Positions 1 through 64,000 of a stretch of 64,000 nt of DNA are shown one piece after another; the stretch's first letter is position 1; the number at the start of each line of letters is the position of its first letter. The notes below the pieces were generated by a model. That model made no database searches, had not been told where the DNA came from, and worked only from the letters and a program-made list of their open reading frames with translations. The translations under genes were made by a program, and so were the position numbers. The DNA comes from Eledone cirrhosa (Eukaryota), in the NCBI GenBank assembly GCA_964016885.1, contig OZ024742.1, positions 68,758,001 through 68,822,000 of the forward strand. Direction: 5' to 3'.

Positions 1-1556
1 TTTGGGGGAGAGGAAAGACAATTAAATCAACCCCAGTACATTATTTTAATGACCCTTGTAAGGATGAAAGGCATAGCTAACCTTGGCAAGATTTGAACTC
101 AGAATGTAAAAGGCTGTAAGTAGGCTGCATAGCATGTTTAATGCCTTTTTTCAATGATTTCTGACAGAGTTATTTTTTGTTTTAATTTTGTTGCTTCTCT
201 TACTGGGCCTTCTCAACTTCCATTTCACCCTCATTATCACCAATTGATGGAGTGGTGTCTTTAGAAGTAATTTCAGTATCTTTCACCTCTCAGACTGAGT
301 GTGCTGAAGTTCTCTCTACTATCTCGGTATTAGGAGGCGGTACCTTGGCATCATCCACTGCAGGAGACAAGGGGGAAGAAGATTTTCCCATCACTCTTGG
401 AAATGGAATTGGTGCTATAATTGATCATGCTACAGGAACTTACTCATTACGTGGTCTTGTTTTCAGCACCTCAAGGCAGAAAGCCCTCAAGTAACTTTTG
501 GTGCCACAACTGGACTTTCTTCCCTGCACAGTCAGTCTTACTGCTTTTGACTGTGCTCATAACAGGACAAAATTTTGGAATGGCTTGGTTTCTACAGCTG
601 TATTTGGAAACTGTTTCTACAGCTGTATTTGGAAACTATTAAGCTCATATATTCTAAATCCAACTACAGAAACCTTGCCAAAATTTGGAATTTACAAGCA
701 TGACATGGTCTTCTGACTCATCTAAGAGGGCAGTAACTCTGAATAAAAATTTACTCAGAATGTGATGACCCTTCATATCCATACAGCATGGAAAGCTTGC
801 ATATAATGATGACAAATGATTTCTAATATTGACACAAGGCAACAAGTTTTGAAGGTAAGGCTGTGTGATGAAGTTCACTTCAAAATTACATGTTTTGGGG
901 TTCAATTTAACTACGTATTACCTTGCTATAGTGGAAGATAGTAGAGCCAGGTGATTGAAATTTGGTAGACAGAAACAGTGTTTAAGTCCTTGACTTAAAC
1001 ACTGTTCATGTTTTTGGGTGGTAGATTTAATCCATCATTACCTAGTCCTTCAGTATCTTTAGCAGAGTCTACTCTGCTGTAAGCATTTGAGCCAGATCTC
1101 TGGTCTGAGGATAACTTCCTCCTTTCATTACATCAGTTTCAGAGGACCTGGAAAGAGCTGTGTACACTTCCTTTACTCTTCTGTTGAAGCAACAAACTAC
1201 ACACACAAACACACATGTATATATATATATCTATATCTTATCGTCATCGTTTAACATCCATTTTCCACGCTAGCATGGGTTAGACGATTACAATGATGTC
1301 ATATTAGCTTAACACTTGATATAGTAAGGAAATAGTTTTAATGTTTCACACTTTAGTCCTCAATTGGAAGATAGATGGTGTGTGTATATATAAGGAAGAG
1401 ACTTGTCCTCCATTGGAAGATAGATGGTGTGTATATATATATATATATATAAGGAAGAGGGATATTCAATTTGTTGGTAATTCAACAAATATAAATGATT
1501 CAGAGCACTCGACAGCTTTTCTGGAGTATAATATTCAATGATATTAAATAAATGGA

Positions 1557-1604
<48 letters not shown>

Positions 1605-2268
1605 GAAAAGAGTCAGAACCCTGACAGCTGAGCTCAACAGTTTGGATCTAGCTGTCGTAACGGGCGGAGCTCAGCCGTCGGGGTCCTGACTCTTTTCATA
1701 TTACCCATGAGTACTCTAGTGTGTTATGGTCCACCTGGTATCTTACTACACCTTCTTTGTTATATATATATATATATCAATCAAATAGTTGAATCAATTT
1801 ATATATATATACATATAAATTGATTCAACTATTTGATTGATATTTTACAACCTCTGCTTAAATGAAAGACTAAGTTAACCTTTTTTAGCAGTGGAACCCA
1901 GAATGTGAGACCAGGTTCATTACATAGATCCTAACACCCAAGGGAAAATCTGTGCTAACAATAATGATACATAGTACATGTGACACAAGAAGAAAAGCTA
2001 TGGGCACAGAACCTAGATTACCTCATATAACTGATACTCTTGGGGGAGAGGATCAAAAGCCATAATATTTCTGAGATATAGTACAAGTTTTTATGCATGA
2101 GTTTGTCAGTCTGTATGCGTAAACATATATGTGTTCATATACCTGTATGTATGCATACGTGCCACACACATTTATGCTGTGTCAGCCTGTGTGAATACTA
2201 ATGTGTATCAGCCTGTATGTGTGGATGTGGGTATGTTACATATGTATGTGTGCATGTCTGTCAGTTTG

Positions 2269-2318
<50 letters not shown>

Positions 2319-3764
2319 CGTGTATATATGTGTGTGATATGCCACACCTCATCACTTCTAGTGTATAGTTACCTGAGTCAGAATTAGGTCACAGTTAGTA
2401 GAGGTGGAGGGACACAAATTCTGGTGGTGGTGGTGGTGGGGGATTAAGGAGAGTAAAGAGAAAAGGGGAGCTAAGTGACAGAAGAATCAAGGGCAGAAGG
2501 AGGGATAATTGTATGAGAAAGAGAGATGAGAGAAGAATGAGGGAGGAAGAAGAGCAACCAGTAAGGAATAGAGAAAGGAGAGAAATGTGTGAGAGAACAA
2601 GAGTGCAGAGGAAGAGAGAAGAGTGTGGCTTAGTGGAGAGAAAAAGAGTGAGGAAAGACGAATGGGTCAGGAGAGAGAGTGAATGTGAAACAGAAGACTT
2701 AATGGGGGAGTTGGGTTAGTCAGAGATAAGAGAAAGAGATATGTGAAAGAGAAATTAGGAAAGAGAATGAGAAAGTATTTCTTTGTCAAAAACCAATACC
2801 TTTGATTTCACTACACACACACACACACAGTTACTACCTACCCATACCAGCACCACATATATCACAAAATGCCATACCACAATCGCAGTTGATCAATAAA
2901 CACATCTCTTAGAGACGCACATGCATGCACAGAGACAAACAAGCATGCATTCACGCTCGCACAGGCTCAGAGAGAGAGAGAGAAAGAGAGAGAGAGAAAC
3001 ACTGGCTAGAAATATAATAAGAAAACAACAAAGAGAAAGGGGGAAAAGCAGACAAAGACACTATTGAATTATTCTGATTCTATACATCTGGATAGTGATT
3101 ATAGTATGATGATGCATATAGTGTATAGCATTGCCTATAGCTGCAGATAGCTGTGTGCAGTGGTACCTACAGTCATTGACACCTGTGTGAAGTTGTACCA
3201 ATAGTCACCAGTACCGGTAGTGGTATATATAGAAGTAACATTTGTTTATGCAGAATACAGACATGAACAAAAGCCAGTTGTTCAAAGAGAGATTTTAATG
3301 GGGAAATAGAGACAAAGGTAAGTGTATGATAGTAATGAAAGAAACAGTGACGGGCAGCTGCATGCTGGTTGTTGGTAAAGGTTTTGAATAGAAAGATGGC
3401 ATGATGGGAGAAGAGACAATGATAAGACAATGATAGAAGGGTAAGTATGAGAGATGTCAGTAATGAGTGAGAGAGGAAGAAGTTATGTGTGGGGAAATGG
3501 CTGGCAATAAAATTGGATGATGGTGAAAGAGAGAAAGGAATGGCCAGTAATAAAGTTGGGTGATGGTGAGATAGAGAAACCGCGAGCAATAATGATGAGT
3601 AGTGGTCGGAGGGAGTAAATACAAACAGAACCAATCCCGTCTCTCATTACACATAACGAGCAAATGATAGAGGGATAGGAAGTATGCACGGTGATAGACA
3701 AAAAGAGAAATGAAGAGAGGATGTACCCCAGAGATATACAACAAGTAAAAGGTACCCAAAGTAG

Positions 3765-5090
3765 ATCATCATCATCATCGTTTAACATCTATCTTCCACG
3801 CTAGCATGGGTTTAGACGGGTATTATCCCACTTGAGGCAAGATTGGTCGTCTCGCTCGTATAGGAATGTCTGGCAGGTTTTCTACGGCTGGATGCCCCTC
3901 TTAACAACAACCACATTTACAGTGTGGGCTGGGAGGTTTTTAATATGTTACCTACACGGCCACATTACAGCGTGGACTGTGTGTTTTTTTGTCGTGACAC
4001 CTACACGACCTCATTTATTTTGGACTGGATGTTGTGGTACCAACATAACTTTACAGAGAAAGGGGTGGTGTTGATGATGGGTAGGGTGGAGTTGAGGTAG
4101 TGGGATGGGGGTGTATATTTGATTAAGAGGTGCCTACTGACTGTAGGTTTTGCTTTGTACTTAGGCAAGGTGGGTCTTCTGTATTACTACGTAGTGCCAA
4201 AGATCTCGGTCCAGTGACATTGTCTTAGAGAGGTGTAAGATCGGAATTTATCAAATCGTCCCAGGTTTTTCTGGGTCTACCTACTGCATAACTTCCATCA
4301 ATTTTGATCGCCCTGCACTTTTTTATACAGCTGTCGTCTTTCATGCGCATCACGTGACCATACCAACGTACTCTTCTCTCGAGTAAACAGCATCTGATCC
4401 CTCTTATTCCTAATTTCTCACTTAGTTCATTTATGCTTTGCTGTTCACGTATATTACTATTACATATCCAACGGAGCATGCATACTTTGTTCCTCTCCAG
4501 TCTGCACAGATCCTCTGCACACACTGCCCATGTAACATTGCTGTTCGTATGCAGGCATCATACAGTCTGCCTTTCATTTTTAGAGAGAAACCTTTAGTGG
4601 CCAATTCTCAACTTTTTCCATTCCGTTCTGACTCTGGCTACTTTACTTTCAGAGCACCCTCCACCACTGCTGATTTTGTCACCCAGGTAACGGAAGGTGT
4701 CTACTATTTCTATAGAGCCATCTGGGCAATAGAAGGAGCTAGTATCCTGTGGGCACTTGCTACTTATTGCACCTGAGCACCGGCCACATAAAATCTACGT
4801 TCTTATATAGGTTACCTGTGATCCCACTACATCTTTTATGCACCCATATTTTGCATTTGGGACATAAAATGGAATTTCTGCCTACTCCTTTCCTACAAAC
4901 TGAGCATTGCCATTTCCCAGAAGGGACCTGTGCCCTATTTTCCTTCCTACATACTAGAACTTTAGTCTTAGACAAGTTAACTTTAAGGCCTTTTGATTCT
5001 AGGCCATGCTTCCATGTTTGGAATATCTTCTCTAGTTCAGCCATCGATTCAGCTATGAGCGTTAGATCATCTGCATATAGAAGTTCCCAT
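3765..5090 (-). mobile_element. 5'-truncated RTE-clade LINE, lineage A (long 3' UTR), frameshifted
   Basis: Minus-strand WELLYADDL RT motif at ~5060-5090. ORFs 4760-5044 (LKVNLSKTKV, Cys finger) and 4225-4524 (RWYGHVMR, GRPRKTW). 3' UTR ends in a (GAT)n tail at 3765. Near-identical to 34089-35843. Confidence 0.92.
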
Positions 5091-5656
5091 ATATATGCTA
5101 ACTGCTGCTTCTGTCTTTTAAGCTATATAATACAACTTAACTCTTTAGCATTTAAACCAGTCGTATCCGGCCAGAATTCACTCACCTCTTTCTGTTCAAA
5201 CCAGCTGTAACCAACCACTCATACTGACGTTAAGGTATTGTTCTCAAAATAAATAATATCAAAATCTCAGATTCGATATTATGTGAGATAAAGCCTTTAC
5301 CGTGAAAATACAATAGTATATATAGAGTAATGTAAATGCTAAAGGGTTGCAGTACCATAAAACACATAGTTTAAACCTAATAATTTATGGAATAACAATG
5401 AAAATTTATGTTGAGTGGCATAACCATACTGGGGGTGGAGGCTCTATATTAGTGCACTATTGCAGTGGGGTCTATGGCAACAATTATATTATCACATTAT
5501 CAAAAAGTATTAATTTGATTTCACTTACACCACATTTCTGAAATATACTATTAAATATCCTTCCATGCTTTTATTCTCTAAACTTTGTGATTTGTTATGA
5601 GGTCATTTCTGGTAAATATCAGGTTATTATTATAGAAACACTAGTTAAGAGATATG

Positions 5657-6046
5657 GAGACACATGGCTTAGTGGTTAGAGCATTGGCCTTGCAATTGAA
5701 AGGTTGTGAGTTCAATTCTCGGGACCGGGTGATGTGTTGTTTCCTTGAGCAAGACACTTTATTTCACATTGCTCCAGTTCACTCAGCTGTAGAAATGAGA
5801 TGATAGGGACTGGGGTCTCTATCATTCCACTGCAAAGTGGTCGTGGAGGTGCCACAGCAAAAAAAAGCACACAGCCCACACTGTAAAGTGGGCATGTAGG
5901 CGCCACAGAAAAAAAAAAGCACCCAGCATTCATTGTAAATGAGGTTGGTGTTAGGAAGGGCATCCAGCTGTAGAAATCAAGCCAGAATCAGTTCCCATCC
6001 CACCCTTGCAAGCAGGGTAAAGCAGACGTAAAATGAAATGATGATA
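5657..6046 (+). mobile_element. tRNA-derived SINE with RTE-derived 3' part (lineage-B tail)
   Basis: A-box-like tggcttagtgg and B-box-like gagttcaattc, core ccttgagcaagacactttatttcac, then RTE 3' UTR units and the tail cccacccttgcaagcaggg...gacgtaaaatga..gatgat. Confidence 0.8.
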
Positions 6047-6542
6047 GCTAGCTATGGGATTTGTTTAACAATTCTTTACTGAAGTAATCCAGCTTGGCAA
6101 TATTACCAAGGGTTATATGGCAGTAGTGGATTGGCAGAAACAGTAGAGTATCAAACAAAATGCCATGTTGTATTTAGTTACATCTCTATGTTCTATGTTC
6201 AAGCTCTGTTTGGATGACTTTCATTTTCATCCCTCCCACAACAAAATGTGTGGGTCATGTTGAAAAATCAATTTTAGTGAAAATTCTACAGTCAATTGTG
6301 GGTGTATTTGAACAGAGATTAATGAAACTTCTATCAAGGCTCAGTTGTTTGTAGTCATGCTTTGTTGCCAGTTTTGTTAAGCCACCGAATGTTTAGGGTA
6401 CACAAATTGTGGAAAATATTTTGATACAAAGCTATGTGAAACTGTCTCATTTTATACAAAATCTCCCCTTAAAATAAATCTTCATATATAGAATTGCACG
6501 CGTAATCTGCTACATTTGTTATGATCATAAATCAAATAAGTG

Positions 6543-6675
6543 GCTTCTTCTTCATCACCCACTTATTCCTGAGAGGGTCAAAAGTGCAGAGTCCTCAAGC
6601 ACTCCTCCCTGCAGGTCCTGTCATACGCAACCATCTCCAACTGATCTGGCTGGATCCACAAGTGAGACCAGCCTA
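6543..6675 (-). mobile_element. 3' end fragment of an Expander-like RTE LINE
   Basis: Reverse complement matches the 3' end at 47455-47552 (atccagccagatca.ttggagatgg...ggaataagtgg..gaagaa). Confidence 0.65.
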
Positions 6676-6914
6676 CTTCCATTTTTCTGATTACTGAATC
6701 AGAAGGGAGGTAGCTGTAACTGAAAGAATATGATCACAAATATAAGCAGCAGAAATGGGAGTTCCCCTGAAGGGTCTGTGAAGTAACATTACACATAAGT
6801 GGCTGTAATTATTTTGTTTATTTCATTTATACTTTATTTTTTTTATCCTTTATCTGGGTTTGTTGATTGAGATGATTCAAATAACAACCACAAATAAACA
6901 CTTGAATAAATAAC

Positions 6915-7030
6915 TGTTTCTACTTTAGGCACAAGGCCAGCAATTACCCAGTGCATTACTGGTACTTTATTTTATCGACCCCTTAAGGATGAAAGGCAAA
7001 GTCAACCTTGGCGGGATTTGAACTCAGATC
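6915..7030 (-). mobile_element. SINE fragment (family of 17711-17900)
   Basis: Reverse complement of gagttcaaatcccgcc.aggtt.actttgcctttcatcctta.ggggtcgataaaataaagtaccag. Confidence 0.8.
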
Positions 7031-7194
7031 ATTTGAAACACTTGAATAAATAACGAGAGAGAGAGAGAGAGAGAAAGAAAGAGGGGAGGGAGAGAGAGAG
7101 AGACAGTAGTAATAATAAATACAAAGACCAAAATCCAGGAAGGACTCAATAAGGGTTGTATATACATATAATATATAAACCCGTAGAGCATCTA

Positions 7195-7625
7195 CTGTTA
7201 TGATCCAAAGACCAAGAGACTGCGTGCCCAGTGGCAACATTGTGATTCCCCAACACCAATTAGGTCAGACAAGCAGGTCCACTGGGAAGCTCATGATGAT
7301 CCCATTATTTGAGAGCAAGGGCATCATCTACATCTACTGGGTCTCCCATGGCCAGACAGTCAACAAAGGGTACTATGTAGAGGTTTTGAAACAGTTCAGA
7401 AAGAGATTTTGTTGCAAGAGACCAGAATTCTTCAAGTCTTGTCAGTGGTACCTGCACCAAGACAATGCTTCCTGCCGCCACAAATCCATCCTGGTGACCA
7501 ACTACTTGGCCGATATGGGGGTGAAGACTGTCCTTCACCCTCCCTACTGTCCAGACATAGTTCCATGTGACTTTTGGATGTTCCAGAAGCTGAAAGAGAA
7601 GCTCAGGGGTATCTGCTTTGAGAAT
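7195..7625 (+). pseudogene. mariner-family (DD34D-type) transposase fragment
   Basis: ORF 7200-7682 contains GQTVNKGYY, LHQDNA and HPPYCPDIVPCDFWMF..LKEKLRG (mariner YSPDLAP motif). Confidence 0.88.
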
Positions 7626-8615
7626 GGTAATATAACAAAAGCCTCTAATCCACCATGTAAGGAGCTCATGTTGGTGTCATGACAAAAGAGCACCTAGTCC
7701 CCCCTGCAATGTGGTCTTGCTGGTTACATGAAAAATAAGCATCCAGTTCACTCTGTAAGATGGTCATATTGGTGTCACAACAGGAGGCATCCATTCCACT
7801 CTGTAAAGTGGTTGTGTTGGTGGCATGACAGATGGCGCCTGGTTCACCCTGTAGCATGGTCGAGTTGGTGACATGACAAAGAGTGTCCACTCTGTTCTAT
7901 AAGGTGGGCATGTTGGTGACACAACAAAAGCACTCAGACCACCCTGTAGGGTGGTCATGTTGGTGAAATGACAAACACCCAGTCCACTCTGGAAAGTAGT
8001 TAGGTTGGTGACATGATAGAAGCACCCCGATCACCCTGTAAAATGATTGTGATATAACAGAAGCTCCCAGTTCAACCTATAAAGTGTTCGTGTTGCTGAA
8101 ATGTCACAAAGCACCTAGCTCACACAGTAAAATTGTAGTGTTGGTGTCACAACAAAATGCACCCAGTCTGCACTGTAAAGTGGTTGTGTTGGTGTCACAA
8201 CAAAAAGATCCAACTTCACACTAAAGTGGTTGTGTTAGTATCATGACAAAAAGTCCCCAATCCACACCATAAAGTGGTCGTGTTGGTGTCATGACAAAAA
8301 GCCCCCAATCTACACTGTAAAGTGGTCATGTTGGTGTCACGATAAAAAGCACCCAGTCCACACTGTAAAGCAGTTGTGATGGTGTCACAAAAGGCAGCCA
8401 GTTGACAATGTAAAGTGGCTATTTTCGTGCTACAATAAAAATCACCCAGTCTACACAGTAAATGTGGTAGGCATCCAGGTGTAGAAACTAAGCCAGAAAT
8501 AGTTCTATATGAGCAAGACACATTCATCTGATCTGACTTGTCCCACAACGGGTCAACTCATTTAACCCATTCTAATATGGAAAAATGGACATAAAACAGA
8601 TGATGATGACGATGA
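7625..8615 (+). repeat. ~48-bp tandem array (about 17-18 degenerate units) of an RTE 3'-UTR unit, ending in an RTE-A tail
   Basis: Unit cacccagtccacactgtaaagtggttgtgttggtgtcacaacaaaaag repeats over 7625-8460, followed by ggcatccag.tgtagaaa and a (GAT)n tail at 8600. Confidence 0.85.
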
Positions 8616-9304
8616 TAATATCTCTCTCTCTCTGTCTGTGTGTGTGCGCATGTATATTAATGAGCTATATTACTAACTATATTCAATGTGAACCCTAATC
8701 CCATTCCCTAAGTAATATTACACAAATAAAAATTAACTTAGAAAGGTAACAAAGTCAATATGAGAATTTCATGTGGTCACTATTTTAAATTATAACAACC
8801 AATATTGTGTTGCAATGTGCGTGCATGCGTGCGTGTTGGGGGGGGTGCATATTTCTTTATATGTTTTAAGTATTATAACTATTATAATCATCAATATTTG
8901 GAATACATTGCATTGTACATATGCATATATAATATAATAGGAAAGCATATACGATAGAATATATTTATTTTGGCACAACTCACTTCTAACCCAGAATATG
9001 ACTTATTCAATATAGCGAGGTCATGTATTTAATATCCAGATAATTCTTTCTTTTTTTTTTTAAGTTTTGTTTTTTTAATCAAATTAACAATTTTTGTTAA
9101 ATTAAAAAAAACAACAAAAAAAAACACTATTTTGTCTCCTGATATCTGATAATAAAATATAGGCTGACTATCTTCAGTAGTTTTAGAGGTTACCAGACTA
9201 GAAAAAAATACAATGCTCTATTTCCTATTTTAGAAATAATATATCTAGAATTCCATCATCCAATGTAAACCTTAAAAAAGAATGCAAACAAAAAACAAAC
9301 AATA

Positions 9305-9600
9305 TGGTAGCTCTCCGACAGGTTTGCAGTCAAGCCCCTAGCAGTGGAGACCTCTGGTATCCTTGGCCCTAGGTCTACCTCCCTACTCCCCACCATAGGC
9401 GCTAAGCTGGCTAGCTGCAGGTATGAGCCCCGAGAGTTGGAATAGCTCTCTCAGCATATCTCCCTCAACATCTCCGGGGGAAACGAATTCTCTTTTCTGT
9501 TCGCCGGGGCTGTGGGGTGGCCAGCGCATGGTGGGACCCCATTTGCTCATAATAGTGAGAAATGGGGGTGGGGAAACAGGGGCAATGCCAGTGTGAGTTT
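9305..9600 (+). repeat. GC-rich unclassified dispersed repeat (second copy inverted at 24540-24720)
   Basis: caccataggcgctaagctggctagctgc...ctctcagcatatctccc and ggccagcgc..gggaccc.atttgctcataat are shared with the reverse complement of 24540-24720. Confidence 0.7.
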
Positions 9601-10306
9601 GGTTCCTGTGTTTGGACCTGGTGTACATGTGTGTGTAATTTTACACTGTCAACCCTTTCCTGTCTCCTCAAAACCTCCTAGAACAATATGGTTTAGTTTG
9701 AGAGAAATTTAGCTGTTAGTTCGAGCAGGTCAACCATTGAGAGACATTGCTGGCTCAATTTCTTAGTGGTTGCTTATCACTAGGTTGGCCCTGATTGAAC
9801 AGACTCACAATCAAAAGCATTCCAGCCATGACCATCTATCTTATTTTCAAGAATAGTGTACCTCAATTGCATCATCAAATCAGTCCTTTATTAATATAGT
9901 GTGGTTTAGTTTGAGGGATATTTGGCTGTTGTTTCTAGCAGGTTAATGTCCATATAGGAGATTTCTCATTGGTATATTTTGGAAAGTAATAGTGGTGTGG
10001 ACTAATGATAGTAGTATAAAAATATCAAAAACAACAACATAACACAGACATAAATCTTTGAACACTAACACTAAAAATATTAATTTGAAAAATACATATC
10101 TATTATTGTAAATAACAATAACTAAACAAACAGCAAAAACAGTACTTACGAGTTATTTTTCTATTTTTCACATCTGAAAAGAAAGCAAACAGTATGAGAT
10201 AGAGAAAAGTAAACATTTTAAGATATTGTTTATGAAAAATAATATAACAGTAAAAATTGGCTCCTGTGTTTTGTTTGTGTTCATTTTTCAACTTTAAATA
10301 TATATA

Positions 10307-11710
10307 TCATCATCATCATTTTACATCCGCTTTTCCCTGCTTGCAAAGGTGGGATGGGTCCTATTCAGCACAACATCTCTCCACTTGTCACGGTCCTTCG
10401 TCATCTCCACCGTGAGCTTCAGCGATCTGAGGTCTGCTCTCACCACCTCCGCCCATGTTTTTCGTGGTCTTCCTCTACTACGTCTTCCTTCAACTGGCAT
10501 TTCTTGGCACTTCTTCACCCATCGGTCATCCTCCATGCACATCACATGTCCATACCATTGCAGTCTCCTCTCCCGCACACTACAATTTAGCCCTCTCACC
10601 CACAGTTTCTCAATACATCCATGCTCGGTCGTTCACGCACATTGCCATTGCACATCCAATGGAGCATGCTTGCCTCATTTCTCTCCAGCCGTCGCATATG
10701 CTCTGCAGTTGCTGCCCATGTCTCACTACCATGCAGCATCGCGCACCTCACACAGGCATCATACAACCGGCCTTTCGTATGCAGAAACCTTTCTTCTTCA
10801 GCAGAGGAAGCAGCTACCTAAACTTCTTCCAGCCCGTCCTTATTCTAGATACTATGGCCTCAGAACACACCCCTCCCATGCTAATCTGATCACCTAGGTA
10901 CCAGAAGCTATCAACCACTTCTATAGCACCCACCTGCATTTGAAAAATTTGTCTATCAATGCGACTTCTACTGTCTAATTTCCCTGTACATCTACTGCAT
11001 ACGTATTTCTCCCTACCTGTTAGTTTGCCTGCACTGTATTGTGTACATTTTATAGAATTTATGCCAGTTCCTTTTCTACAAATTGAACATGGCCATTTCC
11101 CTAACGGAATCAGAGTTTTGTCCTCTTTTCTACTCATCAACACTTTTCTCTTTGCTAGGTTCACTCTCAGTCCTCTTGATTCCAACTGCTGTTTCCATAG
11201 CCAGAATTTATTCTTTAGCTCCTCTACTCATTCTGCTATAAGAACCAGATCGTCAGCATAGAGAATTTCCCATGGACAGCCAGTCTTAAACTCCTCTGTT
11301 ATGGCTTGGAGGACTATAATGAACAAGAGCGGGCTGAGGACCGAACCCTGATGTACTCCTACTTGTATCTGGAATTCCTCACTAAACTCCATTCCTACCC
11401 TGACTTTACTGACAGCACCTTTGTACAAAGCTTGCACTGCCCGCACAATCCATTCCTCAACACCTAGTTTCCTTAGGAATCACCAGATGACAGATCGGGG
11501 TACTCTGTCAAAGGCCTTCTCTAGGTCAACAAAAGTTAAGTATAGTAGCTTATTCTTCTGTAAGAACCTGTCTTGTAGTTGTCTCACTAAGAAGAGGACA
11601 TCTGTTGTACTTTTCCCAGGCACAAAACTAAACTGCATCTCATCTAATTTGACTCTTTTCTCTAATTAGTTGTGCTAGCACTCTTTCTGTCACTTTCATA
11701 ATCTGATCCA
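10307..11710 (-). mobile_element. 5'-truncated RTE LINE, lineage B (short 3' UTR)
   Basis: ORFs 11228-11446 (GVHQGSVLSP, LYADDLVL), 10814-11185 and 10321-10599. (GAT)n tail at 10307; TA repeats on both sides. Confidence 0.93.
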
Positions 11711-11744
11711 TATATATATAATCTGATCCATATATATATATATA

Positions 11745-12095
11745 TCATCATCATCATCGTTTTATGTCTGTTCTTCCATGCTAGCATGGATTAGACGAGT
11801 TGTCCTGTTGTGGGCAGTGTCCAGTCGGCTGACCTTGTCTTGCTCATACGGGAACTGATTCAGGCTTGATTTCTACAGCTGGATGCCCTTCCGAAAACCA
11901 ACCTCATTTACAGTGAGTGCTGGGTGCTTTTTTCCGTGGCGTCTACACGTCCCCTTTACAGTGGGGGCTGGGGGCTTTTTTGCCGTGGCACCTCTACGAC
12001 CACTTTGCAGTGGGAGGGGGTGGAGGCATATTGTCTATATGATTCAGCTTTGGCTCGTACCCATGGGAAGTCGGGTCTTCTATATTACTGCATGA
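11745..12095 (-). mobile_element. RTE lineage-A 3' UTR fragment
   Basis: (GAT)n tail, catgctagcatgg and UTR units; matches 57717-58224. Confidence 0.85.
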
Positions 12096-12127
12096 CAGGT
12101 GTAATTGGGTAAGGTTGAAAAATTACA

Positions 12128-12206
12128 TGTACCGCCCGATCAGGATTGAACCCAAGACCAGGATTACCACTGTCTCTTGTACCTACCGCTAGACCACAGA
12201 GAGAAC
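12128..12206 (-). mobile_element. tRNA-like SINE head
   Basis: Minus strand has A-box tggtctagcggt and B-box gggttcaatcc; the cloverleaf is degenerate. Confidence 0.5.
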
Positions 12207-12208
12207 TA

Positions 12209-12245
<37 letters not shown>

Positions 12246-12255
12246 CATATATATG

Positions 12256-12935
12256 TCATCATTATTGTTTTACATCCATTCTTCCATGCAAGCATGGGTT
12301 AGACGAGTTGCCCTGTTGTGGGCAATGCCAGGTCAGGTGACCTTGTCTTGCTAATACAGAACTGATTTTGGTTTGATTTCTACAGCTGGACACCCTTTCT
12401 AACACCAACCTCATTTACAGTGAGTACTGGGTGCTTTTTTACCGTGGCACCTACACGACCACTTTACAGTGTGGACTAGGTACTTTTTTGTTGACACCTA
12501 CACGACCATTTTACAGCAGAATGGGAGGTGGGGCATACTGTTTATATGCTTCAGCTTTGGCTTGTACCCATGGGAAGTTGGGTCTTCTGTATTACTGCGT
12601 AACGCCAGAGGTCACAGTCCTGTGTCATTGCCTTTGAGAGGTGCAATTGAGCAAGGTCAGCTTTTATCACCTCGTCCCAGGTCTTCTTGTGTCTCCCCAC
12701 TCCAAGGTTTCCAACGACATTTAGTGCTCTGCACCTTTTTATGCAGTTGTCATCCTTCATACACATCACATGTCGATACAACGTAATCTCCTCTCCTGCA
12801 CACAGCATTTGATTCCTCTTATGCTTAGTCCCTCTCTCAATTTGTTTATGCTTTGCTGTTCGCGTATATTACTATTGCACATCCATTGGAGCATGCAAGC
12901 TTCATTTTTTTCTAATCTACGCAAATCTTCTGCAC
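12256..12935 (-). mobile_element. 5'-truncated RTE lineage-A LINE
   Basis: ORFs 12766-12954 (EDLRRLEKNEACML) and 12551-12808, followed by the 3' UTR. Confidence 0.88.
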
Positions 12936-12945
12936 ATATATATAT

Positions 12946-13262
12946 AACTGGCACTCTGTTGGGTATGAAGATGAGTGTTCCAGTTGATCCAATCGATGGA
13001 ACAGCCTGTTCATGAAATTGACAAGCAAGTAGTTAAGCATTTCACTGACATGTGTACCCTTAACGTAGTTCTCAGGGAGATTCAGCATGACACAGAACGT
13101 GACAAGACTGGCCTTTCAAATTACATGTACAACTCATTTTTGCCAGCTGAGTGGACTGGAGCAATGCGAAATAAAGTGTCTTGCTTAAGGACACAACGCG
13201 CTGCTGGGAATTGAACTCACAACCATACGATTGTGAGCCGAATACACTAATCACAAAGCCAA
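12946..13262 (-). mobile_element. Near full-length tRNA-derived SINE (same head as 5657 and 44116, different body)
   Basis: Minus strand: gagttcaattccc, ccttaagcaagacactttatttc, then a distinct body. Degenerate copies at ~21870-22175 and ~23710-23860. Confidence 0.8.
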
Positions 13263-16149
13263 TGACAAAAACAATAGCCAACTAGAATTTTAATATTCTT
13301 TTCCTGCTAAAGCAAGGGTTAGCCTTGCAGGCCCCATGCCAGACTTCATAATTATTGGTCGTTTTTAAGGCAATGTTTTACAGCCAAATGCCCTTCTTCG
13401 CCCTGACCAATTTTGTGTATTAGATTATTGTAAAGACTCACTATTCACACTAATTATTAGCTTAGTAGCTGTTGTGGTTGTTTAGCCCCAGGTCAGCTCT
13501 GATCCAGCTCACTTATCAAAAGTGCTCCAGCTATGACTATTGTTTATCACATCTTTCCTCTCTTAAGATGGCATGGTGTAATTTGAGGGATATTTGGTTG
13601 TTAACTTTAGCAAGTTAATTGACTCCATGGAGTCCTCATTAACCAAGTAGTAGCCCAATTTAGGGACAAAACCTTTCACTTAGTCTTTCATGAAAGTCTA
13701 TTTCATCTACTTATGGCACACCAGATTTACGGAAAGTTTGTCTCACCTAGTACAACTAGATAGCTACAAATTGAAGTTGGTATTACAAGATTTTTTTTAG
13801 CAGTGGGTTGAATTACATTGCTATTTTAACAGTCAGAAATGTAGAGAGATATTTTACAGCTGAAATTCTGTATTTGTTTAATGACAAGAAAAAAAATGTT
13901 TGTTTTGTTTTTGTTTTTTAAACAAATACTTCCTCAAGCGTAGAGAATTTATAACATTTTTGAGGCTTAAATACAAGATCTGACTAAGTTACTGAGTGAT
14001 ATACAAATGTTATATAGGTTTACTTATTTCGATTATTCTTATACCAGAAAAAAACTTAAGCAAGATGTCTGTCTTCTGGATTTTGCAGGCTCAAAGCTCT
14101 ACCTTAGTTTTCAATTTGTGAATGAACTCTCCCAATGTAAATTTCCTCAACAAGCAAAATATTATTTACATAAAAGATGCATTAAATTTGTTTAAATCTG
14201 CAGCAAATTAAGAAGTGACAATCAGATAATTTCAATAATTATGACAAGATCATAAGTAAAATAGACTTTCAATAGAAGCAGCTTCAGAGTGTATTCTGGG
14301 TTGAATACAATATAATTTTGGACTGAAGTTTCTTTGTACAGAGAAAATCTATTGAAAGAGCTTTCTGATTTAGCATTAACTACTTTTTTTTTCTACTTTT
14401 TTTTTCAAATTCAAATGTTGATAAAGAAATACTTTAGAGACGTAAACATTGTTTATTCAAAATTTTGCAAGCAATCGGATGAGAAATTCTATATGTAAAA
14501 ATGTAAAGATAAATGCTGCTTCAATTACAAATTTTCGAAGCATATTTTGAGAAAATAAGAACAATAGAGGCCTATGACCTGACTCTAGAGGGAAAGGGTG
14601 ACAACAAATTCCACATTTTGGAAGGGTGCTTTGATTTAAAATTCTTTGAATTTGATTAAATATAAGTTAGGTTAAATTATTTTTGCTCTTTAAAACCTAT
14701 ATTAAATGTTTTAGCAGTAATGTTTGCTACTATCCAATACTTCCAATATTTGAAAATTATTTATCTTAGCATTTATTATTAGCACCGTTCAACAAAATAT
14801 TGGTACTTTTTAGCATGGCACTTTAAAAAAATCAGTAACATAGGTTTTAAGGCCAGTTCCCCTGCAAAAGCAGGGATTAGCCTTATGGGCTCCATGTTAA
14901 GCTTCATGTCTATCAAGGGGCCACTTTTGAGGCAATATTCTATAGCTAGATACTCTTCATGTTGCAAATATTTTTAGTTACCTCTTACAACAAGCAGGAT
15001 ATGGTGTACCTATTCTAAACAGGCCTTTTAATCCAACCTTTGCTAGCAACGAAAACTGATGTTAAATATTGATGATGAGTATGATGATGATATACAGTCA
15101 GTGAGTGTATGTGTGTATGTGTGTTCACATAATGTGAATTGTGTTATTTTGTTGGGTGTTGTGTTTTATGTGTTGTGTAATCTGTAATATGCTTAAGTTT
15201 TCAGTGGTGATTGTGCACAGTATATGGTGTGTAAACTGGGATATGTATTTAAGGTTGGGTGGTGATTATGTTTTTTCTGTGTTGTGTGAATGATGTATTA
15301 TTAGGAGGCAATTGAATAGAATATGAATTGTTAGTTGTTGGTGGTGTGTGAGGAGTGTTATTGTATTGAGTATTGATTATGTAAGAGTATTTTATTGGAT
15401 AGTGTTTTTTTAGTGTATGTACTGTATAGGTTGTGTTATATTATTGAGTGGTAATAGGGCAGTGGATTGGCAGAGTCATTCGAGCATTGGACAAATGCTT
15501 AGAGGTATTTGTTCTGAATTCAAATCCCACCAAGGTCAACTTTGCTTTCATCCTTCTTAGGTTGATTCAATAAAGTACCAATCAAATATTGGGCTTGATA
15601 TAATCAACTTACACTTTCCTCCAAAAATGCTGGTATTATACCTAAATTAGAAATCATTATTGGCAGGTGATCCTGTAAGCTATTACTGTCATACACCTAA
15701 CCTATGACAGCATGGAAAACAGATGCAAAATGATCATTATATATTTTGCTTACCATGGTTTTCATTGCTGCAATTAAATTTATTCTAACCATCCATTAGT
15801 TTCAACAGCATAAATTTGATTACCATGCTTTGAAAATGGCATACACGCAGCTAGCTGAGCCAAGAACACCTGCTTGCCTTTACTAGATTACCTTATTTTC
15901 TCACTAATCACCAGTGTGAATGGGCATGGTATATATTCATTCATAAATATACTATATGCTTTTAAACTTAAACATATTTTATGATATAAACACACACAAG
16001 ACAATGTAAACAAACAAAAAAAAATCAATATCATTGTAAAAATTAATTTTAAAAAGTTATAGTTTTTGGCATTAAACTTGAAATTATTAGGTCTAATTGG
16101 AGAAAAAACATATCTAAGATAAAATGAGATAAGATGAGAATTTGGATTT

Positions 16150-17300
16150 AGTGAGTCAACAATACTATTTATAGCAACGTAAATTTGTACAGGGATCCAG
16201 ATAAAGTAGCATGTATCTCATTAAGAATGCAATGTACTACAAATCAAAGTCGAATAATGTTTGAGATGGAGGGTCTATTAATAGTTTCAAAGGGAAACTG
16301 TAATCAGAAGCAAATTTCAATTGATGTCAATGATCAAAGCGCTTAACAATTTTTCTCAATTAAAAATAATATTCAACATTTTATGCCAATAAAGGTTGAT
16401 CAGAAAACTTTTTTAAAACATCAACAACAATGAAAAAATAAAATAGCACATATTGCAGGTGCAGATAAAGATGCTGGAAACAATGGAAGAAAATAATTAC
16501 AGGGATTAAATCTTCAACATGGATGAAACAAATCTTTTCTTGAAGAAAATACCATCAAGAACTTGATTATGAATCATTACAATCTAGTTATAAAGCATAA
16601 AAGATATTTTAACCTTTTTACTTGGAGGCAATGATGAGGAGGGCTTCAAATTAAAGCAAAAGCTTTAAAAGGATGCAACAAGCAAACTCCACCAATGATT
16701 TGACAATCAAATATAAAAGTATAGGTCACCTAAGTCTTATTTGAATATTGTCATATTGCAATTTTCTCCAGAAGTTGACAGTTATTGCAAGAAAAATAAT
16801 TTAGCTAGGTTATTTTGATATTTAATATCCCTGGTTATCCAAACACAATTTTTGTATTAATCTACAGGTTATATTTTTACAACCAAATATGGCATCATGG
16901 TTAGAGTAATGTAAATACTAAAGGGTTAAGTGGCATCACATATCCAGTAAACAAAGTTGTTGATAAAATTACTACCATTGGAATGTACCTTAGCTTCAAG
17001 GATGTAGATTCAGGAAATGTTTGTGAATTATTAGCTTCATATTCAATATTTAAGCAACAATGACCACCTCACTGATACTGAGCAACAACGGGTTTAGGAG
17101 AATGAAAAAAAAAATAGAAAATAGAACTTGATGAATTTTGTGATATAGATTTGGCCAAACAACAATTAATGAATATGGATCTCAATCTTAGCAAGCATGT
17201 TTGTTAGCCAAAGTTTAAATAATCAAACATTTTTTCATCACAAAATGTATGCAAAGAAAAAAGCCCAATTGCCCAAGATAAATATTTCCTGAAAAATAAA
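16150..17300 (+). pseudogene. Highly decayed pogo/Tigger-like DDE transposase relic
   Basis: atcttcaacatggatgaaacaaatcttttc at ~16510 encodes IFNMDETNLF (pogo DETG motif); no open ORF; boundaries uncertain. Confidence 0.45.
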
Positions 17301-17580
17301 TGATTTATAATAATTGCAAATTGTTTTTTGCTTTTTTTTTTTTTTTCTAGAGTTAAATATAATTAATTCATAAACATTGTTTTTAAATCTGCTTTATATA
17401 GGTTGGATGAAACCTTTTTGAGAAAGTGTTCTATGTCCAGATGTCCTTCCTGATGCCAACCATTACTTATTTTAACCCTTTTGAAATGAAACTGCTTGAA
17501 ACTTCCCTTGGTTCTACAATTACAAAGCTGTTTATTATAAAGTAGTTATATTCATCTATTTGCCTTCCATTATAATTTTA

Positions 17581-17900
17581 TGGGTTCAAATCCCGCCGAG
17601 GTTAACTTTGCCTTTCATCCTTACGGGATCGATAAAATAAAGTACCAGTAATACACTGGGTAATTGCTGGCCTTGTGCCAAAAGTAGAAACAATTATAAT
17701 TTTATATAAGGGCGGTGAATTGGCAGTATCGGTAGAGGGTCGGACATGCTTTCCAGCATAGTTACGTCCCTTTACGTTCTGAGTTCAAATCCCGCCGAGG
17801 TTAACTTTGCCTTTCATCCTTACGGGGTCGATAAAATAAAGTACCAGTAATGTACTGGGTAATTGTTGGCCTTGTGCCAAAAGTAGAAACAATTATAATT
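17581..17900 (+). mobile_element. Tandem pair (partial + full) of a tRNA-derived SINE
   Basis: The full copy at 17711 starts ggcggtgaattggcagtatcggtagag and has B-box gagttcaaatcc. 17581-17710 duplicates its 3' half. Another copy at 53614-53800; decayed copies near 1-110, 6120 and 15460. Confidence 0.85.
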
Positions 17901-18744
17901 TTATATAAGAACCTTTGTGAATTTAGGTTCCAAACACCAAATAAATAGTAAGAAAGTTATTTTACTGAATCCTAACAAATTACTTGAAATATTATTTGAA
18001 AATTGTTGGCAGGGTTTTTGATTAGATATATGGTAAGAAACAGATTAAATAAAGTACTTATTCTACTCATATTCACACCCTGAACCAACCACAAAACTGC
18101 AGGATATATTGCTTATGATGGGCATAAACAGACATTAACTACCAAAGCAGTATCAACGTGAAGAAATATTCTGTACTCAGGCCTTGAAAAGGATGGGCTC
18201 CACTAGGCTTAAAATGCCCAAGAAATGCTGTAAGGGAGTGAATGGACAGACTCATCAGAGCAACGGATTAAATGTCATGGTATTTGTTCTGCCTTTCTTC
18301 TCTCCTATTTCAAAACCTGCAGGGGTCAACTTTGCCATTTCTCCTTTCAGGGTAAATAAATACAGCACCAATCCAAGGCAGTGGATTAGCTAAATTGTTA
18401 AAGTGGCAGGTAAGATAACTTGCAGTACCTATTCCAGCTCTGAACATTCTGAGTTTAAATCTCCCCTCCTGTCAACAACAACAAAAATGTGGCATAAAAC
18501 TGGAGACTATATGGATCTAATCGATCACCCAATTTAACCTCGCTGCCTTGCCTTTGGATGCATTCAGTAGTGTCCACTATGGTGCAAGCATTTTCAGATG
18601 AGGTCTCTGGTTTGAGGATGGTCTCTTCTCCCCTTCCCATTAATTTTTGGAAGTATTGTAAAGGATCATGAGGTCTGTCCTTCCATCCCTGTCTAAAGCA
18701 GTGAAAAAAAACCCAAAAAACAATACATAAATATATTAGGCACT

Positions 18745-19080
18745 GGGCATGGTTGTGTTTGTTTCACAACCACATAGATTTAGGTTCAATCTCACTATGT
18801 GGTAACTTAATCAAGTGTCTTCCATTCTAGCCTCAGGCAGAACAATGCCTTGAGTTTGGTAGACAGAAAATATGCAAAAAACCATTGTATATATATATAT
18901 ATGTGGGGGTGGGGGTTCATGGCCTGTAACATAGTGGTTTGACAAATAGAGATTGATAAAATAAGTACCAGATTTGAAAACATAAGTGCTAGGGTAGCTA
19001 TGATCACCTAAAAACCCTTGAAGGCAAATACCCCAGCATAGCCACAGTCCAATGACTAAAACCATTAAAAGAATAAAAGA
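18745..19080 (+). mobile_element. SINE of a third family
   Basis: ggttcaatctcact, caagtgtcttc..tagcc, internal TA/TG tract, and 3' ccccagcatagccacagtccaatgact...aaaaga tail. Confidence 0.6.
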
Positions 19081-20319
19081 ATATCTGTTTATAGACTAAA
19101 TGTCTACAAAGAAAAAGGTGCACATGTATAGAATAAATTTCTACTTACATGATTGCAAACACCTGTGTCCAAGTAAACACACACACACATCAACACATGT
19201 ATATACACATTTTGTGTACATACATGTAGTCAAGCAAATATTCAGACAAGTCAAAGCAAAAAACTCTGCACATATTCCTGCATACATGCATCAAACAGAT
19301 TGTACCAATCTCATGTTACAGCACCAACAACAGCCTGCTATTAACAGCTGTTTAATTTTACAGTTACTATCATTGTAAGGAAACAAACAGTTAAATAATA
19401 TATATACAAATATCCAGACCTACAAACACATATTTACAGACACACCCACAACCTCACAAATACACATATCTACACACAATCTCTATGTGTGTGGGTTTAT
19501 GTTTAAATTATGCAGCTGTCAACTCTATGTGAAACAATTATGACATAACTACCAGAGAAATCAGCAACAAATCTCCAATATATGAAATAAGTAAACAAAG
19601 CAATGACACAGCTCTTGTGGGTTGTTCAACCCACTCAATCTTATGCACTAGATAACTATTACTCCGTACACTCCATACTATATGTATGTTATCTTAGATA
19701 TAGGAACCTGGTGAGTCAGTCAATGGATTATATTTACAATTAGTCAAAACTCTACAACAATAAACTCACTGCTTGACCTTATGATCTGCCTGAATCATTA
19801 GCCAAATTTCTTTAAAAAATAAATTGTTTACTGAATAATGTCGTCCTTGATAGTCTGTGTAAAAAAAAAACCCCACAATATAAAGGCTGGATGGTCAAAG
19901 AAGTCTTCTATTTTAGGATATCCTGGCACTAAACATCATCCATATGTTAAAATTACACTGTGCTCTAGAATAGATATACAAGACAATGGTGGAACCTCTA
20001 CGTAGTGTCACTTATATTACTTGAAATATAAACCAAATTTCCCTCAAATCATACCCTACTGTAAAAGACACGTTAGATAACAGAGATAAACTGTTCGTAT
20101 GAAAAATGTATAGGATGGTCATGGTTAGAACATCACGCTGAATCATGACTTACTTGGGGTTTAAGCAATAATACCAATTCTTTGTGTGTGAGTGCGCATG
20201 TGAGCATGTATTTGAGTGTGCATGTGTGTGTGTGAGCGCGAGTGTGTAGGCATGATAGACAGCGAGACTAGAAATAACAGTCAAATCTCTTTTAAATCAA
20301 CCCTTCCCTCTGAATTAAA

Positions 20320-20925
20320 TTACACTGTGATAGAGATTTACAGCTTATTGGACAACAAAATATATTGGTCATAGACACAGTACAGTGAATTAGACCACAC
20401 TATAGTACCTACTGACAGCAAGGTGAACTGTTAACAGTTAAGCATTTTTACTATGGGTACAGTGAACTGTCACACACTGGTAGCTACTTATAGCTAGGTT
20501 AACCGAACTTTTGAGAATTAGTATCTTGGTCATTGTGGTATCTACTTATATCAAGGTGGTTTGATTTACTGACATAGAAGTATCTTGGTCATAATCACAG
20601 TACAGTGAAGTACATTATATTGGGGTACCTACCTGTAGCTCGGTGAACTGATGACAGGTAAAGATCTTGGTCACAGACATAGTACAGTGGTCATTGTCAT
20701 AGACCCTCAACCATAAATATTATATCTGCTTTATCTACCTATACATTGTAATTAGTTGAAATTTTGGAAATTGAATTGAATTGGCACAGTATAGCGAACT
20801 ATACTCTGCTGTGGTGCCAACCTATAACTAGGTTGACTAGGTGGTTGACAGTTAAGTGTTTTGGTAATGAACATAATATAATGAAATATACTTCGTTGTG
20901 ACACCCACTTACAGTTAGGTAGACT
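20320..20925. repeat. Degenerate ~85-bp tandem repeat
   Basis: Recurring ttggtcat..acagtacagtgaa...tacctac..tagc.aggt..actg units. Confidence 0.55.
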
Positions 20926-23900
20926 TGCTTTTTTGAAAGTTCAGTTGCCAAAAAATAGCATTCAAATCTCTTAAATCACATTCTACTATCTTAAAAGAGA
21001 GGGCACACTAGATTATAAATATAAATATACTGCCCTAAAAAAGATGTGGTAGTCACAGCTGGAAAATCTTGGATTATAGAACAGCTAAACTGGGCTTTTC
21101 TGGGGTTAGACAACCACTACAATGATGGAAGAAGGGAGGGGATTCCAGAGGATTGCATCGATATGGAGGAATGTTTAGGCAAACTGACTGATGAAGGGTT
21201 TGGGTGGGGACAATAATACAGAAGGGAATACATGAAGACAAAGGGTATGTGAATTAGGTGTTCCTGCTAGATCAGAAAAGCAAGAACTGAAATAATAGAG
21301 GTACAAGTAACAGAAAGGAAACAACAGTAACATAGGATGCTGGTGACTGTATATAGTGTGTTGGTGAGTGAAAGTTTACCAATCTGGTTAGTGTAGTTGT
21401 TTCTAAGTTGAGTGCTATTCCTAACTAGAAGATATTACTAAGTCACTATTGACCTCCTTGTTACACCTTTTTTAAAGTCTTGTATGGTGTGAATACTCTT
21501 TTATATATGGCCTACATACTAATATGAACATGACTCACATTTGAGAATCGTTATAACATACTATGGTTTCACTAATGGTTTTAGGTGCACATGCAGTTGT
21601 GATCAGACAGGGATAGTTGCTTAATTCTTGCACTCTTGACCCTGTGAAATATTCAGAATGTGACAGTCAGAAGAAGAGAAGCTAGCACTAGCACTAGGCT
21701 GGTACTTTCTTTATTGGTCTCAAAGGGCTGGAAAGCAAATAGAATTTGAATGCAGAGAACAGGAAAAAAACAGCAGCACATTCTAGTTGACAATTATAGC
21801 ATTTTCTAATTAACAAAATTAATGGCTTCTCAGATATATCATAGACACAATTTTTACAATTCATATTTTAGTTGTTTGACCAACTGAACTACCTATCTAC
21901 TGTATTATTGTGTTAAGTAGTTAAGTATTCCACAAACATGTACCTTTAATGTAATCCTATGGTAGAATCAGTATGATGCTATGTGTGACAAGGCTAGCCC
22001 TTTGATTTTACAGGCACAGTTTATCTGGTTGGCTTTCATAGTTTTCATCAACCCGATTACACTCACAAAGTTTGGATCACACCAAAAATATGATTGAAGA
22101 CAATCAAGGTTTTGTGCCAGGGGACTGAACTCAGAACCCTGCAGTTGAGAAGCAAACTTTGTAACCACTTAAGTCATATATACATGTATATAGATACTAT
22201 ATTCAATGATGGAGCCTCTACATGATTGCTTAACCTGCTAGTAATGTATTGCAGTATATATGTAAAAATATTAGTCACAGCTGGAAAGCCTTTCATCATA
22301 GGTCTGTTCAGAGTTGACCTGAGCTTGCTGGCTTGACTGTGGCAAGAGTAATATCCAGACAAGCAACCCTTTTCTCATCTGAAGGAGCTATGTCAACTCT
22401 TCTGGAAGGTCATATGCTGCAACACTTTCTCCAGTGGCAACCTCATAACTTTAGCCATAAAATTGGTGCCATTGCTTGCACTTATTGGATTGGAAGATTT
22501 CTTTTTGTGCCAGTCGCTATTGAGACCTGAAATATTCTCCCTACCTGGACTGCCAGTTTCTTCCACCAATCAGGATGAAAGTGTGACACCTAAGTAAGGA
22601 GTCCAGTGGGGTGGAATGGATGTTACAGAGAGTATCACTTGCCCTTCTACAGTGCAATGTATTTGCCATTGTGTCTGCAGGGTACAATTAAGATTTGCTA
22701 TCCAACCAAGAATGAAGAGTTTGTCCCTGGGTTAAAATCCTGTTAAAGTCAACTTTGACTTTCATCTTTTTGGGATCGGTAAAATATAGTAAAAGTCTAT
22801 AGGAGCAGTGGATTGGTGGAATTGTTATAAAGTAAGACTGATTTGGCTCAGTACATTCCGAGTTCATATCCCACTTCCTTCTGCCAGGAGTTGCAATCAT
22901 CGACTCTTTCTTTTTGTTTCTTTAATGCTGACCTGAGGATAAACAACACTTAGCTCGACATTTTGTGCTGGACTGTATAGTAGGGAAGGAATAGCAGTAG
23001 GAATCAACTATATAGTAGTGATGGTAGTGTGGACAGTGGGTTGAGGTGGTGGTAGTATATTGGTAATGTGTGATGGTGTTGGTAGTAGTGAGAGGATGAT
23101 AATGGTGGTGGTTAGTTAAGTGGTAGATCAGGGACAATAATGTTAGTTAAGTTGATAATGGTGTTTGTAATGATAGTGTTAACAATAATAGTAGTCATCA
23201 TCATCATCATTCGTCGACTACTGTCGAGATGATGGATCTCACTCTCATGCCCCAGTAATGACAAGGGATAGTTGATGGTAGTGATGAGGATGTTAGTGAC
23301 AATGATGATAACAAAGTTTTACAGCTGCACATTTGTGTTTGAGAAGAATGAGAAGAAACTGAGACGACAGAAAAGATGATGTGGGTTGGGTTTTTCAAGA
23401 GTGTTAGTGTTGGGTTTACAAACATAATATAAGTCAACAACAGTTAGTATTCCTAACTGTCAGATGCCTGTTATAATTGGATCATGGTTCACCAATATTA
23501 CTGAAGTGACACACCATAGACCTTTTGAACATGGAATCAGCATGCTGTTTATTTATACCCCTCCTCGTTTACCGTGCATGCATTATGCATGTATGTTCAT
23601 ACTGTGCATGTTCGTTAATAGAACAGAAATTGAAATAATGAAAAAAAACTATAAAAACGCTATACATATGACATTGCTGAATCCTCCAGCACTTTCAATT
23701 ATAAACATTTGATTATTCAACCAACTGAACATGCAACTTGTGAATTAGCAAGTGGTTTAGTATTCCCCTAACACATGTACCCTTAATGTAACTCTCAGAC
23801 AGAATCAGCAGGACACAGTATATAACAAGGCTAGACCTATGAATTACAGGTGCAATTCATCTGATGGGCTTCCTTATAGCAACCACTACTCTAAATATAG

Positions 23901-24719
23901 TGTTCATACAGTAGCTATTACTCTAACCTTAAAAAATAAATCATGTTTGAAGCTTCCAAATTCCTTGTCAGATTCTGTTGCTCCTACATAGTGGCATTAT
24001 GTTGCTGTGAAGATTAGCATGGCTTAGCAATATGGGAGGTGTTGGATATTAAATATTAGCAGCAGCAGTCATTGAAAATATTGATGATGTTGACCTGTCG
24101 GAAACATTATTGCAGATATCCACATGATCTACAGGCAATTAAATTGTTGAAGTTAGCCTACTAATGATCACGATTAGCAGATATGTTTGGGGAAGGGTAT
24201 TTAGAAGCTATTTGTTCAATTAATGCTAACAGCTTTTTCATCACATTTAATCTAAGCTGTGTTTCTTGTTTCTGCTAGCATGAATTAGATAACATTCACC
24301 TGTAAGATATTTCTTAATTTTGTTATTGTAATGAAGTATTAGTTAAACCTTGTAAGAATTATTATTTTTCATTATCTGCCAAGTAATTTCTCAGTTCTCA
24401 GTTGAAAATAACTTGCATGCACAAAATGTCCAATGCGATAGATATACGCTTCGATATTATGTTAGCCAAATTCCAAGTGCTTACAAATGTGTCCGAACAT
24501 GGAAGAGCTAAACTCTCACTGTCATCACCTCCATCTCTCTCGCCATCCCCATCTTTCTGTATTATGAGCAAATAGGGTCCCACGCGCTGGCCGCCCCACA
24601 GCCACGGCAAACAGAATGGAGAAGACCATTTCCCCAGAGGATGATAAGGGAGATGTGCTGGAAGAGCCATTCCATCTCGCGAGGCAAACACATGCGGCTG
24701 ACCAGCTCAGCACCTATGG

Positions 24720-25760
24720 TGTAACCTTTAGCAAATACCTCTCAAACTTTCTAATTAGAGACTGCAACCTTTTAATGTAGACCTGAGATATTGCAGAGCA
24801 GTTAGTGCTGTAATATTAAATTTTAGACTGTAGGTAAGACTTTTAATTTTCTTGCAACCAAGTCATTTTAACGCTTCCTTTGATTGAATTCTGGTTCAAT
24901 GTTTGTTACCATTGGCATTAGAATGCCAAAAGATGATGAAAAATGGCATTTCTATACATTTTCTTTTAGAACATAAGGTTTCAATCCACCAACTGTGACT
25001 GAGTCAACTATGCTCAACACATTTTGTACATATCACCAGTTCATATGTAATCTTTCCCAAGGCTGTGATTCAGACCATTTATCAGTACAAGGGGTGCTTT
25101 TTATATCTGATTTTAGCACATACGTCACAAGATTTGACAAACTGTTTAATATCTCTACCAAGATTAGGTCACCAAACAAACCCTAACATTCTTTAGTGGT
25201 TGTTGTACACTTATTTGTGTTATGAATTGTAGAAAGAACTTTTGGATGGTAAGGTTCAGAAATAAAAACAGGCTATGATCACCTAGTTCATAAGAATGAG
25301 TAATTGTCATTCTAAAAGAGTTAATCTAGGCAAATCTTTTACAGAAAACGTGATGTATTTGATGTCTTTGACTGTTTGAGCATCTGTCAGAATGTAATGC
25401 ATTTGAAAAATATACTTTATCAAACTGATTTGAATCATACTTTAGTCTACTAAAAGAATCAAAATGACTGATCTGCTGTTTTTACAAGACATGGGAATGG
25501 TTTTGAAATCATATTGTAGTAATACAAGTGTTTGCATGGCAATCCACTAAGAAGTTCATATAGAAATATGAAGGTCCTTTGAAAAATTGCATTGCAATGG
25601 ATGATTATCAGTCTTCAATATGAACGATTTTCCAAATAGAAGAGATCTTAATCTTTCAACACATACCACTGCATAGGCTTTAGATTTAATATGACTAATT
25701 TGTCTGAGTACTATCAAATATGTCTCAAGGCAATGGAAAGAAGATGTTAACAACATGGAA
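24720..25760 (-). pseudogene. Ty3/Gypsy pol relic (RNase H to integrase)
   Basis: ORF 25556-25756 has AVVCVERLRSLLFGKSFILKTDNHPLQ (RNase H TDHxPL). LLQYDFK at ~25505-25525 and FGILMPMVTNIEPEF at ~24885-24930 (integrase FGIP..VTDNG) follow in Gypsy order. Confidence 0.7.
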
Positions 25761-27199
25761 TATACATTGTGTTGACAAAGATAATGTAAACAGAATCCAT
25801 TTATAATACAAAGTCACACATGCCTTTATAAGAATTTCTGTCTTGGTAAAACAAAAAAAAAAAGTCTGCCATTGTTATCAATGTCATTTTATTTTCTGAT
25901 TATTTCACATCAAGCGTAATCAAAAATCTGCTGTATTTAGTTGAATATTGATTGGCATGCACAGCTGTGGATGAGTAACCACTGTTTGCAAACACTGTAC
26001 AACAGGTATCAATATTGATACCAATAACATAAAAATTTACATAAAAGTACAATGCGCACATATAAAATATAATGAATATTTAATATACTATCACAGAATA
26101 ATGTAACATTATCATGGTCATTTAAACTCTTCATTATACATCAGCTAGCTGGGACAACAGTTATAATTTAATACCTGTCATGCACTCCCAAATATGGCTA
26201 TGAACTTTAACTGGGGAAAAACAGATTAGTGTTTAGTTTTTACATTTAATGTGAGCAGCTAATTTTTAAGTTTAAAAATTTGGAAAAGAAAGGACCTATT
26301 ATATTTAAATACAGTAATTTAAGATGGAATTGGCAAGCTATTTTTATTCATGTTCCCCACCCCCATTCAATGTAGATATTTGTGTATTAATATTAGAATA
26401 GAAAACAACATAAGCAATTGTTTAAATATAAAAGTCAGTGACCTTGAGTTGTAAACCTGTACCCACAGTGTTGACTTGATTTCAGATTATGTAGCCACTC
26501 CTGCCATTTAGTAGTAAAATAAGATGAAATGCTTATATTTATTCAATTGCTGTGGAAATGTGTAAAGAATAAACAAATGGGTCAGAAAATGAAACAAAGG
26601 AGGTTTAACTTAGAATGAAAACCAGGTTTTCTTCTGTTTTCCAAGATCTTGTCACCACTATTGACACCCAGCCAGATATTTTGTGGAAGGGAATTAATTG
26701 ATTAGTAGCATATTTTATCAACCTCCAGAAGGATGAAAGGCAGTGAACTACAGAAGAATTTCGATATAATAATTTCTAACTTTAGTAAAAGGCTACCAAT
26801 TTATAAGGGATATCAACCATAGCATATGACTGGTACTTATCTTATAGAAACCTGCAAAGATGAAAAGCAAAGTGACACCAGCAGGAATAGTTGTCAAAAC
26901 AGGGGAGGATTAATAATATTAGTGATGATTATGATTTGTTAAGAAGAAAAAAAAACGTATTCGTACTGGAAAGAGAATGAAAGTGTGGTGACATTCATGC
27001 TTTTCCCCGCAATGAAGGATGTTATCAGTGAATTCAAAGTGTATTGGATTCAACAAGAAATCAAAACCTAGTTGCAGTTTCGACTCATCTCGAGTGTCAC
27101 TAGAATGATAATTTTTATTTGTCACAACGGCAACACTAATGCAAGTACAATTGGCATATTGTATGTATATTTACAGATACACACAAACATATGCATATA

Positions 27200-27295
27200 C
27201 ATCATCATCGCAAAAACACAAAAGCAAAAAGGAAACTGCAACCAGTGTACTGCAGAAAAGATAGCCATATTGCTCCAAATTAATCACTTGCCAAG
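27200..27295 (+). pseudogene. C-terminal scrap of a Penelope-like GIY-YIG domain
   Basis: KGNCNQCTAEKIAIL resembles the CxLCxxEK motif that ends PLE endonucleases. Confidence 0.4.
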
Positions 27296-27299
27296 AAGC

Positions 27300-28310
27300 T
27301 AGTGGACCTGATATCACTGCTCTACACCAACACCAAGCCCAAGTCATTACACCTGATGGGATGACAGAGTTCTTTGAGATACTGGCTGGAGTGCTCCAGG
27401 GAGACACATTGGCTCCCTACCTTTTTATCATCGTAGTGGACTATTGTATGCGCTTTGCACTGGAGAAACACCAGGACTTTAGCTTTACTGTAACACCGGC
27501 TCAGAGCAGGAGAGTTAAAACAAAAAAGATATCAGATGCTGAATTGCCGATGACATAGTTTTGGTGACAAACACAGTAAAGGAGGCAGAGGATTTGATGC
27601 AGGAGGTTGAGACTGTGTCGATGAGTGTGGGGCTGAGAATGAATGAAATTAAGACAAAATATCTGGTAGAGAATATTAAAAAGCCAGAGAAGATTACTAA
27701 TGTAGGCGGGAAGCCGCTAGAATTGGTTGAGGACTTCCTGTATTTGGGAGCAAAGATTGGGAATACGGAAGATGATGTGGTTGAGAGGAAGAGCAAAGCC
27801 TGGGCGGTGTGCCACAGCTTGAGATAGGTGTGCAAGTCGGACCTTCGTAAAAACCTGAAGATCCGCCTCTTCATTGCTGTAGTGGAGTCTGTGCTGCTGT
27901 ACGGGTCTGAGACTTGGACACTGACCAAGAAACTCACTCAGATGGTGGATGGGTGCTACACGAGAATGCTGAGGATGGCTCTGAATATTAATCAGTATAC
28001 ACTGAGGATGAAGAACTCAGAGCTGTACGGGAGCCTCCCAAAAGTCAGCTCAAAAGTGACACAGAAGAGACTGAGGTTAGCTGGACATGCTCACCGACAT
28101 CCAGAGTTGACACTGCACTCAGTGCTCCTGTGGAAGCTCCTGCATGGACACACTGGAAGAGGAAGACCGAAGTTAACTTATGTTGATGCCCTAAGGACAG
28201 ACATTGGTTTGTTGGAGACGCAGGACATGGCAGCGATAATGAGGGACAGAGACCGCTGGCGAGAACTCGTCCATGGATCTCGGGAATTTTACCCGCCCTA
28301 AATAGATAGA
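27300..28310 (+). mobile_element. 5'-truncated RTE/RTEX-type LINE (third lineage)
   Basis: GVLQGDTLAPYLFIIVVD, frameshifted ADD, DFLYLG, VESVLLYGSETW, RLRLAGH and GRGRP in ORFs 27361-28301. Confidence 0.9.
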
Positions 28311-29394
28311 TACACAAACCTAAGCACCTTCTAAAAAACTTTGAAACAAAATTACCAGCAACACAATCAAACAGAACATACATCCAAACCAATAACGACA
28401 TCATCTATATAGCCACACATCCAGGGAACACTTAACCCCTATAACTTGCACACTTTAATATATGTATGTTTTATTACATAAAGGCTACACCCTACACACA
28501 AAGCCAGCAAATCACATCCCATACCTCATATTTCTAATCCATATACCCCACTCTATACAACTTTGTTCCACATATCTGCATTCCCAAGCTCTACAGGCTT
28601 ATAAATCCTCCAATACGACCATCATGGTAGAAGAGTTAATAAGGATTTTGTATTCATACTCACAAAATTTAATTTAATATTAAATCGAGTTATTCATATA
28701 TTTATTTGTATTTATCTACATACCTAAGCATCTGTATACTCCACCAATTCAAGTTTTCACATAATCTATGATTTTGATAATATCTACACATTTTCAATGA
28801 CAATTTTCACAATGTTCATCCTATAATTACAAATTCTATCATGAGAATTTTGTCCAATTGTTAAATGGATTTCTCTATACTCTTCAATGATTTGTATCTA
28901 CATCCTCCACTGTTTGCCAATCCATGCATTTATAATTCTTAAACATCTGTGATACAAGTATTTTTTTTATCCGCACCTTTGCGTCATCTCCACACATTCT
29001 TTCCTATTCCCTATATATGTTTATAGTGGTTACATACCCAAGAGATGTTGGTTTCATGCATCTGCATAACCAGTGCATATAATCAATTATCTTTGAGAGT
29101 ATCCATATAGCTGGATTGTTACATTTCTGTATAGTTACTAGACTATCATAAATTTGGAATTCTGTATTCTCTATCTCTTTATATACTTGTAATTTTGTAA
29201 TTTTCTAAGCCTGTATTTCTGTTCATCATAACTGTTCTATCTGTCATTCAACCACTGTTGCACATCTGCACATACAGTTATATATGCAAGCATGGATGTA
29301 CAGCATCTGCATACCCATTAATTTGTGTGACCCACTGCGCAATCACATGTGGGTATTGTAATGACATATACAAAAGTTTACTATCAACTACATG

Positions 29395-31996
29395 GTCATG
29401 TAGGACAGCACCAGGATGAATACACTGGGGTACATGGTGGTTATAGTTATGGCTCAAGAAACAAAGGAGTGAGGCTTCTTGAATTTTGTGATGCAAGTGA
29501 ACTAACCCTTTACAACACTAATTTCAGGAAACCTGCCAATCACCTAATCACCTACAAATCAGGCAAGCACATAAGCCAGATTGATTTCTTGCTAGTTAGG
29601 CAATGAGACAGACAGATGGTTACGAATACTAAGTGTTACCCTGGGGAAGAATGTACCCCCAACATAGGTTATTCATTAGTGATAGGTTATTCATTAGTGA
29701 CATCTCAATAGACAAGAGACAGAATGAGACACACAGGAAGGTATAGAAAAGGAAGGTCTGGAAGCTAAAGGACCTTTCACTTAAATATAAGTTTAGGAAA
29801 GTCCTACAAGATGTGTATGATGAGAAAGAAGGCGAATTAGAATTGTATGATACAGAAGATAACTGGAAGTTCTTGCATGACAACCTACTGCATGCAACTG
29901 AAGAGACTTGTGGCTGGAGCAAAGCTCTAACCAGACAGAGGGTGACTTGGTGGTGGAACAGCATGGTAGATAGAGCCATTAAAGACAAAAGACAAGCATG
30001 GAAGGATTAGAAAAAAGGGGAAGTAGAAACCAATACTCAGTTACTAAAAGAGAAGCTAGACATCAGGTATACATAGCATGCAGGGAAGCTGAAAGTAGGA
30101 GGTTTGCAATGTTCTGCAACGAGAGGATCAGAGACGTGCGGTGTTCCGCATTGGATCACAGTGTGTCAGTGTAAATCAGGATGTCGTTGGAGATAAGTAA
30201 GTCCGAAATGATGTGGATGCACTTAGCGTCACTGACACTCAGAAAAAGAAGGCCTGGAAATGTCATTATGAATGTTGAGAATGAATGGGAGAGAGAGAAA
30301 CTACCCCCAACAGACGGGCCAGCTATTGAGGTTGATGACTATAGGGTCAAAGAAGCAATTGAGGAAATGAAAAGTGGCAAGGCCGCTGGACCATCAGGGA
30401 TAGTTGCCAAGATGAGAATCAGGAGAAGTAGGAACTAAACTGGTTGCACGCATAGTCAATCAAGTTGTATATGGCGGAGTCATACCCAAAGACTGGTGCA
30501 GCAGTATTCTTGTAAATTGCTACAAAGGTAAAGGGGATGTTCTGGAGAGGAGCAATTATAGGGACATAAAACTGATGGATCAGGTTATGAAAGTGGCAGA
30601 AAGAATGCTAGCACAACTAATTAGAGAAAAGAGTCAAATTAGATGAGATGCAGTTTAGTTTTATGCCTGGGAAAAGTACAACAGATGCCCTCTTCTTAGT
30701 GAGACAACAACAAGAGAGGTTCTTAGAGGAGAATAAGCCACTATATTTAGCTTTTGTTGACCTAGAGAAGGCCTTTGATAGAGTATCCCGATATGTCATC
30801 TGGTGGTCCATAAGGAAACTAGGTGTAGAGGAATGGCTTGTGAGGACAGAGGAGCTATCAGTAAAATGAGAGTAGGAATGGAGTTTAGTGAGGAATTCCA
30901 GATACAAGTAGGAGTTCATCAGGGTTCAGTCCTCAGCCCACACTTATTCATTATAGTTCTTCAAGCCATAACAGAGGAGTTTAAGACTGGCTGCCCATGG
31001 GAACTGCTCTATGCTAACGATCTGGTACTTACAGCAGAATCAGTAGAGGAGCTAGAGAATATATTTTGGCTGTGGAAACAGCAGTTGGAATGAAGCGGAC
31101 TGAGAGTGAATCTAGCAAAGACAAAAGTGTTGATAAGTAGGAAAGAGGACAAGACTGATTCCATCAGGGAAATGGCCATGCTCGATATGTAGAAAAGGAG
31201 TTGGAATAAACTCTATAGAATGTACACAATGCAGATATTGGGTACACAAGAGGTGTAGTGGGATAGAAGACAAATTAATAGGAAAGGAAAACTTCATAAG
31301 TAGTAGATGTTCAGAGAAAATTGATAGTAGAAATGTCAGTGATATCAGAAATGTAGAAATGTCAGGCACATTTTTCAAATGCATGTAGAATCCATAGAGG
31401 TGGTTGATAGCGTCCGATATCGGTGATCAGATTAGCAAGGGACGAGGATGCTCTGAAGCCATAGTATCTAGAATAAAGACAGGATGGAAGAAGTTTAGGG
31501 AGCTGCTTCCTCTGTTGACAACGAAGGGTTTCTCCCTACAAACGAAAGGTCAGTTGTATGATGCCTGTGTGAGATGCACGATGCTGCATGGTAGTGAGAC
31601 ATGGGCAGCAACTGTGGAGGATATGCAAAGGCTGGAGAGAAATGAAGCAACCATGCTCTGGTGAATGTGCTGTGTCAATGTGTGTCAATGACCAAGCATG
31701 GATGAGTTGAGAGTGAACTGTGTATAAGAGGAATAAACTGTAGTGTGCAAGAGAGAAGACTGCGTTGGTGTGGCCTTGTGATGCGCATGGAAGATGACCG
31801 TTAGGTGAAGAAGTGCCAAGAAATCCTGGTGGAAGGAAGACCATGAAAAATATGGGCAGAGGTGGTAAGAGCTGACCTCAGATCACTGAAGCTCACAGAG
31901 GAGATGACGAAGGACTGTGACAAATGGAGAGATGCTGTGCTGAAGAGGACCCGTCCCACCCTTGCAAGCAAGGAAAAGCAGATGTATGATGATGAT
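29395..31996 (+). mobile_element. Decayed RTE lineage-B LINE (APE to RT to C-terminus)
   Basis: ORF pieces QIDFLL, FVDLEKAFDRV and QGSVLSP with many stops and frameshifts; GAT tail; colinear with 61131-63720. Confidence 0.92.
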
Positions 31997-32899
31997 GGTA
32001 CTTCTGGTGAGCCCTCTGAGTATTTGTACAAATTTATTCTACTAACTACTGTTCATTTTCTATAGGATGGATAGAGGAGGTGGGGGAGAAAGCAAGGGAG
32101 AAGGTGGAAAGAAGAAGGTACAAAGTAAAGTGGGGAGTATATGGGTGGAAAAAGAAAGGGAAAAAGAAAAAAGAGAGGAAGAAATTGGCTAAAAAAGAAG
32201 ACAAAAAATGAGAAAGGGAAATAGAAGCTGGGAATGAAAGAAAGAAAGATAAGAAAAAAAGGAAGGTAAGAAAAAAGAAGAAAGGAAAGAAAAGAGTCAA
32301 GAATATAGTGGGAAGAGTAAGCTGACAGAGAAAAAGGAAGTTGAAGACCATTCATAAAGTTGACAGGTGTGTAAAGGTGTGGTAGAAGTAACAGTGTGGC
32401 TAAAATAGGAAATCCATCATCCATCTAGAAATGCATGCACAAGTGAGTTGTAGTTGTGGAGGTGACGGTGTTGGTGACTGAGGTTCCCCAAGAAACAATA
32501 AAAAGTAGATAAAAGGAAGAATTAAAATGCGCAGAAGTATTCTGAATTCATAGAATAAAAATCAATAATGGTTTCTAATTTAGGCACAAGGCCAGCAATT
32601 TGGGGAATGGAAAGTTGATTATATCAACACAAGCACATAACAGGTTTATCATCTCTGGAAAGAGGAAAAACAGAAATGACAACAATCATGGAGTTAAAAA
32701 ATAATTATATTAAATTAAAAAAGAGAAATAATTTTGGATTGGGTAATGAGTGAAAGTAAGAAAAACTAGTGTGTAAGGTACAGAGGACATATAAGAAGGT
32801 AAGTATTTTGTTGGTGGTAGTGGCTAAGAATGAGATTATTGGGAGAATAAAGAGCTGCAGGTATAGGAGAGGTTTTGAAATCTAACTAGACATTACCCG

Positions 32900-34080
32900 A
32901 ATCACTGATGGTGGCTCATGGGTGGATGTTATTTATCTTGACTTTGCTAAAGCTATTAATTCTGTGCAACACAAAAGAATTATGGCAAAACTCTCTGCAA
33001 TGGGTGTGAGAGATGATCTTTATAACTGGTCGAAGTCCTTTATTTTCACAGTTCTAAAACAGCATTCTTCACACTAAGAGATGACATCTGGTGTACCATA
33101 GGGATCTGTTCTCGTTCCCTTTTGTTTGTTGCATATATTAATGTCTGATGCCAGCTTAAAGAATGCCACAGTGCTGAAATACACAGATGACATCAAGCTG
33201 TATCTTGAGATAAAAAGGACAGATCCTGTACGCTATGGATCTTTCCTGTAACCAGACCTGGACATAATACAACTCAAGCTGGCTGTAGACAAGTGTACCC
33301 CCATGCATTTTGGGAGGAAAAACCCAGCATTCATATACTCCCTTCACAAAACCAATCTCAAGAAGTCTTCTTCTGAAAGTGACCTGGGCATTATTGTCAA
33401 CAGCGATTTGTGTTGGACAAAACAAATCTCTAAAATTGTTAAGAAGGCCGAGTGTGTCTTACCATCTCTCAGCAAGACCTTTGTCAGCTGCTCTCCAGCT
33501 ATCTATTTAAAGCTGTATATAGCTATGGTACGTCCACACTTGAATTTGCATCACCAGTCTGAAACCCCTATCTTGCTCAGAATACTGACCTCCATCAGGC
33601 ATCTACCATACTCTTAACTCCTTGCTTCTCTGGGCATGGATACATTAAAGCTCCAACATCTGGCAACTGACTTGGTAGACACCCACAACCATCTTTCCAA
33701 TAACAACCCTGAACACCTTTGTGATTTCCATGTGTCTAACACCTAAGGACATGCTTACAAAATCAGAAAATAGTACAGCACCCATGACTTTCAGAAACAT
33801 TTTTTCATGTCCAGAGTTGCTGAAGCATGGAACAAACTACCTGCATCAGTTGTTAGCTGTCAGGACACTGCATCCTTCAAAACTTCCATGCTTCCCGAAA
33901 TTCGCCAACACTACACCTGATATTTCCCTCCGTACACATGCATGCATGTGTATGCGTGTCTGTGTATATATCATGACTTGTATACTGTTCACTTTCCTAA
34001 TATTGGTACATTACTCTATGTACTATACATGCACCTTTGATGAGTTGTAGTGCACCTGAGTACTGTACACAATAATTTTG
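32900..34080 (+). mobile_element. Decayed CR1-clade LINE 3' portion
   Basis: DVIYLDFAK, SGVP.GSVL, YTDDIKLY, MHFGRKN, SDLGIIV, LYIAMVRPHL and RVAEAWNKLPASVV. Confidence 0.85.
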
Positions 34081-34088
34081 ATTATTAT

Positions 34089-35843
34089 AGTGCAGTTTGG
34101 GTTTGTGTCAGGTAAAAGTACCACAGATGCTTTTTTCCTTGTACGGCAACTACAAGAGAAGTACCTAGCTAAAAGTAAACACCTCTACTTAGCTTTTGTA
34201 GACCTGGAGAAAGCCTTTGACAGAGTCCCCCACTCCATTATCTGGTGGGCTCTTAGAAAACTAGGTGTAGATGAATGGCTTGTGAGAGCTATACAAGCTA
34301 TGTATAATGAAACAGTCAGTAAGGTTAGAATTAACAATGAATATTGTGAAGAATTTAGTGTAAAAGTTGGCATTTATCAAGGGTCAGTCCTTAGCCCCCT
34401 CCTATTTATTATTGCCCTTCAGGCTATATCAGAGGAGTTCAAGACCGGCTGCCCATGGGAACTCCTATACGCAGATGATCTAATGCTCATAGCTGAATCA
34501 ATGGCTGAACTAGAGAAGAAATTCCAAACATGGAAACATGGCCTAGAATCAAAAGGCCTTAAAGTTAACTTGTCTAAGACTAAAGTTCTAGATTGTAGAA
34601 AGGAAAATAGGGTACAGGTGCCTCAGGGAAATGGCCATGCTCAGTGTGTAGGAAAGGAGTAGGCAGAAATTCCATTTTATGTCCCAAATGCAAAGTATGG
34701 GTACATAAAAGAAGTAGTGGCATCACAGGTAAATTATCTAAGAACGTAGACTTTATATGTGGCCAATGCTCAGGTGCAATAAGTAGCAAGTGTCCACAGG
34801 ATACTAGCTCCTTCTATTACCCAGATGATTCTATAGAAATAGTAGACACTTTCTGTTACCTGGGTGACAAAATCAGCCGTGGTGGAGGGTGTTCTGAAAG
34901 TACGGTAGCCAGAGTCAGAACGGGATGGAAAAAGTTCAGAGAGCTTATACTGCTGTTGGCCACAAAAGGTTTCTCTCTAAAAATGAAAGGCAGATTGTAT
35001 AATGCCTGTATACGAACAGCAATGCTACATGGCAGTGAGACATGGGCATTACGTACAGAGGACCTGCGCAGACTGGAAAGGAACGAAGCATGCATGCTCC
35101 GTTGGATGTGTAATAGTAATATACGTGAACGGCAAAGCATAAATGAACTAAGTGAGAAATTAGGAATAAGAGGGATCAGATGCTGTTTACTTCAGAGAAG
35201 ACTACATTGGTATGGTCACGTGATGCGCATGAAAGACGACAGCTGCATAAAAAAGTGCAGAGTGATCAAAATTGATGGTAGTTACGGAGTAGGTAGACCC
35301 ATAAAAACCTGGGACGATCTGATAAATTCTGACCTTACACACTTGCACCTCTCTAAGACAATGTCACTGGACCGAGATCTTTGGCGCTACGCAGTAATAC
35401 AGAAGACCCGCCTTGCCTATGTACAAAGCGAAACCTACAGTCAGTAGGCACCTCCTAACCAAATATACACCCCAATCCACTACCCCTACCCTATCCTCCC
35501 ACCAACACCACTGCCTCTCTGTAAAGTTGCTACCACAACATCCAGTCCAAATAAATGAGATTGAGATTGTGTAGTGTCACGACAGAAAAAAAATAGGAAA
35601 AAAACAAAAAAACTCAGTCACGCTGTAATGTGGCCGTGTAGGTAACATGGTTAAAAGTTCTCAGTTCCACACTGTAAATGTGGTTGGTGTTAGGAAGGGC
35701 ATCCAGCCGTAGAAAGCCTGCCAGATAGTCCTATATGAGCGAGACACGGTCACCCGACCAACCTTGCCTCAAGTGGCACAACTCCCGTCTAACCCATGCT
35801 AGCGTGGAAGATGGACGTTAAACGATAATGATGATGATGATAG
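34089..35843 (+). mobile_element. 5'-truncated RTE lineage-A LINE
   Basis: ORF 34078-34662 (RT, YADD) and ORF 34644-35447 joined by one frameshift; ~400-bp 3' UTR; (GAT)n tail. Confidence 0.95.
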
Positions 35844-37051
35844 TAGGCTACTATGCTTATAAGATCAAATTCCAATATATCTGGGTGTACAAACTCAAAG
35901 ACATATGTATAGATATAATTATCATCATCATGTATATATGAATACGTGGTTAAAAAATTAATTTTGCGACCATGCAGTCTTAGGTTTAATCCCACGGCAT
36001 GGTGCCTTATAAACATCAGTCCAAATGCCTTGTAATTGAATTTAGTGCGTGTCTTTATCTTTCTGCATTTGACCACACAAGTGGTTAAATTTGTATATAT
36101 TCCAGATAAAAATCATCCTACATAGTGGTTAGACATGCAAAGTTCTGTACTTTGAAAGATGGCTCAGGCCATATAATTCTACCATCAAAAGTATCATAAA
36201 ATTGATGATGATGAGCTCTAAATATATACAACCATAACTGTTAAACATTATCATGAACACAAAGTGACTCCAAATCAATGTTATACATTATCTCTAATAC
36301 CAACCACACACATAATCCAAACCTACCCTACGATATACATACCACAATAGACAAAGTGAAAAGTGAAAAGCAAATTATGTTCAGAACTATATCCAAAATG
36401 AACTCAGTAGTATAAAAATAACCAAACCTATACTAAATCCTGGTATGGAGGCAACATATATTATCAAGTGATAGCTGTCATGTTATGTAGTTTCTATGTA
36501 TCTGCAGTGGCCATTACACCATTACATTTGGGTACAGGTTGGCGTTCAGTTTAGGGTATTTACATATTACATACACACATAAATATACATACAGATCATC
36601 GTCATCATCGTGCGTGCGTGCGTGTGTGCATGTAATTGTGTATTTCTTTCATTCCTTTACATTCAACTTTACTACCAGTGATAATTGTAGACATAAATGG
36701 AGATTCCACTCCTCAGTAGTTAGATGTGCAAAGATTAGTACCTTACCTTAAAAAAATAAAAAGCATCAGTCTGTAAATTTCTACTTCAGAAGTCTTGTCC
36801 TGTCTATGTCACCATGAGAAAACAACTGTAAAACCGATGATTATGATTATTATATATAATATATATAAACATATGCAATAACCAAAGTGTTTTAAGGCCA
36901 TTTTCCCTGTTAAAGCAGAAGTTAGCATTGCAAGTTTCATACATATTATGGGTTCTTATATGAGAATGTTTCCTGGAGCCCTTTTAGTTGCCTCTTACAA
37001 CAAACATATAAAAATACAACATACCTATTCTAAACCAGATTACACATTATG

Positions 37052-37087
<36 letters not shown>

Positions 37088-37145
37088 TCTGAATTTGGCA
37101 ACATGACCCTCCCAAAGTATAACAATATATATATATATATATATA

Positions 37146-37554
37146 GAAAGGATAAAAAGGATGATTGATTATTCCTTCATTGCATTTATTGATAGGTGAC
37201 GCGCGTTTCGCCACTGATCAGCTCAAGGTTCGATCTATATCGATCCTACCCGACTCAATAATCGGCAGCTCGACGGACCCTCTTAAAATGCTATAAGAAA
37301 ATGAAATACATGCTATGTGGTAAAGTCAGAGATTCAAGAGTTTGACAAAATGAGTTGTTTTGATTGGTGGGAAGGATCAAGGCGATGTACTGGCCTGTAG
37401 TGGATATGGGGGTGGGTGTGATGGTGAGATGGTGACGGTCGGTGGATGAGATGGGCTGTGGTGTGGTGGTGGTGGTGAGTTGGCCTTGGCGTGTGAACCT
37501 AAACATCGAGTGCTCTCCCGGGTGAACCTGCAGTAACTCCTAGTTACACCCCCT

Positions 37555-37556
<2 letters not shown>
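37146..37556 (-). mobile_element. Short TA-flanked PLE-type terminal module with degenerate hammerhead (37195-37279)
   Basis: Minus strand reads ggt-CCGTCGA-...-ggc-GAAAC-gcgc-GTC-acc, then tatc and AATAAA; (TA)n on both sides. Confidence 0.5.
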
Positions 37557-37590
<34 letters not shown>

Positions 37591-37593
<3 letters not shown>

Positions 37594-37830
37594 GTAAGTC
37601 CATAGAATCATTAGATAAAATATATACAGTATTTCTTCTCCCAATCAGCATACTCAACCATAATCAATCAATTAAACGAGGCTATAAATTTAAAATATAC
37701 ATATGAAGAGATAAATAAATGATAGCTTTTTATCTGCAATTCACAGCCACAGAAAATTTACCAAGTATTTCTGATAGCCTGAGAAGAAATTATATATATT
37801 TTATCTAATGATTCTATGGACTTACTTTCT
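37591..37830. mobile_element. MITE-like element with ~35-60 bp TIRs within (TA)n
   Basis: aaagtaagtccatagaatcattagataaaatatata is inverted at ~37794-37828. Confidence 0.75.
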
Positions 37831-38284
37831 TATATATTGCTCTGATTGTTGATTATTTAATTAATTAATTCGTCATTGAGCCACACCGTGAATGGTTGCC
37901 AAAAACATATATATATATATATATATATCTATGGCTCTGTCTAGTTTATGCATATAAACTTCTAAATTTTATATATATATATATATATAATGACGTATTA
38001 TATTCGTTTTTTCCAGTTCTTTGCCAGGGAATGTTTCCACGAACCAAAGTATCGTCTTCTTGTCTTCCTCCAGTTGCAACGTTTTTTGAAATATTCACTT
38101 ATGCGTTCACAGATTGACTTTGTTAGATTCAGAAGATCTCGTTAAGGGTGAAAGCAGCGATTCTTTGCTTAAACTTTAATCTGTTATTTTAATAAATATT
38201 TGCTCTACGGTTCTTATATATTTGATATATATTTATCTTTATCAAGCCCTCTTTGGATTTTAGTCTTCAAATTTATTATTATTA

Positions 38285-38323
38285 CTATATCTATCTATCT
38301 ATATATATATATATATATATATC

Positions 38324-38380
<57 letters not shown>

Positions 38381-38403
38381 ATCTCTATCTATCTATCTAT
38401 ATA

Positions 38404-38437
<34 letters not shown>
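38285..38437. repeat. (TATC)n/(TA)n compound microsatellite
   Basis: Directly visible. Confidence 0.95.
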
Positions 38438-38440
<3 letters not shown>

Positions 38441-40416
38441 AAATAAAGATCCGAAGGCATGGTATAAATTTCAAGAGATAGATCGATAAGGTTTCAAGAG
38501 ATAGATCGATCGTGTAGCCATGATCGATTATCACTGATCTCGTCAGGTGAAAATGCATTGTCTACAAATCCTTGATATGAGGGAGAAAATTAACAATGTT
38601 CACTCACAGGGTTTAGTCCCTCATATGAAGATTAGGGTCATAAAACTATCAAGTCTCTATCTCCCAATAGATGTAAAAGACGCTGGACATCAATCAAATC
38701 CGTAGAATTACAGTCGGTCACAGTTAATGTGAGTGGGTATACACACACTCACACACACCGACGCGAGGTCAAAGAAAAAATATATATATACAAACATAGC
38801 ATCAAATCTGTAGAACTATAGACGGTCACAGTTAGTATAAGTGAGTATACACACACTCACACACACCGACGCGAGGTTAAAGAAAAAATATAAATATACC
38901 AACATAGTATTCGCCGAAATGTTATATTGGTCAAATCTCAATTTGCCGATGTGAATTGGAAAATTTGAGTCAACCGCAACCCTATACACACGCAAGTAAG
39001 TTCAGTTCAATGTTCTGCTATACGTGTATAGATTGAATTGTAACATCCATATCTCCAAATAGTGTATGTTATGCTATATACACATCCGTATCGTCCAAAA
39101 AAGTGTATGTTATGGTATATACACATCCATGTGAAGATCAAGTAGTCAGCTCATATCGAACTCAGTATGTGCCGTTGTCCCATTGAGAATCTGAGTCCCC
39201 AAATCTGTGCGTGCAAGCAACCGCTATGTAGGCCACCAAGGGGCTCTGTGTTGGGTTGGGTATTTGGATTAAGGTGTCAGTATGTGCAATTTCCCTTGGG
39301 CTTTTAAGATAGGTGTGAGTCGTGGAGGTGTTATCCAACACAAAAGGTAAAATATAATAACAAAGAATAGCAAAACCCAGAGGATGTGTGTAGGCCCATT
39401 AATGGTGTGTAAGTATTATTGTCCAATCTGTAACCGTGAGCACTCCATGGTTAGATGATCACGGATCAAAACCTCGTGTAGTGTTCAATCGATAGGAACG
39501 TGACCAGTAATAACTGTGGGAACTCAGTGTCTAAAGAAACCGGGTACTGTGTGTAGAGTTATGTATAGAGAGCATAATCGGTCTTAACTGAGTGTGTAAT
39601 ACGTCTAGCTATATCATAACCGAGAGAACTCAATTGTTAGCGTATCCTAAAGTAATGGTGAATGCGCGTAATCGGTCTTACCCGAGTGTGTAATTATTCT
39701 AACTATTTACTATAGCTTAGCTATACTAGTGGTCAGGCCAGTGGAGTAAGGGAGGTTATACCACAGGATTTTTCTGGTCCGATGCCTCTTGTTCTTACTA
39801 TCTATACAAGAGTTACCTGTCTCCTTAGTAGCTACTGGTCTATTATAACTGAAAACTGCCTGTGGGTTGATGGTGTCCTGGGGTGTCCCGATTGTGTTCG
39901 GAATTGTCCCGCCTCCGGGGCGGTGTACCCCCTGTGCAGCTATTGGGATTACCCTCGATAGCTGGGGTTATATCCACTATGCGCCTGCTACATTTATCCC
40001 TATTCCCTCTACCTGACCCTCGTTCCATTTTATGTTCAATGGTTGTTTTATCAGTTCTACAATTAAGGTTACAATTAGAGTTTCCGTTGGTATTACGGTG
40101 CTCAGACCCTGTGTTTGTACCTGGGTGATTGTTTCCATTGGTGCCATCAACATTGGGACTAGGAGGCAATACACCATGAAGTCTATATTGATCCTCCCTA
40201 GCATCCCGCCTGCTGTTAACTAAAGTGTCACTATTTTGGCCTAAGCTATCGCAGGCAATGTTGCTACTACTATTTAATGGACGTTTGAAGGAGATTCCCT
40301 CGCTATGCCGCGGATAGAGTAACCTATGACGACTTGATAATCAGAGAACTTAGAAAAGCTACAAAAAAACTACACGGGCCAACCTGGATTTAATCAACAC
40401 GGAGGCCAATAGCGTC

Positions 40417-41370
40417 ATGACTAAACTGGGTATTGAAGATAAAACTGAACCCTTCCATCCTAGAATTCCGACGATTTTATTGAAAGACCATAAATTAAAC
40501 TTTGAATCATCAAGACCTGTCAGGCTGATAGCCCCTTCGAAGTTGGACATAGGAATCGTGAGTAAAAACATCCTTGATAAAATAATCCCCACTCTAGTTA
40601 GGAGATCGAAGCTTAAATTATGGTCAGGAACTAGTGAGGTAATTAACTGGTTTGAGAAATCGCAGAATAAGAATAGCACTAAGGTTATACAGTTCGATAT
40701 CTCGAACTACTACTCTTTGATCTCTCCAACTCTTCTAGGTAAGGCCCTAAACTTTGCTAGCTTACACACCAACCTTACATCTGAAGAAATTAACATTATT
40801 CTCCTAGCTAGGAAAACCTTAATTGAGTTCAACGGTGACTTGTGGACCAGGAAAGATTGGCTGGACAATTTCGACATCACCATGGGATCCACGGACTCGG
40901 CCCAGGTGACGGGTCTGGTGGGCCTTTACTTCCTCAACTGTCTCGGAGTGGAAATGCCCCACTTGGGAGGTGGCGCTTACCGTGACGATGTTTTGTTTAC
41001 TGTGTTGTTCCATAATAATAGTATGGTAGAGAGGGTGAGGAAAAAACTAAGCAAATTCTTCAACAACATAGACCTAAGTATAGTGTTTGAAGAAAACCTG
41101 AAGATAGTTAATTTTCTAGATGTTACACTTAACCTCAATTCAAGACTCTTCCCACCCTACCACAAACCCAACGAAAATTTAAATTATGTCAATGAAAAAT
41201 CGAACCACCCTAGAATAGTCACTAACGGTATTACCAAAAGCGACTCTAGTAGAATTTCAGGACTATCTTCCAATGAAGATACCTTTGATAGGATCTCGAA
41301 TTACTATAATAGCGCACTGGAACGCGCGGGGCATAGCGAGGGAAGGAAATCTCATTCAAACGTCCATTAA
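40417..41370 (+). CDS. Penelope-like reverse transcriptase (5'-truncated, probably non-functional)
   Basis: 317-aa ORF with KDHK..F....VRLI, FDISNYY, MGS.DSA, YRDD, VNFLDVTLNL and YHKPN...YV...SNHP. Confidence 0.9.
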   Translation: MTKLGIEDKTEPFHPRIPTILLKDHKLNFESSRPVRLIAPSKLDIGIVSKNILDKIIPTLVRRSKLKLWSGTSEVINWFEKSQNKNSTKVIQFDISNYYSLISPTLLGKALNFASLHTNLTSEEINIILLARKTLIEFNGDLWTRKDWLDNFDITMGSTDSAQVTGLVGLYFLNCLGVEMPHLGGGAYRDDVLFTVLFHNNSMVERVRKKLSKFFNNIDLSIVFEENLKIVNFLDVTLNLNSRLFPPYHKPNENLNYVNEKSNHPRIVTNGITKSDSSRISGLSSNEDTFDRISNYYNSALERAGHSEGRKSHSNVH

Positions 41371-41859
41371 ATAGTAGTAGCAACATTGCTTGCGATAGCT
41401 TAGGCCAAAATAGTGACACTTTAGTTAACAGCAGGCGCAATGCGAGGGAGGATCAATATAGACTTCATGTTGTATTGCCTCCTAGTCCCAATGTCGATGG
41501 TACCAATGGAAACAATCACCCAGGTACAAACACGGAGTCTGAGCACCGTAATGCCAGCGGAAACTCTAATTGTAACCTTAATTGTAGGACTGATAAAACA
41601 ACCGTTGAACGTAAAATGGAACGAGGGTCGGGTAGAGGGAATAGGATAAATGTAGCAGGCGCATAGTGGATATAACCCCAGCTATCGAGGGTAATCCCAA
41701 TAGCTGCACGGGGGGGGGGTACACCGCCCCAGAGAGAGGGGACGATACCGAACACAATCGGGACACCCCAGGACACCATCGACCCACAGGCAGTTTTCAG
41801 ATATAATAGACCAGTAGCTACTAAGGAGACAGGTAACTCTAGTATAGATAGTAAGAACG

Positions 41860-42620
41860 AGAGGCATCGGACCAGAAAAATCCTGTGGTATAAGCCCCCT
41901 TACTCCACTGGCCTGACCACTAGTATAGCTAAGGTTTTCTTTAGGGCCTTAGACAAATGCTTCCCTAGATCACACAGATACTATAAAATATTCAATAGGA
42001 ATACCATTAAGCTGTCCTACCCCACAACCAGTAACATAGCTCAGAATATAGCTAAGATGAATTATAGTAGACTTAGGACAGCCCAAGGCGGGATGAGACA
42101 TGGCAGAACTAATGGCAGCTCTATAGATGAACGGACTCATACACGTGAGGCGAGTCGGGTCACCCCAACTCCTGCGAACTTACCCATAGAGCAGACAAGA
42201 ACTGAGACCCGACCCCAGAGGTACCGTTGTTCCTCTGGAACTACATAGGTCGATAACAGAAAATGTAATTGCAGGAACACCGCCACGTGCTCCATGGCTG
42301 GGAAATGCCTCACCAAAAACATAGTCTACGACTGTAAGGTCTCCACTTTAGATAGAATCTTCAGGTATGTTGGGGCAACTGCCACTGAATTTAAGGATAG
42401 ATGGTATAATCACCACCATACCTTTAATAGATTAGATTAAAAAATAGCATGGCGCTTTCTGAATTAGTCTGGAAGCTTAAACAACAGAATATAGAGCACT
42501 CTTTATCCTGGTCCATAATTTGCTCAGCCATATAACGGCAGCACTAGCGTCTGTAATTTATGTATAGCTAAAACATTTAATATTATTAGAGGCAGCCCCC
42601 TATTAATCAATAGGAGATCT
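41860..42620 (+). pseudogene. PLE linker and GIY-YIG endonuclease (Nematis-like CNCR..C..GKC type), disrupted
   Basis: RKILWYKPPYS...KIFNRNTIKLSY, then KCNCRNTATCSMAGKCLTKNIVYDCKV..RYVGATATEFKDRWYNHHHTF at ~42261-42425, then W.LK and CNLC. The clade assignment is from memory. Confidence 0.85.
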
Positions 42621-43869
42621 TTTCAGATTTTTTCAGCAACTGCCAACATAGAACCTCAAAAACTTCCGCAGGATTTTTGGAAAGTAACTTACCACTAACT
42701 CCTCCCTCTCTACCTTAGCCATAGAGTTCTCTCAATTAGCAAAAAACAGACAATCACACACTCAGGTAGTTAGACAGCTAAGATCGTTTGCGCACTTACA
42801 AACGGTACTCGGCCTGTTTCCACAAAGTTGTCACAGCTGAGTGCACATTAGAATACCTAGTTAGTAAATAGTTAGAATGATTACACACTCAGGTAAGACC
42901 GATTACGCGCATTCACCATTACTTTAGGATACGCTAACCATTGAGTTCTCTCGGTTATGATATAGCTAGACGTATTACACACTCAGTTAAGACTGATTAT
43001 GCTCTCTATACATAACTCTACACACAGTACCCGGTTTCTTTAGACACTGAGTTCCCACAGTTATTACTGGTCACGTTCCTATCGATTGAACACTACACTA
43101 GGTTTTGATCCGTGATCATCTAACCATGGAGTGCTCACGGTTACTGATTGGACAATATTATTTACACACCATTAATGGGCCTACACACATCCTCTGGGTT
43201 TTGCTATTCTTTGTTATTATATTTTACCTTTTGTGTTGGATAGCACACCCCCACCACTCAAACACCTATCTTAAAAGCCCAAGGGCCCATATGACGGGAA
43301 ATCGCACATACTGACACCTTAACCCAAATACCCAACCCAACACAGAGCCCCTTGGTGGCCTACATAGTGGTTGCTTGCACACACAGATTTGGGGACTCAG
43401 ATTCTCAATGGGACAACGGCACATGCTGAGTTCGATATGAGCTGACTACTTGCTCTTCACATGGATGTGTATATACCATAACATACACTATTTGGAGATA
43501 CGGATGTTACAATTCAATCTATACACGTTTAGCAGAACATTGAACTGAACTTACTTGCGTGTGTATAGGGTTGCGGTTGACCCAATTTTTCCAACTCTTT
43601 TGGATAGCAGAACATTGAACTGAACTTACTGATCAGTGATAATCGATCATGACTATACGATTGATCTATCTCTTATTGAAACATGTGTCGTGATTAAAAT
43701 GATTGGAAATGTATACCATTCCTTCGGATCTTTATTTTGATATAAATACTCCGTTTTACATCATCTAGCTGTTCCCATAAATGGAATTGGAGATATACAA
43801 AAGTGTGGAGAACTTAATATTGCTAACAAATTTATTGGACCTTTTGGCACAACTAATAATACACTTTAC

Positions 43870-44097
43870 TAAATAACATAGTCCACGCTGTAATGTGGCC
43901 GTGTAGGCAACACGGTAAAAACCTCCCAGCCCCACACTGTAAATGTGGTTGGTGTTAGGAAGGGCATCCAACTGTAGAAAACCCGCCAGACAGTCCTATG
44001 CGAGCAAGACAACCACTCTTGCCTCAAGTGGGAAAACTCCCGTCCAAACCCATGCAAGCGTGGAACATGGACGTTAAACGATGATGATGATGATGAT
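43870..44097 (+). mobile_element. RTE lineage-A 3' UTR fragment
   Basis: Matches 35620-35843; (GAT)n tail. Confidence 0.85.
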
Positions 44098-44115
44098 ATA
44101 TATATATATATATAA

Positions 44116-44487
44116 AGGCACATGGCTTAGTGGTTAGAGCATTGGGTTTGCAATCGTCAATTCTCAGACCGAGTGATGTGTTGTTTCCTTGAGCAAGACA
44201 CTTTATTTCACATTGCTTCAATTTACTCAGCTGTAGAAATGAGATGATAGGACTGGGGTCCCTATCATTCTACTGTAAAGTGGACGTGTAGGCACCACAG
44301 AAAAAAAGCACCCAGCACTCACTGTAAATGAGGTTGGTGTTAGGAAGGGCATCCAACTGTAGAAATCAAGCCAGAATCATTTCCCGTATGAGCAAGACAA
44401 GGTCAGCCGACCGGACACTGCCCACAACAGGACAACCCGTCTAACCTATGCTAGTGTGGAAGAACGGACGTAAAACAGTAATGATGA
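44116..44487 (+). mobile_element. tRNA-derived SINE with RTE lineage-A tail
   Basis: Same head, core and hairpin as 5657-6046, but ends ccgtctaacctatgctagtgtggaagaacggacgtaaaac..gatgat. Confidence 0.82.
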
Positions 44488-44553
44488 TATATATATATAT
44501 ATGTATATCACAGAAAAAAAGAGAATCAGTGTTGCGACGAATGGAATTTATTG

Positions 44554-44649
44554 GACATATTACAATCGTTTCTCTGGCGACCAGCTCGAGGCATGATCGA
44601 TTTGATGATCGAACCTGACTCTGAAAATCGCACGGTCCTCAGATACATC
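44554..44649 (-). ncRNA. Type I hammerhead ribozyme motif with extended stem II
   Basis: Minus strand: stem I gatgtat/atatgtc (7 bp with G-U pairs), CTGAGGA, long stem II, GAAAC-gatt-GTA, and AATAAA just downstream. The base of stem II is mismatched. Confidence 0.65.
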
Positions 44650-44683
44650 TTGATTCTACAAAACAGATTTTCCTATATATATA

Positions 44684-45530
44684 CAGGGTGCGGACGATAT
44701 TTGTTCGCAATTTTCAACTGTTAATTTTATGCAAATTTTTTTTACTTCTGTTGTCACTCTTGTTTTCATAAAAACAGTGACTATATTTCCATTATTTATT
44801 TTCAGAATAATTGATTATGAATAATTTTGAACCTCCAAATTTGAATCCGCGCCGGGAGGACAAATAAGACCAGAAGATCAACTCCCAGAACAACAGGTAG
44901 CTCGCCGTCTCATCCAAAGACGTGCCCAGAGTCATGCAGACAAAGTTTCCAGCGACAGCATTGGTCTTAGGTGTTGTCAGCAGTCAAGGTGACGTCATAC
45001 CACCTCACTTCTTCCCTGAGGGCCTCAAGCTGAACACCGATGGCTACATCCGCGTTCTGAGCGAGGTAGTAAAGCCCTGGATCGACCAGGTAGCTGCAGG
45101 TAAGCCGTACGTGTGGCAGCAAGACTCAGCGCCCTGCCATACCAGCCGAAAGACCCAAGCCTGGCTGTCAGAGAACTTCGTCGACCACACTTCACCTGAC
45201 ATCTGGCCTCCCAGCTTGCCTGACTGCAACCCCCTCGACTTCTTTGTGTGGGGCGCAGTGGAACGAGACACCAACAGATCTAGCTGCAATACGAAAGACG
45301 ATCTGAAGGCCAGGATCACAAGTCGGGGACAGTGACGAAGGCCTGTAGCCGGTTCCGAGGCCACCTTGAGGCCGTCATCAAAGCCAATGGCAGGTTTATC
45401 GAGTGAGATCGAAAGAACACATCATGAAGACTAACTGACCCAAATTTGATAAATAAATCTTTAAAAATATAACTACTGTGTTATTTTTTCCTAGATAGTA
45501 ATCTTGCAAACAAATATCGTCCGCACCCTG
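44684..45530 (+). mobile_element. Internally deleted maT (DD37D) Tc1/mariner transposon
   Basis: TIRs cagggtgcggacgatatttgtt.gcaa at 44684 and inverted ending at 45530; TA context. ORF 44922-45335 has QQD-x37-D (WPPSLPDCNPLD). Confidence 0.92.
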
Positions 45531-45542
45531 TGTATATATATA

Positions 45543-45745
45543 TTTCCTTGTTTGTTTACTGTCTCGCTCGCTTTACGCGATTTACTTGTCCCAATAGCTT
45601 TATTTAGCTATTGCTCGCACCAATCAGAGGTATATGATTTTTAAAGCGATGAAATACCAATGAAGGTTGGAAAATCACTGACGAAGGACTATTTTTATCA
45701 TATGTAACCCATGTGCAACCATGCAGTATTCTTTCTTCATGTTTT
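45543..45745 (+). mobile_element. Short TA-flanked repeat with a CTGAYGA half-hammerhead
   Basis: A second copy at ~52670-52750 plus 53041-53160 is split by an RTE tail insertion. Confidence 0.65.
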
Positions 45746-45838
45746 TTATATATATATATATATATAAAGAAAAAGAGATGAAATCGAAAATGCAACTGGA
45801 GTCTTATTTTTTTTTAAAATATATATATTTATTTGGTT

Positions 45839-45876
45839 CCTTTACCGGTTTCGCAGTTCTTCTGCTTTTCAAAAGG
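45839..45876 (-). ncRNA. Minimal type I hammerhead motif with two core substitutions
   Basis: Minus strand: cctt-TTGAAAA(for CTGANGA)-gcag-aagaa-ctgc-GAAAC-CG-GTA-aagg, then AATAAA. Confidence 0.6.
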
Positions 45877-46511
45877 TGAGTTGAGATGGAGGGTCTAATA
45901 TTTGAAGTTCTAGTCAAACTTTAATTAGTTACCTACCTAGCTATGTGTGCCTACATTCTTTACAAATTATTCCCTGTGATTGTTTCATGTATTTATTTTA
46001 TATATATATATATATATATATATGTTAATCTATTTCTAGTTGATATATATATATATATATATATTAGTAATGAAGAAGTTTATTTAAATATTACATCATT
46101 TTATTGCTTACTTTTTTACTGTTATATATATGTCGATGTTATCTATAATGTAATAGATTCAACCTCATCAGGCACCTATTGTGTAATCATTTATTCAATG
46201 TGTGATATGTCCCAGGCATGTTCTGATGTAACTCGTCTATTATCTTGCTAACATGGATTCAGTATAAGATATACAACTAACATCACTAGTTTAGGTTTAT
46301 TCCTTCTATCAGATTGGTTGATTCTCAATCCTAATCATTCAGTTTTTGGTTGAATGTTAATTTGACCTAAAGTCAGAATTAGTTCAAGGACTGGTCAGAA
46401 ATGTTTTTGAAGAATATGTTTTCACTGCAAGGGGTTGTTTTTCTCCACATTTCATTGAGTTTGTGGGATTAATGCCATTGTGCAACAAATTTAAGTTTCA
46501 AGTTCTTATTA

Positions 46512-47552
46512 TCCGACCATCTTGCTCAGGATCTACCCCTGGGTCTCCTACCTGTTGGTTTAGCCCGTAAAATCTGTCGAGCAATTCTTTCCTGAGTCAT
46601 TCTAACCACCTCGATTCAGAGAAGTAGCGGCTCTACCTGGAGTACCTCTCTGATCTATGTACTCTATTGAGTAAAGTTACTCCAAAGACCCTTCAGAGGA
46701 ACCCCATTTCCACCACTTGTATTTACAATCGTATTCTTTCGGTCATTACCCAAGATACATGACTATAGGCAAGAGTTGGTACAAATACTGAATTGAAGAT
46801 AGCGAGTTTGGCTTTTATACCTACCTATCGACCTCCCTTCTGATTACCGAATGCTGAAGCTGGCACATTATTGCACCAGCTCCTGCAATTCTTGTACTTA
46901 ATTCAGCCTCCTGGCTTCCGTCACTTATAAACACGACCCCAAGATACTTGAACTTCTCCACCTGTTTCAATGGAACTCCATTCACCTGTTGAGTGCACTT
47001 TGCAGGCTCCTTGGAGAGGATGGGTATCTCAGTTTTCACAGCATTGATTGCCATTCCAGCCATGCAGCACTCGGCATCAAATATATCAAGAGCAAGTCAA
47101 AGATCACTTTCTGTCGAGTTAAGTAACTCCATGTCGTCTGTACATTCCAGCCAACTGATTTTACACCTGACAGTTGCGATACCACTCCCAACTCAGCTGT
47201 GCATGTCCATCCAGTTCATGAAAATAATGAACAAGAGAGGTAACAGTATGCACACTTGGAAAAGTTTCCGACTCCCACATTGAATGGTTTCGATTTAGCA
47301 CCATTTATGCGAACACAAATACTTGGGCAATAGTATAGAGAGTTCAGGGCAGCAAGAAGCTGACTATCAATCCCATACTCCTGCACAACCTTCTACAGTA
47401 GGTTACGAGGAACACGATCATATGCCTTTTCGAGGTCTAACATCCATGAGCTTCTCTGGTCTCACTTTGGAATCCAGCCAGATCAATTGGAGATGGCTGC
47501 TTCTGACAGGACCTGCCCTCACAACCCTCTCCGGAATAAGTGGTTGAAGAAA
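46512..47552. mobile_element. Expander-like RTE LINE with 5' inversion and 12-bp TSD
   Basis: Minus-strand body runs from DLEKAYDRVPR (47438) through KFKYLG to GRRPRGR..RWSD (46512). The plus-strand 3' end NIHELLWS..gaagaa starts at 47439. aagttcttatta occurs at 46500-46511 and 47553-47564. Confidence 0.82.
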
Positions 47553-48049
47553 AAGTTCTTATTAGGAAGGTAGTAGTATCAGTAGCAGTAATAGTGGCAG
47601 CAGTATTATAAGAAGTAGTATCGGTAGTAGTAGTAATCCCAATTATTTCAATGTCAATTTATTCACTACCACAAATCCACTCATAATTAGAAATTAAAAA
47701 AATTAGATGAAGTGAAAAATGATTAAGGATATAGCTATGAAAATAGGATATCACTGTTTTATGAACATTGCCAGTTGTGCCATTGTTAGCATATTGTCTA
47801 TAGTAACTTAGGTTAAGTAGGTGTTATTATCTACAATAGTTAGTGTAGATTCTAGTGTAGCTAGAGGTATATATTTAAGTCTATCATGATGTGCTATACT
47901 ATCATTTCTATACTTGTGGTTAGTGCGTGTATGTGAGATGGTAAACCCTTGTGGTTCTGTTTATCACTTATTATGGCTTTTGTGCGGTAAGACACTCAGG
48001 GATATTCCTAATTTATAATACTTATGGAGGGTGAGGGTTATCAGTTACT

Positions 48050-48850
48050 GAAGCTACCTAGAATTATCTTGCATATCACTTGAGGAAAGTTCCCAATGTT
48101 AGGTGTAGATAAGCACCAAAGAAGTCTGCCCCTCTGTTAATTAGTTGTGGTCTATGTTTAAGGATTTCACTTATAGATTACATATAGAGAACTGACCACA
48201 GTCAGAGGGCATCTCATGTACCTTAGACCATTTAAGTGAATACTGCATTCCATTTACTTTGAGCTTCCATATTAGCTCAAAGTGGGCTGTGCATTTGCAC
48301 TTCTACTCCTTTTTAAAGGTGTGGCAGTGGTTATACCAATGGTCCTTAAATGTGGTCGATGTCATCCAACATATGTGTATGTCAAGCTGTTGGTGGTAAC
48401 CCAACATTGGTATACCATATTCTTACAAAGGCATTCATCATCCAGTGGGCATGCATTGGGGTTCCTGCAGTTACACTGCCTGTTCATCCAAGGTGGGTTG
48501 GTCTCTGTTGGGTCTGTATAGCTTGGCCCAATTCCTCAGTTTACTTTTCACAGCATCACTAGTGTGTATAGCTCTATTGGATATAGTCTGGTTCATGTTA
48601 ATAATGTCTAGTTTGTGTCTATGGTTCCTTCACCTAGCATTATTAATTCTAGCTATGTATTGGGCTAAGTTGCAGGTCTATATGAGGGCTTAATTGTGTG
48701 TCTATTAAATATAATGTAGTACCTAAGTGTCCTACGGAAACATCTGTCAAACACTTTGAAGAAAGCTTACAACATTGGTCCGGAATCCTGCTGAATATCG
48801 TGGATTATTTTTTTGTATTAATTTCTTTTGTTGGTGGGCCTATGTAATGC
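48050..48850 (-). pseudogene. Older Penelope-like relic (linker + GIY-YIG)
   Basis: Minus strand CNCRNPNACPLDDECLCKNMVYQCWV..TYVG..TTFKDHWYNH and RYYIIFNRHTIKPSY are homologous to 41860-42425. Confidence 0.8.
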
Positions 48851-49367
48851 TCTATCATATGTTGCTGTGTTGGTTTATGCATTCACATCTAATATCTACT
48901 CTACTTATATTAATCCTATTGGTTGGTACTATTTGTCTACCCTTAGTCTATTGCTATCCAAGATAATGGCAAACATTGATACAGATGTCACCAGTCATAT
49001 TGCAGGTAAACTCAAAAGGTCAAAAGAAACACTGCAAGGTAACATGCCAATGCTCTAACAGTTATGCCAATCAACCACCCTGGACTGGTACTTCAACAGC
49101 CCCAAAAGAATAAAAGGTAAAGTTGCCCTTGGTGGTAAAGAGCTGAAAACATTTAACCCAACACTGTAACAAGTCTGCCAATTCCCCACATTGCACATAC
49201 ACACACACATATTGTCATCATTATTTGTTCAAGTTGGCATGGGTTGGATAGGCTGTCAGAATCTGAGACAGGGTGTGCCATATAACCAAGTCTTGCTCAT
49301 ACATTCCATATTTTGGAATAGCTTCTATGACTGGATGCCCTTCATAACTAACCACTTTACAGAGTGT

Positions 49368-49417
<50 letters not shown>

Positions 49418-49419
49418 TT

Positions 49420-49810
49420 ATCATCGTTTAACATCCATTTCCCATGCTATCATGGGTTATACAGGTTGTCCCATTTGAGGCAAGTTTAGTCAGGTAGCTG
49501 TGTCTTACTCATATAGAACTGGTTCTGGCTAGATTTCTATGGATGGATGCCCTTCCTAATGCCAACCACATTTGCAGTGTGTGCTGGGTGCTTTTTGTCA
49601 TGGCACCTACACAACCACTTTACAGTATGGGCTGGATATGCTTTGTTTACAGTGTAAGGACAGTGTGAAGAAGAGTGGGTGGATAGGGGTATAGTGGGGT
49701 TAAGAGGTGCCTGCTAGATGTATGTTTGAGTCTGTGTGCATGGCAAGGCATGTCTTCTGTATTACTGCATAACGCCAAAGATCTTCATCCCGTGTCATTG
49801 TCTTTGAGAT
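49420..49810 (-). mobile_element. Decayed RTE lineage-A 3' end
   Basis: catcgtttaacatcc..ccatgcta, ggatgcccttcctaa, tcttctgtattactgc. Confidence 0.75.
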
Positions 49811-51235
49811 GCTGGAAATAACACAAGGAAACTAAACTATAGAGGTAAATATAAAGAAAAAGTAGCACAGAGATAATAGTGTAACAAACTAAGAGGATAG
49901 ATGAATGAAAGACACATAACAGAGACCACCTGGTCAACAGCTATTTTAGACATCTCCACAAACACTAGCAAAGGTATCACTGTACCATTAAGTCGTAATA
50001 TGCAGATCTTAACACAGATTACAAACTATTTGTCTAATAAAATAGGATCATCATCATCATTTTACACTTGCTTTCCATGCTTGCATGGGCTGGATAGGTT
50101 ATCATGATTTGTGACTGGTTGTGTTGAAGAATCTTGCTTCACTTGTACATACCATTTTGACAGGATCTCTACAGCTGGAAAACTTTGCTAATAATAGTCA
50201 CCTTACAGAATGGACTACATGCTTTTTTATCATAGCTCCTGAGCTCTACCACCTTACAGAATAGGCTGGATATATTTTATTGTGGCACCAGCAAAAGAAA
50301 AGACATGAGAGTTTTCTCAACACTACAAGATCTCAGTTCAGTTGCTACCACTTTGCAGAGTGTGCTGGTTACATTTTATTGTGGCAGTAGCACCACTGAA
50401 TTTACCTTGGGGATCTGTGTATTTTCACTAAAGTGGGAATTACAAAAAAATTTCCTTAATCACTTGTTCAATCCGAAGCCTTAGGATAAACTACATTCTT
50501 GATAATAAAGCACCTGCTGCTTGATACATTTTTCCTGAGTTGTCTCACAGAAAAGATTATGTATGTAGTAATCCTCACTAATCTAAAACTAGGTTCGAAA
50601 TTGTATTGTAAATAGCAAGAAGTGGCTCCTGGTCCATCTGTTCTACCCCTGCTAACATGGAAAAACAGTAATTAAACAGTCAATGCAAAAGAGATTAACA
50701 TTCATTAACTATTTCAACATCAGTCGAGATAAACCTTGCCAACAAACTTGAAGTAAGTGGTACCATTAAAATTATTACATACAGATTTAAATCTTTGGTC
50801 TTTGTCTATTGAGACAAGAATTTAACTCAATCTGTTTGCTACCAGATTAGGTATGGCAGATGAAAACTTTGTCCTCATTTTGAAGCAGTTCCATTGTGAT
50901 ACTCTCTAAACCTAGCAACTTGCTGGTATTTTTTTCTTGTTTAACATCCCTTTTCCACGCTAGCATGGGTAGGACAGGCTGACCCTTTGAGAGAGAATCG
51001 GGTCAGAGGACTGTGTTTCGCTCACCCGGGGCTGATTTAGGCTTGATTTCTACAGCTGGATGCCCTTCCTAATGTGAACCACAATTACAGGAGAGGCAAC
51101 GTGAAATAAAGTGTCTTGCTGAAGGACATAATGCATCGATCGGTCCAGGAATCGAACTCACAACCCCACGATTGCAAATCCAATTCTCTAACCACTCAGC
51201 CACACGCCTTCACACACACACACACACACACATAT

Positions 51236-52508
51236 ATCATCATCATTATTTTACGTCCGTTTTTCCCTGCTTGCAAGGGTGGGACGGGTCTTATTCAGCA
51301 CAGCATCTCTCCACTTGTCACGGTCCTTCGTCATCTCTACCGTGAGGTTCAGCGATCTGAGGTCTGTTCTCACCACCTCCACCCATGTTTTTCGTGGTCT
51401 ACCTCTACCACGTCTTCCTTCAACTGGAATTTCCTGGCACTTCTTCACCCATCGGTCATCCTCCATGCGCATCACATGTCCATACAACCGCAGTCTCCTC
51501 TCTCGCACACTACATTCTATCCCTCTCAGACACAGTTTCTCTGTCAACACATCCATGCTGGGTCATTCACGCTCATTGACATTGCACATCCAACGGAGCA
51601 TGCTTGCCTCATTTCTCTCCAGCCGTCGCATATCCTCTGCAGTTGCAGCCCAAGTCTCACTACCATGCAGCCTCACGCTCCTCACACAGGCATCATATAA
51701 CCGGCCTTTCGTACGCAGGCAGAAGAAGCAGCTCGCTAAACTTCTTCCAACCCATCCTTATTCTAGATACTATGGCCTTGGAACAGCCCCCTCCTATGCT
51801 AATCTGATCTCCTAGGTACCGGAAGCTATCCACCACTTCTATAGCACCCGCTTGCATTGGAAAAATGTGTCTATCAATGCGACTTCTGTCTAATTTCCCT
51901 GTACATCTACTGCATACATATTTCTCCCTACCTGTTAGCTTGCCTGCTATCCCACTTCATCTCTTGTGTACCCAGGATCTGCATTGTGTGCATTTTATAG
52001 AATTTATGCCCATTCCTTTTCTGCATATCGAACATGGCCATTTCCCTGACAGAGTTTTGTCCTCTTTTCTACTCATTAACACTTTTGTCTTAGCTAGGTT
52101 CACTCTCAGTCCTCTTGCTTCCAACTGCTGTTTCCATAGACAGAATTTATTCTTTAGCTCCTCTACTGATTCTGCTATAAGAACCAGATCGTCAGCATAG
52201 AGAAGTTCCCATGGACAGCCAGTCTTAAACTCCTCTGTTATGGCTTGGAGGACTATAATGAACAAGAGCAGGCTGAGGACCGAACCTTGATGTACTCCTA
52301 CTTGTATCTGGAATTCCTCACTAAACTCCATTCCTACCCTGACTTTACTGACAGCACCTCTGTACAAAGTTTGCACTGTCCTCACAAGCCATTCCTCAAC
52401 ACCTAGTTTCCTTAGGGACTACCAGATGACAGATCGGGGTACCCTATCAAAGGCCTTCTCTAGGTCAACAAAGGCTAAGTATAGTGGCTTATTCTTCTCT
52501 AAGAACCA
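51236..52508 (-). mobile_element. 5'-truncated RTE lineage-B LINE
   Basis: ORFs 51957-52385 (YADD, Cys finger) and 51251-51556; GAT tail; TA flanks. Confidence 0.93.
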
Positions 52509-52749
52509 ATATATATATATATATATATATAAATTCTTTCCTTACTAACATTTCGACCAGGTTTGATGGTCTTTATTATCTCTTGTCCACGATTTCACAG
52601 AACTTATGTTCATCGATTTCAGGGACTTGACTCCTTCTTCCTCACTTTTCGTTGCATTACCATCTTTGATTGTTTGCCGTCTCGCTCGTTCCCCTTATTT
52701 ACGTGTCCCAATGACTTTCTTTAGCCGTTGCTCGCACCAAACGGAGGTA

Positions 52750-53040
52750 TCATCATCATCATCACCGTTTTACATTCGTTCTTCCATGCTAGCATGGGTT
52801 AGACGGGTTGTCCTGTTGTGGGCAGTGTCTGGTCGGCTGACCATGCCTTGCTCATACAGGAACTGATTTGGCTTGATTTCTACAGCTGGATGCCCTTCCT
52901 AACACCAACCTCATTTACAGTGAGTGCTGGGTACTTTTTCCGTGGCGCCTACACGTCCACTTTACAGTGTGGGCTGGGTGCTTTTTTGCCGTGGCACCTC
53001 CACGACCACCTTGCAGTGGGAGGGTGTGGGGGCATATTGT
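52750..53040 (-). mobile_element. RTE lineage-A 3' UTR fragment inserted into a short repeat
   Basis: Near-identical to 57717-58010; the flanks rejoin to match 45620-45650. Confidence 0.85.
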
Positions 53041-53307
53041 CAATATGGTCTTTAAAGCGATGAAATACCAATGAAGGTTGGAAGATCACTGATGAAGGAC
53101 TAAATTTATTCATATGTAACCCATTTGCAACCATGCAGCACGCCATGTTATCATATTCATATATATATATAGTGTTTACTCTAGATGAAAATGTATTACT
53201 TTTCACACCATTGATTGAGTGCTTTGTGACTGCCTCTAACAACTTGATTGGTATCTGCTATAATGCAGCTACAACTTCAATTTATACCCATTATTATTAT
53301 TACTATC

Positions 53308-53354
<47 letters not shown>

Positions 53355-54850
53355 TATATATATACTTGAATGTATGCATAATACAATCATGCAAGTACAG
53401 ATCACTGATCCTGTAAATGGCTATAAAAATAAGTCAAATTTCATCCAACTCACCCATTATCATTCTGAAAAAGGTAAGGGCACACTGGATAATGTAGTTC
53501 CAGATATCCTTGAAAAGGTAGAAAGTTCCAGGCAGTAAATAGTTTAATCATAAGTCTGCACTATCAGAGCAGCATACAGACACACATACACACACACACA
53601 CACAAACCATCATTGGTGAATTGGCAGTATCGGTAGAGGGTCGGACGCCATGCTTTCCAGCACAGTTACGTCCCTTTATGTTCTGAGTTCAAATCCCACC
53701 AAGGTTAACTTTGCCTTTCATCCTTACGGGGTCGATAAAATGAAGTACCAGTAATGTACTGGGTAATTGCTGGCCTTGTGCCAAAAGTAGAAACAATTAT
53801 TTAACATCTGTTTTCCCTTCACAGACTAAATCAGTACTTAATCAGAGTTACTGACTGCTCAGACAGGTAAGAGGCTTGCACATGTTCCCACACAACAGAG
53901 TGTATTGTGTACATTTTATCATAGGACCAACACTAGGATCAGCTGTTTCAAAGATACAACTGAAGCTTGCACGTGACCCTATTTTTGGCAGGTTTTCTAT
54001 GGCTGGATGCTCTTCCTCTCACCAAACACTTTACATGGTACATTGGGTGCAATTATCATATAGATCGCTAACACTAGAGATATTACCATGGCCTTGATAC
54101 AATTGTAGAATCCTCTAGACCCTTTTTTGACAGTTTTTCCTGCTAGAAGCCCTCCCTAAAACCAATCTCTTTACAGAGTGTGCAGGGTGCATTTTATTGC
54201 AGCACAAGCACTAGTGAGGTTGCCAGTGGGTCATAGACTGGACTAAATGGCACTCTCTATCTTATGGAGCTAGATGTGTTGTAAGGTGGAGATAAGAATA
54301 TGTATATCATGAGTAAGCAACAAGAGGTGGGAGGAGAGTGACAAGTTCTGATGTCATGGGGGTATGACAAGTGTGTGTGGATTCAAATGATGTGGGAAAG
54401 AAATGGGGTAGAAACTATTGTCATTGCTGTAAGACATGTGTTTGACAGGGTAAAGAAAGTGGGGTGGAAGCGATCATGGTATGGTGGGGGTGTGCAGTAA
54501 TTGTGAGAGTAGTTTCAGGTCACATTTTTGTTAATCATCATCATCATCATCATACACACAATTAGAATTTATCGGTCATGGTTGCACGAAAGCAACAAGT
54601 TGATATATCTCAGTTAGCCCAATCAACAATCAATGATACACGAAATGGGATCATTGTATCAGGGTGGCAATTAATTAATTTTGAAAGGGATGTGAACAGA
54701 TTGCATAGACGTTTAGAGTTAGGGTAGAAAATAACAACAAATAGCCAAGAAACACACATAAACAAACAAACAAACACAGTATAAATAGTTTGATACGCGG
54801 AGGCATCACCACACATTTTGGAGAATATGTACAGTAAACTGAAATCTTAC

Positions 54851-54997
54851 AGAGTATTACTGGAAAATATTCTATCGGCATTGGCGACTTGACATGTACA
54901 GGTAGGGAGATGAAGAGACTTATCTTGTCTGACACCCTTCTTTCTGTCACTCCAAGAACCCAGAGCCAACAAAAGCACATCAGCGTGGTTGTTTAAC
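54851..54997 (-). other. Putative 147-bp exon of an unidentified minus-strand transcript
   Basis: Acceptor tttctatcag| and donor |gtaaga in apparently unique sequence. One frame is open throughout; another has ATG (MPIEYFPVIL, phase 1). Confidence 0.35.
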
Positions 54998-56424
54998 CTG
55001 ATAGAAATCCCCTTTATATCACACGCTAACCGTCTTAACAATACATTGGATAATGGAGCCCGGAATATACTTTTTTTTAAAAAAGTAATAATAAATAAAA
55101 GACCGGATGGTTCTGACTGTAAATCCTTTAATCAAACGTCAATTCAAATAGGGCTAACCTGGAACTAAATAACCACTACTAGTCCATCACCATGTATATG
55201 GATGATGATGGTTTCTAATTACCAGGGGGTGGGGGGTGATCATCACCTACAACATTACATTCAATAAAATTCCAAACCAGAGTATAACGATACCACATCT
55301 AATGTCGTTTAAGTGCTCGCACGACCTGCTAAACATAGCAGCTAAATCGTCTACAAATCACAGCCTACAGGTAGGATACATGGAATGATCTATTCCTAGA
55401 TAAACTATGTCTCAAAATAAGACCTGACAGTGGCAGCTGGAACGCCTTTGATCATAGATCAGCTCGATGAGGGAAGACCAGGAGCAAAGTAACAACATAA
55501 AGGCAAAATTGACAGTAAAATAAGGAATAACCTCTCAGTTTTAAAAATTAAAGAAATAAACAAAATAAAATGATCATAAAAACAAAAGTATACACACAAT
55601 TTTTAAAAAATCAGGTACAGTCACTTTGAGTGAAAATAACATATCTCACTCCGACAGAATCCCGATCAAACCGCTAGGTAGCTAGGTGTTGTGTAGTCAA
55701 TAAAGCATAAGTGATTGTAAGAGTACGGTAGGGTAGCGAGAAAAAGCTAGAGATCGTATTAGCGGGTGTGTAGTATCTGAGATGAGGTACATAGCAGTGT
55801 GGCGGTACAGTCTGAGACAGGGATAAAAGTACAGACAGGGTAGATACATTGGAATTAAAAATTGCGAGGGAGGTGTAGTATGTATTTTATGTAAAAAGGA
55901 ACTGAGGAGGCAGAACACTTACAAAAACATATATGTTTACTATATTTTAAAGACAATAAAGAAAAACCCATATACTTTATATTCATACATATATATATAT
56001 ATATATTAGTTTTCAAATTGATACACACGCTCATAGGGATGAAGAGGTTGTGTTAATCTCCCTCTCTAGCTCAGTCAGTATGTGTTTGTGTGTGTATATA
56101 TACACACATATGTATATATATATACACACACACACATGTATATGGATGAATATGAAAATATATAATGCGCGGAATTAGATGAGCACATATAAATATGTTA
56201 GACAGGAGAATGAAGAACGGTATATAGCATATCCAGAACAATTATAAGCGCTGGTATACAGGTATACATCAGAATATGTGCACATTAATTAAGGTATCGT
56301 AACGACGGCAACATAGAGGAAAAGAAGGACGAAAACAAGGTAAAATTCACAGAAAAATGGGTGGAATGGTCAAAATCAACACATCCATAAATACACACAC
56401 ACACACTCTCACATATATATATAA

Positions 56425-56461
<37 letters not shown>

Positions 56462-56642
56462 GTGCGTGTGTGTATGTATGCATATATCTATCTATACATA
56501 TATAATGTATGTGTTATGTATGTATATGAGTGTTGTATGGATGGATGCATGTATATGTGCGTCAATATATATTTATATATGTATATATGTGTGATTGCGT
56601 ATGTAAATATATGCTGTGAGAAGAAAGAAGGCATCAACTTAC

Positions 56643-56935
56643 CAGTGAAAGAAATAATAGGTTCCAGGGGGTGGGAAATAGTGGAGTTTTGGTGGCGGTG
56701 ACGGCAGTAGTAGCAGCAGCACTAGTAGTATTTGTAATACTAGGAAAAATACTAGTAGTAGTCGCAGTAGCAGTTGTAATTATTCGTGAAGACCACATCT
56801 GAAAGGGTTTGAGCCTGTGACTAGAGCTTTTGAAAAATGAGTGAAGGGGGATGATAGACAGAGTGAAAGAGTCATATTGTAAGTTAACAACAAAACCAAC
56901 AATACACGCCGCACGGCTGGAAACGTAAATCGAAA
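56643..56935 (-). other. Putative first (probably non-coding) exon
   Basis: Donor CTG|gtaagt at 56643/56642; locally CpG-containing unique sequence downstream of a TATA-like box. Confidence 0.3.
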
Positions 56936-56960
56936 CAGTGTCGTGCTGCCACGGATCCTG

Positions 56961-56970
56961 TTATATATAG
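56961..56970 (-). promoter_or_regulatory. TATA-like box (cTATATATAA)
   Basis: Isolated TATA motif in GC-richer flanks ~30 bp upstream of the putative exon 1. TA repeats are common here, so support is weak. Confidence 0.25.
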
Positions 56971-57153
56971 GGGGAAGGAGAGACGAAGAAAGAAGAGGAA
57001 ATAGACAGCCTGACTGGATTCGACTCTGTCGATAATCTATTGATATACACAATATATTTATCTCATGTCTGTGTATGTGTGTATATATATATATATGAAT
57101 GTGTGTGTATATATATATATATGAATGTGTGTGTATATATATATATATGAATG

Positions 57154-57190
<37 letters not shown>

Positions 57191-57250
57191 GTGTGTGTGT
57201 GTGGTGTGTATACATACAAATATATATACTCATATATTTATACATATAAA

Positions 57251-57326
57251 TACAGAGGGCGTCCCCCAAAAATGTATACACATTTCTAATAAATGTATAC
57301 ATTGGGGGGGGGGGGGGGACATCTTG

Positions 57327-57328
<2 letters not shown>
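57251..57328. mobile_element. ~78-bp Tc1/mariner-type mini-MITE
   Basis: tacagagggcgtcccccaaaaatgtataca ... tgtatacattgggg..ggacatcttgta: imperfect TIRs with TA ends. Confidence 0.6.
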
Positions 57329-57403
<75 letters not shown>

Positions 57404-57716
57404 AAAGTGATCGTGTAGCTGACACGACAAAAAGCACCCAGTAAACACTGTAAATGTGGTTGGTGTTAGGAAGGGCATCCAGCTGTAGAAAACCTGCCAG
57501 AAACAGTTCTATACGAGCGAGACACGGTCACCCAGCCAATCTTGCCTTAAGTGGGACAAATGTGTCTAAACCAAAGGTTCTCAACAGGGCGCATATGTAC
57601 CCCCAAGGGGTGTTTCGGAACTCCAGGGGGGCGTTTGGAGCTTTGGGGTGCACTGGAAGGCTCTTTACTTTGGTAAGTTTTATAAGTCGTATTTGTATGT
57701 CTTTGAGACAGCCAGT

Positions 57717-58224
57717 CATCATCATCATCATCACCGTTTTACGTCCGTTCTTCCACGCTAGCATGGGTTAGACGGGTTGTCCTGTTGTGGGGAGTGTCTG
57801 GTCGGCTGACCATGCCTTGCTCATACAGGAACTGATCTGGCTTGATTTCTACAGCTGGATGCCCTTCCTAACACCAACCTCATTTACAGTGAGTGCTGGG
57901 TGCTTTTTCGTGGCGCCTACATGTCCACTTTACAGTGTGGGCTGGGTGCTTTTTTGCCGTGGCACCTCCACGACCACCTTGCGGTGGGGGGAGTGGGGGC
58001 ATATTGTTTATATGCTTCAGCATGTACCCATGAGAGGTCGGGTACTCTGTATTACTGCGTGACGCCAGAAGTCACGGTCGTGTGTCATTGTCTTTGAGAG
58101 GTGTAGTTGGGTAAGGTCGGCTTTTATCACCTCATCCCAAGTCATCTTGGGTCTCCCCACTCCGCGGTTTCCATCAACTTCTAGTGCTCTGCACCTTTTT
58201 ATGCAGCTGTCATCCTTCATACGC
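57717..58224 (-). mobile_element. 5'-truncated RTE lineage-A LINE nested in the hAT element
   Basis: ORF 58017-58220 (GRPKMTWDEV), 3' UTR and (GAT)n tail. Confidence 0.9.
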
Positions 58225-58539
58225 AGTGTGAATGCATTTGAATGAGCATGCAGACAGCATAACTATGGTCTGACTGCAGCTGTGAGCAGGTGTGCAGGCG
58301 TGTTTAGACATTAACCGGCAATTGAAATCCTAACAACGGAGAAACCCACAGTCAACTGGGTCAAGGACATTTCAAGCGCAGCCAGTTAGAATCTTGTCTT
58401 TCCTTCACCGATAACAATGCATTTCATGTCTGAAATTATTGACTCAACCCTAACGAGTTAACACTATATAGGTCTATTTTATTCCCTATTGTATAAATAA
58501 TATTACAAATAAAAAAAAAGAAAGAAAAACAAAGAAGCG

Positions 58540-58852
58540 GGTAGCACACACATCTAGGACCACATACAACACATAAGCAGGTAGCACACATATCTAGGAC
58601 CACACACAACACAACCAGATAATACACACATCTAGGACCACATACAACACATAAGCAGGTAATACACACATCTAGGACCACATGCAACACATAAGAAGGT
58701 ACACACACATCTAGGACCACATAGAACACACAGGTAGGTAATACATACATTTAGGACCACATACAACACATAAGCAGGTAATACAAACATCTAGGACCAC
58801 ATACAACACATAATCAGGTAATACATACATTTAGGACCAAATACAACACACA
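58540..58852. repeat. ~38-bp minisatellite, about 8 copies, inside the hAT element
   Basis: Unit acacatctaggaccacatacaacacataagcaggtaat. Confidence 0.9.
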
Positions 58853-60290
58853 TTGTATCATGTGCTACGGATGATGCAAGAGCAATGGTCGGCCAACATA
58901 AGGGTTTTGTCACTCTTCTGAAGAGAGAAAATCTATCTGTATTTGTCGTTCATCGACAACACTTGGCTGCGAAGAAACTCAGCAAACCACTGAGCAAGTC
59001 CTTGAAGGTGGCACTTGATGTCATCAATTTTATCAAACGGCATTCCCTCAATAACGAATTTTCCGGCAACTGTGCCAAGATAATGACGAAGAATTTGTCA
59101 AGTTGCTCCTTCATAATGAAGTGAGGTGGCTTTCAAAGAGCAAGTGCCTTGCTCACTTCTTTGAACTGTTCAACTCTATCATTGAGTTTCTGCGAGGATG
59201 CAACACAAGAAACTGTCACAAGAAAACCCTTGATGTAGGCAAAACTGCGCCTACCTCACCGACATCGTCGACAAATGCAATAGCGTCATTTTGGCTTTGC
59301 AGGGGAAGAAGATCACCTTGCTTAAAGCAAGGAATGCTGTGAAAACATTCCTGGCCAAATTGAATGTCATCGAAAGAAATCTTTGTTGACGGGAATTCTA
59401 TAATTTTCCTAGTGTCGCCAATGTTCAAAACATTGTAAGCGATGACCAACTCAAAATTTATACCGCTCACCTCCGTGCACTACAAGACAACATGAGAGAA
59501 CAGTTTGTCAACTTTTTGCCGATGGACATCCCAATGTGGGTAGCAGATCCCTTCATAGCTAACGTTGATGATTTGGATGTTATATTTCAGGAAGAATTCA
59601 TTGAACTTCAAGCAGATGACATGATCAAAATTAGATTTTCCAAAATAGGTGAACCCCTTTTTTGGATGCAAGAGGAAATTCAGCGTCGATTTCCACACCT
59701 ACATGCAGAGGCTAAGAGATTTGCTCTGCCTTTTCCAAGCTCATACTTAGTCAAGAGGAGGTTTGGTGCTGTTTCCAGACTGCACAGTAAGGCTCGCAAC
59801 CACTACAATGTAATTACACATGGAGATCTCTGGCTACATCTTACGAAAATCCAGCCTGAGGTCAAAGAGTTAGCTAGACTCCATAAAGTTCAAGGGTCCC
59901 ATTGAAATGAGGTCAAAGTTAAAGTAAGTTGATTTATCCGAAAACTTGGATATGCTACAGTTACAAAGCAAACTAACAATTTTTTTAATTTGTACTTGCA
60001 GTCTGACTGGACTGGAAACCATCTACTACAATTCACTTACTTATTTGTTGTATATATTTTACCATTTACTAATAAATATACCCTCCCGTGTGGGTATATT
60101 AATCAACAGATATCAAAATCAGTAGTATATTGAAAAATGGAAAAATATGGGGGGGGGGGTCGTGATTTTGAGGGACAAAAGGGGGCATTTGGCCTAAATG
60201 GGTTGAGAACCTGTGGTCTAAACCATGCTAGTGTGGAAGATAGACGTTAAACGATAATCATGATGATAATATATATATATGTATATATAT

Positions 60291-61042
60291 ATGTATAAAT
60301 GGCCATTTCTGCCTGTTTGTTTGTGAACCTAAAACTCAAAAACTACCAAACTGATCTTGATGAAACTTGACACGTGTGTGGGGCTCATGCCCATTTGATT
60401 TCTTACGTATATTTCATTTTAATCAAAGGGTTCCCCGGGGGTTCAAACCCCCGAGTAATTTTTCCCAAGATATGATGCCTATTCACAAAATTTCCGCAAA
60501 TTTCAATCATATTAAGACACCCTAATGGGTGAAAATTTATAGTGAAAATTTTGGCCAATAAATGGAACAAGATTTCACAAACTCCCCCTATGGTTTTGGA
60601 GATAGACCCCCATAACCATATATATTCTGAAACTACATTGCCCAGGATACTTGGATAAGTATATTTCATTTTAATCAAAGGGTTCCCCGGGGGCACAAAA
60701 CCCACGCTGAAAATTTTTTCCCTTCGATTTATATGAAATTTAAACCATAGTTAAATGATGCCTATTCACAAAATTTCAGCAAATTTCAATAATATTAAGA
60801 CACCCTAATAAGTGTTCTATTTTTTCCTTATAGCAGCACTCAACTTCTCTGACAAACATTTTTTCGCCTGACCAATGCAATCAACAATATTTGTTTGTAT
60901 TATTGTTTCATGAATGAATTTGTCTTCACTTTTGATTATCTGTCCTATATTTTTATTTCATTTTTGGTCTGAGAGGCATTGGGCATTTTAATGGGCACAG
61001 GGAATACCCCCGCTCCCGGGTATTACCAGGTACCTCAGCTAG
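60291..61042 (+). mobile_element. Non-autonomous Helitron/Helentron-like element
   Basis: 3' GC-rich hairpin-like ccgggtattaccagg followed by CTAG|T. The 5' part ctgtttgtttgt..aactcaaaaact..gatcttgatgaaacttg resembles DINE/HINE heads. Internal direct repeat at 60407 and 60659. Confidence 0.6.
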
Positions 61043-61130
61043 TATATATATATATATACACACACATGTATATACACATGTACATATATATATATACATG
61101 TATATATATATATACATGTATATATATATA

Positions 61131-63716
61131 TACGAGCAACTTTTACAAACAACCGCAATGACAGAGGACAGAGACATCGTTATGCTAGCAGGGGACTTCA
61201 ATAGTCATGTTGGACAGCTCCAGGATGGTTACACTGGGGTACATGGTGGGCACGGTTACGGCTCAAGAAATGAAGAAGGAGTGAGACTTCTTGAATTTTG
61301 TGATGCAAGAACACTAACCATTTGTAACACTAACTTCCAGAAAACTGCCAACCACCTAATAACCTACAAATCAGGTGAGCACATAAGCCAGATTGACTTC
61401 CTGCTAGTTAGGCAGTGGGACAGGCAGATGGTGTCAAATACCAAGGCATACCCTGGGGAAGAATGTACCCCACAGCATAGGTTAGTCATTAGTGATATCT
61501 CATTAAGCAAGAGACGGAATGAAACACACAGGAAGGTGTGGAGAAGAAAGGTCTGGAAGCTAAAAACCCTTTCACTAAAATACAAATTTAGGAAAGCCCT
61601 TCAAGACGTGTGTGACGAAGAAGAAGACAATATAGAGTCGTATGACATAGATGATAACTGGAATTTCTTACGTGACAACTTACTTCAGGTTAGTGATGAA
61701 AATTGTGGCTGGAGCAGAGCTCCAACCAGACAGAGAGTGACCAGGTGGTTGAACAGCATGGTAGATATGGCCATTAGAGACAAAGGACTAGCATGGAAGG
61801 CTTGGAAAAAGGGTGCCAGTAGAGAAGGATATACAGCTGCTAAGAGAGAAGCTAGACATCAGGTGTACTTAGCATGCAGGGAGGCTGAGAGTATGAGGTT
61901 TGCCAATGTTCTGCGACGGGAAGATCAGAGACATGCGGTGTTTCACATTGCAAGGCAGTGTGTCAATGCAAATCAGGATGTTGTTGGAGATAAATATGTC
62001 CAGAATGATGCCGGTGTACTTAGTGTCACGAATGATCAGAAAAAGGAGGCCTGGAAATGTCATTATGAGAGACTGATGAATGTGGAGAAGGAATGGGAGA
62101 GAGAGAAATTACACTCAGTAGATCCGACAGAGGGACCAGCTATTGAGATTGACGAATATAGGGTCCAAGAGGCGATTAAGGAAATGAAAAATGGGAAGGC
62201 TGCTGGACTATTGGGGATAGTTGCTGAGATGCTGAAGGCATCAGGGGACGTAGGCACTAAACTGGTTGCACGCATCATCAATCAGGCTATATATGGTGGT
62301 GTCATACCCAAAGACTGGTGCAGCAGTATTCTCATAAATTGCTACAAAGGTAAAGGAGATGCTATGGAGAGGAGCAATTATAGGGGTATAAAACTGATGG
62401 ATCAGGTTATGGAAGTGGCAGAAAGGATATTAGCACAACTAATTAGAGAAAGCGTCAAACTAGATGAGATGCAGTTTGGTTTTGTGCCTGGGAAGAGTAC
62501 AGCAGATGCCCTCTTCTTGGTGAGACAATTACAAGAGAGGTTCTTAGAGAAAAATAAGCCACTATACTTAGCCTTTGTTGACCTAGAGAAGGCCTTTGAT
62601 AGGGTACCCCGATCTGTCATCTGGTGGTCCCTAAGGAAACTAGGTATTGAGGAATGGCTTGTGAGGACAGTGCAAACTTTGTACAGAGGTGCTGTCAGTA
62701 AAGTCAGGGTAGGAATGGAGTTTAGTGAGGAATTCCAGATACAAGTAGGAGTACATCAAGGTTCAGTCCTCAGCCCGCTCTTGTTTATTATAGTCCTCCA
62801 AGCCATAACAGAGGAGTTTAAGACTGGCTGTCCATGGGAACTTCTCTATGCTGACGATCTGGTTCTTATAGCAGAATGAGTAGATGAGCTAGAGAATAAA
62901 TTCTGGCTATGGAAACAGCAGTTGGAAGCAAGAGGACTGAGAGTGAACCTAGCTAAGACAAAAGTGTTGAGTAGAAAAGAGGACAAAACTCTGATTCCAT
63001 CAGGGAAATGGCCATGTTCGATATGCAGAAAAGGAACTGACATAAATTCTATAAAATGCACACAATGCAGATCCTGGGTACACAAGAGATGTAGCAGGAT
63101 AGCAGGAAAACTAACAGGTAGGGAGAAATCCGTATGCAGTAGATGTACAGGGAAATTAGACAGTAGAAGTCGCATTGATAGACACATTTTTCAAATGCAG
63201 GCGGATGCTATATAAGTGGTGGATAGCTTCTGGTACTTAGGAGATCAGATTAGCATGGGAGGGGGGGGTGTTCCGAGGCCATAGTATCTAGAATAAGGAT
63301 GGGTTGGAAGAAGTTTAGGGAGCTGCTTCCTCTGCTGACGAAGAAGGGTTTCTCCCTGCGTACAAAAGGCTGGTTATATGATGCCTGTGTGAGGAGTGCG
63401 ATGCTGCATGGTAGTGAGACATGAGCAGCAACTGCAGAGGATATGCGACGGCTGGAGAGAAATGAGGCAAGCATGCTCCGTTGGATGTGCAGTGTCAATG
63501 TACGTGAACAACCCAGCATGGATGTGTTGAGAGAGAAACTGTGTCTGAGAAGTATAGAATGTAGTGTGCGAGAGAGGAGACTGAGGTGGTATGGTCATCG
63601 CTGAAGATGACGAAGGACTGTGACAAGTGGAGAGATGCTGTGCTAAATAAGACCCGTCCCAACCTTGCAAGCAGGGAAGAGTGGACGTAAAATGATGATG
63701 ATGATGATGATGATGA

Positions 63717-63720
<4 letters not shown>
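61131..63720 (+). mobile_element. Longest RTE lineage-B LINE (partial APE endonuclease + RT + PHD-like finger), 5'-truncated
   Basis: 593-aa ORF 61098-62879 (GDFNSHVG, QIDFLL, RT motifs to LYADD). Premature TGA at 62877, continuation 62922-63215, a 3' deletion, and a (GAT)n tail within (TA)n. Confidence 0.96.
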
Positions 63721-63758
<38 letters not shown>

Positions 63759-64000
63759 GTGTATATATATATATTTATATATATATATACATGTGTGTGT
63801 ATATATTCATTGGTACAGGTTGAACAAGTTGGTCCTCAGGACTAATAAAATATATGTACCTGGTATGGTGCAGTTGTAGTAACTGGCCTTAATAACTATA
63901 TTCAAACTCACCCTATGGACTTGAGTTGCTCTATACCTTGGATATTTTTACCTACTTATTACTACACTACTATATATATATGCATATATGTGTGTATATA

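What the first reader, a model, noticed from the sequence alone, without database searches (positions are those of the whole stretch)
37146..46200. Cluster of hammerhead + poly(A)-signal micro-modules embedded in (TA)n tracts
Seen: at least four sequence-divergent modules of 150-400 bp share the grammar stem I - CTGANGA - stem II - GAAAC - tiny palindromic stem III - GTH - stem I' - A(A/T)TAAA. They are at 37195-37279(-), 44554-44649(-), 45839-45876(-) and the PLE ends (38491-38550 / 43631-43700); weaker ones are at 38125-38175(+) and 46125-46175(-). Known: Penelope-like pLTRs and animal retrozymes carry minimal type I hammerheads that cleave as dimers. Inference: a diverse population of non-coding, ribozyme-bearing, microsatellite-targeted retroelements mobilised by PLE RT/GIY-YIG, which ORF-based annotation would miss.
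Basis: partly seen in the sequence, partly recalled or inferred. Interest (0 to 1): 0.75.

Follow-up and report, generated by a model that had tools for sequence, protein, structure and literature searches.

The report
Penelope retrotransposon ends with variant hammerheads
The short modules in these TA repeats are leftover ends of six protein-coding Penelope-like jumping-gene families, not separate parasites; each family carries a hammerhead motif predicted to be a self-cutting RNA, and in one lineage a 60-base side arm is kept while core letters have changed several times, so the arm likely has a job other than cutting.

Summary
All six modules are real, high-copy and end in (TA)n. Five are Hydra-type (two only partly tested); one is an intact two-ORF Neptune-like element. 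5' ends are scattered, and short copies do not form a short-only lineage. The stated grammar is only partly right. In the window one copy has a strict CTGANGA core (44561-44642), one the known U3-A8 core, two have family-fixed variant cores (U4C+A6U; U4A), and three are broken. Two modules are not minimal: they belong to a lineage with a ~60-nt helix II (4,679 pattern matches, 0 in control) that covaries and keeps an AG/G loop. Published Hydra motifs have 12-26 nt there. A further 2,684 matches carry U4C, fixed in at least three separate amplified subfamilies. Cleavage and expression are untested. The scan noted long-armed Hydra hammerheads and the Neptune frameshift before, on other DNA. Verdict: new variant of a known kind.

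The parts
37147..37494 (-). M1: 5'-truncated 3' end of a Hydra-type PLE; hammerhead motif 37194-37280 with core CCGTCGA (U4C+A6U) and 60-nt helix II
37495..37556 (+). Inverted 'tail' of the M1 family (sequence that follows the terminal repeat in longer copies), ending in (TA)n
37990..38288 (+). M5: 3' end of a Hydra-like PLE; hammerhead-like motif 38130-38170 with core CAGAAGA (U4A) and a U-U pair at the helix II base
38430..40300 (-). Inverted left arm of the decayed M3 element; half hammerhead 38491-38546 (core and 48-nt family helix II, no stem III)
40354..41370 (+). RT fragment of the M3 element (YRDD at 40978), Hydra-type
42249..42640 (+). CxCx5C linker (42264) and broken GIY-YIG domain of the M3 element
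43631..43870 (+). Right terminal repeat of M3 (lacks CTGACGA; keeps GAAAC-loop-GTC at 43678-43689) plus tail; right boundary approximate
44490..44674 (-). M2: short stub of a Hydra-type PLE end; hammerhead 44554-44649 with strict core and 63-nt helix II; 5' end at the ATAG hot spot
44684..45530 (+). Tc1/mariner-like DNA transposon remnant in the TA flank of M2 (unrelated neighbour)
   Evidence: DDE_3 hit below curated cut-off; terminal inverted repeats
45763..45896 (-). M4: short stub of a young two-ORF Neptune-like PLE end; compact hammerhead 45839-45876 with U3-A8 core
46077..46482 (-). M6: old PLE 3' end with decayed hammerhead 46119-46175; the same element continues at 47570-48415

Best explanation
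The modules are truncated or inverted terminal-repeat ends of six (TA)n-targeting, protein-coding Penelope-like families, each family carrying a type I hammerhead motif that is predicted, not shown, to cut RNA. Shown: links to RT/GIY-YIG sequence, TA at 3' ends, two or three fixed 3' end points per family, scattered 5' ends with hot spots, and covarying stems. Inferred mechanism: the element's endonuclease nicks (TA)n; RT starts at UA-rich sites just behind the hammerhead (end of the repeat or end of the tail); the cDNA usually stops early and joins the target through ATA microhomology, or a second priming gives an inverted arm. This leaves 70-400-bp stubs. Loop III is self-complementary in M1-M4 and M6, so cleavage would likely need a dimer. 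In the M1/M2 lineage a ~60-nt helix II with an AG/G loop is kept while the core acquired U4C in several subfamilies that still amplified; cleavage is therefore likely attenuated or dispensable there, and the arm likely serves as a protein-binding or folding element (about 35% for this last step).
For: ORF links. M1: 3 of 8 long loci show RT/linker/EN about 2.2 kb upstream, and L047 runs from the tail into an ORF with RWK. M2: 2 of 5 long loci (L063 EN 2.7 kb upstream; L073 repeat, tail, then ORF with RWR and DKM). M3: the window itself and L079. M4: repeat-ORF1-ORF2-repeat, with ORF2 of 768-775 aa in 3 of 12 loci (RVT_1 and GIY-YIG). M5: EN upstream in 7 of 30 and RT downstream in 3 of 30; M6: 2 of 30. 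5' ends of M4 spread 0-1026 nt in 30 of 30 position-ordered matches. M2 short versus long: 13 label changes on the tree; the one short-only clade is a sister subfamily in which 9 of 30 copies run further upstream. Long arm: 4,679 matches, 0 control; 120 cells with double-sided change against 52.5 shuffled, 75% paired against 28-35% for slid partners. U4C: 2,684 matches, 0 control; three starred multi-copy C4 clades. Literature: Hydra PLEs insert in (TA)n and carry hammerheads (PMC8557442); most PLE hammerheads are single and probably from truncated PLEs (PMC4209133); internal RT initiation makes the tail and hammerhead mutants still insert in vitro (PMC11167929); U4C and A6 changes lower activity (PMC3088659).
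Against: No cleavage or expression data (no RNA run listed). RNAalifold returned no consensus pair on the same alignment. Single-sequence folds of whole motifs were not more stable than shuffles (z from -1.37 to 0.02) and do not give the hammerhead fold for M1 or M2; insert z was below -1 in only 17 of 39 rows. The structure was drawn from these sequences, and part of the alignment was selected on GAGTC. M2 has a strong 5' hot spot (45 TA-fused against 39 extended exact matches), which a short master copy could also produce. No ORF was shown for the M2 sister subfamily (only 1.5-kb flanks seen). M5's reading as a hammerhead needs two deviations. CpG decay of CCG to CTG blurs the count of U4C origins.
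Confidence: 0.85

Rival explanations
1. Independent non-autonomous retrozyme-like families, mobilised in trans by PLE enzymes.
For: Short stubs far outnumber ORF-bearing copies. M2 has a sharp 5' hot spot (45 against 39) and M4 has one (10 of 30 within 0-2 nt). 14 of 30 short M2 copies formed a clade. Retrozymes derived from PLE repeats are published (PMC7229834; bioRxiv 10.64898/2026.07.22.740005).
Against: All six modules link to RT and/or EN sequence. The short clade has long members and the same hot spot recurs in both subfamilies. No tandem hammerhead monomers were seen in the flanks I printed (some searches were partly cut); I ran no dedicated tandem search.
Confidence: 0.1
2. As the best explanation, but the long helix II is only a tolerated spacer and the variant cores are weak alleles that hitch-hiked in masters for which the ribozyme no longer matters.
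For: Hammerhead mutants still insert in vitro (PMC11167929). Helix II length varies freely among the six families (13, 13, 30, 48, 60 and 63 nt). Naiads spread without canonical hammerheads (PMC8557442). Fold signals are weak.
Against: Insert length stays at 59-62 nt in 36 of 40 loci and GAGTC is kept within one mismatch in 38 of 40 loci from a pattern that did not ask for it, while the flanking pairs covary.
Confidence: 0.4
3. Chance motifs in AT-rich repeats.
For: No Rfam hit; a one-mismatch descriptor gives scattered chance hits.
Against: Thousands of matches with 0 in reversed controls, covariation, and the same position in six unrelated terminal repeats. Only M5 is open to doubt.
Confidence: 0.02

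Closest known systems
Hydra clade of Penelope-like elements (Craig et al. 2021, PMC8557442; passages, section 11, supplementary Files S1 and S2, passages of S4 read), including Hydra-1_Obim
   Same: YRDD-type RT, RWK motif, CxCx5C linker, C-terminal GIY-YIG, (TA)n insertion, hammerhead near the 3' end, inverted 5' arms.
   Different: The Hydra motifs in File S2 have 12-26 nt between CUGANGA and GAAA and all have CUGANGA; here 30-63 nt and fixed U4C, U4C+A6U or U4A cores. 3' UTRs here reach 2.2-2.7 kb. Spike-moss PLE-X motifs in the same file have about 50 nt, so a long helix II has precedent outside Hydra.
PLE minimal hammerheads and the U3-A8 variant of Schistosoma Cercyon (Cervera and de la Pena 2014, PMC4209133; parts 1-2 of 4 read)
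   Same: Type I motifs in terminal repeats, palindromic loop III, mostly single copies from truncated elements; U3-A8 core as in M4.
   Different: Helix II there is 6-8 bp; no long conserved arm in the parts read.
Neptune/Nematis-type EN+ PLEs (PMC8557442)
   Same: [quoted passage not shown]
   Different: M4 has a separate 400-aa ORF1 overlapping ORF2 in the -1 frame with an in-frame T TTT TTA heptamer. The Fig. 1 legend says ORF1 can be separated by a frameshift, but I could not see for which clade.
Animal non-LTR retrozymes (PMC7229834, passages; Li, Clavereau and Pollet 2026, bioRxiv 10.64898/2026.07.22.740005, parts 1-3 of 5, supplements not seen)
   Same: Short, non-coding, type I hammerhead, related to PLE terminal repeats.
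   Different: Retrozymes are defined as tandem repeats with a hammerhead in each unit. These modules are dispersed stubs with variable 5' ends that belong to coding elements.

Membership tests
Hydra-clade PLE | RWK motif near the N-terminus | tested here: met
   RWK in M1 (L047) and M3 (L079), RWR in M2 (L073); not found in the M5 stretch scanned; no such stretch for M6
Hydra-clade PLE | DKG changed to DKT | tested here: inconclusive
   M2 reads DKM; not recovered in the other stretches scanned
Hydra-clade PLE | CxCx5C linker before a C-terminal GIY-YIG | tested here: met
   M1 (L061), M2 (L063), M3 (window 42264); M5 and M6 showed the GIY segment but the linker pattern was not found
Hydra-clade PLE | No CCHH motif in the endonuclease | tested here: inconclusive
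   A simple pattern for the first CxxC was absent from M1-M3, M5 and M6 and present in M4; no alignment-based test
Hydra-clade PLE | Insertion in (TA)n | tested here: met
   19-29 of 30 against 5-11 of 30 in controls
Hydra-clade PLE | RT falls in the Hydra clade on a tree | not tested
   Only by-eye comparison with published Hydra proteins
Neptune-type PLE (M4) | Cx2-5CxxC linker, CCHH-type C-terminal GIY-YIG | tested here: met
   Linker and first CxxC found in L258; RVT_1 and GIY-YIG hits. Neptune versus Nematis not tested by tree
Non-LTR retrozyme | Tandem units each with a hammerhead | tested here: not met
   None in the region or in printed flanks; no genome-wide tandem search
Non-LTR retrozyme | Family lacks coding capacity | tested here: not met
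   RT and/or EN linked for all six
Non-LTR retrozyme | Circular RNA monomers | not testable with these tools
   No RNA holder listed
Type I hammerhead ribozyme | Conserved core CUGANGA...GAAA...NUH | tested here: inconclusive
   Met for M2 (27 of 30), M3 (20 of 30), M6 (15 of 30); U3-A8 variant for M4 (30 of 30); not met for M1 and M5 (0 of 30 each)
Type I hammerhead ribozyme | Three helices with covariation | tested here: met
   M1/M2 lineage: stems I and II covary, stem III invariant by selection; RNAalifold found no consensus; M3-M6 not tested for covariation
Type I hammerhead ribozyme | Self-cleavage | not testable with these tools
   Needs an in vitro assay

The most novel reading that the evidence does not exclude
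In this Hydra lineage the hammerhead has been turned into a non-catalytic RNA signal: the ~60-nt helix II arm with its AG/G loop is a docking site for the element's RT-endonuclease and stays under selection, while the catalytic core was weakened independently several times (U4C in at least three subfamilies, U4C+A6U in M1) in master copies that went on to leave thousands of insertions.
Probability: 0.3. Interest if true: 0.65.

Novelty: new variant of a known kind. Interest (0 to 1): 0.37.

Why it matters
What hammerheads do in Penelope-like elements is open (PMC8557442 says the function is unclear; PMC11167929 found cleavage dispensable in vitro). Sister subfamilies here differ in the core but share the arm, which gives natural matched pairs to separate cutting from binding. 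In practice, short TA-flanked hammerhead modules in such genomes should be traced to their parent PLE before being called retrozymes, and long-armed motifs escape Rfam and exceed the published Hydra range.

Tried and rejected
Rfam: no hammerhead match among 105 rows at E<=10. Pfam did not recognise the window's broken RT or EN. Reading M1 from the inner CTGATCA as the core was rejected: it has no stem I, and 988 relatives place CTGANGA at the column where M1 has CCGTCGA. M4 as a fixed-start mini-element was rejected: that impression came from top BLAST hits, and a position-ordered sample extends up to 1,026 nt upstream. An apparent upstream extension in L123 was unique and its nearby EN hit belongs to another element. 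A short-only M2 lineage was rejected. A K-turn in the arm was considered by eye and dropped because the GA/GA pattern is not kept across subfamilies; a likeness to a bulged-G (loop E) motif is recalled, not tested. RNAalifold gave no pairs. No RNA holder listed, so no reads were laid. ORF1 of M4: no longer fused homologue found, which is weak evidence; six unnamed homologues at 38-50% identity. Literature searches showed no description of a ~60-nt conserved helix II or of recurrent U4C in Hydra PLEs; the library lacks most subscription papers and Repbase, and bioRxiv supplements were not seen. Rows dropped: one search left out L063 (false hit) and three partly deleted or truncated singletons (L280, L283, L287) from 41 clusters and added two window copies; one search thinned 188 hits to 68 and kept one false row (L023p).
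Full report
Setting. The window lies in a 3.0-Gb animal genome. The region holds TA tracts, a decayed Penelope-like element (PLE) at 38430-43870 with long inverted arms, and several short modules.

Observation. All six are dispersed repeats. (TA)4 lies just behind the 3' end in 19-30 of 30 copies against 5-14 of 30 at control positions. The stated grammar holds strictly only for M2. M4 has a U3-A8 core, a variant known from Schistosoma PLEs (PMC4209133). M1 has CCGTCGA and M5 has CAGAAGA, each fixed in its family (25 and 28 of 30; CTGA in 0 of 30). The two M3 ends are each half a motif and the window copy of M6 is decayed. A(A/T)TAAA after the motif is real, but copies run on to (TA)n and not to poly(A). 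Rfam finds none of these motifs.

What the modules belong to. M1: 3 of 8 long loci carry RT, a CxCx5C linker and GIY-YIG about 2.2 kb upstream, and in L047 the tail runs into an ORF with RWK and YRDD. The window copy has the usual PLE layout of a truncated end plus an inverted tail. M2: L063 has the endonuclease 2.7 kb upstream, and in L073 the repeat and tail lead into an ORF with RWR and DKM. M3 is the window's own element; its RT matches published Hydra proteins by eye. M5 has the endonuclease upstream in 7 of 30 and RT downstream in 3 of 30 loci; M6 in 2 of 30. The window's M6 copy itself continues at 47570-48415, over the stretch that holds the endonuclease hit in L172. M4 is the terminal repeat of a young element: repeat, ORF1 of 400 aa, ORF2 of 775 aa (RT, Cx4CxxC linker, GIY-YIG), about 1 kb of 3' UTR, repeat.

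Independent families? M4 5' ends in 30 position-ordered matches (some are two arms of one insertion) lie 0-2 nt from the anchor in 10 and 21-1026 nt upstream in 20. M2 has a hot spot where TA is fused to an internal ATAG (45 against 39 extended exact matches). In a tree of 30 short and 30 long copies the label changes 13 times; 16 short copies mix with long ones and 14 form a clade. That clade is a sister subfamily with a U4C core, in which 9 of 30 copies continue upstream, 6 of them for more than about 80 nt (counted by eye). The same hot spot therefore recurs in two subfamilies, as expected for microhomology with the TA target (inference). Retrozymes are defined as tandem units (bioRxiv 10.64898/2026.07.22.740005); none was seen here. 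Re-copying of some stubs in trans is not excluded.

The long arm. A pattern with CTGANGA, 45-75 free bases and M1's stem III found 988 matches and 0 in the reversed control; these align column for column with M1 and fix its core. The insert is 59-62 nt in 36 of 40 loci and keeps GAGTC within one mismatch in 38 of 40, though the pattern did not ask for it (20 loci unselected, 20 hand-picked for divergence). A wider pattern that includes GAGTC gave 4,679 matches and 0 controls, including the M2 family. On 39 diverse rows (63% mean column identity) a rod of 8 bp, loop, 3 bp, AG/G loop, 2 bp, bulge, 4-5 bp and a terminal hairpin had 75% of cells paired and 120 double-sided changes against 52.5 in shuffles (0 of 500); slid partners gave 28-35% paired. 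The number of pairs with a double change was not above shuffles (52 of 500). Single-sequence folds of the M2, L273 and L298 inserts reproduce most of this rod. Against it: RNAalifold gave no consensus, whole-motif folds were not more stable than shuffles, and only 17 of 39 inserts had z below -1; these rows are decayed genomic copies. Published Hydra motifs have 12-26 nt at this place and spike-moss PLE-X motifs about 50 (File S2 of PMC8557442).

Core changes. The same pattern with C at position 4 gave 2,684 matches and 0 controls, 36% of the two counts together. With positions 4 and 6 masked, a 68-row tree needs 10 label changes, 6 forced by well-supported branches. Some are single copies, one is a false row, and CpG decay can turn CCG into CTG. 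Three multi-copy C4 clades are well supported (M1, the M2 sister, and the L436 group) and a fourth group is interleaved with U4 rows. U4C lowers activity in vitro yet suffices for a viroid in vivo, A6C lowers it, and a U-U pair at the helix II base is tolerated (PMC3088659). So M1 is likely a weak or dead ribozyme whose family still spread.

Mechanism. Shown: linkage to ORFs, TA 3' ends, fixed 3' end points (two in M1 and M2, three in M4), variable 5' ends. From the literature: internal RT initiation explains PLE tails, and hammerhead mutants still insert in vitro (PMC11167929); Hydra elements prefer (TA)n. Inferred: nicking of (TA)n, priming at UA-rich sites behind the hammerhead, early termination with ATA microhomology or second-strand priming, dimer cleavage through the self-complementary loop III. 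The role of the arm is open: docking or folding element (about 35%) against tolerated spacer (about 40%).

Novelty. PLE ends with hammerheads in (TA)n are known, including a Hydra family from Octopus bimaculoides in PMC8557442. I did not find the long conserved arm or recurrent U4C in print. Earlier notes of this scan report long-armed Hydra hammerheads and the Neptune frameshift on other DNA; I reached both before reading the notes, while one search already listed a long-stem-II note. They are not independent support. Papers seen: PMC8557442 (passages, section 11, supplement parts 1-2 and S4 passages; figures not visible), PMC4209133 (parts 1-2 of 4), the 2026 bioRxiv preprint (parts 1-3 of 5, no supplements), and passages only of PMC3088659, PMC11167929, PMC7229834, PMC6431247 and PMC13725137.

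Verdict. Observation partly confirmed; the interpretation as independent non-coding families is not supported; new variant of a known kind; interest 0.37.

Noticed in passing
L255, L258, L264 (parent element of window 45763-45896): Young two-ORF Neptune-like PLE. ORF1 (400 aa, no Pfam family; six unnamed homologues) overlaps ORF2 by about 88 nt in the -1 frame with an in-frame T TTT TTA heptamer in 10 of 10 loci checked: candidate programmed -1 frameshift. Only a weak downstream hairpin is predicted.
   Followed up: partly
window 44684-45530: Tc1/mariner-like remnant with terminal inverted repeats, inserted in the TA flank of M2.
   Followed up: partly
window 37591-37828: TA-flanked inverted pair (I10); related sequence in L253 continues into a CTGATGA...GAAAC-palindrome-GTA motif, so this is probably a seventh PLE end whose motif is decayed in the window.
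   Followed up: no
window 37084-37125: 42-bp TA-flanked stub also seen beside other loci (L012, L125); probably the extreme 3' end of another TA-targeting element.
   Followed up: no
window 43888-44090 and 44273-44490: Two copies (83% over 103 nt) of a repeat ending in (GAT)n, with a tRNA-like SINE fragment at about 44116-44240 between them (by eye).
   Followed up: no
L197/L198, L219/L220 and others: Head-to-head M4 insertions joined at the same position; 10 of 30 sampled 5' ends fall within 2 nt, most as inversion junctions. The cause is unexplained.
   Followed up: partly
G000:C2:103283282-103284195: Eight tandem 122-bp repeats of the M1 3' UTR upstream of its hammerhead; the unit does not include the motif.
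   Followed up: no
window 34060-35447 and 60936-62879: Non-LTR retrotransposon ORFs (RVT_1 with PHD finger; RVT_1 with endonuclease).
   Followed up: no

What the first reader, a model, noticed from the sequence alone, without database searches (positions are those of the whole stretch)
44554..44649. Hammerheads with a shared long stem II ending in a TCGAT...ATCGA hairpin
Three otherwise dissimilar motifs (44554-44649, 37195-37279, 38491-38550) have a 45-65 nt stem II instead of a short hairpin. Each has an apical GATC-rich palindrome: tcgat-catcaa-atcga, gatcgatatagatcga and atcgatc-N10-gatcgat. Conservation across divergent copies suggests a functional appendage, such as a dimerisation or kissing element or an RT recognition site. 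This is inference, and I do not recognise it as a named variant.
Basis: partly seen in the sequence, partly recalled or inferred. Interest (0 to 1): 0.7.

Follow-up and report, generated by a model that had tools for sequence, protein, structure and literature searches.

The report
Long-armed retrotransposon hammerheads with convergent core
The three motifs are hammerhead (predicted self-cutting) RNA folds at the ends of Penelope-like jumping genes; their long arm is real, but what is conserved in it is an internal loop that likely docks the element's own protein rather than the flagged GATC tip, and two lineages have separately changed the catalytic core to the same unusual sequence, which likely slows cutting.

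Summary
All three motifs lie on the minus strand in pseudo-LTRs of Hydra-clade Penelope-like retrotransposons (RT, CxCX5C linker, GIY-YIG). Each marks a high-copy family. The long stem II (63, 60, 47 nt) is real and covaries (22 of 32 pairs). The GATC reading fails: motifs 1 and 2 share it by descent, about 20 of 90 clade copies replace it, the loops are not self-complementary, and motif 3's GATC fits chance. The conserved part is a GAGUC/GAGC internal-loop module, more conserved than the 5' core strand (about 13,000 genome matches). Motif 2's family has core CCGUCGA (U4C plus A6U) in 81 of 100 copies and none canonical. A second lineage reached the same core through intermediates; one origin is rejected. 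Copies run past the predicted cut site, so they likely come from uncut RNA. Best reading: a weak, protein-assisted hammerhead with a docking arm. Cleavage is untested. The scan has noted long arms and U4C cores on other DNA of this genome. New variant of a known kind.

The parts
44500..44676 (-). F1: 5'-truncated solo pseudo-LTR of a Hydra-clade Penelope-like element, between TA repeats
   Evidence: EN C-terminus upstream of the same pLTR in L022/L092
44554..44649 (-). Motif 1: complete type I hammerhead; stem I 44643-44649 with 44554-44560, core CTGAGGA 44636-44642, GAAAC-stem III-GTA 44561-44572, predicted cut between 44561 and 44560
44573..44635 (-). Motif 1 stem II insert, 63 nt rod
44582..44623 (-). 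Conserved internal-loop module (5' strand 44614-44623, 3' strand 44582-44591) enclosing the GATC/GATC apex (44595-44610)
44547..44552 (-). AATAAA just 3' of stem I, followed by a T-rich tract; candidate poly(A) signal (inferred)
   Evidence: near-invariant in alignment A2
37141..37494 (-). F2: 5'-truncated 3' end of a young Hydra-clade element; a tail fragment follows at 37493-37563 (+)
   Evidence: full-length relatives L091, L267-L269
37191..37282 (-). Motif 2: type I hammerhead fold with variant core CCGTCGA (37270-37276; U4C and A6U), stem I 37277-37282 with 37191-37197, 60-nt stem II 37210-37269, palindromic stem III and GTC site 37198-37209
37219..37257 (-). Module and GATC apex of motif 2 (strands 37249-37257 and 37219-37228; apex 37232-37245)
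38430..40312 (-). F3: inverted 5'-side copy (pLTR, 3' UTR and part of the ORF) of the element whose ORF follows on the plus strand
38491..38555 (-). Motif 3: stem I 5' strand 38547-38555, core CTGACGA 38540-38546, apex hairpin 38505-38528, GAAAC 38491-38495; stem III and cut site lost in this copy
40354..41370 (+). RT of F3 (53% identical to the F2 RT over 284 aa), frame ends at 41370
41676..42660 (+). Linker (CxCX5C at about 42264-42290) and GIY-YIG endonuclease of F3, broken by stops and frameshifts; the end coordinate is approximate
43631..43878 (+). 3' pLTR of F3: fourth motif copy with stem II, stem III, GTC site and tail, but 5' core strand deleted

Best explanation
The motifs are type I hammerhead folds in the pseudo-LTRs of Hydra-clade Penelope-like retrotransposons, and in the clade of motifs 1 and 2 the long stem II carries a conserved internal-loop module that likely serves as a docking site for the element's own RT-endonuclease protein, while self-cleavage is likely weak. 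Shown: element context, rod structure with covariation, module conservation, replaceable apex, two origins of the CCGUCGA core, insertion ends 40-220 nt past the predicted cut site with a common cluster near +50. Inferred: the RNA is transcribed through the pLTR; the protein binds the hammerhead domain and starts reverse transcription in the tail, mostly about 50 nt downstream; cutting at the 3' hammerhead would part the tail from the body, so slower cores (U4C, then A6U) are tolerated or favoured; residual cutting needs the palindromic stem III of a second copy or protein help. The GATC tip is an inherited closing helix in motifs 1 and 2 and probably a chance likeness in motif 3.
For: Context: L091 and L267-L269 are pLTR-ORF-3'UTR-pLTR elements with DKT, RWR and CxCX5C motifs; F3's ORF is in the window. 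Structure: on 13 subfamily rows, 83.8% of cells pair against 73.2% shuffled, 22 of 32 pairs change on both sides, 0 of 500 shuffles reach this, slid controls 28-34%; RNAalifold finds the module unaided. Module identity 0.81/0.84 against 0.45-0.56 for stems, 0.71 for the 5' core strand, 0.40 for the loop (10 of 13 rows), while F1 and F2 EN C-termini are 40% identical over 62 aa. Genome count 13,976 against 641 control. Uncut template: 84 of 84 scored copies (biased by the query) and 55 of 55 off-centre copies (52 by rule, 3 by eye) continue past the cut site. Core: 81 of 100 F2 copies CCGTCGA, none CTGANGA; second lineage 51 of 100, with 4 CCGAGGA and 1 CCGACGA; single origin rejected, p-AU 7e-7 and 8e-38. 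PMC11167929 (passages): a PLE hammerhead cut only with protein, and dead mutants still inserted.
Against: No binding or cleavage datum exists. The pair test used a structure I drew from these same related sequences, and several rows are single, possibly decayed copies. Whole-motif MFE folds of F1 and F2 do not give the rod, and 4 of 13 inserts with a core match have z weaker than -1.3. The module is absent from F3 and from the other long-arm families, so it is not a general Hydra requirement. Module conservation fits a tertiary contact or a DNA promoter element equally. A short core transfer between lineages cannot be excluded. Trees rest on 135-218 columns. All four full-length F2 copies seen have frame breaks.
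Confidence: 0.55

Rival explanations
1. The module is a tertiary docking surface for stem I or the AAUAAA tail, making an efficient ribozyme, and CCGUCGA is a working core in which a protonated C replaces U4 and A6U is a second-site adjustment.
For: C3, G5, GAAAC and U16.1 are invariant in 13 of 13 rows, and stems I and III keep covarying in CCG-core lineages. The same steps in two lineages suggest a structural rule. C can replace U in U-turns (PMC4105743 passages). U4C is viable in a viroid (PMC3088659).
Against: U4C 'considerably decreases' activity in vitro and changes at A6 give low activity (PMC3088659). No conserved base-paired contact between stem II and the tail was seen by eye in the alignments. 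Copies derive from uncut RNA.
Confidence: 0.2
2. The conserved letters act as DNA: an internal promoter element of the pLTR downstream of a start site, with the hairpin secondary.
For: 13 of 30 F1 copies begin at one point about 33 nt before the core. PLE pLTRs hold promoters (PMC6765202 passage). Several module pairs never vary, which says nothing about RNA pairing.
Against: Flanking pairs covary (C-G to U-A, A-U to G-C). Two separated strands face each other in the fold. The B-box-like stretch of motif 1 is not in motif 2.
Confidence: 0.12
3. Nothing in the arm is selected beyond a stable hairpin; module and core changes reflect descent and drift in a dispensable ribozyme.
For: Stem II length is a continuum of 9-115 nt in this genome and 28 of 114 sampled hammerheads have 41 nt or more. 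Subfamilies are related.
Against: Unpaired and bulged module positions are more conserved than neighbouring stems. Nine other core positions stay fixed along about 0.34 changes per column on the F2 branches (chance about 0.05, my arithmetic).
Confidence: 0.08
4. One reading: the apical GATC palindrome is a kissing or dimerisation element shared by three unrelated families.
For: About 70 of 90 clade copies belong to GATC-apex subfamilies with varied loops (hand count). F3 has it although its sequence does not align to the clade.
Against: GATC is paired; 7 of 8 loops have at most 2 self-complementary bases; stem II self-dimer gain (-1.0 to -8.6 kcal/mol) is no better than 13 control inserts (-2.6 to -11.6). 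About 20 of 90 copies and subfamilies C4, C5, L285, L286 replace it. A GATC helix has 3-5% chance per stem, about 35-55% over 15 families (my arithmetic).
Confidence: 0.05

Closest known systems
Hydra-clade Penelope-like elements and their hammerheads (Craig et al. 2021, PMC8557442; section 11, passages, supplement parts 1, 2, 52 of 59 seen)
   Same: C-terminal GIY-YIG, DKT and RW(K/R) motifs, CxCX5C linker, CxxC and CxH, (TA)n targets, inverted 5'-truncated copies, tails, type I hammerhead near the 3' end with a tiny stem III.
   Different: The 26 Hydra rows of File S2 have stem II of 3-7 bp (inserts up to about 26 nt) and all have CTGANGA. Here inserts are 47-63 nt, with an internal module and CCG cores, and the 3' UTR is about 2 kb. 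Two spike-moss PLE-X rows in the same file have inserts near 50 nt, so length alone has a precedent.
PLE minimal hammerheads (Cervera and de la Pena 2014, PMC4209133; parts 1-2 of 4 read)
   Same: pLTR location, palindromic stem III, dimer-type design, many solo copies, extra base at the foot of helix II.
   Different: Their 'larger' helix II is 7-8 bp; the core variant they report is U3-A8, not U4C/A6U.
Poseidon PAc of Anolis (PMC11167929; passages)
   Same: Hammerhead upstream of the ORF start region, tail defined by internal RT start sites, uncut RNA as template.
   Different: [quoted passage not shown]
Natural hammerhead core variants (Perreault et al. 2011, PMC3088659; section 8 and passages)
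   Same: Single U4C (viroid) and A6C (phage) cores exist and keep low activity.
   Different: No A6U and no U4C plus A6U double in its main text (0 occurrences of 'A6U'); supplements not read.

Membership tests
Type I hammerhead ribozyme | Core CUGANGA and GAAA with A15.1-U16.1 and NUH site | tested here: met
   Motif 1 and the F3 family
Type I hammerhead ribozyme | Canonical core in motif 2's family | tested here: not met
   CCGTCGA in 81 of 100, CTGANGA in 0 of 100
Type I hammerhead ribozyme | Complete three-stem junction in the window copy of motif 3 | tested here: not met
   stem III, cut site and stem I 3' strand replaced by a duplication
Type I hammerhead ribozyme | Three helices supported by covariation, stem I open | tested here: met
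   stem I 6 of 7 pairs, stem II 15 of 22, stem III 1 of 3 with change on both sides
Type I hammerhead ribozyme | Match to an Rfam hammerhead model | tested here: not met
   no hammerhead among 59 matches at E up to 1; long inserts probably defeat the models (inference)
Type I hammerhead ribozyme | Site-specific self-cleavage | not testable with these tools
   needs an assay
Hydra-clade PLE | RT followed by C-terminal GIY-YIG | tested here: met
   L091, L267-L269 (F2), window 40354-42660 (F3); F1 only by EN C-terminus. Pfam gave only a sub-threshold GIY-YIG hit on 1 of 3 proteins
Hydra-clade PLE | CxCX5C linker, DKT and RWK-like motifs, CxxC and CxH around E and N | tested here: met
   read in translations of F2 and linker of F3; linker not seen for F1
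Hydra-clade PLE | pLTRs, inverted 5'-truncated copies, tail, (TA)n targets | tested here: met
Hydra-clade PLE | RT tree placement among published Hydra families | not tested
   published sequences were only viewed; EN tree of local copies was unresolved
Naiad PLE with SECIS | N-terminal EN, in-frame UGA, SECIS in 3' UTR | tested here: not met
   EN is C-terminal; a 661-aa frame is open without UGA; the arm lacks a conserved AUGA/GA quartet and apical AA by eye
Non-LTR retrozyme | Tandem hammerhead-bearing units without ORF | tested here: not met
   no tandem array at the motifs; families have ORF-bearing parents

The most novel reading that the evidence does not exclude
CCGUCGA is a naturally selected, working alternative hammerhead core (C-turn plus U6), reached stepwise and independently at least twice in active retrotransposon lineages, and it is enabled or tuned by the GAGUC/GAGC module in the long stem II acting as a new tertiary or protein-docking element.
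Probability: 0.25. Interest if true: 0.78.

Novelty: new variant of a known kind. Interest (0 to 1): 0.52.

Why it matters
What hammerheads do for Penelope-like elements is open. This clade offers a natural series of cores in replicating families (CUGAGGA, CCGAGGA, CCGACGA, CCGUCGA) on a nearly constant scaffold, so cleavage rate can be measured against transposition success. The conserved stem II module is a defined candidate for the RNA site that the element's protein reads. Standard descriptors and Rfam miss these motifs, so hammerhead counts in such genomes are too low: 114 intact-core motifs in 800 kb sampled, against 1-4 in shuffles.

Tried and rejected
Rfam scan: no hammerhead. First strict scan, needing two closing pairs in stem II, found nothing; relaxing that found motif 1. 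Naiad/SECIS reading: rejected, EN is C-terminal. My first placement of motif 2's core (TTTAAGA) was wrong; alignment showed CCGTCGA. K-turn in the module: registers do not fit (by eye). Pseudoknot between stem II and the AATAAA tail: possible in F2 only, not conserved (by eye). Pol III B-box in motif 1: not in motif 2. Homology of F3 to the clade: local scores within shuffle range for 13 of 13 rows; only weak profile hits, E 0.3 and 0.8; EN tree unresolved. A 9-base pattern was too short to use (12,295 against 6,500 control). Sequencing runs: no RNA holder listed; contig overlays show the families in organism A and fragments in B and C but do not cover the core outside A well enough to read it. 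Dropped rows: clusters 0, 2, 6 before (chance, tandem or TA-run artefacts); L222 and L102 between alignments A2 and A3 (no readable core); 10 of the first 100 rows (9 belong to two unrelated repeats, checked at 5 places; 1 odd row unchecked). Lunse et al. 2017 on PLE hammerhead variants is not held and was seen only as cited in PMC6765202; it may list long arms or core variants. Literature searches that found no report of this arm, module or double core variant. Supplements of PMC3088659 and PMC4209133 were not read and could bear on novelty.

Full report
Observation. The three motifs are on the minus strand and carry the quoted GATC hairpins. Motif 1 is a complete type I hammerhead: 7-bp stem I, CTGAGGA, a 63-nt insert, GAAAC, a 3-bp stem III and a GTA site. 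It is the only hit of a strict scan of the window, and no shuffle of 30 gave a 7-bp stem I. Motif 2 has the same layout with the core CCGTCGA. Motif 3 has CTGACGA, but this copy lost stem III and the cut site; its family is intact. Rfam reports no hammerhead.

What they belong to. The genome is 3.0 Gb in 1796 contigs; that it is probably a cephalopod is my recall of its repeats, not a result. Each motif marks a repeat family: 1331, 2135 and 1304 first-look candidates, 40 scored each; all 40 F2 hits were 100% identical. Copies are 5'-truncated, sit in TA repeats, often have an inverted partner and end in tails of two lengths. [quoted passage not shown] F3's own RT and endonuclease lie in the window at 40354-42660, between an inverted copy and a partly deleted 3' pLTR. 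F1 is tied to an endonuclease C-terminus in L022/L092. These are the marks of the Hydra clade of Craig et al. 2021.

Is the long arm real? Motifs 1 and 2 are homologous and belong to a clade with at least seven multi-copy subfamilies. On 13 representatives, a structure I drew has 83.8% of cells paired and 22 of 32 pairs changed on both sides; 0 of 500 shuffles reach this and slid controls pair 28-34%. The rows are related and the structure came from them, so this is support, not a p-value. RNAalifold finds the upper half unaided. Against: whole-motif MFE folds of F1 and F2 differ from the rod. Long arms are common here. In 80 evenly spaced 10-kb stretches of four contigs, 114 intact-core hammerheads were found (1-4 in five shuffles), with inserts of 9-115 nt, 28 of them 41 nt or more.

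Is GATC the point? No. Mean identity between 10 subfamily rows is 0.81 and 0.84 for the two strands of an internal module (CAG-AG-UC facing GA-G-CUG, then a one-base bulge), 0.71 for the 5' core strand, 0.68 and 0.58 for GATC and 0.40 for the loop. A pattern for the module matches 13,976 places against 641 for the control. Of the first 100, 10 were set aside; by hand about 70 of 90 are GATC-apex types and about 20 are not. Of 19 long-insert clusters folded, 2 have a GATC/GATC helix, F1 and F3. F3 does not align to the clade better than shuffles, and a GATC helix has a 3-5% chance per stem. Loops are not self-complementary, and stem II dimers are no more favourable than controls; stem III is self-complementary in 11 of 14 rows, the known dimer feature (PMC4209133; PMC6765202).

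The core. With flanks fixed and the core left free, 81 of the first 100 of 391 F2 matches read CCGTCGA and none CTGANGA (hand count). In a second lineage, 51 of the first 100 of 1586 read CCGTCGA, 26 CTGANGA, 4 CCGAGGA and 1 CCGACGA (hand count). The CCGAGGA copies form their own subfamily; the single CCGACGA copy could be a back mutation. In the F2 lineage the relatives read CTGATGA (L262, one copy) and CCGACGA (21 of 33). Trees with the core removed reject one origin of CCGTCGA (p-AU 7e-7; 8e-38). A third U4C appears in an F1 relative (L255, one copy). C3, G5, GAAAC and U16.1 stay invariant, and stem I passes through a G-U to a G-C pair in the second lineage. A very short core transfer between lineages is not excluded. 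In print, U4C lowers activity yet allows viroid infection, and A6C is slow (PMC3088659); protonated C can replace U in U-turns (PMC4105743). Searches found no report of the double variant.

Mechanism. All 84 scored copies end 40-220 nt past the predicted cut, with a cluster near +50 in all three families and a second at about +130, +155 and +180 (the queries bias this). All 55 off-centre copies also continue. So the templates were likely uncut. This matches PAc, where the hammerhead cut only with protein, dead mutants still inserted and tails mark internal RT starts (PMC11167929). I infer a weak, assisted ribozyme whose fold and stem II module help load the element's protein (0.55). Rivals: an efficient ribozyme with the module as tertiary contact (0.2), a DNA promoter element (0.12), drift (0.08), GATC kissing (0.05).

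Comparison and verdict. Hammerheads in Hydra elements are known, with inserts up to about 26 nt and canonical cores in 26 rows of File S2; two plant PLE-X rows have inserts near 50 nt. Earlier notes of this scan describe long arms and C4 cores on other DNA of this genome; they are unchecked, and the findings here were tested independently, though the docking and uncut-RNA wording agrees with them. Added here: the GATC idea is refuted, the module is defined, and the double variant is shown to be convergent. Papers seen: PMC8557442 (abstract, section 11, passages, supplement parts 1, 2, 52), PMC4209133 (parts 1-2 of 4), PMC3088659 (section 8, passages), PMC11167929, PMC4105743 and PMC6765202 (passages), bioRxiv 2026.07.22.740005 (part 1 of 5). 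New variant of a known kind; interest 0.52.

Noticed in passing
window 40354-43878 (+) with 38430-40312 (-): A nearly whole, decayed Hydra-clade element (family F3) with a long inverted 5' copy; an internal stretch of the ORF region is repeated in inverted form.
   Followed up: partly
window 48180-48763 (-): Fragment of another Hydra-type linker and GIY-YIG endonuclease, 45% identical to F3's.
   Followed up: partly
window 44664-44675; L001-L030: 13 of 30 F1 copies begin at the same point about 33 nt before the core, and inversion joints in contigs map there too; candidate transcription start or RT run-off.
   Followed up: partly
L097-L176 (800 kb sample): Very dense type I hammerheads, about 1 per 7 kb, in some 40 clusters; inserts up to 115 nt, one branched (L194:1073-1174).
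   Followed up: partly
L285; L097:574-684: A common clade subfamily has an 8-letter core strand CTGAAAGA (one extra base) and an apex with an A-C mismatch; 13 of the first 100 module matches.
   Followed up: partly
window 44547-44552, 37185-37190; 43693-43698 (+): AATAAA or ATTAAA just after stem I, then a CA and a T-rich tract: poly(A)-site layout in all three families, although insertions run past it.
   Followed up: no
window 44901-45335 (+): Open frame resembling a Tc1/mariner DDE transposase fragment (likeness recalled, not tested).
   Followed up: no
window 7650-8468 and 58528-58852: Tandem arrays of 48-nt and 40-nt units; the first resembles part of an abundant dispersed repeat of the window.
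   Followed up: no
L026:3-554 and L089: Fragments of another PLE type (thumb, CX4CX2C-like linker, GIY-YIG) near Hydra copies.
   Followed up: no
L068 and L072: Helitron-like helicase and Rep frames beside F3 copies (likeness recalled, not tested).
   Followed up: no
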